DNA of 32,000 nucleotides from Pseudoalteromonas tetraodonis (GTDB lineage: Bacteria > Pseudomonadota > Gammaproteobacteria > Enterobacterales > Alteromonadaceae). Shown here piece by piece: positions 1-32,000 of this stretch; within the stretch, counting starts at the first letter, position 1, and the number at the start of each line of letters is the position of its first letter. The notes under the pieces were generated by a model, which did not search any database, had not been told where the DNA came from, and worked only from the letters and a program-made list of their open reading frames with translations. The position numbers were made by a program, and so were the translations under genes. The stretch spans positions 90,001 through 122,000 of the forward strand of contig NZ_CP011042.1 of the NCBI RefSeq assembly GCF_002310835.1. Reading direction: 5' to 3'.

Positions 1-12
1 ACAAAACAAACA

Positions 13-672
13 ATGCATTTATTATTAGTTGAAGATGATCATCTTGTGGCGCAAGGGCTTTGCCGCTCGTTGCGCCAAGAAGGCTACAGTGTAGAACACA
101 GCGCAACGGTTAAGCATGCGTTGCAATGTTTAGGCAGTGGCGAAATAGAGTTGGTTATACTTGACCTAGGCTTACCTGATGGTGATGGTTCGCAAATTTT
201 AAAGCACATAAAAGCACAAAAAAAAGTCATTCCGGTGGTGATACTAACCGCTCGCAGTAGCATAGATGACAAAGTGCAAGGGCTTGATATGGGGGCTGAT
301 GATTATTTAGCTAAGCCATTTGAACCAGCCGAATTATTTGCTCGTTTGCGCGTAGCGAGCCGACGTGTAAATCAAGCTCAGTCGAGTTTATTACAATGTG
401 GTGATGTTACTATGGATACGTCAGCGCACAGTGTCACACTTAACGATGAGCTACTTTCTCTGCCGCGAAAAGAGTACATGCTGCTAAAAGCGTTACTGGA
501 AAACCAAGGTCGCGTGCAATCTAAGCAGCAGTTAGAAAATAAACTCTATCAATGGGGTGAAGAGGTTGGCTCTAACACCATTGAGGTGCATATTCATCAC
601 CTACGAAAAAAATTCCCCAGCGATTTTATTAAAACTCTCCGTGGTATTGGCTATGTTGTGGGAAAGAGATAG
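13..672 (+). CDS. OmpR/PhoB-family response regulator (receiver + winged-helix output domain)
   Basis: 219-aa ORF. Receiver motifs VILDLGLPDGDG (phospho-acceptor Asp) and LAKPF. C-terminal EVHIHHLRKK...LRGIGY is typical of trans_reg_C. The kinase gene follows 63 nt downstream. Confidence 0.9.
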   Translation: MHLLLVEDDHLVAQGLCRSLRQEGYSVEHSATVKHALQCLGSGEIELVILDLGLPDGDGSQILKHIKAQKKVIPVVILTARSSIDDKVQGLDMGADDYLAKPFEPAELFARLRVASRRVNQAQSSLLQCGDVTMDTSAHSVTLNDELLSLPRKEYMLLKALLENQGRVQSKQQLENKLYQWGEEVGSNTIEVHIHHLRKKFPSDFIKTLRGIGYVVGKR

Positions 673-735
673 CTCACGTGATTAAAACGCCCCCTAGATT
701 GCACAAACTTGAATTTACAAAGGTAACCATGCTCT

Positions 736-2037
736 ATGTCAATTCGTAAGCGTTTAACACTTATCTTACTGTCAATGATGGTGTTAACCTGCTTTTTAGC
801 TTTAGTAAAAGGCTATCAAAAAAGTATGAGCCATGGTGAGCAATTACTCGATAGTGAGCTAAAAGTGGTGGCTGGAGTCTTGATGCAACAGCCTCTATCT
901 ATTAACGCTATGGCGCCAAAAATGCAAGAAAGCGCCCAGTTACTGTATCAAATTTGGCAAAGTGGTGAGCTACTTAGCGGTTCTGACGAATTAAATCTTG
1001 ATTTGAGCCAATATCAAGCGGGTTTTCAAACGCTTAATATTGCAGGGCAGCGAATGCGGGTATTCGTTTTTGCTACTTCTTTACGCACTGTTATTGTTGC
1101 CGAGCCGATTGCTAAGCGGTTTGAGCTTGCCGAGGCGGTGATTTTATCAGCCATGTTACCCATGTTATGGGCGGTTCCTTTGCTTGCGCTATTTATTAGC
1201 TTTTTTGTTAAATATGCACTGGCACCGTTAACCCGTTTATCAAAACAGTTAGCCCTGCGCCAAGCAAATGATTTCACAGCGATCAATTGGCAGGTGACGG
1301 ATGAAGAAATAAAACCAGTGATCAGCCGCTTAAACGACTTATTTAAACGCGTAGAAACGGCCTATTTACGAGAACGTTTTTTTGCCTCAGATGCCGCCCA
1401 TGAATTACGTACTCCCCTGAGCAGTTTAAAAATTAATGTGCATAATTTGGCCGCCCAACAAGGCGATAACCAAGAATTACAAGCCATGACTCAAGGTATT
1501 AATCGACTCACCAATATAGTGGAGCAAATGCTAATACTAGGGCGTACTCAGCCAGAGCAGTGGCAAAAGCAGTTTAAAGAACAGTCATTATTAGCGATCA
1601 CGCAAGAAGTAGTTAGCCAACTATATGAAAAAATAGAGGCTAAAAATCACACTATTAGCCTTGAGGGAGATGACTTTACTATTAACGGTGATGAGTTTAC
1701 CTTAGTGACGTTGATTTCAAACCTACTGAGTAATGCTATAAAGTACGCGCCTGCAAACGGACAAATAAAAATTACCCTAAAGCAGATGCACAGGCAGCGT
1801 ATTTGGCAAATAGAAGACAGCGGTCCAGGTATGACTGACGATCAAAAACAACGGATATTTAACCGTTTTTATCGCGTTGGCGGTGACCAACATCCTTCGG
1901 GTGAACAAGGTGCGGGCTTAGGCATGGCAATAGTCCAGCACATTATTGCTATTTATAGCGCTGAAATTAATTTAACAGACAGCGATTTGGGCGGCTTAAA
2001 AGTACAGGTAGTTTTTGCAGGAGCTAAATGTGATTAA
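736..2037 (+). CDS. Sensor histidine kinase (membrane-anchored, HisKA + HATPase_c)
   Basis: 433-aa ORF with an N-terminal and a mid-protein hydrophobic segment. H-box AAHELRTPLSSL, N-box LLSNAIKYAP, G-boxes DSGPGM and GAGLGMAIV. Confidence 0.9.
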   Translation: MSIRKRLTLILLSMMVLTCFLALVKGYQKSMSHGEQLLDSELKVVAGVLMQQPLSINAMAPKMQESAQLLYQIWQSGELLSGSDELNLDLSQYQAGFQTLNIAGQRMRVFVFATSLRTVIVAEPIAKRFELAEAVILSAMLPMLWAVPLLALFISFFVKYALAPLTRLSKQLALRQANDFTAINWQVTDEEIKPVISRLNDLFKRVETAYLRERFFASDAAHELRTPLSSLKINVHNLAAQQGDNQELQAMTQGINRLTNIVEQMLILGRTQPEQWQKQFKEQSLLAITQEVVSQLYEKIEAKNHTISLEGDDFTINGDEFTLVTLISNLLSNAIKYAPANGQIKITLKQMHRQRIWQIEDSGPGMTDDQKQRIFNRFYRVGGDQHPSGEQGAGLGMAIVQHIIAIYSAEINLTDSDLGGLKVQVVFAGAKCD

Positions 2038-2383
2038 ACGACTTATTCACCCCTATTTATATTGTTGCGTATTTTTATCATTTAACGCCGCCAGTAAAGA
2101 CTATCTTATTGTACTTAAAGATCATTTGTTTTATCCCGCAGAAATCGTGGTGCCAGCCAATAAAAAGGTACGCTTGTTAATCGAAAATCAAGATAGTACG
2201 CCTGAAGAATTCGACAGTTTCGATCTCAACCGAGAGAAAGTACTTTACCCTAATCGCAAAAGCGTTATTTATATTGGGCCGTTAACCCCTGGGCGTTATG
2301 AATTTTTTGGCGAGTTCTCGCCCAATACGGCGCGTGGTGCTGTAATAGCGACCGAAAAGGAGGATTCTGATGCTAATAACTAG
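2030..2383 (+). CDS. Secreted cupredoxin-fold-like protein
   Basis: The ORF track starts at TTG 2015. I prefer GTG 2030 because AGGAG (2019-2023) sits 6 nt upstream and the product then begins with a signal-like MIKRLIHPYLYCCVFLSFNAA. The beta-rich body (PANKKVRLLIENQD..PEEFDSFDL..GRYEFFGEF) resembles cupredoxin-like domains. Overlaps the kinase stop by 8 nt. Confidence 0.6.
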   Translation: MIKRLIHPYLYCCVFLSFNAASKDYLIVLKDHLFYPAEIVVPANKKVRLLIENQDSTPEEFDSFDLNREKVLYPNRKSVIYIGPLTPGRYEFFGEFSPNTARGAVIATEKEDSDANN

Positions 2384-3110
2384 CCTTGTGATGAGCCTCA
2401 ATCAGTTATTGCCGGTGGCCATTTTACTTATTTTACTCCAAGTGATTGCCAAGCAAAGTTTAGTGAAGGTACTGGGGATGCTTGTTTTAGGTGTGGGGCT
2501 ATCATTTTTATTTGTAAAAAGTGCTCCGCTAATTAGTCCCTTGTTTGACTACCAGGGTTTAGAATATACCCAAATTGCTTTATGTGTTTTAGTGTTTATC
2601 AGTGCGCTGTACTACGCCATTAAACAAGCAACGCCTGCATTTATGATTGCGATTATCAGTGTAATGACTCTTTATTTAAGTCATTACATTATTTACCTGA
2701 TTGGCTTTTGGCAAAACAACGAAGCAGCACAAAGCTTATTTATTGGCACTTTTTTAGGCTTAGGGATATGCAGTAGCTTTAGTGTGTTGTTGTATTTTTT
2801 ATTGAGTGCAATCAAACAGCGCTTTGGGCTTATCCCTTTATTGGTATTGTTAGCATTAAACAGTGCGGCAAAACTGGTTGTGGCACTTGATTTGGCGAGC
2901 CAAATTGATTTGATAGCAACAACGGCAACCGTATGGGATTTACGTGCTATTTTAACTGAAAACTCAGAGTTTGGACGGGTTTTGCGCGCACTTATCGGTT
3001 ATGAGGCTACGCCTAATTTAACCAGTGTTTTAAGTTATGTGCTGAGCAGCGTGTTATTTTTATCAGTTTGTTATTTTATTCCTAAATCAATAACTAAGGA
3101 ACAATCATGA
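2370..3110 (+). CDS. Polytopic inner-membrane protein, function unknown
   Basis: 246 aa, almost entirely hydrophobic helices. AAGGAGGA lies just upstream of ATG 2370. The start overlaps the upstream gene by 14 nt. No REXXE motif, so not a canonical FTR1 permease. Confidence 0.6.
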   Translation: MLITSLVMSLNQLLPVAILLILLQVIAKQSLVKVLGMLVLGVGLSFLFVKSAPLISPLFDYQGLEYTQIALCVLVFISALYYAIKQATPAFMIAIISVMTLYLSHYIIYLIGFWQNNEAAQSLFIGTFLGLGICSSFSVLLYFLLSAIKQRFGLIPLLVLLALNSAAKLVVALDLASQIDLIATTATVWDLRAILTENSEFGRVLRALIGYEATPNLTSVLSYVLSSVLFLSVCYFIPKSITKEQS

Positions 3111-3820
3111 AAGCAATAAACCTATTTGCAGCCACTGTATTAATTGGTTTTTGTTTATTAATACCTAAGCTGGCTTATGCTGATGGCATAGTGGTTGATA
3201 AAGTTTATCATCCTTATGTGTTGCCGTTTGAGCGTGAGCTAGAGTGGCGGCTTGTGTCACATCAAACCGACAGTGGTAATATTTTAGCGCAGCGCGTTGG
3301 CTTAGGCGGCGCAATTAACGACACCATGGCATTGGAAGGCTATTTAGTGGGCGAGCGCGATGATAATGGTGACTTTGGCTTGCAAGCGTATGAGTTAGAA
3401 CTTCGTTGGCAGTTAATAGAGCAGGGCAGGCTATGGGCTGATTGGGGCGCGTTATTTGAATTTGAAAAACAGCATGACGCCGACGCATACGAAGCAACCA
3501 CCGGTTTTGTGATTGAAAAAGAGTTTGGTCGTGCAAGTCTCACTATGAATGCATTTTTAGTGTACGAGTGGGGCCAAGATATACAAAATGAGTGGGAAAG
3601 CGAATTTAGAGCGCAATATCGCTACCGCTATTTGTCTGCTTTTCAGCCCGCGGTTGAGGTTTATCTTGGCGAAGACTTTGTCGGTATTGGCCCCGGATTT
3701 ATAGGGTTACATCGCTTTGATGGACAAAAACAATTAAAGTGGGAAGCCGGTTTTATTACTGAAATCAGCCAGTCAGAGAAAAATCATAGCTTTAGAATGG
3801 CACTAGAATTTGAATTTTAA
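3107..3820 (+). CDS. Small outer-membrane beta-barrel-like protein
   Basis: 237 aa. Signal peptide ends ...IPKLAYA/DG. Alternating aromatic/polar strand-like segments. C-terminus ...ALEFEF has the terminal-Phe OMP signature. ATGA start/stop overlap with the upstream gene (3107-3110). Confidence 0.6.
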   Translation: MKAINLFAATVLIGFCLLIPKLAYADGIVVDKVYHPYVLPFERELEWRLVSHQTDSGNILAQRVGLGGAINDTMALEGYLVGERDDNGDFGLQAYELELRWQLIEQGRLWADWGALFEFEKQHDADAYEATTGFVIEKEFGRASLTMNAFLVYEWGQDIQNEWESEFRAQYRYRYLSAFQPAVEVYLGEDFVGIGPGFIGLHRFDGQKQLKWEAGFITEISQSEKNHSFRMALEFEF

Positions 3821-3892
3821 GCTCTTTAAACAAGTACTTAATTTATAAAACGGGCTGCTTAAGCTATTTTATAAATTAAATCGCATTAAGGG

Positions 3893-3920
3893 TTGACTTG
3901 AGTCTGTAACTCTATATAGT
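3893..3920 (+). promoter_or_regulatory. Candidate sigma70 promoter of the cold-shock gene
   Basis: -35 TTGACT (3893-3898), 16-nt spacer, -10 TATAGT (3915-3920). This implies a ~150-nt 5' UTR, as known for cspA-type mRNAs. Confidence 0.45.
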
Positions 3921-4080
3921 AGTCCGCAGCTAGAAAGAAAGCATGATAATTTATAAATCTCCATTTCGTTGTTGTATAAGTAATACTTGTAGTACCGTCC
4001 TGAAGTTTTTAAGTACCATCTCATTTTTTGCTACACCGCCCATTAGGGCACAATTTAATTTTTATATCAGGAATAATACT

Positions 4081-4290
4081 ATGTCTAACATCGTATCAGG
4101 TACAGTTAAGTGGTTCAACGAGTCTAAAGGTTTTGGTTTCATCGAGCAAGAAAATGGTCCAGACGTTTTCGCACATTTCTCAGCAATCAAAAGCGAAGGT
4201 TTCAAAACTTTAGCTGAAGGTCAACGTGTAGAGTTCACTCTTTCACAAGGTCAAAAAGGTCCTCAAGCTGATAACATCACAGCTCTATAA
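4081..4290 (+). CDS. Cold-shock protein, CspA family
   Basis: 69 aa from ATG 4081: [36 protein letters not shown]..., with RNP1 KGFGFI and RNP2 VFAHF. The 3943 start in the ORF track is a non-homologous upstream extension. Confidence 0.95.
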
Positions 4291-4310
4291 TTTTACTTTT
4301 AAGTAAAATG

Positions 4311-4337
4311 AAAAAAAGCGCTTAAGGCGCTTTTTTT
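4311..4337 (+). terminator. Rho-independent terminator after the cold-shock gene
   Basis: AAAAAAAGCGC-TTAAG-GCGCTTTTTTT: perfect hairpin followed by a T-run. Confidence 0.8.
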
Positions 4338-4380
4338 GTGTCTAAAATTTAAGAATATCTCCCCACCATCTGTAAATTTA

Positions 4381-4540
4381 TACCAATTCGCTTAATTAAG
4401 CGGTCTATTTTGAGGCAGGAAAAACGGGTTGATAGCTAGGCAAAAAATTCGCTATTTAGTTGTTCTAAATGAGAATTTTTTAACACAGATAGCGACACGT
4501 TTAGCCCCGCAAAATGATTGAGTATTATTGCGGATTGGTA
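4381..4540. mobile_element. 160-bp MITE-like fold-back element, copy 1
   Basis: Termini TACCAATTCGC ... GCGGATTGGTA are imperfect inverted repeats. The interior is a long imperfect palindrome centred on AAAAAATTC..GAATTTTTT. Flanked by TTA/TTA (4378-4380 and 4541-4543). A second copy lies at 5604-5763. Confidence 0.8.
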
Positions 4541-4654
4541 TTATTAACGATAGTCATTCTCAAATCACCTGCTATTTTTAACATTATAAAAGTGCTATAA
4601 ATTAATAGTTTCTACATGCTTTCTAGGTTAAGGTTATTACTTAAATTATAGGGG

Positions 4655-5413
4655 GTGTTTATTTTTAAATTTACATTATTAGCGTTAGGGTTGCTATTTA
4701 GCCATAATATCCAGGCTAATGCGCCTAAATTGGTTATTTATACCGAAAGCTTTGCCCCTTACAATTTTCAAAATGAAGCTGGGCAGCTAGCGGGTATTAA
4801 TCATGATATAGTGAAAGATGCTTGTGCTCGTGCCGCACTAGAGTGCGAATTTATTATGTTACCTTGGAAGCGTGCTTACCAGTTAGTGCAAAATAACCCG
4901 CACTCAGCCATCATTTCTCTAGCAAAAACGCAAGAACGTATTCCTCTTTTTGAATGGGTGGGACCTTTGGTATCGAGCCAAACCTACTTTTTTAAATTAA
5001 AAACTAGCGACCATATTGTGATGAATGATATATCACAAGCTAAAAACTACTCGTTGGGCATAGTGCGAGGCGACATTTATGAAATGCTGGTGCGTCGACT
5101 TGGGTTTGTTACCGATAAAAACTTATTACTGTTTAGTGAAGCAGACTCATTTATGCGACTGTTTTTTAAAAAACGCATCGATTTAATTATTGGCTCTGAC
5201 TTTACTATTGATCATCAAACTGAGCCATTTGGGTACTCTAGGGATGACTTGGTGAAGCTCAAGCAAATTCATGTGGATGAGCTTAAAGGCAACTATATTG
5301 GCTTTAACAAAGCCGCTTCACCTGTGGTAGTAAAACGCTTTAATCAAGCACTTGAGCAGCTTAAGGCAGAGTCTGGCTATGAAACTTACATTAAACGTTA
5401 TGTAAAAAATTAA
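4655..5413 (+). CDS. Periplasmic solute-binding protein, family-3-like (orphan, no transporter partners)
   Basis: 252 aa from a GTG start. Signal peptide MFIFKFTLLALGLLFSHNIQANA. Size and LVIYTESFAPY...WKRAY pattern are typical of SBP_bac_3-like proteins. Confidence 0.7.
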   Translation: MFIFKFTLLALGLLFSHNIQANAPKLVIYTESFAPYNFQNEAGQLAGINHDIVKDACARAALECEFIMLPWKRAYQLVQNNPHSAIISLAKTQERIPLFEWVGPLVSSQTYFFKLKTSDHIVMNDISQAKNYSLGIVRGDIYEMLVRRLGFVTDKNLLLFSEADSFMRLFFKKRIDLIIGSDFTIDHQTEPFGYSRDDLVKLKQIHVDELKGNYIGFNKAASPVVVKRFNQALEQLKAESGYETYIKRYVKN

Positions 5414-5603
5414 GCCTATAGACAATAATAAACACGCCTAAGCACAGAAAAACTCAAAAAGTTTCCACTTAATAATGCCTATATTACCTCTTCACAGCCT
5501 TCATTCTTGTTAACTTCGTTACCTTTTATACTCTCAAGTGCCTTGTAAAGGGCTAATAAGTAAATGCTCCTACAGCTACACAGTTGTTCATATTTTTTAG
5601 TAA

Positions 5604-5763
5604 TACCAATTCGCTTAATTAAGTGGTCTATTTTGAGGCTGGAAAAACGAGTTGATAGCTAGGCAAAAAATTCGCTATTTAGTTGTTCTAAATGAGAATT
5701 TTTTAACACAGGTAGCGACACGTTTAGCCCCGCAAAATGATTAAGTATTATTGCGGATTGGTA
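5604..5763. mobile_element. 160-bp MITE-like fold-back element, copy 2
   Basis: Same orientation as copy 1, with 5 differences in 160 nt counted by eye. Flanked by TAA/TAA (5601-5603 and 5764-5766). Confidence 0.8.
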
Positions 5764-5867
5764 TAAGTGCAATGATGGCTTTTGATGGCGTAAAGAGTGC
5801 GTGAATGAAAGCTTTGCTAGGGAATTTTTAGGTATGAATTGCTGAGGATTTAGAAAGTAGAGGCTAT

Positions 5868-5897
5868 AAAAACGATAAAAGGGCCTTGCGGCCCTTG
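5868..5897 (-). terminator. Rho-independent terminator downstream of nupC
   Basis: The minus strand reads AAGGGCC-GCAA-GGCCCTT followed by TTATCGTTTTT. Confidence 0.6.
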
Positions 5898-5985
5898 GTG
5901 AAGTATCGTTCAAGTCAGATAGTGCTTTAACCCCTTAAAGCGCTATCCTATTGTTTTGCAACAGTTGGATCGTCTCATTAAGTTT

Positions 5986-7209
5986 CTAAGCTAGCGAGAG
6001 GAAAAACCCAGCAATTGCTGCGCTCATAAGGTTAGCCATAGATCCTGCTAACACTGCTCTGAGCCCTAAGCGTGCGATATCCTTTCGCCGACTAGGCGCC
6101 ATACCGCCTAATCCACCTAGTAAAATGGCTATCGATGATAAGTTAGCAAAGCCACACAAAGCAAAGGTAACAATTGCTTGTGTATGCGCACTTAACGTAT
6201 CGCGATAATTTATAAAGTCTAAGTAAGCAACAAACTCATTCACTACTAACTTTTGACCAATAAAGCTGCCGGCTATAATTGCCTCATTCCACGGTACACC
6301 TAATAACCATGCAACAGGGGCAAACAAGTAGCCTAAAATTTCTTGTAGCGTTAATGTAGGATAATCAAACAACCCACCAATACCGCCTAATAAACCGTTT
6401 AATAACGCAATCAGTGCAACAAATGCTAAAAGCATAGCACCTACGTTTAATGCTAAGTGCATACCGTTTGCTGCGCCTGATGCTGCTGCGTCAATAACAT
6501 TAACCGGTTTGTCGTCGCCTAAATCTATATCGGCTAAATCATCTTTAGGTGTTTCTGTCTCTGGCACTATCATTTTTGCCATTAAGAAACCACCTGGTGC
6601 TGCCATAAAACTGGCTGCAATTAAATATTTAAGGTCTACACCAATAATTACGTAACCGGCCATTACAGAGCCTGCTACGGTGGCCAAACCACCTACCATT
6701 ACGGCAAATAACTCAGATTTGGTCATTGTCGCAATAAACGGTTTAACAATGAGTGGCGCTTCAGTTTGGCCAACAAAAATATTTGCGGTGGCTGAAAGCG
6801 ACTCGGTGCGAGAGGTTTTCAATAATTTTTGTAAACCACCGCCTAAAATTTTAATTATCCAATCCATAATGCCTAAGTGGTATAACACAGCAACAAGTGC
6901 TGAGAAAAACACAATAACTGGCAATACTTGAATGGCAAAAATAAACCCTAGCGTATCTTGCGATGCTAATGGGCCAAATAAAAAGCCAATTCCATCGTTG
7001 GCATACCCAATAACCGATGAAACGGCGCGAGACATACTCGCTAATACATTTTTGCCTGCTTCAAAAAACAGTACAAAACCGCCGATAATGACTTGCATTA
7101 AAAATGCGATACCCACGGTTCTTAGTTTTATTGCTTTGCGATCAGTTGAGGCCGCAAAAGCGATGCCTAGTAGCACTAGCATGCCTACTAAGCTCATAAA
7201 TGTTGTCAT
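5986..7209 (-). CDS. nupC: NupC/CNT-family nucleoside:cation symporter
   Basis: 407-aa polytopic protein collinear with E. coli NupC from memory, e.g. ...NEFVAY...[20 protein letters not shown] near the C-terminus. Confidence 0.9.
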
Positions 7210-7226
7210 ACAAACGTTTCCCGTTG

Positions 7227-7874
7227 TTATTCTTGTAAAATGTACTTTATTTTACTTTTTATAATATCAATCGCAACGCGATTCATACCGCCTCGAGTCA
7301 CAACTAAGTCAGCGTTATGCTTTGAAGGCTCAATAAATTGATAAAACATCGGTCTAACAGTTGCTTGATATTGCTCAACAACAGATTGTAATGTTCTGCC
7401 TCTTTGTTCCATGTCGCGTTGCATTCGGCGCATTAAACAAATATCCAATGGCGTATCTATAAACACCTTGATATCAAATTCTTTATTAAGCGCTTTATCA
7501 CTCAGTAATAAAATACCTTCTACAATGAGTATTTTAGCCGAAGCCACACGGCGCGTTTTATCGCTACGTGTATGCTGAGCATAATCATAAGTTGGTACTT
7601 CAACAGAGTGGCCATTTCGAAGTTGCGTTAAATGCTCAAGCAATAGCTCGTGTTCAAATGCATCAGGATGGTCGTAATTCGTTTGCGTACGATGTGCCAT
7701 CGGCAAATGCGATTGATCCTTGTAATAAGCATCTTCTTCAATAATGGCGATAGCGCCTGGTTCAAGCTCATTTACCAATTCATTGTAAATAGTTTGGCTA
7801 AATAGAGATTTGCCGGACGCCGATGCGCCTGCAATAGCTATAATAGTTCGTGTCACTAAAGTTCTCACCCACAC
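7227..7874 (-). CDS. udk: Uridine/cytidine kinase
   Basis: P-loop [42 protein letters not shown] and [12 protein letters not shown] closely parallel E. coli Udk. The start is uncertain: GTG 7874 as in the ORF track, or GTG 7856 giving [10 protein letters not shown]... Confidence 0.9.
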
Positions 7875-7929
7875 AGAAGGATATATTGTTGGTAGATCAC
7901 AATAGCAAAAAAGACACGATTAATCTCTT

Positions 7930-7959
7930 TTGCTTCGCTTAAGAGTGCAAATTTATAAT
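7930..7959 (+). promoter_or_regulatory. Candidate promoter for deoB-deoD
   Basis: -10 TATAAT at 7954-7959. Weak -35 TTGCTT at 7930-7935 (18-nt spacer). Confidence 0.35.
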
Positions 7960-7975
7960 GTTTAGGTTTTATGAA

Positions 7976-7993
7976 ACAGGACTTATGTCCTGT
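7976..7993. promoter_or_regulatory. Perfect 18-bp palindrome, candidate operator in the udk/deoB divergent region
   Basis: ACAGGAC-TTAT-GTCCTGT, located about 17 nt downstream of the TATAAT box. Confidence 0.4.
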
Positions 7994-8048
7994 ACGGAAA
8001 ATTCGAAGAGCAGATAAAGTAACCACCTAGAACAGATGTGAGGTCACA

Positions 8049-9266
8049 ATGGCAAGAGCAATTATCTTAATGGCGGATAGTTTAGGAATTGGCGCAGCAC
8101 CCGATGCAGATAAATTTGGTGATGTTGGTGCTAATACATTCGCACATTTACTCAAGGCATATTATGACGAGACTGGCAGTAAGCTTTCGCTTCCTAACCT
8201 TTCAAAATTAGGGTTAGTGGATGCATGTGAAGCCGCTGGTAAAGAACCCTGTTTAGTTGCTGAGCGGCATGAACCACAAGGTGCATGGGGTTACGCAAAA
8301 GAGCTTTCAAGCGGTAAAGACACGCCATCGGGTCATTGGGAAATGGCAGGCGTGCCAGTGTTATTTGATTGGGGTTACTTCCCTAAAACACAGCCGAGTT
8401 TCCCACAAGAATTTGTAGACGAGTTTATTGCTCGCACAGGTATTCCGGGCATTTTAGGCAATTGCCATGCCTCAGGAACCACGATTTTAGAGCAGCTAGG
8501 TGAAGAGCACGTAAAAACAGGTAAACCAATCTGTTACACCTCAGCTGACAGTGTGTTTCAAATAGCCGCGCATGAAGAATCATTCGGCCTAGAGAAGCTT
8601 TATCAAGTTTGCGAAATCGCACGGGCGCTGCTTGATGAAATGAATATAGGGCGAGTGATTGCGCGGCCATTTTTGGGTTCTAATAATCAAGATTTTGCCA
8701 GAACAGGTAATCGTCGTGATTATTCAGTATTACCGCCATCGCCAACATTGCTTGATGTACTTGCAAAAGACGGTGGCGAAGTTATCAGTATTGGTAAAAT
8801 TTCAGATATTTATGCGCATCAAGGCATTACCCAAAAGCATAAAGCGCCAGGGTTAATTAACTTGCTAGAAAAAACCAGCGAAGTGGTGGCGACTGCGCCG
8901 GATCACAGTTTGATTTTTACCAATTTAGTTGATTTTGATGAAAAGTTTGGTCACCGCCGTAATCCTGTTGGCTATGCGAAAGCGCTCAAAGAGTTTGATG
9001 ATTACTTACCCACTATTTTAGCGCAATTAAAGCCGGATGATTTATTAATGATCACCGCCGATCATGGCTGTGACCCGACCTTTCCAGGGTCTGAGCACAC
9101 CCGTGAATATGTGCCGGTTATTGCCTATCAGACAGGGATGAAAAATACCCCGCTGGGCGAACGCAATAGCTTTGCCGATATTGGCCAAACGCTTGCACAA
9201 TGGTTTAACCTTAAAGCGTTAGAATATGGTGATGGCTTTATTGATAAGCTGAACACAGTTAAGTAA
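8049..9266 (+). CDS. deoB: Phosphopentomutase
   Basis: 405 aa. [45 protein letters not shown] and [10 protein letters not shown] match E. coli DeoB motifs. Confidence 0.95.
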
Positions 9267-9331
9267 CTTAAAAATACGCTCGCTATTTTTAAAGTAATAG
9301 GGCTTTTAGCCAAACAAAAGGAAAACAATCG

Positions 9332-10033
9332 ATGAGTACTCCGCATATCAGTGCAAACGTAGGTGATTTTGCCGAAACAGTATTAATGCCAGGCGATCCG
9401 CTACGCGCACAATATATTGCTGAAAACTTTTTAGATGATGCAGTGCAAGTAACCGGCGTACGTAACATGTACGGCTTTACTGGAACTTACAAAGGTAAGC
9501 CAGTGAGCATTATGGGTTCTGGCATGGGCATTCCTTCAATGTCAATTTATGCTCGTGAGCTTATTGTCAGTTTTGGCGTTAAAAATATTATTCGTATAGG
9601 TACCTGTGGTGGTATTGGTAGCGATATTAAAATTCGCGACGTAATTTTTGCACAAGGTGCAAGCACAGATTCAAACGTAAATCGTGCCCGCGTTCGTGGC
9701 ACTGACTTTGCTGCCATTGCTAACTTTGACCTACTTTTAAACGGCGTAAATGCAGCTAAAGATTTAGGTATTGATGCAAAAGTAGGCAACGTATTTACTA
9801 CCGATACTTTTTATCAAGCAGACGACACGTTTTATAAAGATCTAGACAAACTAGGTGTACTCGCTGTTGATATGGAAACAGCTGGCTTATACGGCGTAGC
9901 AGCAGAATACGGTGCAAAAGCAATGGCATTATTTACCGTCAGTGATCATGTAATCACCGGCGAAGCAACACCTGCAGATGAGCGTCAAACCACGTTCAAC
10001 GAAATGGTTAAAATTGCCCTAGAGTCAATTTAA
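9332..10033 (+). CDS. deoD: Purine nucleoside phosphorylase, DeoD type
   Basis: 233 aa. [61 protein letters not shown] and [16 protein letters not shown] are collinear with E. coli DeoD. Confidence 0.95.
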
Positions 10034-10120
10034 TTAATCTCTTAGGTTAACAACAGTTCCTTGGTAACGTATTCACTAAGTTTTGGAGACACGCCCAAAG
10101 TGAAGTGAGACTAAACCCCC

Positions 10121-10147
10121 AAAGCCGCATTTTATGCGGCTTTTTTT
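10121..10147 (+). terminator. Rho-independent terminator after deoD
   Basis: AAAGCCGCAT-TTT-ATGCGGCTTT followed by a T-run. Confidence 0.8.
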
Positions 10148-10173
10148 ATGCCTGAAATTTAGGTGTGAGATTC

Positions 10174-10334
10174 GGGCCTCGGGGTGCGGGCCACGGGTTT
10201 CGAGCTACGGGCTTTAGGTTTCAGGTTCTAGGTTAAAGGTCAAAGGTTAAAGGTCAAAGGTTTTAGCAGTAGCTCGCAGCTCGTCACTCGAAGCCCGTTG
10301 TCTTCTCATTTACTCTCATTCACTTCTCTGTGTT
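10174..10334. repeat. Degenerate tandem array with a 7-bp period
   Basis: In one phase it reads gggcctc ggggtgc gggccac gggtttc gagctac gggcttt aggtttc aggttct aggttaa aggtcaa aggttaa aggtcaa aggtttt, then decays (gctcgca gctcgtc actcgaa ...). Confidence 0.7.
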
Positions 10335-10365
10335 TAAACAAGAAATTAGACTTAGACGTTAGATA

Positions 10366-10451
10366 AAATGCGCGAGGTAAACTTCCGCCTACTGATATGG
10401 TTACCTTCTAAATTTATTTTAGGCGGGGCTTTATGCCGCGCAAGGTCATTA
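10366..10451. repeat. REP-like imperfect palindrome, copy 1
   Basis: GCGCGAGGTAAACTTCCGCCTAC ... TAGGCGGGGCTTTATGCCGCGC. An 86-bp unit repeated at 10632-10717. Confidence 0.8.
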
Positions 10452-10631
10452 ATTTAAAAAATATTTACCACCGAGAACACTGAGTTTACAGAGAAATGCT
10501 TAAAAAATACCAATCTACCTCTGTGTAGCGCAAAGCGCCTCGGAACCCTCTGTGGTGAAAAATTGTTTTTAGCAGTAAGTGCCTTTCGTAGCAGCGATTT
10601 TATATCGCGTCAGGTCTAGGATATTAAACAC

Positions 10632-10717
10632 AAATGCGCGAGGTAAACTCCCGCCTACTGATATGGTTAACTTCTGAATTTACTGTAGGCGGAGCTTTAT
10701 GCCGCGCAAGGTCATTA
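10632..10717. repeat. REP-like imperfect palindrome, copy 2
   Basis: GCGCGAGGTAAACTCCCGCCTAC ... GTAGGCGGAGCTTTATGCCGCGC. About 6-7 differences from copy 1. The same GCGCGAGGTAAACTC motif recurs inverted at about 25782-25800 and 26223-26241. Confidence 0.8.
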
Positions 10718-10769
10718 TTCACAAAGAGGACAAAGAGACGCTGCGCTAAAAGAGTAGATTAAAGGTCTC

Positions 10770-10824
10770 AGGTTTTAGCACTAGCTCGATACTCGTCACT
10801 CGTAGCTCGCTGTCTTCTCATTTA
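10770..10824. repeat. 55-bp direct copy of 10258-10312 (heptamer-derived segment)
   Basis: aggttttagcaCtagctcgATActcgtcactcgTagcTcgCtgtcttctcattta differs from the 10258-10312 copy at 7 positions, counted by eye. Confidence 0.75.
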
Positions 10825-10904
10825 TTTCCCTGTCAGTATTTATAACTTAATGCTAATGTTTAAGTTATAAAACTTGCTTTTAAAATGAACCACTTTAAAG
10901 TTTT

Positions 10905-11510
10905 AGCTGATAGCTGATAGCTGATAGCTGATAGCTGATAGCTGATAGCTGATAGCTGATAGCTGATAGCTGATAGCTGATAGCTGATAGCTGATAGCTG
11001 ATAGCTGATAGCTGATAGCTGATAGCTGATAGCTGATAGCTGATAGCTGATAGCTGATAGCTGATAGCTGATAGCTGATAGCTGATAGCTGATAGCTGAT
11101 AGCTGATAGCTGATAGCTGATAGCTGATAGCTGATAGCTGATAGCTGATAGCTGATAGCTGATAGCTGATAGCTGATAGCTGATAGCTGATAGCTGATAG
11201 CTGATAGCTGATAGCTGATAGCTGATAGCTGATAGCTGATAGCTGATAGCTGATAGCTGATAGCTGATAGCTGATAGCTGATAGCTGATAGCTGATAGCT
11301 GATAGCTGATAGCTGATAGCTGATAGCTGATAGCTGATAGCTGATAGCTGATAGCTGATAGCTGATAGCTGATAGCTGATAGCTGATAGCTGATAGCTGA
11401 TAGCTGATAGCTGATAGCTGATAGCTGATAGCTGATAGCTGATAGCTGATAGCTGATAGCTGATAGCTGATAGCTGATAGCTGATAGCTGATAGCTGATA
11501 GCTGATAGCT
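10905..11510. repeat. Perfect heptanucleotide microsatellite (AGCTGAT)n, ~86.5 copies, 606 bp
   Basis: Uninterrupted agctgat units from 10905 to 11510, with no variant unit seen by eye. Ends 28 bp upstream of the fpr ATG. Confidence 0.97.
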
Positions 11511-11538
11511 AAAACACGTTTTACACTCTGGAGTAATT

Positions 11539-12282
11539 ATGTCTAATTGGATTGATGCCACAGTAAAGTCAGTTAAATGGTGGAATGAATCGTTATTTAG
11601 CTTAACGGTTAACGCCGATGTAGAACCGTTTAAAGCAGGGCAATTTACAAAGCTTTCTGTTATGGACGGTGAAAAACGCATTGCTCGTGCTTACTCGTAT
11701 GTTAACGCACCAGATGATCCAAATTTAGAATTTTATTTAATTAATGTAGTCGATGGCCAATTGTCATCGCATTTAGCACAACTTACCCCAGGTGACACTG
11801 TACTAATAGAGCGCCGTGCTAGCGGTTTTTTTACCCTTGACGAAGTGCCAGCGAGTGAACAACTTTGGATGCTTAGCACCGGCACCGCTATTGGCCCGTT
11901 TTTATCAATATTGCAGCAAAGTGAGGTATGGCAAAAATACAAACATATCAACTTAGTGCATGGGGTGCGCCTAAATAGCGATTTAAGCTATCAGGAGCTA
12001 ATTAATAAGTTATTAAAGGCTCATCCTGGGCAGCTTAATTATGTGCCAGTAGTTAGCCGTGAGGAGCCTTTACAAGGTTTAGCAGGGCGAATAACCACAG
12101 TGATAAAAAATAACGCGCTATCTGAACATGTGGGGCTGTGTGCTACCCCCAATAATGCACAGTTTATGTTGTGTGGTAATCCACAAATGGTTAAAGATAC
12201 CAGTGAGTTATTAGTGGCTCAAAACTATAAGCGTAATCGTCGAAAAGAGCCGGGGCATATTACGGTTGAGCAGTATTGGTAA
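11539..12282 (+). CDS. fpr: Ferredoxin/flavodoxin-NADP+ reductase
   Basis: 247 aa. FKAGQFTKL, RAYSYVNAPDDPNLEFYLI, WMLSTGTAIGPFLSIL, MLCGNPQMVKDT and a C-terminal ...EQYW are collinear with E. coli Fpr. Confidence 0.93.
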   Translation: MSNWIDATVKSVKWWNESLFSLTVNADVEPFKAGQFTKLSVMDGEKRIARAYSYVNAPDDPNLEFYLINVVDGQLSSHLAQLTPGDTVLIERRASGFFTLDEVPASEQLWMLSTGTAIGPFLSILQQSEVWQKYKHINLVHGVRLNSDLSYQELINKLLKAHPGQLNYVPVVSREEPLQGLAGRITTVIKNNALSEHVGLCATPNNAQFMLCGNPQMVKDTSELLVAQNYKRNRRKEPGHITVEQYW

Positions 12283-12372
12283 TGAGCTATAACGCTATAA
12301 TAACTATCTCATGAGGGTAAAATTTGCTATGTTGCGCGTTAATTGCATTTTGTCTTTGTACTTAGGAAAACC

Positions 12373-13074
12373 ATGAAACCTTCATTCATTATATATGCGT
12401 GTTTATTCGCCGCTTTCACATTAAACTGTCATGCTATAGAGCAATCGGCATCATCAAACAATGCTGAACTGACACAGCCAGAAAAAGTACAGCCGCAACA
12501 AGATGCACTTGATACGTTAACTCAAGAGGCTAACATACCTAAACAACCCGATGTAAAGAAAGTGACTGCAGATGATTCTAAAGTACTTGGCAGCGAATCA
12601 ACGAAGCCGGTTGAACAGCCTAAAAGTAAAGTAGATAAAGCACAAGCGGTCGTCGAGGCTGAGCAAGCAGTGACGCAAGCAAAAGAGGCACTTACAGCAA
12701 GGCAACAAGCCAAAGCAAAACAGTCTCGTGAGTCACTTGCTGTTATAGAGCAATTAGTTAAAGCCTACAACGCGCGAAACATTGAAGAATTTATTCGTAT
12801 GTATGATGAAGATGTTGAGTTTTATATTTTCCCGAATGAGCTATTATTTAAAGGTAAAGAAAAATTAATTGCGCGTTATGGCATTATGTTTAAAAAGCTA
12901 AAGTGTCTTCACTCATCACCTATTAAGCGTATTGTGCATGGTGACATTGTGATTGACCATGAGCTATCAGAAACCTGCTCTAACGATCCGAACGTGATAG
13001 ATAAACGTTCAGAGCTTATTTCAAGCTATCAAATTAAAGATGGCAAAGTGGTTAGGGTATTATTTTTTAGGTAA
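12373..13074 (+). CDS. Secreted protein with low-complexity linker and NTF2/SnoaL-like C-terminal domain
   Basis: ATG 12373 is preceded by AGGAAAA, and a signal peptide MKPSFIIYACLFAAFTLNCHA follows. A Q/A/K-rich region comes next, then ...VKAYNARNIEEFIRMYDEDVEFY... The 12343 TTG start in the ORF track is less likely. Confidence 0.6.
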   Translation: MKPSFIIYACLFAAFTLNCHAIEQSASSNNAELTQPEKVQPQQDALDTLTQEANIPKQPDVKKVTADDSKVLGSESTKPVEQPKSKVDKAQAVVEAEQAVTQAKEALTARQQAKAKQSRESLAVIEQLVKAYNARNIEEFIRMYDEDVEFYIFPNELLFKGKEKLIARYGIMFKKLKCLHSSPIKRIVHGDIVIDHELSETCSNDPNVIDKRSELISSYQIKDGKVVRVLFFR

Positions 13075-13083
13075 TTATTAATT

Positions 13084-13404
13084 ATGCAGCTAAGTGACGA
13101 GAAAAAAATTCGTGTAATGTATCGTGTAGAGCCTGGCTGTTTAGGCCCTGAGGGCGCAGACCACATTGAAGACTTTTGTCGCTTTGCGAACAAGCATATT
13201 AAGTCGCCTTATTATGCGCAGTTATTATTTTTACCTCGATACGATAAGCAAAAAGATGAGCGGCAATACAGCGTTAAAAACCGCAACTTATCTCAAGTGC
13301 AGGCTAAAGCGTATTTAAATCATTTTGAAATCAACATAGAAGACTTTGAAGAGCAGCTCGACGAGCTGCTTACTAAGTCAATAGACTTATACTTTAAACG
13401 CTAA
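13084..13404 (+). CDS. Hypothetical cytoplasmic protein (106 aa)
   Basis: An intact ORF 9 nt after the preceding gene, on the same strand. No family recognised. Confidence 0.5.
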   Translation: MQLSDEKKIRVMYRVEPGCLGPEGADHIEDFCRFANKHIKSPYYAQLLFLPRYDKQKDERQYSVKNRNLSQVQAKAYLNHFEINIEDFEEQLDELLTKSIDLYFKR

Positions 13405-13490
13405 GCTCTATTGACCTTTGTAGATTGATATTTGTTTAATCTAGAGGCAGCTTAATTGCGGCGCGAGCTTCTAACCTAGTGGGGTCGATA
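13402..13490. repeat. Partial, inverted copy of one end of the 271-bp TIR element
   Basis: taagctctattgacctttgtagatt...gcggcgcgagcttctaacctagtgggg aligns at roughly three quarters identity by eye with the reverse complement of 15226-15315. Confidence 0.55.
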
Positions 13491-13603
13491 ACTGCGCCTA
13501 AGTTATTCTACTGGCTTACATCCTTGTAATAATAAGTAAAAACTGAGCAAAACTTTCGCGTTCTGCTCACGCTTTTTACCACCCTCCCTGTAGGCAACGA
13601 AGT

Positions 13604-14488
13604 TTAGGCTTCGTTTGAAACTATCGCATTAAAGCTGTCGTTATCATGCAGACTGGCAAAGGCACTTTCATGAAGTAGCTCGTTTCGTAAGTTGGGTGAG
13701 TATTCAAGCGACATTTTTATATCGGCTAGAGCATCTGCATGCTCATGCGTTAAAGCATACGCACAGGCGCGCTGCCAGTATGCGTAACCATAGTCGCTAT
13801 CTATATCAATTGCTTGATTACAAAGCTCAATAGCTTGCTCAGTCTCATTTAATTCTAATAAAGCATCCGCTTTGTAGGCAATGGCTTCTACATCTTCTGG
13901 TTTACGTTTTAAAATTTCATCGAATATTTCAATTTTATTCGCAATATCACTTTCAAGGTTGGCTCGCATCCATAACGAATGAACTTCATTAGTGATTGAT
14001 ATGCGTTCTTGGTTACTGAGTATTTCTTCAGAGCGTACTCGCAGTTTTTCTTCTAATATTTTCAAGCGATCTTCATACTCATCAGTAATAACACTCACTC
14101 GGGTGTTTACTATATCTTCTACTTTGTTCTTTACATCACGTAACGAGTTCCAGCCCACTAATACCAAAATAGACGCGGTGGCGGTAATAATAAAAAATAC
14201 ATTATTAATGGTATCTGTGGTGTAGGTAAGCGCCCGATCGGCAGTGTCTAACTGTGCATGCGTAACTTGTTTGGTCACGTCTTCACGCAGTTTTTGTTGA
14301 TCTTGGCGAACCGACTTTAATTCATCGAGAATATAACGTTCAAGTAATGGTTTGTACAAAGGGGCTTCTAGCTGTGCTAATTCACGCTGTTGTTGCTCGT
14401 TGAGTGCTTCGGTGTTTTTATCAGCAGCTTGCACCGCAGATGAAAAAACACCAATAAATACAATAAATAGTAAAAAATAAAAACGCAT
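13604..14488 (-). CDS. Membrane-anchored coiled-coil / TPR-repeat protein
   Basis: 294 aa. N-terminal signal MRFYFLLFIVFIGVFSSAVQA, an internal hydrophobic segment, and C-terminal TPR-like AIELCNQAIDIDSDYGYAYWQRACAY. Confidence 0.7.
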   Translation of the reverse strand: MRFYFLLFIVFIGVFSSAVQAADKNTEALNEQQQRELAQLEAPLYKPLLERYILDELKSVRQDQQKLREDVTKQVTHAQLDTADRALTYTTDTINNVFFIITATASILVLVGWNSLRDVKNKVEDIVNTRVSVITDEYEDRLKILEEKLRVRSEEILSNQERISITNEVHSLWMRANLESDIANKIEIFDEILKRKPEDVEAIAYKADALLELNETEQAIELCNQAIDIDSDYGYAYWQRACAYALTHEHADALADIKMSLEYSPNLRNELLHESAFASLHDNDSFNAIVSNEA

Positions 14489-14606
14489 TGATATGCCTAG
14501 TTAAAAAATTAGTTAATCGCTTTGTTAACTTTAACATGCGCACATCATTGGTACTAGGGTGAGGATAGGGAAGCTGGAATTAACTCAAAAATCCTTTATT
14601 ACAGGC

Positions 14607-14640
14607 AAAAAAAATCCAGCCCAAGTTGGGCTGGAAAAAA
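14607..14640 (-). terminator. Orphan intrinsic-terminator-like hairpin
   Basis: TCCAGCCCA-AGT-TGGGCTGGA flanked by A8 and A6. On the minus strand the hairpin is followed by a T8 run. No ORF of 60 aa or more lies upstream of it on that strand. Confidence 0.5.
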
Positions 14641-15044
14641 CTACATCAACATATCAAGGGAACAATAGGAGATAGGTGCTATTGTAAGTTTGCCTACCTG
14701 AATTTTTACTTAACTAAATTCAAATAGATAAAAATTAGAAAGAAATAAAGGTGCATAAGTAACTTATACACCTTTTATAACTATAATTTCATGGCGAAGG
14801 GGGGTATTCCACTGTGCACTTAAGAAAACCTAAGTCACTTTCAAACCCTTCATCGTACATTACGTGGCTATTTTTAATAACGATCATCTATTTTATAAAA
14901 AGTTTTAATATTTATTTACGCTAAGCACAAACATTGGCTGCATCATCATATTTATAAATGAGAGTAATCGTTTTAAAGCATTACTTTGCCCTAGCGTATC
15001 AAAGCAGCTACACGTATATTGAATAAGCAGAGACCATAAACGTC

Positions 15045-15315
15045 ATTAGGGTCTGTTGACTTTTAAGGTTAAATTTGCAGTAGTCTGTTTGGTATTTAGG
15101 CAAGGCAGAGCCTATGTGGTGTGGTTATTCCCCATAAATAGGCGATAACGCAGCATCAATTCCAAACAGGCGCTGCCCGAAGGGTTCTGCCCAGGGGCGA
15201 TTTACTCTTTGTTGCTCGGTTTTGACTTAGCCCACTAGGTTACAAACCTCGCGCCGCGATTAAACCGCCCCTAGTTTGAACGAATTTTAATCCACAAAGG
15301 TCAACAGACCCTAAT
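15045..15315. mobile_element. 271-bp non-coding element with perfect 16-bp terminal inverted repeats
   Basis: ATTAGGGTCTGTTGAC at 15045-15060 and its exact reverse complement GTCAACAGACCCTAAT at 15300-15315. A partial relative lies at 13402-13490. Confidence 0.7.
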
Positions 15316-15368
15316 ATAATGGCAAAAAAATAACAGCGCTCCCAATTGGTGAATACCAAAAGCAGTAA

Positions 15369-17588
<2,220 letters not shown>

Positions 17589-17606
17589 ACCTAAGTAAAA
17601 TTTATA

Positions 17607-17631
17607 AAGGAGCAGCAATGCTCCTTTTTTT
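17607..17631 (+). terminator. Rho-independent terminator after katG
   Basis: AAAGGAGCA-GCAA-TGCTCCTTT followed by a T-run. Confidence 0.8.
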
Positions 17632-17640
17632 ATATTATTT

Positions 17641-17724
17641 AGGTTAAAGGTTAAAGGTTAAAGGTTAAAGGTTAAAGGTTAAAGGTTAAAGGTCACGAGC
17701 TGCGGGCTGCGAGGTGCGAGTAAA
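17641..17724. repeat. Heptamer array: (AGGTTAA)x7 followed by 5 degenerate heptamers
   Basis: Seven exact aggttaa units (17641-17689), then aggtcac gagctgc gggctgc gaggtgc gagtaaa in the same phase. Confidence 0.9.
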
Positions 17725-17940
17725 ATGCAGTGTCTATAAAATCGCTGCTGCAGGATAGTAGTTGGCTTTTTTATTTCCTCTAAAAGCGCAGCGTCTCTTA
17801 ATCTCTGTGGTGAATAAATAACTTAAAACCTATTTGCACAAAGAGCAAAGAATGAGAGCAAACAAAAAATATAGTTTTTCTTTGCCTTTTTTATAAATAA
17901 ATTACCAATTGCGTTTGAATTGATACCAAGCAAAATTCTG

Positions 17941-18010
17941 CCGAACCCCGAACCCCGAACCCCGAACCCCGAACCCCGAACCCCGAACCCCGAACCCCGA
18001 ACCCCGAACC
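17941..18010. repeat. Heptamer array (CCGAACC)x10, equal to (GGTTCGG)x10 on the minus strand
   Basis: Ten exact units spanning 17941-18010. Confidence 0.95.
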
Positions 18011-18023
18011 CAAATTACAGGCA

Positions 18024-18055
18024 CAAAAAACGGCGCTTAAACAAGCACCGCTTTT
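18024..18055 (-). terminator. Rho-independent terminator downstream of the ABC-F gene
   Basis: The minus strand reads AAAAGCGGTGCTT-GTTT-AAGCGCCGTTTTTT (the stem has two G-U pairs). Confidence 0.6.
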
Positions 18056-18094
18056 AAATGGTTTAGGCTATTTCTTTAACCTTTAACCTAGCAC

Positions 18095-19696
18095 TTAAGC
18101 TACTTTATTTTCTTCGCAGCTTGCTAGGTATTCGTCAAACGTACCTTGAAAGTCAATTACCTGCTTGTCTTTAATATCAACAATACGGGTTGCCAGTGAC
18201 GATACAAACTCACGGTCGTGGCTTACAAAAATAAGCGTGCCTTTAAAGTCTTTTAGCGCATTGTTAAGCGCTTCAATGGCTTCCATATCCATGTGGTTAG
18301 TTGGTTCATCCATTATCAGTACGTTAACGTCTTGCATCATTAACTTACCAAATAACAAACGGTTTTTTTCACCACCTGAACAGTTACGCGCTTTTTTATT
18401 TGAATCGTCTGCGGTAAATAATAAACGCCCTAACATACCACGAACCATTAAATCGTTGTGCTTAGCGGTGCGCCACTGCGACATCCAATCAAACAAGGTT
18501 AAATCGTTATCAAAGTCTTTGGTGCTGTCTTGTGGGCAATAACCAAACGTGGCGTTTTCTGACCACTTAACTTCGCCTTCGTTGCTTTTAAGCTCGTTAA
18601 CTAAACAGCGTAAAAAGGTGGTTTTACCCACGCCGTTTTCGCCGATAACCGCCAGTTTAGCACCGGCTTCGAGTAGTAAATCACCACCAGTAAATAACGT
18701 TTCACCGTCAAACCCATGGCCAAGCTTGGTTAGCTCAAGCGCTTGGCGATACATTTTTTTGCCCTCATCAAAGTTGAGTGATGGGCTCATACGACTCGAT
18801 GACTTAACTTCATCAAGCTTAATTTTATCCATTTTTTTAGCGCGCGAGCTGGCTTGTTTCGCTTTAGAGGCGTTAGCACCAAAACGGTTAACAAAGTCTT
18901 GTAACTCGTCTATTTCAGCGCTCTTTTTCGCGTTTTCAGCAAGTAATTGCTCGCGTTGTAAGCCTGAAGCTTCAAGGTACTTTTCGTAGTTACCTGGGTA
19001 AATACGCAGCTCACCGTAATCAATATCGGCCATGTGAGTACATACCGAGTTTAAAAAGTGACGGTCATGGGAAATAATGATCATGGTGCATTTACGTTGG
19101 TTAAGCTCATTGGCAAGCCACGTAATAGTATGAATGTCCAAGTTATTAGTAGGCTCATCAAGTAGCAAAATATCAGGGTTTGCAAATAACGCCTGTGCTA
19201 ACAGCACACGTAATTTCCAACCTGGGGCTACGTTTGCCATTAAGCCATAATGAAACTCTTTATCGATACCCGCATCAAGCAGAATTTCTTCTGCGCGGCT
19301 TTCTGCGGTGTAACCGTCCATTTCAGCAAATACGCTTTCAAGCTCGGCTACTTTCATGCCGTCTTCTTCACTCATTTCAGGCAAAGAGTAAATACGGTCG
19401 CGCTCTTGTTTTACTTTCCAAAGCTCCACATCGCCCATAATTACCGCATCAACCACGCTGTATTGTTCAAACGCAAACTGATCTTGGCTTAGGTTACCTA
19501 ATTTTAGCCCCGGCGTAATAGACACATTACCTGCACTAGGCGTAAGCGCACCGCTTAAAATTTTCATAAATGTCGACTTGCCGCAGCCGTTAGCGCCAAT
19601 TAAACCGTAACGGTTACCGTTACCAAATTTAGCTGAAATGTTTTCAAACAACGGCTCTGCGCCAAACTGCATCGTAATATTTGCGGTGGAGATCAA
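18095..19696 (-). CDS. ybiT: ABC-F family ATPase with two ABC domains and no TM domain
   Basis: Near-collinear with E. coli YbiT: ..[42 protein letters not shown].., two Walker A sites, two LSGGE-type signatures. I place the start at TTG 19696 (AGGA 9 nt upstream), which reproduces the YbiT N-terminal length. The longer 19765 start adds a non-homologous hydrophobic extension. Confidence 0.9.
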
Positions 19697-19838
19697 AAAA
19701 AGTAATCCTAGAAAATTAATGGCAGGGTTAAGCTGCAGCAAGGCGCCGCATAAATAAACAAGCAATAGAGTAAATAATAGGCCGCGAATTATACAGATCC
19801 GCGCTTCAAGATGAAAGGTAAAAGAATAATCTACGGGT

Positions 19839-20570
19839 TCAGTAATGTGGGTAAATGGCTTGTATAGCGGATTTATTTTGCTTAATTAACTCATTTATAG
19901 CTTGTAACTCTATTTGGCTAATGGTTTTTTTACTTAGCATTAAATGAATAGAACTCTTATTGATGGCCGCCATATTAGTAACCGCTTCTATTGCTGGGTA
20001 TTGGTTTATAAAATATTGCGCTGCTAGTTCGTCTTCAATTGCGTAATCAACTCTATTTTTATTGAGCATTGCAAAACGTTTCTCGGCGGTAGGCATCATA
20101 ATAACGTTAGCGAGGTGGTTCTGTTTAAACAGCTCAAACGCAACGCCATAATAACTGCCACGGTTAACCGCCAAGGTTAAATCTTTATAAAAAATATCGC
20201 TAATGTTATTTAAATCAGGCGATTCGGTGTATTTATACAGGCGAACTACTTCATCACGATAGGCATCGCTAAAATAGGCAAAATCAGCTCTTGCTAATGT
20301 TTTACTCGCGGCAAAAATAACATCAATACGGCCTTCTTTTAATTCTTCAAAAGCGCGCGATGAGGTAGGCAGCAACATAAATTTTAAACAAAAAGATGAG
20401 CCGTTAAAAATCGTGTTTAACACGTCAATTTCAACGCCCGTCAGGTTACCGTTAACGGCAGTTACATAGGGTGGCCAATTGTTTTCATTTGTGCCTACTT
20501 TAAGTGTTTTAAAGCAAGCAAATACGTTACAGCTGCTAAGCAGTAATACAACAAAAGCGATTTTAAGCAT
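19839..20570 (-). CDS. Periplasmic solute-binding protein, family-3-like (orphan)
   Basis: 243 aa. Signal peptide [23 protein letters not shown]...GVEIDVL pattern of SBP_bac_3-like proteins. Confidence 0.7.
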
Positions 20571-20785
20571 TTTATTACTCGAGGCTACAGCGTTATCATT
20601 ACTAAAGTATAAACCAGACTACAAATTTAGCTCGTTTTACATTAATCAAAGCAGCGATGTTAGCTACCTATGTTTTATTTAATAGTTGGCAAATATAGGA
20701 AAGTAGCTCTTGTTATTCACGAATTTAGGAATCGTGTTTGGTATAGGCATATACCGCATAGCCAATACGTTAAATAACACTATCA

Positions 20786-22297
20786 CTAAGGGGTTGGTAC
20801 TAATCCTAACGACGCCCTATAAGCTTTTAGCTGTTTGTCGCGGCCAATTTCATCGGTTAGTTTATTCCAGCCTTGTTCTATATTAATCACGGTTTGCTCA
20901 ACAGACTGGGTGTGCCTTAGGTATTTAGCCACTTCAGTGTCGAGTATGTCTCTAAAGTAGCGGTTGTTTTCAAAAATTCTCAAATCAAGAATAATATTGG
21001 CGTTATTAACGGTTTTAGAAATAGAGCCCAAGTAAAAATGCAGCGTACTTTTACTCATGCCTTGTTTAAGCCAGTTTTTGTGGTTAACTAATTGAGAGGT
21101 ACGATACGGGTTCATACCGGTGGCACCTATGGTCACATCTTCATTCGATTGCAAAGGCTGAGTAACATACGACAAGTAGTTATAAGCGAGGTTTTTTTTG
21201 TGTTTTGAGCTGGCATTATTAATTGAGCCTACCCAACCACCAAAAGCTGCATAAGGAGCATAATTAATATCGCCAATGGCAAACGGGCATAAGTTAGCAT
21301 TGCAACGTTCAAGCTGGCCTGTTTTACGGTTTAATACCTCAGTAGTTCCGGGCAATATACTCACCCCTGTTTTGTTTTTTACTTTAGATTCAGGTAACAC
21401 GGCCATAGTACCAATGTCGCCCCATTCAATGGCTAAGGCGCAGCGACCGCTTATAAACGCATACCTTACATCGTTGGTATCAAAGTAAAGCTCATCAGCA
21501 GAGCCAAATTCAGTGGTTTTTTTATAAATTTTTAAGGCTTTTTTAAAGGCATCGTTATTCACTAATGGCGCCATAGTTCTTGTATTAAAAAATATGCCTT
21601 GAGAAGTGCCTTTGCTTTGCAAAAAACTGCCCGCAATCGAAAGCAAAGACCAATACGATTGCTCATTGGCTTTTTTAGAAATACACGAGCCAAAATCGCC
21701 CTCGCCATCCCCGTTCATATCAACGCCATTTAACTGCTTGGCAATAGCAAGGTAATCATCCCAGGTTCTAGGTGGAGCCAAACCATATTTTTCTAAAATA
21801 TCGAGGCGGTAATAAAGTAAATGTATATCACCATCGAGCGGAATCGAGTAAATTTGGCCGTTATATTTAGAGCTAAAGTCTCTAAAAAAACGCGATACAT
21901 CATTCCATTCAATTAAAGGGTCGGAGGCAATGTAATTATCTAAACGCGCTAAGTAATTATTTTCTGCAAAATCCACCATCCAGAGTGAGGCGTAAGCAAT
22001 AATATCGTATTGGCTCGTTGGCGAGCTTAAATCTTTGTTTATTTCGTTATATAACTGGCCAAAAGGCACTTTGGTGACATTAACTTTAATACCGGTTTGT
22101 TGTTCAAACTCTAGGCCACGTTGAATTAAAGGTTTGCTAATGATGGTGCCTAAATCAACTGTAAGCACATTGAGCTGGGTAGTAGCTTGTTGTGGTGTGC
22201 TTGGTTGGCTTTCTATTTTAGAGTGGGGCAGGGTAATTTGCGCAACGCATTGAAAAGCCATCATTAAGCTTATAACTAAAGCAAATACAACTCTCAT
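20786..22297 (-). CDS. Extracellular solute-binding protein, family-1-like (orphan)
   Basis: About 503 aa from ATG 22297, with signal peptide MRVVFALVISLMMAFQCVAQ. Its size and sequence style fit sugar-type ABC binding proteins. There is no permease or ATPase gene nearby. Confidence 0.65.
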   Translation of the reverse strand: MRVVFALVISLMMAFQCVAQITLPHSKIESQPSTPQQATTQLNVLTVDLGTIISKPLIQRGLEFEQQTGIKVNVTKVPFGQLYNEINKDLSSPTSQYDIIAYASLWMVDFAENNYLARLDNYIASDPLIEWNDVSRFFRDFSSKYNGQIYSIPLDGDIHLLYYRLDILEKYGLAPPRTWDDYLAIAKQLNGVDMNGDGEGDFGSCISKKANEQSYWSLLSIAGSFLQSKGTSQGIFFNTRTMAPLVNNDAFKKALKIYKKTTEFGSADELYFDTNDVRYAFISGRCALAIEWGDIGTMAVLPESKVKNKTGVSILPGTTEVLNRKTGQLERCNANLCPFAIGDINYAPYAAFGGWVGSINNASSKHKKNLAYNYLSYVTQPLQSNEDVTIGATGMNPYRTSQLVNHKNWLKQGMSKSTLHFYLGSISKTVNNANIILDLRIFENNRYFRDILDTEVAKYLRHTQSVEQTVINIEQGWNKLTDEIGRDKQLKAYRASLGLVPTP

Positions 22298-22332
22298 AAA
22301 AAACTCAACCACAGCAATATGTAATTACTACT

Positions 22333-23115
22333 CTAGTCTATATTTTGCGGAAAGGGAAAAGGCAGGTAATTGTAAGCAACAAACAACGCCTCTAACTCAC
22401 CACTGGCAAGTAATTTTGCAAATCCGGCGTCAAAAATTTGTGCTAACTCGCGGCCTTTGGCGTTATCGGTAAAGGCAATGTATTGTTTTACAGGCACAAT
22501 GTTTTCGATTTGATACTGCTGTGGGTCAAAATTCATTTTTGATAACTCAGTGGCGTTAGCAATCAGGGTTTGCTGCAGCGCTTTACGGTTATCTAAAAAG
22601 AAATCAAGCCTATCGAGCTTAAGCATTTTAACGCCTTCAATTCGCTGGGTAACCTGCTGCAAATCAATCGGCACATACAAATAATTATTGTAGTTAGCGC
22701 CCCTTAACGTACCCACCGATCTGTTTTGTAACGAATACTCGCCTTGCCAATTTTTAAACCGGCTTTTTTTAAACATCGCCGACACAAAAGTAATATCGTA
22801 ATGCCACACCGGAAAGTACAAGCCTTCTACCTCATTTTGCCTTGCGCTTAACATGGCATCGGCATTGCCATTGGCCGTCCATAGGTAGGCACGAGACTGA
22901 GGCACAATCATAATATTAAGTTCAATCGATTGTGCAGCAAAAATTTTAGTAAGCATATCAACATAAAGGCCAGAGCCGTCTTTTTCTACTAGCCCGTCAA
23001 TGGTGTCGGTAGCCAGTACAATTTTTTTAATATCGCTCGACGCCCAACCACTGCTAGGCACGCCTAAACAAAGCGCTAAAAGTACAGCTAATAACCACCT
23101 AAACCTAACATTCAT
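22333..23115 (-). CDS. Periplasmic solute-binding protein, family-3-like (orphan)
   Basis: About 260 aa from ATG 23115 (GAGGTG 9 nt upstream), with signal peptide MNVRFRWLLAVLLALCLGVPSSGWA. The ORF-track start at 23166 is probably an over-extension. Confidence 0.6.
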   Translation of the reverse strand: MNVRFRWLLAVLLALCLGVPSSGWASSDIKKIVLATDTIDGLVEKDGSGLYVDMLTKIFAAQSIELNIMIVPQSRAYLWTANGNADAMLSARQNEVEGLYFPVWHYDITFVSAMFKKSRFKNWQGEYSLQNRSVGTLRGANYNNYLYVPIDLQQVTQRIEGVKMLKLDRLDFFLDNRKALQQTLIANATELSKMNFDPQQYQIENIVPVKQYIAFTDNAKGRELAQIFDAGFAKLLASGELEALFVAYNYLPFPFPQNID

Positions 23116-23558
23116 TGTAAGTAACACCTCGGTACTTAAACACAGCAACACCAACAGTATATTCATACTAGAAAAAGTTGAATAACGATCTTATGGGTAA
23201 ACATAGCACACTATAATGACCAATAAGTGAACGGTGCAAAATAGCATCATTTTAACTCTAAAGTGGTTAATTAATAACCCTATTTTTAAGGGGATTAAAG
23301 CAAGTGTTTGCAGAGTTTAACAAGCGATAATGATTTAAACAGCTGCGCGTATTTTTTATACAACCTAAACCTTTTCAAAGGTGTAGAGCTATTAGGTAAA
23401 AGTGTAAATAACATGGATTTATAAGGTTAAACAGTGCTTTTTTGTAATAAAAACATACTACTTAGGGCGTATATATTGCTGTGGCTCTATATTTTTAAAT
23501 GTTGATACTGTAGATTAGTTATAAATGAATGCCAGATTAATAAATAAACCAAGGAGCG

Positions 23559-24167
23559 GTGAATTTAGTGCCCACTAAAACACTCAATTACTACAATCAA
23601 AACGCACAAAGCTTCAGCGATTCAACGCTCAATGTTGATATGTCGGCGCTTTACGCTGAGTTTTTACCGCTTATCCCTAAACACGGCCATATATTAGATG
23701 CAGGCTGCGGTAGTGCCCGCGATGCCATGTATTTTAAACAGCAAGATTTTACTGTTAGCGCATTTGACGCAAGTCCCGAGCTTGCAAAGTTAGCCAGTAA
23801 TTACTTACAGCAAGCCGTTGAGGTTAAAACCTTTCAGCAACTTAATTGTACTAATAAGTACGATGGCATTTGGTGTTGCGCCAGCTTATTGCACGTTCCA
23901 AAAGTAGAGTTACCGCAGGTGTTTTTAAAACTGCAAAATGCCCTAAAACCAAACGGTGTTTTGTATGTATCGTTTAAATATGGCACGCAAGAGCGCGTGC
24001 ATAACGGCCGCGAATTTACCGATTTAAATGAAGATGGCCTAACCGCATTAATTGCCCACCACACCGAGCTTAAAATACTAAAACAATGGCACAGTGTTGA
24101 TCAGCGCCCAGAGCGCGAAAGTGAAGTGTGGCTCAATGCATTAATTAAAGCAGTGCCTGTTTTATGA
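23559..24167 (+). CDS. Small class-I SAM-dependent methyltransferase (small-molecule/RNA type, not a recognisable DNA MTase)
   Basis: 202 aa. Motif I ILDAGCGSARDA, post-I acidic residue in SAFDASPE, then DGIWCCASLLHV and LKPNGVLYVSF. No (D/N/S)PP(Y/F/W), PCQ or ENV motifs. Start is GTG 23559 or GTG 23568 (AAGGAG at 23551-23556). The stop overlaps the next start. Confidence 0.8.
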   Translation: MNLVPTKTLNYYNQNAQSFSDSTLNVDMSALYAEFLPLIPKHGHILDAGCGSARDAMYFKQQDFTVSAFDASPELAKLASNYLQQAVEVKTFQQLNCTNKYDGIWCCASLLHVPKVELPQVFLKLQNALKPNGVLYVSFKYGTQERVHNGREFTDLNEDGLTALIAHHTELKILKQWHSVDQRPERESEVWLNALIKAVPVL

Positions 24168-25702
24168 GTCATGCAATGCAGCAACAACTCGACTTTATTG
24201 CGTATATTCAGCGCATGCTGGTTGAGGGCGATTTTAGTGCAACCTACAAATTTGCATTGCTGCATGCTTTGGCTGATGTATGTGTTGAACAGCCACTTCA
24301 GTCAGAGCAAAGTGAACTAGTCATAGAACTGCCAACGCTTGCTGACAAACTCATTACCTTGTATTGGCATCATGCAATGCCGTTTCCCTCAGAACATACT
24401 GGTGAAAGTGCATTGCTTTTACAAAATACCGGTGCGCAATCAAAAGTAATTAGCGTATTGTTTGAATGCCAACAAAACAATATTCGTAACGTACGCCAGC
24501 TAAAGCAAAGTGGTTTTTACAAGCCGACTTTTAATGCCGCTATGGCAACCTTAAAAAGTGGCCCACTTTGGCGCTTACAAATACTTGCCAAGCAAGAAGA
24601 GTGCTTTTTATATCCGCATACTAAAAACCCTAAATACATTACTTTGAATGCAGGCATTGCTAGTTGTTTTAGGCGTTTTTACGATCTAGTAACGTATTTA
24701 GCTAAAAATGCGTGGCTACAAAAAATTCAAAGCATAAAGCACAACCAAACACTTATTGGCCCGCAAAGCCAACTGCATGATTTTTTATTTGGCTTTGACC
24801 GTAACGCACTCACCAAAGCAAAACCTGTTTTGGTAGAGCTGCAATCAAACAGCTGTTTTTATTGCCAAAAGCCAATGAAAAACGATGTTGAAGTCGATCA
24901 TTTTATACCGTTTGCCCGCTACGCAAACGACTTAGGCCATAATTTTGTGGCAGCGCATCGCACATGTAATAACAATAAACGTGACTTTTTAGCTGCACAG
25001 CAGCACCGCGAGCGTTGGCAAAAGCAAAACTTGGTTGTTAACAGCCAAATTATTAGTAACGAGCTAAGTGCGTATTTTCACTGCGATGCAGATAAATCTC
25101 TCGCAGTAAGCAATTGGGCCTATCAGGTGGCACAAGCCAACAACGCAAAATTATGGCTTGGGAATAAAGACCATTTTGAACAAGCAAAACCAACTGCTGA
25201 GTTGTTTACGTTTCCAAATGCACCACAACCTGAATTAGATCAAATCGCTGAGCCCGAAGTTAGCTTAAAATCAATTGATGATGCGCTAAAGCTGCCGTAC
25301 TTCCCCAATATAAAAATAGCCTGTGGGCATTTTAAAACAGGGGATGAAAGCGATATGGAGTTGATGGATGCACCACTTGGTGCAGGTAAGCTCGACCCGC
25401 AAGTGCATTTTTTAGCGCACGCATCGGGTAACTCTATGAATGGTGGTAAGCACCCAATACTTGATGGTGATTTACTGCTACTTGAGCTTATAACGTCCGA
25501 TAAAGCAGGATCGTTACGCGGCCAAATAGTGGCGATAGAGCGAGATGATATAGGCGGGGAAGGGCAGTATTTACTGCGTAAGGTTAATAAATTACCTAAC
25601 GGGCAATATGAGCTAATCGCTCAAAACCCCGATTACGAAGTAATGATTGCTGATGAAAGCATGCGAACTTTCGCGCGGTTTAAACAAGTGGTTGCAGAGT
25701 AG
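24164..25702 (+). CDS. Three-part protein: unknown N-terminal domain + HNH nuclease + C-terminal LexA/UmuD-like S24 autoprotease module
   Basis: 512 aa. HNH signature C231-FYC-Q..EVDHFIPF..GHNFVAAHRTCNNNKRDF (aa 231-275). The C-terminal ...IAC387/G388HF...GNS424MNGG..ILDGDLLLLE..GQIVAIE....LLRK473V...ELIAQNPDYEVMI aligns by eye with LexA GMSMKD.IMDGDLLAV..GQVVVAR..TVKRL..LLPEN. Confidence 0.8.
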   Translation: MSHAMQQQLDFIAYIQRMLVEGDFSATYKFALLHALADVCVEQPLQSEQSELVIELPTLADKLITLYWHHAMPFPSEHTGESALLLQNTGAQSKVISVLFECQQNNIRNVRQLKQSGFYKPTFNAAMATLKSGPLWRLQILAKQEECFLYPHTKNPKYITLNAGIASCFRRFYDLVTYLAKNAWLQKIQSIKHNQTLIGPQSQLHDFLFGFDRNALTKAKPVLVELQSNSCFYCQKPMKNDVEVDHFIPFARYANDLGHNFVAAHRTCNNNKRDFLAAQQHRERWQKQNLVVNSQIISNELSAYFHCDADKSLAVSNWAYQVAQANNAKLWLGNKDHFEQAKPTAELFTFPNAPQPELDQIAEPEVSLKSIDDALKLPYFPNIKIACGHFKTGDESDMELMDAPLGAGKLDPQVHFLAHASGNSMNGGKHPILDGDLLLLELITSDKAGSLRGQIVAIERDDIGGEGQYLLRKVNKLPNGQYELIAQNPDYEVMIADESMRTFARFKQVVAE

Positions 25703-25711
25703 TTTGTAGTC

Positions 25712-25983
25712 GCGCTTTAACTTGTAGTCGCTGAGCTTGCTCGCGCGAAAGCGCAGCTTTTAAATTTGTAGGTCGTGCCGTAGGCGAGAGTTTACCTCGC
25801 GCTTTTAAAGTGAAGGAATTGGCTTGAGCCGTGATTTATATATGATTTTGGGAAAGGGATTAAAAACCTTTATTCGAGGTTCTATCGCGTTGGCGATGGC
25901 AACCAAAGAGAGGCTGCCGCCGACCTCTCTCTGGACTCTCTCGGCGCACCCGAGGATCACACTGTGTCCTCAAGTTAAAAATT
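25712..25983. repeat. ~272-bp intergenic repeat, direct copy 1 (REP-like GTAG palindromes plus a structured module)
   Basis: Aligns with 26150-26422 at an offset of 438 bp. Contains TTGTAG(G/T)C motifs and GTAGGCGAGAGTTTACCTCGCGC, the inverse of the 10.4-kb REP arm. Confidence 0.85.
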
Positions 25984-26068
25984 GATGTGAACGTAATCGC
26001 CGTGTATTCGCCATCCATGGCGAAGTCACGGCTTAACTTGCATCCATGCAAGTGATTACTCATCAATT
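25885..26068. repeat. 184-bp structured module, left arm of the long inverted repeat
   Basis: Its reverse complement aligns over its full length with 31278-31461. Three internal hairpins: 25903-25934, 26007-26024 and 26036-26053. Confidence 0.85.
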
Positions 26069-26149
26069 TATAACTTTTGGGTGTGATCACGGGGAATTGG
26101 AGTGTGCTGGTAGATTGGTGTTTATGAATGTAGGCGGGAATTTATATCA

Positions 26150-26422
26150 GGCTTTTAACTTGTAGGCGTAGAGCTTGTTCGTGCGAAAAGCGCAGCTTTT
26201 AAATTTGTAGGTCATGCCGTGGTGGGAGTTTACCTCGCGCTTTTAAAGTGTAGGAATTGGCTTTTGCCGTGATTTTACATGGTTTTGGGAAAAGGGATTT
26301 AATAACCTCTATTCGAGGTTTTATCGCGTTGGCGATGGCAACCAAAGGGCGAATACCGCCGACCGTCCTTTGGAATCCCACGGCGCACCCGAGGATCATA
26401 CTGTTCTCTCAATTTTAAAATT
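26150..26422. repeat. ~272-bp intergenic repeat, direct copy 2
   Basis: Same order of motifs as 25712-25983. Ends 11 nt before the ATG of the 518-aa gene. Confidence 0.85.
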
Positions 26423-26433
26423 TAAGGATAAAA

Positions 26434-27990
26434 ATGAGTTGTATATGCGAAGTTCAGAATTGTAATTTTGATACTTTTAAACAAAGTAGCATGTGTGTTT
26501 TACATATGGAGAAAAAAAATCTAAATTCTAAAGAGCTAAATTGCGTTGCTAAAGATTTTGATAATAAGCTTGTGTCATATGTTATTGACTACTTAGATAA
26601 GCACGAAGAAAAAACAGCACAGTCACTCAATGATAATGACTTGAAAAGTTACCTTTTAGAAAATACCGAAGTACACTCTTTTCCCCAAATCAGAATAAAC
26701 GATAGGTTAAAACACGCTATTACTTTTGATCACATCAGCTTTCCAAAAACTGAGAGTTTCACTGGATTTAACTTCATAAAAATATTAAATAAAATTAAAA
26801 AGATTCACTTTAATTACTGCTTTTTTGAATGTAATTATTTTAAACTCAAGGACACTCAAACTTTTTATCAAGATTGTACTTTTCTAAATCGGTGGGATGT
26901 GGGTAAGACAGATATATTAGCAAACGAAAATAGTGTGCTCTTTCAAGATTGTGAATTTCAAGAAGATGTGAGCATTAGCAAACAAAGCCCTTTAGAGTTC
27001 AGTTTATTTAATAATTGTAAGTTCCTTAAAACACTTGAGCTATCGAATCAGTTAATTAACTCCTCACCTTTTAATAATACCGATAAAGTCGATTTGAAAT
27101 GTTCAAAATTAAAAATAGAAAATTGTATATTTTCAGCTAAGTTTTTGTTCAACAATACAAAGCTCGATGAAGTTATTATCAAAGATTCTATATTTGAAGA
27201 AAAATTCGAGTTCAAAGAGAACTTCGTAGATAAATTTGAAATAATAAATTCAAATTTCAAGAAGTTATTTGATGCATATAAAACAAAATTTATAAACTTT
27301 AGATCATTTAAAAGTATTTACGATGACTTTGTAGGTTTTGAAAAATGTCAGTTTGGTATTTCTGAAAAAAATAGCGAAGAAGTAGGCTCAGTATCAAGTT
27401 TTACTTATACAACGTTTATGAGCTTTACTAATTTTAGAAATACGAAGTTTAATTCAGGTTTGGATCTTAAAAATACTAACTTAAAAGAACCACCAAACTT
27501 TTTAAATACAGAGTTGTACACTAAGTTTACTAATCGAGAAACTTTCAGAGTAATAAAAGATTCATTTGATAAGATCGGCAATCATATAGAAGCTAATCGA
27601 TTTTTTGTTGGTGAAATGCAGAAATATAGAGAAGAATTAAAATTAAAAGAAGGTTGGTCGCAAGAAAAGGTTATTTTCCATTTAAATTATTTGGTATCAG
27701 ATTTTGGAAGTAGTTATGTTAGACCTATAATGTGGATACTGTTAACTCTTTATGTATTTGATTTATTAGTAATAGGCTATGAAAAAAATCTACTTTATAA
27801 AGTTGTACCCATTTACAACCAAGAAATAGCTGCTGTCGCTGGATTCTTAAATAGTATTGCATCATATGCTTTACCTTTTAAAAAATTTCTTTTACCAGGT
27901 ATGGAGCTAATTAGTTTAGTTTTTTATATCATAATCATTAGCCTAGTTTGGCAGGCTGTTAATGCATTAAAAAGACATACCAAAAGGTAG
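26434..27990 (+). CDS. AT-rich gene for a membrane-anchored protein: N-terminal Cys cluster + ~20-25-aa beta-helix/pentapeptide-like repeats + C-terminal TM helices
   Basis: 518 aa. N-terminus C3-x-C5-x4-C10-x10-C21-xx-H24. Repeated F.(D/N)C.F-type units (FYQDCTF, LFQDCEF, LFNNCKF, IENCIF, IKDSIF, IINSNF, FEKCQF). Hydrophobic helices at about aa 430-449, 465-482 and 490-511. AAGGA RBS. Markedly lower G+C than its neighbours (15 G+C in the 60 nt at 27181-27240). Confidence 0.75.
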   Translation: MSCICEVQNCNFDTFKQSSMCVLHMEKKNLNSKELNCVAKDFDNKLVSYVIDYLDKHEEKTAQSLNDNDLKSYLLENTEVHSFPQIRINDRLKHAITFDHISFPKTESFTGFNFIKILNKIKKIHFNYCFFECNYFKLKDTQTFYQDCTFLNRWDVGKTDILANENSVLFQDCEFQEDVSISKQSPLEFSLFNNCKFLKTLELSNQLINSSPFNNTDKVDLKCSKLKIENCIFSAKFLFNNTKLDEVIIKDSIFEEKFEFKENFVDKFEIINSNFKKLFDAYKTKFINFRSFKSIYDDFVGFEKCQFGISEKNSEEVGSVSSFTYTTFMSFTNFRNTKFNSGLDLKNTNLKEPPNFLNTELYTKFTNRETFRVIKDSFDKIGNHIEANRFFVGEMQKYREELKLKEGWSQEKVIFHLNYLVSDFGSSYVRPIMWILLTLYVFDLLVIGYEKNLLYKVVPIYNQEIAAVAGFLNSIASYALPFKKFLLPGMELISLVFYIIIISLVWQAVNALKRHTKR

Positions 27991-27999
27991 GTTTTTTTA

Positions 28000-30900
28000 T
28001 CACCCAACCGCTAATTTCCCAGCCTCGTGCCACATTTCACTTGGCATGGGGTTGGTTAGTTCCCACGTTATATTCATCGGCTGGCTGCCGTTGTGGCTTT
28101 GGTATTTAACCTCGCCGTAGTTTACAAATCCCATAGTTCGGCCGTTTTCGTCTTTGCCCTGTTCGCGCACAAATAACAGGATGGTTTTGCCTGTTTTTTG
28201 GTGTTGCAAGTAACTCAAACCTCGGCCGTGTTCTGGGCGGGCGCTATTTTGCGTTTGCCAATGGAACAGGGTAGGGCTGATTGCGTAGTCGTGATACAAC
28301 GTAGTGGGTGAATAGCTTTTTTCGCATTTATTCAGCGTTACAAATAACAGCTCGAGGTTTTGGTTTTTAAATTCTAAAACGCCTTCGCGGGCGGTCGATT
28401 TTTTATCGAACGTGTGCGCGCCAAACGCGGCCAGTATTTGTTGGCGCGTGTAGCGGCTGTGTAATTTTACTGGGTGATTAGGTAAGCACGTTAAATCGCT
28501 TTCTTGCTGGTAAATACGGTTTATTAAAAGCGTAATTACTTGCGCGAGTTCCTGCTGTAGCTCTTTGTGTTTAAGTGCTTGTAAGCTTTGCTCAAGCGTT
28601 TTAAACCCTAAACTTGTGCCTGTGGTATCCCAAAAGTTGTAATGCGCCATAAGCGCGTACTGCTGGTTTTGCGCTGTTGGGGTAAAGTTAAAGTCGTTTT
28701 TACATAAATCACGTAAAAAGCACAAGTAACTGAGTGAGTCGCAGCCGAGTAACTGGGTGTTGATTGCGCGGTAATACGCGGCGTAAATGTCGGCTTGGTC
28801 TGCGAGTATTTCATCGCCTTTTAGCCAGTGCCAGCCGCCGAGTTTTTTATCTTTTGGTTTGTAAATATCTTCAAGCGTGACCTGTGGGTTTATATGTAAA
28901 AAGTTACTTAGCGTAAGGGCGTCATTGGTATGTTGCGAATAGCTATTTATCAGCTGCTGTAAACGGCGTTTAGTGTTTATGGCTTGCTGAATATTTTTTA
29001 GTATTGTTTGTTGTGTGCGCTTTTGTAGCTCTATGCGGCAACCCAGTGGTAAATGCGGGAAGTGATTTTCAATCTCGGTTTTTATTGGTTGGTTGCTTTT
29101 ACCAATCAATGCGCGGAACTTACTGGCAAAGTCGTATTCTGGTCGGGCGTTGCCTACAAAGTCGAGTACGGTACAGCATTGCTTTTGGCTGTTGTCGGGC
29201 AGGCGCATGCCACGGCCGAGTTGCTGTAAAAACAGCGTTAAGCTTTCAGTTGGGCGTAAAAATAAAAGTGTATCGACCTCTGGAATATCGACCCCTTCGT
29301 TAAAAATATCAACCACGCAGAGTATTTGTATTTCACCTTGTCGCAGTGCTTGTTGTTTGGCTGCGCGCTCATTGGTGTTTTTGCTGGTCAGCACATCGGC
29401 GTTTATACCTGCTAAGTTAAATTTAGACGCCATAAACTCTGCGTGTTTTTGGCTTACGCAAAATGCCAACGCTTTTATATCGTGAACATTAGTCACTATA
29501 TCAGCCAAGCTCGATATAATTTTGTTAGCGCGGCTGTTCTCCCCTGTATAAAGACTACTTAGCTCGCTTATATCGTAACGGCCACCACGCCATGTTATTT
29601 GGCTTAGGTCGATATCATCATCTAGTCCAAAGTATTGAAACGGGCATAAGTGGCGTTGGTTTATTGCCTCGGGTAAGCGAATTTCAGCGGCTATTACACC
29701 GCAAAAATCATCGAGTATATTTGCGCCATCTTGTCGCTCTGGTGTAGCAGTTAAACCAAGTAATATTGTGGGCGTAAAGTGGTTTAAAATAGCGCGATAA
29801 CTAGCTGCGCTTACGTGATGCACTTCATCTATCACTATGTAGTCGTAGTAATCGTGGGTTAGATTAAGCGATTCAATTTGGCTGTTTAATGTTTGGATTG
29901 ACGCAAATAATTGGTTGTAGTGTTGTGGCTTATAGTTACCTACCCACAGCTCACCAAAATCGTTGTTTTTAAGCACGCCACGGTAAGCGCTTTGCGCTTG
30001 TTTAAGTATTTCTTCGCGGTGGGCTACAAACAAAAAGTGTGCGTTTGGGTTTTTATCGTAAACAGTTTTAAAGTCGAACGCCGATATAATGGTTTTACCC
30101 GTGCCCGTTGCGGCAACCACTAAATTTTTAAAGCGATTATGCACGCTACGTTCAACGCTTAGTTTTTCTAAAATAGCGAGCTGGTGCGTTTTTGGTGTTA
30201 TATCAAAATAAAACTGGCTACTTGCTTGGCCAACACCGCGTTGCTCATTAAGTGAATTTATGAGCTTTTCTTTACATTCAGCTTTGCCAGTAAATAGTTC
30301 GAAATCTGGCGATTGCCAGTAGGTTTCAAAGGTACTTTTGGTTTTAGCTATAATGTGCGGTATTTCTTGCGCGGTAATTTTTAAGTTCCACTCAAGGCCG
30401 CTGGTAAGCGCTGAATGCGACAAATTAGACGAGCCAATATAACCGGTATGAAAACCCGTATTACGCATAAACAAGTATGACTTTGCGTGTAAGCGCTCTT
30501 GCTGGTTGTTGTAACTAAGTTTTACTTCAGTGTTTGGTAGGTTTGCTAAAAACTCCACCGCTTTAGCATCCGTTGCGCCCATGTACGAGGTGGTAATAAC
30601 TTTGAGCTTATTGCCGCTTTTGGTAAAGGCTTCAAGCTCATTTTTAAATATGCGCAGCCCTGTCCATTTTATAAATGAGACAAGCCAGTAAATAGTGTCG
30701 GACGATTTAATCTCGCGCTTTAGCTCGGTTTCGAGCGATATACCTGCATTAGCACCGCTAAATAATTCGCTTTGTGTAAGCCCTGTTAGCGGAAAAATAT
30801 CGTGAGAGTAATCTTTAAGATTTGCAGCAATAGGGTTTTGAGTATTAAACAGTGCAGTAAGAATACGGCCTTGGCTGTCGATAAGGTTTTCATTGATCAG

Positions 30901-31152
30901 CTCGTCATCGCGGATATGATCTTTAAGCCACAGCACAAGGTTGTTTGCGAGGTTAATTTGCTCGTGCAAACGCTCGCTTGAATTAGGGATTGCATCAATG
31001 GCATGTTCAACCAGCTTGCCTAAAAAACGCGAAAGCCACGTAGCCGCCTCAGCCGATTCTAGTTGGCGTTCGCCCACATAAAATTGGTCACGATTTAAAT
31101 TTTGCTCAATTACTTGTGTAATTAACTGCTCGTAAATACCAATCTGTTGCAT
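28000..31152 (-). CDS. Fusion protein: N-terminal PLD/HKD-family nuclease + SF2 (ResIII/DEAH) helicase + C-terminal DUF3427-like domain
   Basis: 1050 aa. HKD motif LH222AK224SYLF...GSSNLS. Walker A AATGTGKT (347-354), motif II IDEVHH (441-446), motif III TATP, motif VI QQLGRGMR. The C-terminal ~150 aa (GVLEFKNQNLELLFVTLNK...YHDYAISPTLFHWQTQNS...) looks like DUF3427, from memory. AGGGAG lies 7 nt upstream of the ATG. Confidence 0.8.
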   Translation of the reverse strand: MQQIGIYEQLITQVIEQNLNRDQFYVGERQLESAEAATWLSRFLGKLVEHAIDAIPNSSERLHEQINLANNLVLWLKDHIRDDELINENLIDSQGRILTALFNTQNPIAANLKDYSHDIFPLTGLTQSELFSGANAGISLETELKREIKSSDTIYWLVSFIKWTGLRIFKNELEAFTKSGNKLKVITTSYMGATDAKAVEFLANLPNTEVKLSYNNQQERLHAKSYLFMRNTGFHTGYIGSSNLSHSALTSGLEWNLKITAQEIPHIIAKTKSTFETYWQSPDFELFTGKAECKEKLINSLNEQRGVGQASSQFYFDITPKTHQLAILEKLSVERSVHNRFKNLVVAATGTGKTIISAFDFKTVYDKNPNAHFLFVAHREEILKQAQSAYRGVLKNNDFGELWVGNYKPQHYNQLFASIQTLNSQIESLNLTHDYYDYIVIDEVHHVSAASYRAILNHFTPTILLGLTATPERQDGANILDDFCGVIAAEIRLPEAINQRHLCPFQYFGLDDDIDLSQITWRGGRYDISELSSLYTGENSRANKIISSLADIVTNVHDIKALAFCVSQKHAEFMASKFNLAGINADVLTSKNTNERAAKQQALRQGEIQILCVVDIFNEGVDIPEVDTLLFLRPTESLTLFLQQLGRGMRLPDNSQKQCCTVLDFVGNARPEYDFASKFRALIGKSNQPIKTEIENHFPHLPLGCRIELQKRTQQTILKNIQQAINTKRRLQQLINSYSQHTNDALTLSNFLHINPQVTLEDIYKPKDKKLGGWHWLKGDEILADQADIYAAYYRAINTQLLGCDSLSYLCFLRDLCKNDFNFTPTAQNQQYALMAHYNFWDTTGTSLGFKTLEQSLQALKHKELQQELAQVITLLINRIYQQESDLTCLPNHPVKLHSRYTRQQILAAFGAHTFDKKSTAREGVLEFKNQNLELLFVTLNKCEKSYSPTTLYHDYAISPTLFHWQTQNSARPEHGRGLSYLQHQKTGKTILLFVREQGKDENGRTMGFVNYGEVKYQSHNGSQPMNITWELTNPMPSEMWHEAGKLAVG

Positions 31153-31277
31153 TAAATCGCTCCCTGTTTGCGAGCATTCAGTTTACTAAAAAATGCAATG
31201 TAAACAAGCATTAACTCATTATTGAATTAAAGGCAGCTGTTAAGATAATTCCCCCGTCATTTTGCCCGAAAAGACTC

Positions 31278-31461
31278 AATTGATGAGTAATTAATTGCAT
31301 GGAAGCAATTAAAGACGTGACTTCGCCATGGACGGCGAATACACGGCGTTTACGTTCATATCAATTTAGGCTTTGAGGAAAGTGCAAAATGCTCGGGGCG
31401 CCGAGAGATTCCAAAGAGAAGTCGGCGGTTACTTCTCTTTGGTTGCCGTCGCCAACGCGAC
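31278..31461. repeat. 184-bp structured module, right (inverted) arm
   Basis: Reverse complement of 25885-26068, at roughly 75-85 % identity by eye. Hairpins preserved at 31291-31312, 31322-31339 and 31411-31442. Confidence 0.85.
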
Positions 31462-31481
31462 ATTTTCTTTAGTTAATTAGA

Positions 31482-32000
31482 CTATTTATTAATTTCTTCA
31501 ACAGTTCTAATTACAGCTTTTTTTAAAGCGCTGCGCATAACTTCGTTAGTTAATTGATCCAATAATGTCTTATGGAGGACCCCCATACCCTCATTATTGG
31601 CCATAGTTGCATCAAATAATTCACGTGTAATTAATTCTTCCCCTAGCTTATTTACTAATGAAAGTGAAAAAGAAACATTTCTATTGCAGTCTAAAGTCCA
31701 CGCACCATGACAATTAACATCAAAACTCATCAGGTCTGCAGAAATTAACATTTCAACTTGATTATTTATTGCAATATTACTTAGTAGTTTCGCTTCGCTA
31801 GATGCGGGTATTATGTCAATCTTTTTTGCATTTACACCTAATGATTGAAGTTCATCAATAAAGGCATTTCTTATAAAGTCGGCAACTCTAACAAATTCCT
31901 GTCCATCACTTGTCATGCCGATTGTTGCAGGGCCCATTCGCATAACTGCTTTTTCTGCTAATTCATCTTTAACAGTGGCAAGGTTTCTTTTATCTCTCCA
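31482..32000 (-). CDS. Hypothetical protein, 5'-truncated by the window edge
   Basis: The ORF track starts at 31943, but the frame stays open to position 32000 (..WRDKRNLATVKDELAEKAV-MRMGPATIG..). The gene therefore probably begins outside the window. AT-rich. No family recognised. Confidence 0.5.
   Translation of the reverse strand, partial: WRDKRNLATVKDELAEKAVMRMGPATIGMTSDGQEFVRVADFIRNAFIDELQSLGVNAKKIDIIPASSEAKLLSNIAINNQVEMLISADLMSFDVNCHGAWTLDCNRNVSFSLSLVNKLGEELITRELFDATMANNEGMGVLHKTLLDQLTNEVMRSALKKAVIRTVEEINK

Follow-up and report, generated by a model that had tools for sequence, protein, structure and literature searches.

A perfect heptanucleotide array, (TAGCTGA)86.7 in the given assembly, lies upstream of the ferredoxin-NADP(+) reductase gene fpr in the analysed window, that is the whole stretch of 32,000 nucleotides. 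We regard this tract as probably a hypermutable heptanucleotide simple-sequence repeat (VNTR) that grew by slippage from a proto-repeat, and as an extreme case of a genus-wide tendency towards period 7. As such, the array is ordinary in kind and notable for its length. It is pure, it differs between strains by whole units, it is of recent origin, and the arrays around it and elsewhere in the genus share its bias towards period 7.

The array, its gene and its copy number across strains

On the plus strand the array occupies positions 10904 to 11510 (607 bp), as seen in the sequence itself and with Tandem Repeats Finder, which reports a period of 7, 100% matches, 0% indels and a score of 1214. 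The initial annotation had described an AGCTGAT repeat at 10905-11510, which is the same array read in a phase one base later, and its account of a real and pure tract was confirmed in all details. About 600 consecutive matches at lag 7 run through the tract. By our estimate a run of just 14 such matches is expected about 1e-4 times per 32 kb, so that a chance origin is ruled out. The tract therefore shows the features of a long simple sequence repeat, with a unit in the range of 1-11 nt repeated head-to-tail far beyond chance, and also those of a VNTR, with whole-unit copy differences between related genomes and conserved flanks. Outside of the tract, three single copies of TAGCTGA and one of TCAGCTA are found in the window; a second TAGCTGA array was not found in these 32 kb.

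Stop codons are present in all three frames of the plus strand of the tract (57-58 per frame), and 0 stop codons occur in any frame of the minus strand, just as had been read from the letters alone. On this open minus strand, a 273-aa (ISYQLSA)n ORF (10860..11681) runs through the tract and overlaps the fpr start from the opposite strand. It exists only because all frames of (TCAGCTA)n are open. A protein look-up returned no gene product on record matching this ORF. Given the overlap with the fpr start and the missing record, a coding role was rejected, and the ORF looks like the artefact for which it had been taken.

The gene fpr itself (11539..12282, plus strand) encodes 247 amino acids and matches NF008178 (E 1e-90) with 303 bits, a score that lies below the equivalog cut-off of 390; close homologues of the window Fpr carry the name ferredoxin-NADP reductase in Pseudoalteromonas. 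Its ATG at 11539 follows the 3' end of the array after 28 nt, a distance that had been noted before and that the sequence confirms. The upstream neighbours are nupC, udk, deoB and deoD, after which a 1505-bp spacer precedes fpr. Downstream follow a SnoaL-like gene, a 106-aa gene, a TPR gene on the opposite strand, katG and an ABC-F gene. A strong intrinsic terminator of deoD (10121..10143, plus strand), with a 10-bp stem and then a T run, sets fpr apart from the upstream operon, and fpr consequently requires its own promoter. Two degenerate heptamer mosaics on the plus strand precede the array. One of them (10165..10335; GGGCCTC, AGGTTAA/AGGTCAA, AGCTCGN and others) lies directly 3' of the deoD terminator and varies in its unit counts by strain. 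The other (10755..10835; AGCTCGN/CACTCGN) lies upstream of the promoter box described below and has a strain-dependent length. Their lag-7 autocorrelations are 0.53 and 0.43, respectively, compared to 0.26 in control sequence. The organism belongs to the Pseudoalteromonas tetraodonis group, in which an identical Fpr is present in several assemblies, including MQS005 (LYRQ, PMC4974307) and Pseudoalteromonas sp. DSM 26666, and its fpr is part of a ~0.72-Mb replicon, as are the genes for identical Fpr in CP076085.1 and CP152391.1.

To describe the copy number across strains, contigs encoding an identical or 99%-identical Fpr were collected and their DNA upstream of fpr was inspected. Twelve other assemblies (Fpr 99-100% identical) span the tract site. 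In ten of the twelve, the array is uninterrupted and shares its phase and flanks, with 10.7, 11.7, 13.7, 14.7, 14.7, 15.7, 16.7, 16.7, 19.7 and 34.7 copies; in short-read drafts, the assembler may have had a part in setting allele sizes of ~80-130 bp. The allele of P. tetraodonis MQS005 is interrupted (7.3 copies, ACTA, then 18.9 copies), and one noisy long-read assembly shows about 18 units at the tract site. All full-span alleles differ by whole units (phase x.7), and this includes the window allele. The 28-nt segment between tract and ATG (11511..11538) is identical or one base off in all alleles of close relatives.

Seven further contigs end within the tract, and in three of these the pure repeat measures exactly 127 bp; over the contigs from several other samples that break off in this way, it measures 76-136 bp. 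A metagenome scan with the left junction plus three units gave one contig, which also ends within the tract. Such a break in a de Bruijn or short-read assembly is the usual sign of a repeat longer than the k-mer. Contigs that stop inside the tract therefore imply that alleles of more than ~130 bp are common in nature, and in JQFL01 an allele of 243 bp was assembled. Regarding the pace of change, two contigs (L002 and L006) show 0 mismatches over 5772 bp downstream, yet have 11.7 and 16.7 copies, and two others (L001 and L004) with 2 mismatches over ~5.8 kb have 16.7 and 15.7 copies. Unequal copy numbers in such near-identical strains indicate that the tract changes far faster than its flanking sequence. 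Altogether, the copy-number hypervariability predicted by the initial annotation is borne out between isolates, with 10.7 to 86.7 copies in whole-unit steps.

Origin of the tract and period 7 in the genus

In a sister lineage with a 94% identical Fpr (five contigs, L129-L133), identical flanks enclose TAGCTGATAGCT, which corresponds to 1.7 copies of the unit. In the case of P. translucida KMM 520 (Fpr 82% identical), TAGCCGATAATA is found at the matching place, and in species with an Fpr that is 70-78% identical the tract was not found upstream of fpr. With 1.7 copies in the sister lineage and none in more distant species, the tract is recent and lineage-specific, and from these alignments the long array is taken to be an expansion of an older two-unit seed. 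The recent expansion that had been read from the purity of the repeat thus finds support in the comparison with relatives, in which fpr works without a long tract (1.7 or 0 copies).

As for the mechanism, we infer slippage. Replication slippage would have acted on the proto-repeat TAGCTGATAGCT, located downstream of the fpr promoter region and upstream of the ribosome-binding site, and would have made the tract grow, with whole 7-nt units being gained and lost much faster than point changes arise in the flanks.

The instability is not specific to fpr, since arrays of other units after terminators are equally strain-variable and period 7 is the sole array period in our sample. Two perfect arrays of other units are present in the same window on the plus strand. 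The first, (AGGTTAA)7.6 at 17641..17693, lies directly 3' of the katG terminator and is strain-polymorphic, with 5.6, 7.6, 9.4 and 12.4 copies among contigs with identical KatG. The second, (CCGAACC)10.1 at 17941..18011, lies next to the terminator of the convergent ABC-F gene, and three contigs end inside it. Additionally, the window holds three degenerate stretches with lag-7 autocorrelations of 0.43-0.77, against 0.26 in the control. Perfect arrays of at least 20 bp have period 7 only, with three in the window and six in 47 kb of other Pseudoalteromonas DNA, together comprising nine units; none of periods 2-6 or 8-12 was found in the window and these 47 kb. The units expanding in the genus include AGGTTAA, CCGAACC, GGTGCTA, GCTAGGT, TTCTAGG and TGACCGC. 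The unit TAGCTGA itself recurs at two unrelated loci, namely in P. shioyasakiensis (contig L099), where 17.1 forward-oriented copies precede a PAS-GGDEF gene by 61 nt, and in P. prydzensis, with 18.7 copies at a contig end, adjoining (TTCTAGG)11.3.

The fpr tract would therefore represent one extreme case of a Pseudoalteromonas-wide tendency to expand period-7 units in intergenic DNA. This genus pattern fits the over-representation of heptanucleotides reported for some bacterial genomes, an excess for which a 7-nt preference of polymerase slippage has been held responsible (Mrazek et al. 2007, as cited in PMC4679880 and PMC4692102). In the literature searched by genus name, no description of heptamer arrays in Pseudoalteromonas was found.

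Putative promoter and leader, and predicted folding

A strict sigma-70 scan found no promoter-like site in 10000-11600, where 3.5 were expected in shuffles, and the placement of the fpr promoter therefore rests on cross-species footprinting (alignment of the window with L129, L134, L135, L235 and L236). One element is an inverted repeat, TTATAACTTAA-N9-TTAAGTTATAA (10840..10870, plus strand), which may serve the fpr promoter as an operator or activator site. Its core ACTTAATGCTAATGTTTAA is conserved upstream of fpr across Pseudoalteromonas species in the alignment, and it is kept even where the upstream gene is an ABC-F gene or an insertion sequence and not deoD. It is followed on the same strand by a -10-like hexamer, TAAAAT (10881..10886), which would place the transcription start at about 10893, 11 nt short of the tract; L235 and L236 have TATAAT where the window has TAAAAT. 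An alternative plus-strand pair, TTGCTT (10874-10879) and TAAAGT (10896-10901) with a 16-nt spacer, abuts the first repeat unit.

Between tract and ATG, the conserved 28-nt segment on the plus strand contains the Shine-Dalgarno sequence GGAG (11530-11533) and a weak -10-like hexamer, TACACT (11522-11527). TACACT is the sole -10-like hexamer after the tract and has no -35 element; it is unsuited to a normal leader because the start would fall inside the Shine-Dalgarno sequence. In a terminator scan of 10000-11600 the only relevant match was the deoD terminator. Based on the conserved box and the -10-like hexamers upstream of the tract, fpr transcription most likely starts at ~10893-10908, upstream of the array, and the whole tract is most likely transcribed within the fpr 5' leader. 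With the tract included, this leader would measure about 650 nt instead of about 55 nt. The initial annotation had offered either a (AGCUGAU)n leader or a spacer between promoter and gene; with the footprint of the box and no usable promoter within or after the tract, a (UAGCUGA)n leader with its promoter upstream appears most likely.

At the RNA level, the tract is predicted to fold as one long hairpin (-337 kcal/mol, z = -24) that spans about 300 pairing positions. In this fold 6/7 positions are paired, by the self-complementary AGCU plus two G-U pairs, leaving an A-A mismatch. In the case of the DNA strand, only 4-bp AGCT mini-hairpins are predicted (z = +0.4). Stable DNA hairpins were accordingly rejected as a driver of expansion: as the DNA strand has no special stability, such hairpins are not needed for the array to expand. 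The scan of 10000-11600 against Rfam 15 gave no family match at gathering score; matches to Trp/Phe leaders and miRNAs that came up under E-value thresholds were discarded, being far below the gathering score and coinciding in position with the terminator and the repeat.

Regarding a possible effect on expression, the predicted unpaired probability of the Shine-Dalgarno sequence is 0.71 at every copy number modelled, from 1.7 to 86.7. Since the repeat folds on itself and this exposure is constant, translation control by occlusion is unlikely, and masking of the ribosome-binding site by the repeat was rejected. Any effect on fpr would be graded and would operate on the elongation or the stability of the transcript, RNase III cleavage of a double-stranded leader being one example. 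If the tract acted as the hmw1A repeat of H. influenzae does, fpr expression would be lower in strains with longer alleles. We consider any such effect on expression to be incidental and not the reason for the existence of the tract.

Alternative readings, related repeats and significance

The initial annotation had proposed a contingency-type locus for an oxidative-stress gene, and a version of this idea in which selection keeps the copy number variable to tune fpr in redox and oxidative-stress defence, as for hmw1A/hmw2A, deserves weighing although we hold it to be unlikely. The layout is indeed hmw1A-like: the heptamer repeat starts beside a -10-like hexamer, most likely belongs to the 5' leader and is followed by a weak second promoter-like site. 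A probably hypermutable simple repeat is thus situated ahead of fpr, downstream of a conserved promoter box. The large copy-number variation between strains, the presence of katG in the fpr neighbourhood and the second Pseudoalteromonas TAGCTGA tract, which is forward-oriented and precedes a regulatory GGDEF gene by 61 nt, point in the same direction. However, heptamer arrays after terminators, which are unable to tune a promoter, vary just as much, and it is this like behaviour of other arrays that weakens the contingency reading. Relatives do with 1.7 copies (the sister lineage) or 0 (other species), and copy number leaves the predicted exposure of the ribosome-binding site unchanged. Typical contingency loci are surface, host-interaction or restriction-modification genes, whereas fpr encodes a cytoplasmic enzyme, a ferredoxin-NADP(+) reductase. 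TAGCTGA tracts also lack an orientation bias to gene starts (45 forward vs 53 reverse among 134 tracts listed, from many phyla). This count is based on crude ORF calls, which serve for orientation but not for distances, as the start of a crude ORF is defined by a stop that a forward tract itself supplies. With post-terminator arrays equally variable, 1.7 copies in the sister lineage and constant predicted exposure, the claim of a contingency locus was left unsupported. A contingency-switch function of the fpr tract is unproven, and we argue from context that the tract is probably neutral.

Two further explanations compete with slippage of a neutral repeat. An assembly in which the tract was over-extended or mis-polished, with a true allele of 10-35 copies, has in its favour that the 86.7-copy length is known from the given assembly, that the window allele is 2.5x the next longest full-span allele and that a look-up of the tract-spanning ORF matched no record. 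We find this very unlikely, as short-read assemblers collapse or break such tracts and do not extend them; moreover, the contigs ending after 76-136 bp of pure repeat show that alleles longer than the k-mer occur in nature, the 243-bp allele was assembled, and the window allele keeps the exact phase (x.7) and the flanks of all others. Slightly more improbable still is a sequence-specific heptamer system of the TAACTGA kind, with a protein or RNA recognising (UAGCUGA)n or (TAGCTGA)n for regulation after transcription or at the DNA level, or a real minus-strand (ISYQLSA)n protein. TAGCTGA is one base off TAACTGA and has the same stop asymmetry and start-codon-proximal position (PMC4679880). In a contig scan, (TAGCTGA)3 or longer was found in at least 120 stretches from many phyla; the window's own species was absent among the matches listed, and the longest array among these matches has about 19 copies. 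In viral contigs, 45 (TAGCTGA)3 stretches compare with 17, 10 and 1 for three composition-matched controls, and the unit is thus 2.6 to 45 times commoner than these controls. Against such a system stand the many unrelated units that expand equally in the genus, the single TAGCTGA array in the window, the absence of orientation bias among the TAGCTGA tracts listed, the absence of an Rfam match, and a minus-strand ORF that overlaps the fpr start and is absent from gene-product records. The viral-contig excess and the recurrence in many phyla leave room for a sequence-specific factor beyond plain slippage.

Among known systems, hmw1A/hmw2A of nontypeable Haemophilus influenzae are the nearest mechanistic parallel, sharing with the fpr tract a 7-nt unit and whole-unit differences between isolates. 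There, the 5' leader includes (ATCTTTC)n, an array that begins within the -10 box of promoter P2 and is followed by a weak second promoter; isolates have 9-28 copies, and more repeats lead to less transcript (PMC8262952, PMC2424069). The hmw genes, however, encode surface adhesins of a host-restricted pathogen, and both in-culture variation and expression effects have been demonstrated, whereas the fpr tract precedes the gene of a cytoplasmic redox enzyme in a free-living marine bacterium, ranges from 1.7 to 86.7 copies and has a unit that is self-complementary as RNA. A further likeness is offered by the AGAT repeat of uspA2 in Moraxella catarrhalis, also a simple repeat with strain-dependent copies in a 5' leader, as is probable for fpr. 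In uspA2, 6-23 copies give a graded change of expression rather than an on/off switch, with an optimum at 18 copies (Attia and Hansen 2006, as cited in PMC4679880). It differs from the fpr tract by its 4-nt unit, its product (a pathogen surface protein) and its demonstrated expression optimum.

The nearest parallel in sequence is provided by the TAACTGA repeats of marine Beggiatoaceae, cyanobacteria and some Bacteroidetes, whose unit differs from TAGCTGA by one base. Both repeats are intergenic, have stops in all forward frames with an open reverse strand and often lie directly before start codons; in our material an intergenic, forward position upstream of a start is seen at fpr and in P. shioyasakiensis (L099). 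In both cases other heptamer arrays occur nearby and contigs often break within the repeat. Candidatus Maribeggiatoa has 169 TAACTGA sets of 2-6 copies each, with single-base variants rarely repeated (MacGregor 2015, PMC4679880), and the longest arrays reported in that study have 43 copies (PMC4679880). In contrast, many different units expand in Pseudoalteromonas, and the 32-kb window holds one TAGCTGA array, at twice 43 copies, alongside the two perfect arrays of other units, which for these 32 kb points away from a same-unit spread like that of TAACTGA. Cyanobacterial STRR, Xanthomonas GGGAATC and Nostoc GGGGATT repeats resemble the Pseudoalteromonas arrays in their intergenic period-7 excess that varies between close relatives. 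Polymerase slippage with a preference for 7 nt is the cause proposed for these repeats (Rehm et al. 2015, PMC4692102); their reported maxima are a perfect 26-mer in Nostoc and 14 copies for the longest perfect Xanthomonas array (PMC4692102). The G-rich units of Xanthomonas and Nostoc give rise to G-quadruplexes, structures associated with G-tracts of at least 3 per unit; TAGCTGA is neither rich in G nor has any G run. As a whole, the fpr tract exceeds by a factor of about two the longest heptamer arrays in the papers and loci compared here, of which (TAGGCAA)47 of Moorena producens is the longest.

Heptanucleotide repeats are over-represented in some bacterial genomes and have been little studied beyond a few pathogens and cyanobacteria. 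They also leave traces in sequence records: several fpr contigs and most katG contigs end in or next to heptamer arrays, where short-read assemblies break, and the arrays create spurious ORFs such as the 273-aa (ISYQLSA)n. The fpr locus offers a natural allelic series of 0, 1.7 and about 11 to 87 copies between one promoter region and one ribosome-binding site. This series could be used to relate the length of a leader repeat to the expression of a well-understood gene, and to determine how fast slippage proceeds at period 7 in a marine bacterium that can be cultured. There is in addition a reading, to our mind unlikely, in which selection maintains the (UAGCUGA)n leader as an RNA element tunable by its length, whose double-stranded form sets the fate of the mRNA, for instance via RNase III or a repeat-binding protein. 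If this were true, the element might be kin to TAACTGA-type repeats across phyla, and the genome-wide heptamer arrays of Pseudoalteromonas would act as a heritable, fast-adjusting expression dial, a free-living counterpart of the contingency loci of pathogens.

Heptamer arrays in the window and in other genomes

Heptamer arrays were also detected in the deoD-fpr spacer of a second species, whose Fpr is 70% identical (locus L234). Here, a different array, (TGACCGC)4.1, lies about 70 nt 5' of fpr (approximately 906-934 of that locus), and past the deoD terminator the spacer carries degenerate AGCTATC, AGCTTTC and AGCCATC units. Heptamer arrays have therefore arisen independently in this same spacer. 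Among the fetched loci, the longest heptamer array other than the fpr tract was found in Moorena producens 3L, where a perfect (TAGGCAA) array of 47 copies (L124, 5553-5882) lies amid many further heptamer arrays.

Besides the fpr tract, the window has three heptamer arrays, (AGGTTAA)7.6 at 17641-17693, degenerate CGAGCTG units at 17696-17720 and (CCGAACC)10.1 at 17941-18011, all immediately adjacent to the katG terminator or to that of the convergent ABC-F gene. Their copy number varies among strains sharing identical KatG, and many short-read contigs break off at these arrays.

Dispersed elements in the intergenic regions

The deoD-fpr spacer contains two copies (10368-10450 and 10635-10720) of a structured element some 85 nt long, with the layout AAATGCGCGAGGTAAAC...CCGCCTAC-loop-GTAGGCGG...GCCGCGCAAGGTCATTA. 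An inverted copy lies 3' of katG in other strains, as in contig L151 (approximately 3470-3560). No match to the element was obtained in Rfam; it resembles a small mobile or REP-like repeat. Further dispersed repeat modules occupy intergenic positions 10468-10560, 10722-10756 and 17770-17830; modules such as TTACCACCGAGAACAC...CTCTGTGGTGAA and CACAAAGAGGACAAAGAGACGCTGCGCTAAAAGAG reappear in several different spacers, and other Pseudoalteromonas species carry them as well. Across strains, the deoD-fpr spacer is a patchwork, in which such modules are present in some strains and absent in others. Additionally, a MITE-like element of 271 bp (15045-15315), whose terminal inverted repeats are 29 nt long (ATTAGGGTCTGTTGAC...GTCAACAGACCCTAAT), lies 5' of katG; the same element borders different upstream DNA in another contig (L153).

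Structured RNAs and gene neighbourhoods

The cspA thermoregulator RNA was matched along its full length at 3915-4340 (+) with 97.9 bits, and a 115-aa ORF (3943-4290) falls within this match. Two TwoAYGGAY RNA motifs scored above the Rfam gathering threshold, at 25939-26104 (-) with 65.6 bits and at 31241-31408 (+) with 58.4 bits. The block between them, which may be a defence island, comprises a 518-aa ORF of low GC (0.27; 26434-27990) with no match in Pfam, and a 1050-aa PLD-nuclease/ResIII-helicase/DUF3427 protein (28000-31152).

Regarding fpr itself, the trio formed with the genes of a SnoaL_2-domain protein and a 106-aa protein (11539-13404) is kept across Pseudoalteromonas species (loci L134, L135, L234 and L235), while the gene 5' of it varies, being deoD, ABC-F, IS110/Y1 transposases or an integrase-family gene. 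The conservation of the trio despite these differing upstream genes suggests that fpr, the SnoaL_2 gene and the 106-aa gene constitute a functional unit or operon.

What the first reader, a model, noticed from the sequence alone, without database searches (positions are those of the whole stretch)
24164..25702. HNH nuclease fused to a complete LexA/UmuD-type self-cleaving S24 module: candidate DNA-damage-gated nuclease
The 512-aa protein has four parts. (i) A ~225-aa N-terminal domain of unknown family (..FSATYKFALLHALADVCVE.., possibly wHTH-like). (ii) An HNH motif, CFYC..EVDHFIPF..GHNFVAAHRTCNNNK (aa 231-272). (iii) A ~100-aa linker. (iv) A C-terminal domain that aligns by eye with LexA/UmuD, comparing GNS424MNGGKHPILDGDLLLLE...GQIVAIE...YLLRK473V...ELIAQNPDYEVMIAD with GMSMKDIGIMDGDLLAV..GQVVVARIDDEVTVKRL..ELLPEN. 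Both dyad residues (Ser424, Lys473) are present. A UmuD-like Cys387-Gly388 pair (IAC/GHF; UmuD cleaves at Cys24-Gly25) sits 37 residues before the Ser. The corresponding spacing is 35-38 residues in LexA, UmuD and lambda CI. The full geometry for RecA*-stimulated autocleavage is therefore present in a nuclease. Cleavage would separate the HNH half from the S24 (dimerisation) half, so nuclease activity could be switched by DNA damage or by phage-generated ssDNA. I know of no described system with this architecture.
Basis: partly seen in the sequence, partly recalled or inferred. Interest (0 to 1): 0.8.

Follow-up and report, generated by a model that had tools for sequence, protein, structure and literature searches.

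The report
HNH nuclease carrying portable UmuD-like latch
A marine Pseudoalteromonas nuclease gene really does end in a LexA/UmuD-type self-cleaving domain. The same domain is swapped as a cassette between unrelated restriction-like nucleases, which suggests an undescribed way of wiring DNA-cutting defence enzymes to the cell's DNA-damage signal, but its catalytic lysine is replaced by arginine, so cleavage is unproven.

Summary
The 512-aa ORF (24164-25702, +) is real. Its parts are a family-specific N-domain, an intact HNH motif, a conserved helical region, a 28-aa disordered linker and a C-terminal S24 domain. The S24 domain passes the Pfam threshold and its model matches lambda CI, LexA and UmuD' structures.

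Ala386-Cys387-Gly388 and Ser424 are essentially invariant, and Cys-Gly aligns with UmuD Cys24-Gly25. It is variable, and invariant Arg472 sits at the position of LexA Lys156 / UmuD Lys97.

- The gene is the second of a two-gene operon with a small class I SAM methyltransferase (80 of 80 loci). Distant relatives have a HIT-family gene there instead.
- Most relatives (about 350 aa) lack S24, and long and short forms interleave in the tree.
- The same Ser/Arg S24 cassette (55-91% identical) ends a PLD-helicase nuclease at the same chromosomal site after the same methyltransferase. It also occurs in PLD and DUF3427 proteins.

Best reading: a portable, probably RecA*-responsive latch on defence nucleases. 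Cutting at Cys387/Gly388 would release a fragment like the natural short form. Self-cleavage, the trigger and the direction of the switch are inferred, not shown. I found no published description.

The parts
23559..24167 (+). Upstream partner gene: small class I SAM-dependent methyltransferase (about 200 aa, TehB/RPA2492-like). Its stop overlaps the nuclease start (ATGA). The true start is possibly the GTG at 23568.
   Evidence: Pfam Methyltransf_23/25/12/11, E 1e-10 to 1e-12. Closest PDB entry is 3e23, an uncharacterised protein (E 4e-23). A homologue sits immediately upstream on the same strand in 80 of 80 genome loci. It has no [DNS]PP[YFW] or PC motif (read from the sequence).
24164..25702 (+). 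Complete HNH-S24 nuclease ORF, 512 aa.
   Evidence: Homologues 98% identical are annotated 'S24 family peptidase' or 'HNH endonuclease' in Pseudoalteromonas.
24164..24838 (+). N-terminal family-specific domain (aa 1-225), mostly helical, function unknown. Carries the conserved motif F-x-A-T-Y-K-F-A-L-L.
   Evidence: AlphaFold pLDDT about 80-95. No Pfam hit and no PDB or BFVD structural match. Y28, P134, Q139, F209 and R213 are invariant in 89 diverse relatives.
24854..24985 (+). HNH (beta-beta-alpha-metal) nuclease motif, aa 231-274. Putative zinc ligands are C231/C234/H265/C268. Catalytic residues are D245-H246, N260 and N269.
   Evidence: Pfam HNH 24.5 bits and HNH_4 23.7 bits. PDB profile hits to Gme HNH 4h9d (E 2e-7) and Cas9 HNH domains. 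Invariant columns. Sequence.
24986..25195 (+). Conserved helical C-terminal part of the nuclease core (aa 275-344). It belongs to the core family and is not a linker.
   Evidence: Helices 279-292, 294-301 and 309-325 in the model. W285, N289, W318, Y320 and W331 are invariant, including in forms without S24.
25196..25279 (+). Disordered linker (aa 345-372). Natural short forms end within or near this stretch.
   Evidence: pLDDT below 50 for residues 345-372. Alignment of long and short forms.
25289..25699 (+). UmuD/LexA-type S24 cassette (aa 376-512).
   Evidence: Pfam S24, PDB profile, Foldseek. 86% nucleotide identity to the cassette that ends a PLD-helicase gene in L081.
25319..25327 (+). 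Predicted cleavage-site codons Ala386-Cys387-Gly388. The scissile bond would be Cys387/Gly388.
   Evidence: Conserved in 153 of 154 modules. Aligned to UmuD Cys24-Gly25 (8gmt_B).
25433..25435 (+). Ser424, the predicted nucleophile (SGNSM).
   Evidence: Conserved in 161 of 162 modules. Aligned to the UmuD and LexA G-x-S-M motif.
25577..25579 (+). Arg472, at the position of the S24 general-base lysine (LexA K156 / UmuD K97).
   Evidence: Conserved in 164 of 167 modules. Alignments.

Best explanation
The gene encodes the nuclease of a two-gene, restriction-like module: a small SAM methyltransferase followed by a nuclease, in a defence-gene neighbourhood. The nuclease core (N-domain, HNH motif and helical region, aa 1-344) is complete on its own, and most relatives stop there.

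This copy adds, after a flexible linker, a portable UmuD-type S24 cassette. The cassette carries its own substrate strand (Ala386-Cys387/Gly388), the nucleophile Ser424, and Arg472 where LexA and UmuD have the general-base lysine.

Most likely mechanism (inferred):
- The cassette is a co-protease-dependent latch.
- In undamaged cells it stays intact and holds the enzyme as an S24-mediated dimer or in a restrained state.
- RecA-ssDNA filaments form during DNA damage or on phage replication and recombination intermediates. The cassette then docks in the filament groove as LexA, UmuD and CI do, and cuts at Cys387/Gly388.
- This releases a 387-aa fragment practically equal to the natural short-form nuclease.
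- The Lys-to-Arg change would make spontaneous cleavage very slow, so the latch would be tight.

Shown: the domain architecture, residue conservation, the operon, cassette portability and the gain/loss pattern.
Inferred: self-cleavage, RecA* as trigger, and that cleavage activates rather than inactivates.
For: - S24 identity: Pfam above threshold, PDB profile hits to UmuD and LexA, and Foldseek hits that include lambda CI fragments with the cleavage-site region and the CI-RecA filament complex.
- The Ala-Cys-Gly site and Ser424 are under strict conservation across modules that are only 52-95% identical overall. That argues for a function using both the pocket and the strand, not mere dimerisation.
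- A second, distant HNH-S24 fusion has a canonical AAG site, Ser and Lys (P0213). The same nuclease family therefore acquired an S24 module at least twice.
- The same Ser/Arg cassette ends a PLD-ResIII-helicase nuclease that follows a 79%-identical methyltransferase at the syntenic site in Pseudoalteromonas CuT4-3. At DNA level the methyltransferase (76%) and the cassette plus downstream DNA (86%) are shared while the nuclease body is swapped.
- The cassette also occurs in a PLD-X-S24 protein next to an Mrr gene and in X-S24-DUF3427 proteins.
- Long and short forms interleave in the core tree. Short forms end near aa 345-375, so the predicted N-fragment resembles a natural, presumably functional enzyme.
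- Defence context: a SauUSI-like PLD-helicase-DUF3427 gene lies nearby (PADLOC mREase_IV, E 3e-208) and recurs in 19 of the 80 fetched loci (20 counting the window). ABC-three-component and CRISPR-Cas genes sit next to relatives.
- LexA facts (dyad Ser119/Lys156, site Ala84-Gly85, RecA*-triggered intramolecular cleavage) are taken from PMC3834820.
Against: - The general-base lysine is absent. Arg472 is invariant, and arginine is a poor general base at neutral pH. No S24 member with Ser/Arg is known to me to cleave, so the module could be a pseudo-protease.
- No SOS box lies upstream of the operon (only 1-mismatch matches, at chance frequency).
- There is no direct evidence for RecA interaction.
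- Short forms work without the cassette, so it is dispensable for the basic function.
- The role of the methyltransferase or HIT partner is unknown, so the defence function itself is only contextual.
- PADLOC has no model for the pair beyond the generic HNH domain.
- One natural variant has Ser424Ala (P0007).
Confidence: 0.4

Rival explanations
1. Non-catalytic docking or dimerisation module. The Ser/Arg cassette is a crippled S24 domain that no longer cuts. It keeps the cleavable-like conformation and so binds RecA-ssDNA filaments stably, and/or it dimerises the enzyme. This would recruit the nuclease to ssDNA gaps, recombination intermediates or phage replication intermediates.
For: - Invariant Arg replaces the general-base Lys.
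- The non-cleavable LexA(K156A) C-terminal domain was the only LexA form that bound RecA* stably (PMC3834820).
- S24 domains of LexA, CI and UmuD are dimerisation domains (established knowledge).
- The cassette replaces the DNA-reading C-terminal half of DUF3427 in the PLD-helicase relative, which fits a targeting role.
Against: - Near-absolute conservation of the small scissile-site residues Ala-Cys-Gly and of Ser424 exceeds what simple docking or dimerisation needs.
- A sister fusion keeps the full canonical dyad (P0213).
Confidence: 0.25
2. Safety fuse (built-in restriction alleviation). The S24 domain is needed for the active dimeric nuclease. When the enzyme or other damage creates RecA* filaments on host DNA, autocleavage removes the dimerisation domain and switches the nuclease off. 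This would protect the chromosome during repair.
For: - The architecture is the same as LexA, where cleavage separates a functional domain from its dimerisation domain and inactivates it (established knowledge).
- DNA-damage-induced alleviation of restriction is an established phenomenon for type I systems (my knowledge, not checked here).
- The cassette is attached to several self-dangerous nucleases.
Against: The predicted N-fragment is nearly the same as the natural short-form enzymes, which are widespread and presumably active. Loss of S24 should therefore not by itself inactivate the core.
Confidence: 0.2
3. Not a regulated defence enzyme at all. The methyltransferase-HNH pair has a housekeeping, repair or selfish role, and the S24 cassette is a neutral passenger left by recombination in a hypervariable locus.
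For: - The functions of the N-domain and of the methyltransferase or HIT partner are unknown.
- The locus is recombinogenic, with decayed or stand-alone cassette remnants elsewhere.
- There are no phage hits and no PADLOC model.
Against: - The cassette is intact, with invariant functional residues across fusions 50-98% identical to the window protein and across different chassis.
- It is repeatedly found on nucleases in defence neighbourhoods. A neutral passenger would decay.
Confidence: 0.1

Closest known systems
UmuD (E. coli; MEROPS S24)
   Same: - Best sequence match of the cassette (E 1.6e-4).
- A Cys-Gly scissile pair, aligned with UmuD Cys24-Gly25.
- A G-x-S-M nucleophile motif and the same fold (UmuD' TM 0.70, rmsd 2.5 A).
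- The module sits after a short flexible segment.
   Different: - UmuD has Lys97 where this module has invariant Arg472.
- UmuD is a free-standing polymerase V accessory protein and is not fused to a nuclease.
- The module here has an NGGK insertion after the serine.
LexA and lambda CI repressors
   Same: - A two-part logic: a functional N-terminal domain, a flexible linker and an S24 C-terminal domain with its own cleavage site 35-38 residues before the serine.
- Structural match that includes the cleavage-site region (2hnf, 8gmu, 3jsp).
   Different: - The N-terminal part is a 344-aa HNH nuclease instead of a helix-turn-helix DNA-binding domain.
- The site is Cys-Gly rather than Ala-Gly.
- Arg replaces Lys156.
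- No operator-binding role is expected.
SauUSI-type type IV restriction enzymes (PLD-helicase-DUF3427)
   Same: - The neighbouring gene 28000-31152 is of this type.
- A relative of it (L081, 34% identical over PLD and helicase) carries the same S24 cassette and follows the same methyltransferase.
   Different: - The HNH-S24 protein shares only the cassette with them.
- In L081 the cassette takes the place of the DUF3427 C-terminal reader.
- Classical type IV enzymes have no cognate methyltransferase gene.
Cas9 / Gme-type HNH nucleases
   Same: The HNH motif D-H...N...N with zinc-binding Cys/His pairs. Profile hits to 4h9d (E 2e-7) and to Cas9 HNH domains.
   Different: Only the roughly 45-aa catalytic motif is shared. 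The N-domain, the helical extension, the partner enzyme and the S24 cassette are unrelated.

Membership tests
Peptidase S24 (LexA/UmuD/CI self-cleaving family; Pfam PF00717) | Profile match above the curated threshold | tested here: met
   33.8 bits against a cut-off of 23.3, aa 384-498. Also met by the cassette in six other proteins.
Peptidase S24 (LexA/UmuD/CI self-cleaving family; Pfam PF00717) | LexA/UmuD-type beta fold | tested here: met
   AlphaFold model (pLDDT 83.8) matched by Foldseek to 2hnf, 8gmu, 3jsp, 1umu and 1f39 with probability 1.0 and TM 0.68-0.75 on the target.
Peptidase S24 (LexA/UmuD/CI self-cleaving family; Pfam PF00717) | Nucleophilic Ser in a G-x-S-M motif | tested here: met
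   Ser424 in SGNSM, conserved in 161 of 162 modules.
Peptidase S24 (LexA/UmuD/CI self-cleaving family; Pfam PF00717) | General-base Lys (LexA K156 / UmuD K97) | tested here: not met
   The aligned residue is Arg472 (164 of 167 modules). Lys473 is variable.
Peptidase S24 (LexA/UmuD/CI self-cleaving family; Pfam PF00717) | Internal Ala/Cys-Gly scissile bond about 35-38 residues upstream of the Ser | tested here: met
   Ala386-Cys387-Gly388, 37 residues before Ser424. Conserved in 153 of 154 modules and aligned to UmuD Cys24-Gly25.
Peptidase S24 (LexA/UmuD/CI self-cleaving family; Pfam PF00717) | Self-cleavage, stimulated by RecA-ssDNA or alkaline pH | not testable with these tools
   Needs biochemistry.
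HNH / His-Me finger nucleases | Beta-beta-alpha-metal motif with catalytic His, structural Asn and metal-binding Asn/His, conserved in homologues | tested here: met
   Pfam HNH 24.5 bits against 21.4. D245, H246, N269 and K272 are invariant, and C231, C234, N260 and C268 are at least 90% conserved in 89 relatives with 29-51% identity.
Classical restriction-modification system (nuclease plus DNA methyltransferase) | Partner methyltransferase of a DNA methyltransferase family, with a [DNS]PP[YFW] or PC catalytic motif and a target-recognition domain | tested here: not met
   The partner is a 200-aa Methyltransf_11/23/25, TehB-like protein. No such motif is in the sequence. Distant relatives have a HIT-family gene in its place.
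Known anti-phage systems in PADLOC-DB v2 | Full-length match of both genes to a system model | tested here: not met
   Only generic HNH-domain hits (PtuB, Cas9) and a partial methyltransferase hit (mad2).

The most novel reading that the evidence does not exclude
A mobile UmuD-like S24 cassette with a Ser/Arg active site acts as a post-translational sensor of RecA-ssDNA filaments. It can be plugged onto at least three unrelated restriction-like nuclease chassis (HNH, PLD, and PLD-helicase/DUF3427). This would give bacteria nucleases whose activity is switched directly by DNA damage or phage ssDNA rather than through transcription. It would also show that arginine can serve in an S24 self-cleavage site.
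Probability: 0.35. Interest if true: 0.85.

Novelty: new variant of a known kind. Interest (0 to 1): 0.7.

Why it matters
All characterised LexA-superfamily members known to me are transcription regulators or the UmuD polymerase accessory factor.

A self-cleaving S24 latch placed directly on DNA-cutting defence enzymes would be a new regulatory layer for restriction-like immunity. It would link nuclease activity to RecA filaments within seconds and without gene expression. It would also provide a compact, transferable damage- or ssDNA-inducible switch for engineering.

The invariant Ser/Arg pair is a natural experiment on S24 chemistry.

The work also defines a large, unnamed two-gene family: a HIT or small methyltransferase gene followed by an N-domain-HNH nuclease. 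It has at least 250 clusters at 50% identity, and its function is unknown.

Tried and rejected
- **N-domain identity.** I found no Pfam hit, no PDB sequence-profile hit outside the HNH motif, and no Foldseek hit in the PDB or BFVD.
- **N-domain versus X domain.** I compared the N-domain with the 'X' domain that precedes S24 in the PLD and PLD-helicase relatives, because both carry a [ST]-x-[FY]-K-x-x-L-L-x-A motif. hhalign aligned exactly that motif but without significance (probability 0.5%, E 0.13), so homology is unproven.
- **SOS box.** No exact CTGT-N8-ACAG site exists in the window. One-mismatch sites occur at chance frequency, and the only one near the operon's upstream region (23130-23145) lies inside the neighbouring gene (22333-23166), about 420 nt before the methyltransferase start.
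- **Phage origin.** tblastn against 50,697 phage records found nothing.
- **Classical R-M reading.** Rejected, because the partner is not a DNA methyltransferase type and is replaced by HIT in distant relatives.
- **Lys476 as alternative general base.** Lys476 is conserved in 162 of 166 modules. It lies four residues further along the same strand (model strand 467-476), so it is probably too far from Ser424.
- **Protein searches with the cassette alone** returned only proteins shorter than about 250 aa, so they gave no census of full architectures.
- **Literature.** Searches for LexA K156R behaviour did not retrieve the primary data. My recollection that K156R LexA autodigests very poorly but can still respond to RecA is unverified and is not used as evidence.
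Full report
**Observation**

The ORF at 24164-25702 (+) is real and encodes 512 aa. Pfam finds two domains above their curated cut-offs:
- Peptidase_S24 at aa 384-498 (33.8 bits against 23.3).
- HNH at aa 231-274 (24.5 bits against 21.4).

Close homologues (88-98% identical) are annotated 'S24 family peptidase' or 'HNH endonuclease' in many Pseudoalteromonas genomes. Full-length relatives down to about 50% identity occur in Rheinheimera, Marinomonas, Catenovulum, Lacimicrobium and Hahellaceae. The fusion is therefore not an assembly or frameshift artefact.

**Anatomy**

An AlphaFold model built on 83 homologues has mean pLDDT 83.8. It shows:
- a structured region at 1-344, consisting of a mostly helical N-domain, the HNH beta-beta-alpha unit and three further helices;
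- a disordered stretch at 345-372;
- a beta-rich domain at 376-510.

Foldseek against the PDB matches the last domain to several structures with probability 1.0 and target TM 0.68-0.75. These are lambda CI C-terminal fragments that include the cleavage-site region (2hnf, 2ho0), the CI-RecA filament complex (8gmu), LexA (3k2z, 3jsp, 7ocj, 8gms) and UmuD' (1umu, 1ay9). The HNH unit matches Cas9 HNH domains.

The N-domain matches nothing in the PDB, BFVD or Pfam.

Only residues 345-372 form a linker.

**Catalytic residues**

I collected 173 copies of the module from all proteins and loci fetched.
- Ala386-Cys387-Gly388 is present in 153 of 154.
- Ser424 is present in 161 of 162.
- A profile of the module aligns Cys387-Gly388 with UmuD Cys24-Gly25 and SGNSM with the UmuD and LexA serine motif.

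- Lys473 is variable (K 70, D 41, V 32 and others).
- The residue before it, Arg472, is invariant (164 of 167).
- Both HMMER alignments place Arg472 on the catalytic position: UmuD' FTVKKL, and LexA TVARL in the K156A crystal construct.
- A distant HNH-S24 fusion (P0213) reads YQVKRV where the window reads YLLRKV.
- The alternation of conserved residues (L470, R472, V474, K476) and variable residues (K473, N475) along the predicted strand 467-476 fits this register.

So the module has the S24 fold, the substrate strand and the nucleophile, but a Ser/Arg pair instead of the Ser/Lys dyad.

**The gene is part of a conserved pair**

A 200-aa class I SAM methyltransferase gene (23559-24167) overlaps the nuclease start by 4 nt. 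A homologue lies immediately upstream on the same strand in 80 of 80 genome loci. No other neighbour is universal.

The methyltransferase is of the small-molecule type (Methyltransf_11/23/25, TehB-like). Its closest structure is the uncharacterised 3e23. It has no DNA-methyltransferase motif.

The nuclease core family is large, with 250 clusters at 50% identity at E below 1e-30. In its more distant members (35-42% identity) the upstream gene is usually a HIT-family protein instead:
- 42 of 73 upstream ORFs carry HxHxHxx.
- Pfam HIT scores 70-89 bits on the six sampled.
- 13-14 of the 73 upstream ORFs are methyltransferases (13 by the motif; one more, L101, by Pfam).

I do not know what these partner enzymes do. 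The pair matches no PADLOC system.

**The S24 module is optional and portable**

Nearly all family members are about 350 aa and lack it. In a neighbour-joining tree of the shared core, long and short forms interleave repeatedly. This implies multiple gains or losses.

Short forms end close to the linker. The fragment predicted from cutting at Cys387/Gly388 would therefore resemble a natural enzyme.

The same cassette, 55-91% identical and always with Ala-Cys-Gly, Ser and Arg, is attached to other nucleases:
- **PLD-ResIII-helicase-X-S24 (983 aa).** In Pseudoalteromonas sp. CuT4-3 this protein follows a 79%-identical methyltransferase at the syntenic site.
- **PLD-X-S24 (563 aa).** This protein lies next to an Mrr gene.
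- **X-S24-DUF3427 proteins**.

At DNA level the window and the CuT4-3 locus share the following, while the nuclease body between methyltransferase and cassette is exchanged:

| Segment | Nucleotide identity |
|---|---|
| ABC-F ATPase gene | 87% |
| Methyltransferase | 76% |
| Cassette plus 416 nt downstream | 86% |
| SauUSI-like gene | 91% |

Decayed or stand-alone cassettes also exist.

**Context**

The locus looks like a defence-gene hot spot.
- A SauUSI-like PLD-helicase-DUF3427 type IV restriction gene lies at 28000-31152 (PADLOC mREase_IV, E 3e-208). It recurs near the pair in 19 of the 80 fetched loci (20 counting the window).
- Relatives sit next to an ABC-three-component system and a type I-F CRISPR-Cas locus.
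- There is no phage homologue and no SOS box.

**Mechanism**

*What the data show.* An intact HNH nuclease is joined by a flexible linker to an S24 domain. The substrate strand and serine of that domain are under strict selection, and the domain moves between nucleases as a unit.

*What I infer.* The cassette is a regulatory latch that responds to RecA-ssDNA filaments, as every characterised S24 autoprotease of this type does (LexA facts from PMC3834820). Cleavage would release a short-form-like nuclease. I favour activation or release over inactivation because the product resembles natural active forms.

*Rivals.* The arginine keeps two rivals alive. One is a non-cleaving module that docks on RecA filaments or merely dimerises; in PMC3834820 the non-cleavable K156A LexA C-terminal domain was the form that bound RecA* stably. 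The other is a safety fuse that switches the nuclease off during DNA damage. A neutral-passenger reading is unlikely given the conservation.

**Comparison and novelty**

The module is closest to UmuD (Cys-Gly site, best profile hit). It has the LexA/CI two-domain logic but fails one defining S24 feature, the lysine. I therefore describe it as S24-like in fold and layout, not as a proven S24 peptidase.

Nine full-text literature searches and targeted reading found no description of nuclease-S24 fusions or of the HIT/methyltransferase-HNH pair. Databases only carry generic names.

I rate it a new variant of a known kind: a LexA-type switch on a new class of payload, with an unusual active site. 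Interest is 0.7, limited by the lack of any functional evidence.

Noticed in passing
window 25939-26104 (-) and 31241-31408 (+); also L001, L002, L014, L025, L028, L031 and L045: Two copies of the Rfam TwoAYGGAY RNA motif (RF01731; 65.6 and 58.4 bits, cut-off 43) form an inverted repeat. It brackets the low-GC 518-aa ORF and the SauUSI-like gene. A degenerate tandem copy of the surrounding 440-nt element lies at 26221-26422. In seven of nine related loci searched, the motif sits about 200 nt after the HNH stop on the opposite strand and/or just upstream of the SauUSI-like gene, and the homologous element also follows the S24 stop in L081. It may mark the borders of a cassette-insertion hot spot.
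   Followed up: partly
window 26434-27990 (+): A 518-aa ORF with very low GC (27-36%, against about 41% around it). It has a Cys-rich N-terminus, weak pentapeptide-like repeats and C-terminal hydrophobic helices. It has no Pfam, NCBIfam or PADLOC hit and no homologue in any of the 80 related loci. It looks like a recent insertion between the HNH-S24 gene and the SauUSI-like gene.
   Followed up: partly
L082 (Aromatoleum EbN1 plasmid), L084 (Polaromonas plasmid) and about 40 metagenome loci in L102-L164: Distant members of the HNH core family are preceded by a HIT-family (histidine triad) gene instead of the methyltransferase. The partner slot therefore accepts two unrelated small enzymes that both act on adenosine-containing substrates. 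In PADLOC the HIT proteins hit only ThsC, the HIT protein of type II Thoeris.
   Followed up: partly
L081 5472-8423 (Pseudoalteromonas sp. CuT4-3, NZ_CP142031.1 550468-553419): A 983-aa PLD-ResIII-helicase protein ends in the same S24 cassette (90.6% identical). In it the cassette takes the place of the DUF3427 C-terminal reader found in the SauUSI-like neighbour. An ABC-three-component system follows.
   Followed up: yes
window 3915-4340 (+): A cspA thermoregulator RNA (RF01766; 97.9 bits, cut-off 78), unrelated to the finding.
   Followed up: no
window 4377-4546 and 5603-5764: Two copies of an element of about 165 nt, each 90% identical to an intergenic stretch of L081 (2930-3099). It is probably a dispersed intergenic repeat.
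   Followed up: no
L002 and L029, between the methyltransferase (ends 4754) and the HNH gene (starts about 7001): An insertion of about 2.2 kb separates the two genes of the pair in two Pseudoalteromonas genomes. Its content was not examined; it is possibly an IS element.
   Followed up: no
P0007 (512 aa, 93% identical, ENA metagenomes): A natural variant with Ala in place of Ser424 in an otherwise intact cassette.
   Followed up: no
L127 630-2291: A distant HNH-family member (553 aa) carries a different, unidentified C-terminal extension of about 190 aa in place of S24. The C-terminus of this nuclease family is therefore a general attachment point for accessory domains.
   Followed up: no
window 23559-23570: The methyltransferase ORF as listed starts at GTG 23559, only 2 nt after an AAGGAG. 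A second GTG at 23568 is better spaced and matches the N-terminus of the L081 homologue, which begins MPNTTLNYY.
   Followed up: no
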